A stretch of 11,045 bases of DNA from a virus (IMGVR_UViG_3300010344_001272:1-11045), one strand, 5' to 3'; positions 1 to 11,045 are shown, numbered from the stretch's first letter. Notes: generated by a model from the sequence alone, not told the origin. Translations and numbers: made by a program.

Positions 1-2
1 AC

Positions 3-41
3 CCGATATTAAACAAATGGCTTAAAAAACAAGAATCATGA
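3..41 (+). CDS. 3' end of an upstream gene (partial, ...PILNKWLKKQES*)
   Basis: Open frame from the window edge: CCG ATA TTA AAC AAA TGG CTT AAA AAA CAA GAA TCA TGA. Its TGA (39-41) overlaps the nadE ATG (38-40) in the ATGA arrangement used throughout the window. Only 12 codons are visible, so the product cannot be identified. Confidence 0.6.
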   Translation, partial: PILNKWLKKQES

Positions 42-910
42 ATTACGAACTAGTAGTCTCAAAAATACGAGAGCAATTAAAAAAATATATACAGGTACAT
101 GATATTAAAGCGCTTGTTCTTGGAGTTTCTGGTGGAATGGATAGTGCGCTTTGTGCAGCATTAGCAAAACCGGTTTGTGATGCGGCAGGCATTAAATTAA
201 TTGGAAGAAGTATACCAATATCCGGAAACAAGGAAGACGAAAAAAACAGGGCATTTGAAATTGGAACTAATTTTTGTCATGATTTTGACGAAAATTATTT
301 GATGGATGATGATTTTCAAAGTATTTGGTCTCATTTAGATCCAGAGGGTTGGGATATAGCAGATGAAGAAACCACCAGGAAATTCAGGCAAGGAAATATA
401 AAGGCCCGTCTCAGAATGATTTATCTGTATGATTTAGCGCAACTTCATCATGGAATGGTGTTGTCTACAGACAATCTAACGGAGTATCTCCTAGGGTTCT
501 GGACTCTTCATGGAGATGTCGGGGACTATGGTATGATACAGAGACTGTGGAAATCAGAAGTTTATGATTTGGCCGAGTGGATGGTCAACAACGAAAACTG
601 GAATGAAGAGCAAAAAGAAGCTATTCAAAGTTGTATTGATTGTAATGCTACCGATGGTCTTGGAATTACAAATACAGATTTGGATCAGCTGATGCCGGGT
701 TGGACAGGATCGTCAAGAGAAGGATATAAAAAAGTTGATGAAATATTACAGAACTATGAAATGGAATATGCCACTCATGGAGATGACATTATGGAATATG
801 TAGATTTTAATAGTCCTGTTATAATTCGTCATTTAAAAACACGATTTAAACGAGATAATCCGCATAATATCTCGCGATTTGATCTATTTAAAAAACTTCC
901 TCAGTCTTAA
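38..910 (+). CDS. nadE: NH3-dependent NAD(+) synthetase (single domain, no glutaminase domain), 290 aa
   Basis: PP-loop GVSGGMDSA; GNIKARLRMIYLY (NxxARxRM motif); STDNLTE; GFWTLHGD; LWKSEVYDLA; C-terminal KR..P. There is no N-terminal nitrilase-like glutaminase domain. Confidence 0.93.
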   Translation: MNYELVVSKIREQLKKYIQVHDIKALVLGVSGGMDSALCAALAKPVCDAAGIKLIGRSIPISGNKEDEKNRAFEIGTNFCHDFDENYLMDDDFQSIWSHLDPEGWDIADEETTRKFRQGNIKARLRMIYLYDLAQLHHGMVLSTDNLTEYLLGFWTLHGDVGDYGMIQRLWKSEVYDLAEWMVNNENWNEEQKEAIQSCIDCNATDGLGITNTDLDQLMPGWTGSSREGYKKVDEILQNYEMEYATHGDDIMEYVDFNSPVIIRHLKTRFKRDNPHNISRFDLFKKLPQS

Positions 911-921
911 TTTGTATAATA
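891..921 (+). promoter_or_regulatory. Putative phage promoter, AAAAC-N18-TATAATA, upstream of pncA
   Basis: AAAAAC at 891-896 (inside the nadE 3' end), 18-nt spacer, TATAAT at 915-920 followed by A, 13 nt before the pncA ATG. The same architecture recurs at 7396-7426 and 10923-10952. Confidence 0.55.
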
Positions 922-933
922 CTAAAAAATATT

Positions 934-1551
934 ATGAAAAAAGCACTTATAGTCGTTGACGTTCAAAACGACTTCTGTCCAGGAGGTTCGTTAGCAGTTC
1001 CAGAAGGTGATGAAATAATTCCTCTAATTAATAAACTTTTGCCAGAATTTGATTTGGTTATATTTACTATGGATTGGCATAATCCAGAAATGAAAGCATT
1101 CGCTTCTCAACATGAAGGATTAAGTCCATTTGATAAGTATACAAATCCAGATGGTAACGAAGATATTTTGTGGCCTGATCATTGTGTGGCCGAAACCCCA
1201 GGAGCTGAATTACACAAGGATATTGACATTAGTAAATGCAAAAAGGATTTTTATTTCTTTAAAAAGGGAACCGAAAAAGATTTCCATCCTTATAGCGGAT
1301 TTGGAGGAACTGAGTTAGCAGAATTCTTGAATGAACGAAATATTGAAAGAGTTTATGTTGTTGGTCTTGCATTGGATTTTTGTGTTGCTGATACAGCTAT
1401 TGACGCAGCGATGGAGGGGTTTGACACAGTAGTTATTGAAGATGGAACTCGACCAATAAACAGTGACATAAATGATACTTTGAAAAAATTTCAGGAAGCC
1501 GGAGTAAAATTTATTGAAAGTTGGGAAATGGATATGTATGAACTCATGTAA
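934..1551 (+). CDS. pncA: Nicotinamidase/pyrazinamidase (isochorismatase family), 205 aa
   Basis: VVDVQNDFCPGGSLAV, DWH, WPDHCV, KKG, YSGF, GLALDFCV..TAIDA. Catalytic triad D9/K111/C150 and metal ligands D47/H49/H83 are all present. Confidence 0.95.
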   Translation: MKKALIVVDVQNDFCPGGSLAVPEGDEIIPLINKLLPEFDLVIFTMDWHNPEMKAFASQHEGLSPFDKYTNPDGNEDILWPDHCVAETPGAELHKDIDISKCKKDFYFFKKGTEKDFHPYSGFGGTELAEFLNERNIERVYVVGLALDFCVADTAIDAAMEGFDTVVIEDGTRPINSDINDTLKKFQEAGVKFIESWEMDMYELM

Positions 1552-1885
1552 TTCCATATTAGTACCAAAGAGTAAAAAAGAAATCGACGAAGATTTAAAT
1601 AAATTATCATCAACTAAGAAATTTGGAGTTTTAGTTCTTCATGAGATATCTGATATAATTAATGATAGTTCATTTGAGTTTATCGATGTAGTCATTAAAA
1701 AAATTGAATATAAAATCAATGAGGTTGCAGATAAGTGTGAAGTAAATGTTAAAGTAGAAAAACACATATTAGAAAGAGGAACTATTGATTTAATGATATA
1801 TGTTCAGAAAAAAGCTCCTGAGACTATGTGGTTTGTATCAAGTGAAAAAGAAACAAAAGTGTTTAAAATAATAATAAGGGTATGA
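1538..1885 (+). CDS. Hypothetical protein, 115 aa
   Basis: Open frame. ATG at 1538 preferred over the TTG at 1514 given in the track. The TGA overlaps the next ATG (ATGA at 1882-1885). No recognisable motif. Confidence 0.7.
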   Translation: MNSCNSILVPKSKKEIDEDLNKLSSTKKFGVLVLHEISDIINDSSFEFIDVVIKKIEYKINEVADKCEVNVKVEKHILERGTIDLMIYVQKKAPETMWFVSSEKETKVFKIIIRV

Positions 1886-2322
1886 AACAGACACCTAAAA
1901 GCATTTACGAATTCAAAAAAGGAGATAAAATTACGAGAATAAAACCTTCTAAACCTATTGTAAAAATGGGTGAAGAAGAATTTGTTGATCGTAATTTCAT
2001 TGGAACTCCTTTTATATATGTTGGAATAGCAAATGGATGTATCTACTTAAAACGTATTATATCTGAACAAGCAAAAGAAATGATGTCGTTTTTTAGTATG
2101 TTGAGTGGAGGTTCTGGCGAATCTGCATTAATGCATCTTGAATTGGAAATTTTCGAAGAAGGATGGGATTATTATGTCGACCCAACAACTTTAGGGCTTG
2201 ATGACGAAGGAGAAGAATATTCTGTAAAAGAATTAGAAAAACAGAAAAAAGATGCTATCGAAAATGAAGATTATCAAGAAGCTGAACGCTTACAAAAGTT
2301 AATAGACAAAAGAAGAAAATAA
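1882..2322 (+). CDS. Hypothetical protein with C-terminal UVR (UvrB/UvrC-type) coiled-coil motif, 146 aa
   Basis: C-terminal ELEKQKKDAIENEDYQEAERLQKLI matches the UVR pattern L..(M/K)..A...EDYE.AA.L.D.I. Coupled to neighbours at both ends (ATGA, TAATG). Confidence 0.75.
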   Translation: MKQTPKSIYEFKKGDKITRIKPSKPIVKMGEEEFVDRNFIGTPFIYVGIANGCIYLKRIISEQAKEMMSFFSMLSGGSGESALMHLELEIFEEGWDYYVDPTTLGLDDEGEEYSVKELEKQKKDAIENEDYQEAERLQKLIDKRRK

Positions 2323-3074
2323 TGGCTCTTATTAAATGGGATTATGAAGGCGGTTTAATTGGTAATTCTCCAGATTGGTGGGTTGAAAAAGTAGCCAAAA
2401 TGGAGCCTGATCCATATGAAGAAGAAGAGTGTTGTGAAGATTGCGAGGAAGAAGAGTACGAGGAAGAAGAGGAAGAAGAACACAAGCAAAAAACTCTAGA
2501 AGAAATGCTTCGTGAATACAATAATGTAGAAAACCCCTGGTATGAAGTTCGAGATGAACGATGTATGGAAGATGAAGAAAACGAAGAAGATGATGAAATA
2601 AAAGGCCATATAGAAAGTTTTTTAGAAGCATTTAAAGTTCCAAAAAATAAAAGAAAAAGAGTTAGAGAAATCCTTAAAAAGAAAAATTCTGAAAGAACAC
2701 AAGAAGAAAAGGATTTTCTGAAAGAACTGATTAATCGTACAAAGAAAATTGAAGTTCCTAAAATACAGATTGTCAGACAAGATGAGGACCCAAATGATGA
2801 TGAGGGTGAAGACGAGGAAGAAGATGAGGAAATAAGTGCTGATGAAATTGAAAAAGAACTAGAAGCAGAATATGAAAAACAATTAGATGAAGAACTTCGT
2901 CGTCATCGATCAATTGAGTCATTAAAAAGTCAAATTTACGAGTATAGAGATAAAATAACTGATACGAGAGGATGGGGGGATTTAGATGATCCGTCCGCAG
3001 AAGTTTCTTATGATTGGTCTAGTGTAGCATATTTGAAAGAAATGGAAGACTTCCTTAAAAAATTTGAAAAATAA
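2322..3074 (+). CDS. Highly acidic, low-complexity hypothetical protein, 250 aa
   Basis: Long Glu/Asp runs (YEEEECCEDCEEEEYEEEEEEEH; DDEGEDEEEDEEI) around a basic patch (KVPKNKRKRVREILKKKN). Starts by TAATG coupling. Confidence 0.8.
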   Translation: MALIKWDYEGGLIGNSPDWWVEKVAKMEPDPYEEEECCEDCEEEEYEEEEEEEHKQKTLEEMLREYNNVENPWYEVRDERCMEDEENEEDDEIKGHIESFLEAFKVPKNKRKRVREILKKKNSERTQEEKDFLKELINRTKKIEVPKIQIVRQDEDPNDDEGEDEEEDEEISADEIEKELEAEYEKQLDEELRRHRSIESLKSQIYEYRDKITDTRGWGDLDDPSAEVSYDWSSVAYLKEMEDFLKKFEK

Positions 3075-3107
3075 TTTTTTATCTCAATTTTATTTATTAT
3101 ATTAGCA
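3075..3107 (+). promoter_or_regulatory. Possible promoter in the 60-nt intergenic gap before the first radical SAM gene
   Basis: TTTTTT (3075-3080), 17 nt, then TATATTAGCA (3098-3107). TATATTAG is one mismatch from the Bacteroidota sigma70 -7 element TAnnTTTG. No properly spaced -33 TTTG. Weak in such AT-rich DNA. Confidence 0.3.
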
Positions 3108-3134
3108 AGGTAAAAGTAATTAAACTTATTTGCT

Positions 3135-4034
3135 ATGAATATTCAATCAATTTCAATTGTCGTTCCGACAAAAGGATGCGTTAATCAATGTAAATTTTGC
3201 GTATCCAGAATGCACACCAACGATTACGAAAGTAATTTCAATAAATTTCAAATCCAAAAAAGAATCAAATGGGCCGTAATGAATGGGATAAATACCTGTA
3301 TCATTACTGGGACAGGAGAAGCCTTGCAAAATAAACCTTTTTTATATGCGCTGACGGATATTTTTAAGGAACTTGATCATCCGTTTCCGAATGTCGAATT
3401 TCAAACATCAGGTGTTTTATTGACTGCAGCAGATAATATTCAACATCTTAGAGATTTGGGTGTAAATACTATTTCATTATCTGTATCTGATGTTTATGAT
3501 AATTTCAATACAGAAATAATTGGTATGCCCCCATCCTTACGATTTGATCTTAAGGAACTATGTCAGCGAATAAAATACGAAGGATTTAATCTTCGCTTGT
3601 CATTAAATATGACTAAATATTATGATGATTGCACTCCCAAAGATTTGATAAACAGATGCAAACATCTTGGCGCTGACCAAGTAACATTCCGAAAATTGTA
3701 TTTTGCTGATGACAATTCTGAACAAACACAATGGGTTAAACAAAATTCCTGTGAAAAATTATTGGATGAGATAAAATATTACATTCAAGGAATTCCAATG
3801 GAAATTACTAACGTTGGCGGATTTAAATTGCCCAAACCCGGAAGACCAGCCAACGGAACATTACTTTATAAATTACCATTTGGCGCATCGGTATATTCAA
3901 TAAACGGAATGAGTACGGTTATCGATGCTGATTGTATGTCCAAACAAAATGACGAAGCATTAAAATATGTCATCCTTCGTGAAAATGGAAAACTTTATGC
4001 GCGGTGGGATGATGAAGGAAGCTTAATATTCTAA
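3135..4034 (+). CDS. Radical SAM superfamily protein (core fold only), 299 aa
   Basis: CxxxCxxC at C15-C19-C22 (CVNQCKFC), ITGTGEAL (GGEP-like motif), downstream strand pattern EFQTSG / ISLSVS / LRLSLNM. No Cys-rich SPASM/twitch extension. Confidence 0.9.
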   Translation: MNIQSISIVVPTKGCVNQCKFCVSRMHTNDYESNFNKFQIQKRIKWAVMNGINTCIITGTGEALQNKPFLYALTDIFKELDHPFPNVEFQTSGVLLTAADNIQHLRDLGVNTISLSVSDVYDNFNTEIIGMPPSLRFDLKELCQRIKYEGFNLRLSLNMTKYYDDCTPKDLINRCKHLGADQVTFRKLYFADDNSEQTQWVKQNSCEKLLDEIKYYIQGIPMEITNVGGFKLPKPGRPANGTLLYKLPFGASVYSINGMSTVIDADCMSKQNDEALKYVILRENGKLYARWDDEGSLIF

Positions 4035-4036
4035 AC

Positions 4037-4168
4037 ATGGAAACACCAAAAAAACATTCAGACAAAGAATTATTTGACCTCCTTGCCGGAATTATTGAGC
4101 CTGTAACAAGAGGGTACAAAGAAGTTCTTCCTAAACGTGTCAAAAAAGCTAAAAAAGCTAAAAAATGA
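4037..4168 (+). CDS. Small Lys-tailed hypothetical protein, 43 aa (not in the supplied ORF track)
   Basis: ATG at 4037, 2 nt after the radical SAM stop. Translates METPKKHSDKELFDLLAGIIEPVTRGYKEVLPKRVKKAKKAKK, TGA at 4166-4168. It fills an otherwise unexplained gap in a tightly packed region. Confidence 0.7.
   Translation: METPKKHSDKELFDLLAGIIEPVTRGYKEVLPKRVKKAKKAKK
4142..4165 (+). repeat. Short tandem repeat (AAAAAAGCT)x2 + AAAAAA encoding KKAKKAKK
   Basis: Read directly: AAAAAAGCT AAAAAAGCT AAAAAA at 4142-4165. Confidence 0.8.
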
Positions 4169-4177
4169 CAGTTGATA

Positions 4178-4447
4178 ATGGAATGGTATGATCAAATAGA
4201 AGAGCCTGTACGAGAGATAGTAAAGCTATTACGAAATAATGGTTTTAATACTACTTGTTCTTGTGGTCATGAAATGTATATCGAAGGAGATTTACCTGGT
4301 GCAGATTATGAACTTCAACGGCTTCACAAAATGTTATGGGACTATCTCAGTGAACATAATAAACCCATTAGCTACGAAATAAAATTTGATTTAAAAGTAC
4401 AAGAAGGATTTTTATTATATACACGTTTTTATATTGAATTCAAATGA
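4178..4447 (+). CDS. Small protein with a TYW3/Taw3-like N-terminal motif, 89 aa
   Basis: IEEPVREIVKLLRNNGFNTTCSCGH resembles the ID..I..LV..LN..G..T.SSC.G(H/R) motif of TYW3-like proteins. ATG at 4178 preferred over TTG at 4172. Much shorter than true TYW3. Confidence 0.55.
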   Translation: MEWYDQIEEPVREIVKLLRNNGFNTTCSCGHEMYIEGDLPGADYELQRLHKMLWDYLSEHNKPISYEIKFDLKVQEGFLLYTRFYIEFK

Positions 4448-5616
4448 TTATAAAAAGTATTCTCGACACAGACCTTTACAAGCTTACAATGCAGCAAGCT
4501 GTTGTAAAATTATATCCTAGAGCGAAGGTTCAATATTCCTTTATAAATAGGGGAAAAACAGAATTTCCATTAGGATTTGCTGGAGCTATAAGAAGGGAAA
4601 TCAAAGAAATGGAAAGTCTTTTTCTTTCAAACGACGAAAAAGAATTTTTATCCAAGAAGTGTTATTTTTTGGACCCAGTATATTTGGATTTTCTTCAGGG
4701 TTACAGATTTGATTCTTCAGAAATTGGAATCATTCAAACTGGAGGAAATCTTGAAATAAGTATCGAAGGATATTGGTATCGTACAATTCTTTGGGAAGTT
4801 CCACTGATGGCTATTATTTCTGAACTATATTTTAAAATGACAGGACAGAAACCATGGGGTCGAGTGGATAGAGAACAAAACAATAAAAAGAAAGCTAATA
4901 CCTTTCAAATGAAAGGAATGCATTTCGCTGATTTTGGAACCAGAAGAAGATTTTCATATGATGTTCAAGACGAACTTATTGAAGACTTCATGAATTGTTT
5001 CGGAAATCGAGAAAATTTTGTAGGAACTTCTAATGTTCATTTTGCCCATAAATATAACATTACTCCAATGGGCACACATGCACATGAATGGTTTAGTTTT
5101 CATGCAGCCAAGTATGGTTATAAAATGGCCAATACAATGGCGATGGAAGCTTGGTCTAATGTATTCAGAGGAGACCTGGGGATAGCACTTCCTGATACTT
5201 TTACCTCTGATGTTTTCTTCAGACAATTCGAGAAAAAGTTTTCAAAATTATATGATGGAGTTCGTCATGATTCGGGCGATCCAATCGAATTTGCAAAGAA
5301 AGTAATAGCACATTATGAAAGTCAGGGAATAGACCCTAAATCCAAAACCATCATATTTTCAGATAGTTTAAATACTGAAGCAGCAGTTAAAATAAAAGAT
5401 TTCTGTAGAGGAATCATTAAATGTTCTTTTGGTATTGGAACTAATTTTACCAATGATGTAGGGGTTAAACCCCTAAATATGGTCATTAAAATGACTGCTG
5501 CTAAACCATTTAATGATGAATGGATTCATACAATTAAATTGTCTGATGCACCTGGAAAACATACAGGAAATGAAAAAGAAATTGAAGTTTGTAAACATAT
5601 ATTAAGAATACCATGA
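4444..5616 (+). CDS. pncB: Nicotinate phosphoribosyltransferase, 390 aa
   Basis: SILDTDLYKLTMQQAV, FADFGTRRRFS, GTSNV, GTHAHEW (phospho-accepting His, H214), DTF, GVRHDSGDP, IIFSDSL, FGIGTNFTND, LNMVIK, KLSDAPGK. These are the motifs of the E. coli/yeast-type NAPRTase rather than NadV/NAMPT. Confidence 0.95.
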   Translation: MIIKSILDTDLYKLTMQQAVVKLYPRAKVQYSFINRGKTEFPLGFAGAIRREIKEMESLFLSNDEKEFLSKKCYFLDPVYLDFLQGYRFDSSEIGIIQTGGNLEISIEGYWYRTILWEVPLMAIISELYFKMTGQKPWGRVDREQNNKKKANTFQMKGMHFADFGTRRRFSYDVQDELIEDFMNCFGNRENFVGTSNVHFAHKYNITPMGTHAHEWFSFHAAKYGYKMANTMAMEAWSNVFRGDLGIALPDTFTSDVFFRQFEKKFSKLYDGVRHDSGDPIEFAKKVIAHYESQGIDPKSKTIIFSDSLNTEAAVKIKDFCRGIIKCSFGIGTNFTNDVGVKPLNMVIKMTAAKPFNDEWIHTIKLSDAPGKHTGNEKEIEVCKHILRIP

Positions 5617-5798
5617 AAAAATACGAAGTTTTAGTAATTTACCCAGGAATGTATAGCAGACAATATGACGTTTTAGCATCATCTTTTGAAGTTATAGATG
5701 GTGTTTATTATTTTTGGCAAAATGGTGTTTTGCAATGTACTTTTCCTGCAGGCTTAACAATAATAGAAAAAATAAAAGAACATGAAAGTGACAATTAA
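5613..5798 (+). CDS. Hypothetical protein, 61 aa
   Basis: ATGA-coupled to pncB, with a beta-strand-like alternating pattern. No motif recognised. Confidence 0.7.
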   Translation: MKKYEVLVIYPGMYSRQYDVLASSFEVIDGVYYFWQNGVLQCTFPAGLTIIEKIKEHESDN

Positions 5799-6150
5799 TC
5801 ACTCTTACGAATTAACCAATCAGGACATTGACGATATCATGGTCACTGCATTGGAAGGGGCCATCAACTACTGGTGTGGAGCAGCTCATATTTTATCTGT
5901 TCCCAAAAAGTACATAGATGAAGTTAAATACGCCTCTGATGTTATCAGCGTTGGTGGTCAATTATTATTAACTGATGTCGAGGATCCGGAAGAAAAGTGG
6001 ATTTTGGATAAGAAAAAATTTGTGAAAGGATTTAAAAAACATTGTGAGGAACGAGGTGCAAATCCAGAGGACATGGTAGAAGGACATGACGCTACTGATG
6101 CTGATTGTATAATTCAATATGCATTATTTAACGAAATAGTATTCGGATGA
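5782..6150 (+). CDS. Hypothetical protein, 122 aa
   Basis: Open frame, ATGA-coupled to the next gene. ALEGAINYWC and DATDADCIIQYALFNEIVFG look like conserved blocks of a family of unknown function from phages and mobile elements (recollection, unverified). Confidence 0.8.
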   Translation: MKVTINHSYELTNQDIDDIMVTALEGAINYWCGAAHILSVPKKYIDEVKYASDVISVGGQLLLTDVEDPEEKWILDKKKFVKGFKKHCEERGANPEDMVEGHDATDADCIIQYALFNEIVFG

Positions 6151-6974
6151 TTGAGATCGTTAAAAATCGAAAAAGAGAAAAATATACATTTGCCAATATT
6201 AATTTACTTGGTAATTGTAATGCAGATTGCTATTTCTGTTTAGGAAAAGATATACTCCAGGAATTAGCAGGGAAAAATCAATTAAATATTCATTTTTCTA
6301 AATGGAAAAATTTTGAATATTTTTTGCAGCAATGCAAAAAAGAATCTGTAACAAAACTTTATTTAACTGGTCAAACAGCTGACGGATTACAATATCGTTA
6401 TCTCAGTGAAATAATTGACTATTTGCAAGATAAAGGCTTTATTGTTGGCGTTAGAACTAATGGATATTTAGCCGAAACTAAAATGGATTGCATCCATAAA
6501 ATGGATGGAGAAATTGGATATTCTATTCATACATTAAATCGTGAAAAGAATAAAATAATCATGGGAAAAAATTATCTCCCACACTGGGATAAGATAATTC
6601 CTGCTAGTGGTGAAAATGTACGAATATCAATCGTTTTAAATCGCTACAATATTGATGAGTTTGATGATTTAATAAACTTTGCATCTTCATTTCCAAACGT
6701 AAAATATATTCAAGTTAGAAGAATTTCCACAGATACTAGATTGGATTTGCTGCAAAAGGATATTGATATGTTTGAAGAATTTTATCAAAAATTTGCCCAA
6801 ACACATCAACAGGCCGGAAATTATTATTTAGCCCAAAAATATTTTTTAAATGGCAAAGAAATTAATTTTTGGAGAACAGTTGAAACCTCTTGTAATTCAT
6901 TGAATTATTTTACAGATGGAACTTGTAGCAACGAATATTTTATTGTAGAAGGATATTTAAAAAATCATGTATAA
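6147..6974 (+). CDS. Radical SAM superfamily protein (core fold only), 275 aa
   Basis: CxxxCxxC at C24-C28-C31 (CNADCYFC), LYLTGQTADGL in place of GGEP, VRTNG, IGYSIH, VRISIVL. Two further Cys near the C-terminus, not enough for a SPASM domain. Confidence 0.9.
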   Translation: MIEIVKNRKREKYTFANINLLGNCNADCYFCLGKDILQELAGKNQLNIHFSKWKNFEYFLQQCKKESVTKLYLTGQTADGLQYRYLSEIIDYLQDKGFIVGVRTNGYLAETKMDCIHKMDGEIGYSIHTLNREKNKIIMGKNYLPHWDKIIPASGENVRISIVLNRYNIDEFDDLINFASSFPNVKYIQVRRISTDTRLDLLQKDIDMFEEFYQKFAQTHQQAGNYYLAQKYFLNGKEINFWRTVETSCNSLNYFTDGTCSNEYFIVEGYLKNHV

Positions 6975-7398
6975 GCAAGATTCACCAAAACAGGTCATTA
7001 TAATTCGTAAAGACCTGAATATGAGAAAAGGAAAAATGATTGCACAGGGAGCGCACGCTTCGATGAAAGTCATAGCTGATATGATGCAACAATCGGGAGT
7101 TTGGTTTTCAGGAGATCATAAGGATTTTATAAAAGAAAACAAATTAACAATTGTTGTCGATTCTCCTCTCGATAAGTGGTTAAATGGAATATTTAAAAAA
7201 ATAGTTGTGGGTGCCGAAAATTTAAATGACATGATTACGGCCTATAACGAAGCTAAAAAGCAAGGAATTCCATGTTCATTAATCGAAGATGCAGGATTAA
7301 CTGAATTCGGCGGGCAAGTTACAATTACTGCTGCAGCAATAGGACCTGATTCACCAGAAAAAATTGACAAAATTACAGGAAATTTTGTACTTTTGTAA
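6967..7398 (+). CDS. pth2: Peptidyl-tRNA hydrolase, Pth2 (archaeal/eukaryotic-type) family, 143 aa
   Basis: KQVIIIRKDLNMRKGKMIAQGAHAS, KIVV, IEDAGLTEF, T.AAIGP, IDKITG. These are the canonical PTH2 signature blocks. Confidence 0.92.
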   Translation: MYKQDSPKQVIIIRKDLNMRKGKMIAQGAHASMKVIADMMQQSGVWFSGDHKDFIKENKLTIVVDSPLDKWLNGIFKKIVVGAENLNDMITAYNEAKKQGIPCSLIEDAGLTEFGGQVTITAAAIGPDSPEKIDKITGNFVLL

Positions 7399-7426
7399 AA
7401 CGCTTGACAATGTTTAGCATATAATA
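7396..7426 (+). promoter_or_regulatory. Putative phage promoter, TAAAAC-N18-TATAATA, upstream of the UDP-sugar dehydrogenase
   Basis: TAAAAC at 7396-7401 (overlapping the pth2 stop), 18-nt spacer, TATAAT at 7420-7425 followed by ATG. Shares the 10-mer ATATAATATG with the copy at 10945-10954. Confidence 0.6.
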
Positions 7427-7445
7427 TGAAAAAATACAATCAATT

Positions 7446-8309
7446 ATGCTAAGCGAAAAAAGAATAGGAATTGTTGGACAAGGATTTGTTGGCAATTCAA
7501 TAAAAGAAGGAATGATTAAAGATTATCCCAATTTGTTAACATTTGACATTCAACCGAGATTATCAATGTGTAAATCACTTGAAGAATTGGTTAAGCAAAC
7601 AAATGTAATTTTTATTTGCATTCCAACACCTATGCAAAAAGATGGAAAGTGCTATACTGGTTTGTTAGAAGAAGTTGTAGAAGATATATCACAATTAGTT
7701 TCTGATGATGATTATTTTAAGGATAAAATCCTTATTTTAAAAACAACCATTCCTCCTGGAACCACTAAAATGTTGCAGGATAAATATCCATCATTCTTCT
7801 TTGTATTTAATCCAGAGTTCCTAACAGAAGCAAATGCCGTTAATGATTTTAAAAATCAGAATCGCATTGTTTTAGGTGGAGATAGCGATGATGCACTAAA
7901 TGTAGTTTCTGATATTTATAAAAAATCATTTCCATTTATTCCTATTGTAAAAATGACATCACAGGAAGCAGAAATGGTTAAATATGTCACAAACACATTT
8001 TTATCAACAAAGGTTATTTTTGCTAATGAGATGTATCAAATTTGTGAAGGGCTTGGTATTGATTATGAAAGAGTTTATAAAGCAGCTAAGCTTGATACTA
8101 GATTAGGTGAATCACATTGGAAAGTTCCTGGGCCAGATGGAGATTTTGGGTTTGGTGGTCATTGTTTTCCAAAAGATACTAATGCAATAAAATATTTAGC
8201 CAATCAAAATGATGTTGATACAACTCTACTCGATGCTGTTCTTAAAAAGAATAACAAAATAAGAAAAAATCGAGAATGGGAAAATCAAAAAGGTAGATCA
8301 GTAATTTAA
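7446..8309 (+). CDS. UDP-glucose/GDP-mannose dehydrogenase family protein lacking the C-terminal UDP-binding domain, 287 aa
   Basis: Rossmann IGIVGQGFVG, FICIPTP, KTTIPPGTT, FNPEFLTE, AEMVKYVTNTFLSTKVIFANE, GFGGHCFPKD (catalytic Cys). Ends about 40 aa after the Cys motif. Sugar specificity cannot be read from the sequence. Confidence 0.88.
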   Translation: MLSEKRIGIVGQGFVGNSIKEGMIKDYPNLLTFDIQPRLSMCKSLEELVKQTNVIFICIPTPMQKDGKCYTGLLEEVVEDISQLVSDDDYFKDKILILKTTIPPGTTKMLQDKYPSFFFVFNPEFLTEANAVNDFKNQNRIVLGGDSDDALNVVSDIYKKSFPFIPIVKMTSQEAEMVKYVTNTFLSTKVIFANEMYQICEGLGIDYERVYKAAKLDTRLGESHWKVPGPDGDFGFGGHCFPKDTNAIKYLANQNDVDTTLLDAVLKKNNKIRKNREWENQKGRSVI

Positions 8310-8319
8310 AACAAATAAC

Positions 8320-8649
8320 ATGGAACAGACAAACAAAAAACAGAGTTTTTGGGATAAGAAGCCCTTTGAAAAAAACGTTTCTACCCCAGGAGAAGAAAAA
8401 TCGGTAAGTGACATTTTAAATGAAAAGCCAAGTTGGCTGTCATTTGATTATGATTTTGCCAAAATGGGAGATATTATAAGATTCATAATTACCTTTTGTG
8501 TTATGGGTCTTATAGTTATTTTTCTTGGAGATGCCCTTCAGCATATTACTTTTAAGATAACTGGAACATTTATGATAATCATTGGGGCCCTTTTAATTGT
8601 CACAGGGTTTGTCGTTCCAGTAGTTAAATGGCTAAATGACAACATGTAA
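8320..8649 (+). CDS. Predicted membrane protein with two TM helices, 109 aa
   Basis: Hydrophobic stretches IIRFIITFCVMGLIVIFLG and ITGTFMIIIGALLIVTGFVVPVV follow a charged N-terminal half. Confidence 0.75.
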   Translation: MEQTNKKQSFWDKKPFEKNVSTPGEEKSVSDILNEKPSWLSFDYDFAKMGDIIRFIITFCVMGLIVIFLGDALQHITFKITGTFMIIIGALLIVTGFVVPVVKWLNDNM

Positions 8650-8918
8650 TGAGTGAATGGGGCGAATCAGCAGGACCTGGAGACAGTGTAATTTACGTTC
8701 CTGATCATGCATTTGTAAATGACAAACCTAATTTTAAACATCCTGACTGTGAATATGGAATAATTAAATCTGCAAACAATAATTGGGTTTTTGTTAACTA
8801 TGTAGTAAATGGAATTGTTCAAGGCACGGCGAAAGCAACAAAGCCAAAGAATATATTTCTATTAAACGGAGATTGTTTTTTTGATGCAATAGAAGTATTT
8901 AACAAACTAAATAAATGA
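8649..8918 (+). CDS. Hypothetical protein, 89 aa
   Basis: TAATG- and ATGA-coupled open frame. The pattern GDSVIYVP...YGIIKS...VFVNY is loosely SH3/KOW-barrel-like but not diagnostic. Confidence 0.7.
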   Translation: MSEWGESAGPGDSVIYVPDHAFVNDKPNFKHPDCEYGIIKSANNNWVFVNYVVNGIVQGTAKATKPKNIFLLNGDCFFDAIEVFNKLNK

Positions 8919-9421
8919 GAACATTAACGATTGGTTTATTTGGAACATGTGGAAATTCTACATGGAGAAATAAGTTCATGGAAGAATATGATAAACAGAA
9001 AATACGATATTTTAATCCTCAAAAAGATGATTGGAAACCAGAGGATGCAGCTATTGAAGCAGAACATTTAGTTAATGACGATATCATACTCTTCCCTGTT
9101 ACTAACGAAACTTTTGGATTTGGAAGTTTAGCCGAAACAGGATTTTCTATTCTTCAGGCCATTAAACTAAATCAGAGACGTAATGTTATAGTAATGATTG
9201 ACCCAGATGTTCCTGTTCCTCAAGTTGAAGTATGGACTAGGGACAACGAATTATCAAGAAAAGATAGTATTCGAACAAGAGCCCTTGTAATGGCTCATCT
9301 AAAAAAATTGGATTATCCCAATGTTTATATTGTCAATAGTTTGGATAACATGCTAAAATTAAGCCTGCATTTGCATGCTATTGAAATTCTAAAAATGGGT
9401 GCTGAAAAATATTGTATATGA
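8915..9421 (+). CDS. Nucleoside 2-deoxyribosyltransferase-like (N-glycosidase fold) protein, 168 aa
   Basis: IGLFGTC..STWR, YFNPQKDDW, E..HL..DDIILF, TFGFGSLAETG match the layout of the NDT-like family (xFLxG..WR / FNP..DW / D.ILF / SLxExG), including the Glu in SLAE. Confidence 0.72.
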   Translation: MRTLTIGLFGTCGNSTWRNKFMEEYDKQKIRYFNPQKDDWKPEDAAIEAEHLVNDDIILFPVTNETFGFGSLAETGFSILQAIKLNQRRNVIVMIDPDVPVPQVEVWTRDNELSRKDSIRTRALVMAHLKKLDYPNVYIVNSLDNMLKLSLHLHAIEILKMGAEKYCI

Positions 9422-9600
9422 AATTAAAAAATCTTATTGAATTATTACAGCAGTATAATTTGGATGCAAATGTTCAAATAGTTGTTGATAGTCATCCTTG
9501 TGACTTTGAAATTTTGTATGGAAGTTCTGAAGGTTGTACAAAAGAAAATTGCGAAGATGTGTATTTGTCTATCGATTTATACAATCACGAAAATATGTAA
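9418..9600 (+). CDS. Hypothetical protein, 60 aa
   Basis: ATG at 9418 (ATGA overlap) preferred over the TTG at 9412. MKLKNLIELLQQYNLDANVQI is the MKvkELIexL..y..DxeV-type start common in small phage proteins. Confidence 0.7.
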   Translation: MKLKNLIELLQQYNLDANVQIVVDSHPCDFEILYGSSEGCTKENCEDVYLSIDLYNHENM

Positions 9601-9602
9601 TC

Positions 9603-10076
9603 ATGAAATATGTTGATGGAGATTTAATAGAATTAGCAAAGCAAGATAAATTTGATTTAATTGCTCATGGATGTAATTGTTTTAACACAATGGGCGCTGG
9701 CATTGCCAAAAGAATAAAAGAGGAATTTGAAGATGCGTATAATGCTGATAAAAGAACAATAAGTGGAGATATAAACAAACTTGGCAACTACTCAGAATCA
9801 TTTGTTAGTAATCACAATACGTGGGGAAAATTAAAAGTGATTAATTGCTACACGCAATATCATTATGGAAAAAATCATATTGATGGTAGTGAAAAACCTA
9901 TTGATTATGAAGCATTAACTTTATGTATGAGAAAAATAAATCATAATTATAAAGGAAAGAAAATAGGACTTCCAAAAATTGGGGCAGGATTAGCCGGTGG
10001 TGATTGGAATGTGATTGCCAAAATCATTGAGAGAGAATTAAAAGACCTTGATGTTACTGTTGTTTGTTTCAAATGA
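9603..10076 (+). CDS. Macrodomain protein (TARG1/DarG/T4 Tk.4-like ADP-ribose-processing family), 157 aa
   Basis: YVDGDL, IAHGCNCFNTMGAGIAKRIKEEF, VINCYTQ, IGLPKIGAGLAGGDW. Start is the ATG at 9603, 2 nt after the previous stop; the 9534 start in the track adds 23 implausible residues overlapping the upstream gene. Confidence 0.9.
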   Translation: MKYVDGDLIELAKQDKFDLIAHGCNCFNTMGAGIAKRIKEEFEDAYNADKRTISGDINKLGNYSESFVSNHNTWGKLKVINCYTQYHYGKNHIDGSEKPIDYEALTLCMRKINHNYKGKKIGLPKIGAGLAGGDWNVIAKIIERELKDLDVTVVCFK

Positions 10077-10324
10077 AATATACGAATTATCTGATTAATG
10101 GCGAGATTGTCGATTTATCTGCCTTTAATACTAATAAAATATATTTAAAACCTATAACTATACCATTGGGAATAACTGTGGCTGCTACTGGAGCCATTTT
10201 TATTGGAGGGTTAATTCCTATGGCTGTTGGCGTAGATACTGTAAGAAACTTAAAATGTTTATTATTAAAACAAGAACGCAAACATCGTTATAAGAAAAGA
10301 ATATATAATAAAAAAGTTCAATGA
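10073..10324 (+). CDS. Hypothetical protein with one Gly/Ala-rich hydrophobic segment and a basic tail, 83 aa
   Basis: ATGA-coupled at both ends. LGITVAATGAIFIGGLIPMAVGV followed by KQERKHRYKKRIYNKK. Confidence 0.7.
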   Translation: MKYTNYLINGEIVDLSAFNTNKIYLKPITIPLGITVAATGAIFIGGLIPMAVGVDTVRNLKCLLLKQERKHRYKKRIYNKKVQ

Positions 10325-10899
10325 CAACTCGCAGTACTATCTGGATCAAAAATCAAGACGACTCTCGTGACGGAATTTACTGCCATCACGATGGTTATCC
10401 CGACTATGTTGGGACAATTTTAATGCATAATTATAATGATGAAGAGATAGTTCGAGAATTAATATCTCTCGGAGGAATTTCCTCTTTAGCTGAAACAGTT
10501 GAAGAAACAAGACGACAATCATATCATATTTGGAGAGGAGAGGATCTTCAAATTTTTCATGCATTGGCCAATCTAGATATGCGCCAATATTTTCAGGAAT
10601 ATAATTACATATGGCAAGATGGTTCTTGGTGGATGGCTCGAGAAAATACTAACTTTGTTCCATTGGATCAAATAATTATGGAAGAAAAAAACGAAAAATT
10701 TTATCCTGTTTTGAATGAAATTTATAATCCTGATTTAAGTTTCATTAATACAGACGATTCTTGCCCTCCATATTTAAAGAAACAGTTTAAATCTTTTGCA
10801 AGAATGATTCATATGGAATTATCAGATGAAAAGTTTTCAGATTCAGAAATAGAAGATTATTTAGTCGATTTAGTTCGCCAAGTAATAGATGCAAGATAA
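10321..10899 (+). CDS. Conserved phage-type hypothetical protein (TRS..IYCHHDGYP motif), 192 aa
   Basis: MTTRSTI...GIYCHHDGYPDYVGTILMHNY...LISLGGISSL and FQEYNYIWQDGSW follow a pattern I recognise from widespread phage hypotheticals. Function unknown. Confidence 0.8.
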   Translation: MTTRSTIWIKNQDDSRDGIYCHHDGYPDYVGTILMHNYNDEEIVRELISLGGISSLAETVEETRRQSYHIWRGEDLQIFHALANLDMRQYFQEYNYIWQDGSWWMARENTNFVPLDQIIMEEKNEKFYPVLNEIYNPDLSFINTDDSCPPYLKKQFKSFARMIHMELSDEKFSDSEIEDYLVDLVRQVIDAR

Positions 10900-10922
10900 T
10901 TTTTTCTGCAATAACTATATTT

Positions 10923-10952
10923 TAAAACTTTTCAAAATCTTCATATATAATA
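10923..10952 (+). promoter_or_regulatory. Putative phage promoter, TAAAAC-N17-TATAATA
   Basis: TAAAAC at 10923-10928, 17-nt spacer, TATAAT at 10946-10951 followed by ATG, in intergenic DNA. Third copy of the motif. Confidence 0.6.
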
Positions 10953-10959
10953 TGTAAAG

Positions 10960-10968
10960 GTTCTTTGA
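10960..10968 (+). promoter_or_regulatory. boxA-like antitermination element (GTTCTTTGA)
   Basis: Lies 8 nt downstream of the TATAAT, at the expected 5' end of the transcript. Resembles rrn-leader boxA (E. coli TGCTCTTTA; GTTCTTTGA-type variants in other bacteria). Confidence 0.4.
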
Positions 10969-11045
10969 TTTTTCTGTAGTTAGTAATTGCGGTACTTCGT
11001 AATAAATTAAACAATTACTTATGATCAATTCTATCTGAAAACCCC

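Follow-up and report, generated by a model that had tools for sequence, protein, structure and literature searches.

When examining an 11,045-nt stretch (hereinafter, the window) of an 82.6-kb phage contig from IMG/VR, we found that, in agreement with the original prediction, intact genes for PncA, PncB and an NH3-dependent NadE lie within 5.6 kb of each other on the same (+) strand. The nadE gene (38-910; 290 aa) encodes an NH3-dependent NAD+ synthetase that would convert NaAD to NAD+; pncA (934-1551; 205 aa), a nicotinamidase predicted to hydrolyze nicotinamide to nicotinate and NH3; and pncB (4444-5616; 390 aa), an ATP-coupled nicotinate phosphoribosyltransferase predicted to produce NaMN from nicotinate and PRPP. 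The genes are interspersed, also as predicted, with four family-less ORFs (1514-1885, 1882-2322, 2322-3074 and 4172-4447) as well as a radical SAM gene located between pncA and pncB (3135-4034, + strand; PF04055, 2.6e-13). The layout is indeed not that of a bacterial nad operon, and no NrtR, NadR or NiaR regulator was seen in the window. The set is embedded in an extended array of co-directional housekeeping genes for nucleotide and RNA functions, namely, those for Ro60/TROVE, dCMP deaminase, PTH2 and a macro-domain protein. The latter gene (9534-10076, + strand; PF01661, 3e-05; phrog_335, 1.8e-58), presumably involved in ADP-ribose processing, shows a weak DarG-like match, has BT1257 (2fg1) as the nearest PDB entry, and occupies the same relative position in the related loci L006-L008 and L083. 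Three perfect copies of the promoter-like motif AAAAC-N18-TATAATA are present in the window, compared with a chance expectation of 0.01, one just 5' of pncA (892-921, + strand) and the others at 7397 and 10924; these positions suggest that pncA through PTH2 (934-7398) form a single transcription unit.

The NadE protein belongs to PF02540 (4.2e-32) and scores 111.7 bits with TIGR00552 (cut-off, 63.65); it contains the SGGxDS pyrophosphatase loop (P-loop S31-G-G-M-D-S36, residues 31-36) and no glutaminase domain, and in the PDB it best matches NH3-dependent NAD synthetases. Across 15 viral copies, residues S31, G32, G33, D35, S36, N120, R124, R126, E149, G159, D160 and K172 are invariant. PncB is a type I nicotinate phosphoribosyltransferase (TIGR01514, 446.5 bits versus 269.55; NF003704, 484 bits versus 379; best PDB match 2im5, 1.4e-117), in which H214 of the GTHAHEW motif (GT-x-AHEW), which we take, from Salmonella and yeast PncB, to be the phosphorylated histidine, does not vary across the 23 viral copies, nor do R167, T211, S306 and T333. 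Curated family cut-offs are passed by NadE, PncB and NadD (see below) but not by PncA, for which the best NCBIfam model, nicotinamidase/pyrazinamidase NF008623, yields 146.9 bits, under the cut-off of 174. PncA nevertheless belongs to PF00857 (1.3e-26), has the Acinetobacter nicotinamidase 2wt9 as the best PDB match (1.9e-42), and, when aligned to 2wt9, 1ilw and 2h0r, displays the complete Asp-Lys-Cys triad (D9/K111/C150) along with the metal ligands D47, H49 and H83. The dN/dS ratios computed against two relatives, which are approximate because dS is about 1 or more, span 0.06-0.13 (nadE, 0.10-0.13; pncA, 0.06-0.11; pncB, ~0.07) and indicate that all three genes are under purifying selection. 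The three enzymes look functional. The identity of the genes, their catalytic motifs, purifying selection, viral origin and conserved synteny are evident in the sequence itself; the enzyme activities, substrate preferences, expression and physiological role we infer.

The adenylyltransferase step, which the original prediction could only bracket, is accounted for by a nadD gene on the same contig (36961-37536, + strand; 191 aa), outside the window and 31 kb downstream of the set, that would convert NaMN to NaAD. This is the only cytidylyltransferase-like gene on the contig; its flanking genes encode guanylate kinase and peptide deformylase, and relatives retain this order. The protein matches PF01467 (64.6 bits) and TIGR00482 (116.1 bits versus 112.45), its best PDB matches are NadD structures, and it contains the (H/T)xxH motif as T14-x-x-H17 and, at 156-162, VSSTVVR, of the ISSTxxR type. 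Threonine in place of the first histidine of the HxGH-type motif is an allowed variant, and a preference for NaMN or NMN cannot be read from the sequence. With NadD on the same contig, genes for the entire route from nicotinamide through nicotinate, NaMN and NaAD to NAD+ are present. Conceivably, the last two reactions could proceed in the reverse order, with NadE, similarly to the Francisella tularensis enzyme, amidating NaMN to NMN, on which the adenylyltransferase would then act: NadE is divergent and falls far under several equivalog cut-offs (for NF010587, 108.6 versus 255), its C-terminal loop departs from the usual P(S/T)A...QxDE pattern, and the Francisella enzyme 3fiu is among its top three PDB matches. 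We consider such a reversal unlikely given that the two best PDB matches are ordinary NH3-dependent NAD synthetases, those of Campylobacter and Helicobacter, which share with NadE the same TL/TI-x-GD variant, and that the adenylyltransferase fits the NadD equivalog and not NadM or NadR; moreover, no sequence feature separates the two NadE substrates.

The viral status of the contig is indicated by the IMG/VR record itself, by a capsid gene of the gp23 type (50140-51897), and by PHROG matches. Could the contig instead be cellular or chimeric, so that the genes in question are ordinary bacterial nad genes? One close homolog of NadE is filed under a 'Candidatus Glassbacteria' MAG, and TonB-receptor or ABC-transporter genes are found nearby in relatives. 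The phage synteny (TROVE, CSD, dCMP deaminase, NadE, PncA) is, however, found on the MAG contig too, and no cellular PncB is closer than ~56% identity; together with the capsid gene, the PHROG matches, and the dense, co-directional small ORFs without family, this makes a cellular origin extremely improbable. CheckV puts the completeness of the 82.6-kb contig at ~20%, which implies a genome of ~400 kb, and a relative is found on a 376-kb contig. With only about one fifth of the genome in hand, other NAD routes or NAD-consuming enzymes may occur elsewhere in it.

The block dCMP deaminase-NadE-PncA-...-PncB-...-PTH2-...-Macro, with nadE directly 3' of the dCMP deaminase gene, is kept in every sampled relative, down to ~53% NadE identity; the same gene order was observed in five IMG/VR relatives and in 4 of the 4 sampled contexts of NadE homologs with 52-59% identity, one of them a 376-kb contig. 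A search with NadE yielded 2967 matches, the best 120 of which are all at least 51% identical to the query, and the protein falls in a large clade of metagenomic sequences, with phage-type gene order in the contexts of all five sampled relatives. On this evidence, the set is a lineage-wide, core-like module rather than a variable island. As to whether viral copies form clades of their own, in the PncB tree, the window copy belongs to a supported viral clade of six members (SH-aLRT 96); taken as a whole, the viral PncBs are polyphyletic. Among 16 IMG/VR loci, those with NadE no more than 10 kb from PncB number 12, compared with 7 for PncA and 2 for NadD, so that PncB with NadE is the commonest pairing. 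A complete 350-kb phage possesses PncB and NadE, with PncA and NadD both absent, and in one relative, PncA has lost K111 and C150 although PncB and NadE are retained. Taken together, the prevalent pairing, the 350-kb phage and the degenerate PncA suggest selection on the flux from nicotinate to NAD+ in general and not strictly on nicotinamide recycling.

Neither the combination of genes, which the original prediction could not confirm to be unreported, nor the hypothesis on its role is new. Preiss-Handler clusters of pncB, nadD and nadE, exemplified by that of Kuafu_71, have been described in 'NAD-jumbo phages', along with phage pncA, and the roles proposed are independent NAD+ supply and, hypothetically, a counter to NAD+ depletion (Li et al., Microbiome 2024, PMC11662467). 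These phages are defined by a size over 200 kb and at least one complete NAD+ pathway; here, the pathway is complete and the size, ~400 kb, is extrapolated from the 82.6-kb fragment. Unlike in the published clusters, pncA is an intact, conserved member of the set, so that the route would be fed by nicotinamide; nadD is not part of the cluster but is found at a distance of 31 kb, next to the genes for guanylate kinase and peptide deformylase; and the block is syntenic across a deep lineage. An isochorismatase/PncA-like gene and genes for NAPRTase, NaMN/NMN adenylyltransferase and NAD synthetase are also found in two cultured phages with genomes over 460 kb, Bacillus phage G (gp273-gp283, NC_023719) and Sinorhizobium phage Phosso (genes 366-377, PV764938), within ~6 kb and interleaved with small ORFs. 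In GenBank, the products are labeled NAPRTase, NadD/NMNAT and NadE as such, the PncA-like proteins only isochorismatase or 'hydrolase'. Sequence identity to the window proteins is only 24-29%, the PncBs of both phages branch far from the clade of the window copy, and, in our alignment, the PncA-like protein of phage G has Asn at the position of the catalytic Lys. Both clusters include a Nudix/MutT gene, whereas the contig yielded no Nudix gene, and the cluster of phage G additionally contains a KptA-like gene. The four families and their predicted chemistry are those of bacterial salvage pathway I (PncA-PncB-NadD-NadE), in this case virus-borne and not organized as a bacterial nad operon.

Depletion of NAD+ is a common anti-phage strategy of bacteria. 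Three phage routes of NAD+ rebuilding have been proven experimentally, whereas the deamidating route, although common in huge phages, has so far been proposed in print as a counter-measure. NARP2 (Nampt/NadV and Nmnat), experimentally shown to counter defenses (Osterman et al. 2024), likewise is a phage-encoded route from nicotinamide and PRPP to NAD+, but employs two enzymes and amidated compounds throughout (nicotinamide, NMN, NAD+). The route described here would require four enzymes and proceed via nicotinate, NaMN and NaAD at a higher cost in ATP. Restoration of NAD+ is also the outcome of NARP1 (Adps and Namat), in which ADP-ribose is recycled through a PRPS-like enzyme, and of NARP3 (PnuC and NadR), in which nicotinamide riboside is imported; with NARP3 published (Sci Adv 2026, PMC13464706), the place of the third pathway, for which this locus was originally put forward, is taken. 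The claimed difference in chemistry from NARP1 and NARP2 stands, given that deamidation followed by Preiss-Handler steps is encoded. On the 82.6-kb contig, pncB is the sole NAPRTase-family gene and matches the PncB equivalog, with no second member of the NAPRTase/Nampt family, the adenylyltransferase is of the NadD type, and there is no Pribosyltran_N match indicative of a PRPS-like Adps, no NadR-type nucleotidyltransferase and no full-length PnuC, only a half-size ORF of 73 aa that matches the PnuC C-terminal half.

We favor, with some confidence, the view that the phage possesses a complete deamidating NAD+ salvage pathway that is a core-like module for general NAD+ supply. Under this scenario, PncA would hydrolyze nicotinamide to nicotinate, PncB would convert nicotinate and PRPP to NaMN in an ATP-driven reaction through phospho-histidine (H214), NadD would adenylate NaMN to NaAD, and the NH3-dependent NadE would amidate the latter to NAD+. 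Vertically inherited and core-like in a lineage of huge T4-like phages, the module would most likely raise the capacity of the infected cell for NAD+ synthesis and recycling over the course of a long, demanding infection, protection against NAD-cleaving host defenses being a plausible extra benefit rather than a demonstrated primary purpose. That the four enzymes mainly rebuild NAD+ from the nicotinamide freed by NADase effectors of the Sir2, TIR or SEFIR type, as a deamidating analog of NARP2, is a possibility to which we assign a distinctly lower probability. The substrate of PncA is the very compound that NADases release, one contig carries the complete pathway, and the NARP1, NARP2 and NARP3 systems show that NAD+ resynthesis by phages can defeat such defenses; these precedents, along with the conserved macro-domain neighbor, point towards a conflict over NAD or ADP-ribose. 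Furthermore, Bacteroides thetaiotaomicron, from our control set, matches the PncB (NAPRTase) and NadD models and shows no isochorismatase-family match, so that, if the host is similar, the phage would supply a recycling step that the cell lacks. Such a role was proposed by Li et al. (PMC11662467), but the literature we searched contains no experiment on the deamidating route, be it NAD+ restoration or phage rescue.

Several features of the locus speak against a primarily counter-defensive function. The genes make up a block with deeply conserved synteny, surrounded by genes of the housekeeping type, and not a variable anti-defense island (although such conservation does not exclude this function), and some relatives that retain PncB and NadE have a degenerate PncA or none at all. 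In addition, the set is mostly found in phages over 400 kb with many metabolic genes, and, by established enzymology, ADP-ribose is not reused whereas PRPP is spent, plus ATP at three steps. Clearance of nicotinamide activates sirtuin-type enzymes, as in the case of yeast Pnc1 and Sir2. The suggestion that removal of this product inhibitor would help the phage therefore has the direction reversed, since clearing it would relieve the inhibition of sirtuin-type NADases, to the detriment of the phage. The idea that deamidated intermediates escape NADases found no support and would be of minor importance, NAD+ being the end product all the same. Only tentatively do we entertain a true fourth NAD+ reconstitution counter-defense, a lineage-wide core module that would recycle nicotinamide in hosts devoid of nicotinamidase and blunt NAD+ depletion by Sir2-, TIR- or SEFIR-type effectors; if real, it would open in such hosts a recycling route that the cell itself lacks. 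As a discovery, the locus adds little to the literature and GenBank annotations, but it offers one clean, complete and well-conserved set, with four intact genes and named catalytic residues, in which counter-defense can be tested, and the behavior of its genes as core metabolism rather than a swappable anti-defense island bears on the interpretation of such sets.

The radical SAM gene is located between pncA and pncB in loci L006-L010, L079 and L083 and is absent in L081/L082 and L084. To our knowledge, no known NAD step requires such an enzyme, so this is a frequent neighbor whose membership in the pathway is doubtful. The window also contains a nucleoside-deoxyribosyltransferase-like gene, and such a gene is found nearby in Phosso as well.

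The original prediction was that intact pncA, pncB and nadE genes lie within a 5.6-kb stretch of this phage-like DNA, and positions, catalytic motifs and low dN/dS values agree on this point. NadE (38-910, + strand) belongs to the PF02540 family, matches TIGR00552 with 111.7 bits (cut-off 63.65) and contains the SGGMDS motif at residues 31-36 along with the conserved Arg, Asp, Glu and Lys positions. The protein is divergent: it falls far short of several equivalog models and has an unusual C-terminal loop. A glutaminase domain is lacking, and the structures closest to the protein come from the NH3-dependent enzymes of Campylobacter and Helicobacter and then from Francisella, in agreement with the NH3-dependent type originally assigned. 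PncA (934-1551, + strand) is a member of the isochorismatase family whose top NCBIfam model is nicotinamidase/pyrazinamidase, at 146.9 bits, which is below the cut-off of 174; it is alignable to the solved nicotinamidases 2wt9 (1.9e-42), 1ilw and 2h0r, and retains the Asp-Lys-Cys triad of the active site (D9, K111, C150) as well as the metal-binding residues D47, H49 and H83. PncB (4444-5616, + strand) clearly exceeds the cut-offs of TIGR01514 (446.5 bits versus 269.55) and NF003704 (484 versus 379), and shares ~55% identity with 2im5, the enzyme of Porphyromonas gingivalis (1.4e-117); the histidine of its GT-x-AHEW motif, H214, is invariant across 23 viral copies. Compared with two relatives, dN/dS is 0.10-0.13 for NadE, 0.06-0.11 for PncA and ~0.07 for PncB, values that are rough at dS of about 1 or more.

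A search of the whole contig, that is, the complete IMG/VR record, with a cytidylyltransferase-like model for an adenylyltransferase matched one gene, nadD (contig positions 36961-37536, + strand, outside the window; TIGR00482, 116.1 bits versus 112.45). The product contains the motifs T14-x-x-H17 and VSSTVVR, and its structure matches are NadD structures. The gene is flanked by guanylate kinase on one side and peptide deformylase on the other, an order retained in relatives that are ~50% identical; a pattern-based search of IMG/VR detected no NadD relatives, whereas a protein search did recover them. In the relatives P0127, P0129-P0131, P0134 and P0136, a MazG-like pyrophosphohydrolase domain is fused to the adenylyltransferase, yielding proteins of ~300 aa with 43-55% identity to the phage NadD, and a full-length PnuC gene is located 1 kb upstream of P0129. 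A hidden nadD upstream of nadE was considered and rejected: the overlapping upstream gene in relatives is a dCMP/cytidine deaminase. Because NadD is found on the contig, the deamidating route from nicotinamide to NAD+ is encoded in full, including the NaAD step that had been placed in brackets. PncA would convert nicotinamide to nicotinate, PncB nicotinate to NaMN, NadD, encoded elsewhere on the contig, NaMN to NaAD in the third step, and NadE NaAD to NAD+. This chemistry is read from the enzyme families; the role of the route is inferred.

The 82,645-base record, which begins with the 11,045 bases of the window, is ~20% complete according to CheckV. In the window, long ORFs, nearly all on the + strand, are tightly packed, G+C is 29-36%, and there are no tRNA genes. 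Several of the ORFs match PHROG families, and the contig encodes a gp23-type major capsid protein (50140-51897; PF07068, over the cut-off). These findings bear out the viral origin that was to be confirmed, and because of the capsid gene on the same contig the reading of the contig as cellular was rejected. Complete huge-phage genomes of 462-735 kb are among the nearest GenBank relatives of PncB; no GenBank phage was matched by the whole window in a megablast search. There are weak hints of a Bacteroidota host, namely, the Porphyromonas enzyme as the best structure match of PncB and the TonB-receptor and DUF5020 genes carried by relatives. In these relatives, a TonB-dependent receptor gene, or OmpA-like, ABC-transporter and DUF5020 genes, lie 3' of the NAD block (L079:16307-16891, L081:12526-16639, contig places of NadE homologues); such envelope and uptake genes could be either carried by the phage or signs of mis-binning.

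The order NadE-PncA-...-radical SAM-...-PncB-...-PTH2-...-Macro is found in five IMG/VR contigs, at 50-90% protein identity. A protein search with NadE gave 2967 hits, the best 120 of which are all at least 51% identical, and in all four look-ups of contigs with NadE homologues (five places) the same block was present, in the form TROVE/Ro60 ... dCMP deaminase-NadE-isochorismatase-...-NAPRTase where the locus extends that far, with PTH2 and the macro gene also in some of them. One of these places is on a 376-kb contig, another on a contig from a bin named 'Candidatus Glassbacteria'. Phylogenetic analysis of PncB placed the window copy within a supported six-member viral clade; as to whether viral copies form clades of their own, this group does, and viral PncBs overall are polyphyletic, the supported branches forcing at least four changes. 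The cellular sequences in this tree were chosen by peptide patterns, a biased sample that includes no Bacteroidota, and the nearest of them are ~55-56% identical; with a maximum of ~56% identity in such a sample, no donor lineage can be named. Among 16 IMG/VR loci, the neighbors within 10 kb of PncB include NadE in 12, PncA in seven and NadD in two, and one complete phage genome of 350 kb encodes PncB and NadE while both PncA and NadD are absent. At another place of a NadE homologue, both the Lys and the Cys of the active site are replaced by Arg in the PncA-like gene (L083:8851-9432), and a metal-binding Asp by Glu, so that nicotinamidase activity is probably lost, while the NadE and PncB beside it look intact; the adjoining NadE homologue, P0034, is listed on 37 contigs. 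Taken together, the locus counts, the 350-kb phage and this altered gene make it look as though PncB and NadE are the stable core, to which PncA and NadD are commonly added.

Among the phage routes that rebuild NAD+, NARP1 consists of Adps and Namat, and NARP2 of Nampt and Nmnat (Osterman et al. 2024); as originally stated, neither deamidates nicotinamide, unlike the route described here, and the NARP1/2 preprint makes no mention of PncA, NadE or nicotinate. The place of a third pathway, however, is already taken by NARP3, PnuC plus NadR, published in August 2026 (PMC13464706). Two surveys (PMC9503650, PMC7824862) that deal with viral NAD+ and jumbo-phage conflict systems cover only NadV, NadM and NadR, and "NAD-jumbo phages" have been defined by Li et al. 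(Microbiome 2024, PMC11662467). Nor is the combination unreported, since GenBank contains the full set in two phages: Bacillus phage G (gp275 isochorismatase, gp277 NAPRTase, gp281 NadD, gp283 NadE, plus Nudix and KptA) and Sinorhizobium phage Phosso (hydrolase, NMNAT, MutT, NAPRTase and NadE, plus a deoxyribosyltransferase by the NAD genes). In both, the set lies inside ~6 kb, whereas here nadD is located elsewhere on the contig. The literature searched yielded no experiment that tests the deamidating route.

The route was proposed to counter NAD-cleaving defense. This is plausible as an added bonus, given that the starting compound of the pathway is the NADase product, that other phage NAD+ routes beat such defenses, and that a macro domain is a conserved neighbor. 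Moreover, in a Bacteroides control genome there were matches to the PncB (NAPRTase) and NadD models and none to the isochorismatase family, so that in a host of this kind the phage would add a step missing from the cell. As the main role, however, counter-defense fits poorly with a block that forms part of a housekeeping-like array and whose synteny is deeply conserved, and with relatives that dispense with PncA; furthermore, the route makes no use of ADP-ribose, consumes PRPP and needs ATP at three steps. Nicotinamide is a product inhibitor of sirtuin-type NADases, and its removal, originally put forward as something that could matter, would relieve the inhibition of these enzymes rather than hinder them. 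Therefore, we favor general NAD+ supply and recycling during a long, costly infection, with evasion of defense as a bonus.

The predicted orphan ORFs are indeed interspersed among the NAD genes, where Pfam and NCBIfam searches leave three family-less ORFs and a 91-aa ORF beside a radical SAM gene (3135-4034). By Pfam, none of the interspersed ORFs is a kinase, phosphatase or vWA gene, and a borderline UVR motif in ORF 1882-2322 was the only signal; ORF 2322-3074 (250 aa) has no usable Atlas match. Downstream are a second radical SAM gene, PTH2, a short UDP-glucose-dehydrogenase-like gene, a nucleoside-deoxyribosyltransferase-like gene and the macro-domain gene. Thus, pncB is flanked on both sides by short radical SAM genes (3135-4034 and 6147-6974). 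The former, with dN/dS of ~0.07, recurs in the pncA-pncB interval of most but not all relatives, and in L079 a PP-binding, carrier-protein-like ORF comes before it; being present in some contexts and absent in others, it is a frequent neighbor rather than a fixed member. To our knowledge, no NAD step requires such an enzyme. The UDP-glucose/GDP-mannose dehydrogenase-like protein (7446-8309) is only 287 aa long: the NAD-binding domain is missing approximately its first 60 positions, and the C-terminal domain is missing entirely. Its 91-92% identity in relatives and dN/dS of 0.05-0.07 indicate a conserved truncated form, not a decaying gene. The Nuc_deoxyri_tr2-like protein (8915-9421) falls into large clusters that are mostly viral (Atlas score 0.97, TM 0.90); its gene is absent in the closest relatives (L006-L008), which makes a link to NAD doubtful.

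A scan for sigma-70 promoters and terminators found nothing convincing within the block. The + strand carries three copies of the pattern AAAAC-N17/18-TATAATA (892-921, 7397-7426, 10924-10952; 0.01 expected by chance). Two are just 5' of the starts of pncA and the dehydrogenase-like gene, and one comes after the final + strand ORF in the window; the pattern is a candidate phage promoter. Searches of the contig for Nudix, NAD-dependent ligase, PRPS-like and second NAPRTase/Nampt genes found none, a result that weighs little in ~20% of a genome. Outside the window, a 73-aa three-helix ORF (G000:C1:75463-75684, minus strand; L086:1464-1685:- in the contig slice) matches only the C-terminal half of PnuC (PF04973 positions 112-175, 44.6 bits versus the 27.3 cut-off), and Atlas clusters of 71-73-aa PnuC look-alikes, with 282, 268 and 71 members, are almost all viral. 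By analogy with SemiSWEETs, this protein may be a half-size PnuC acting as a dimer and, conceivably, could serve the phage in taking up an NAD+ precursor.
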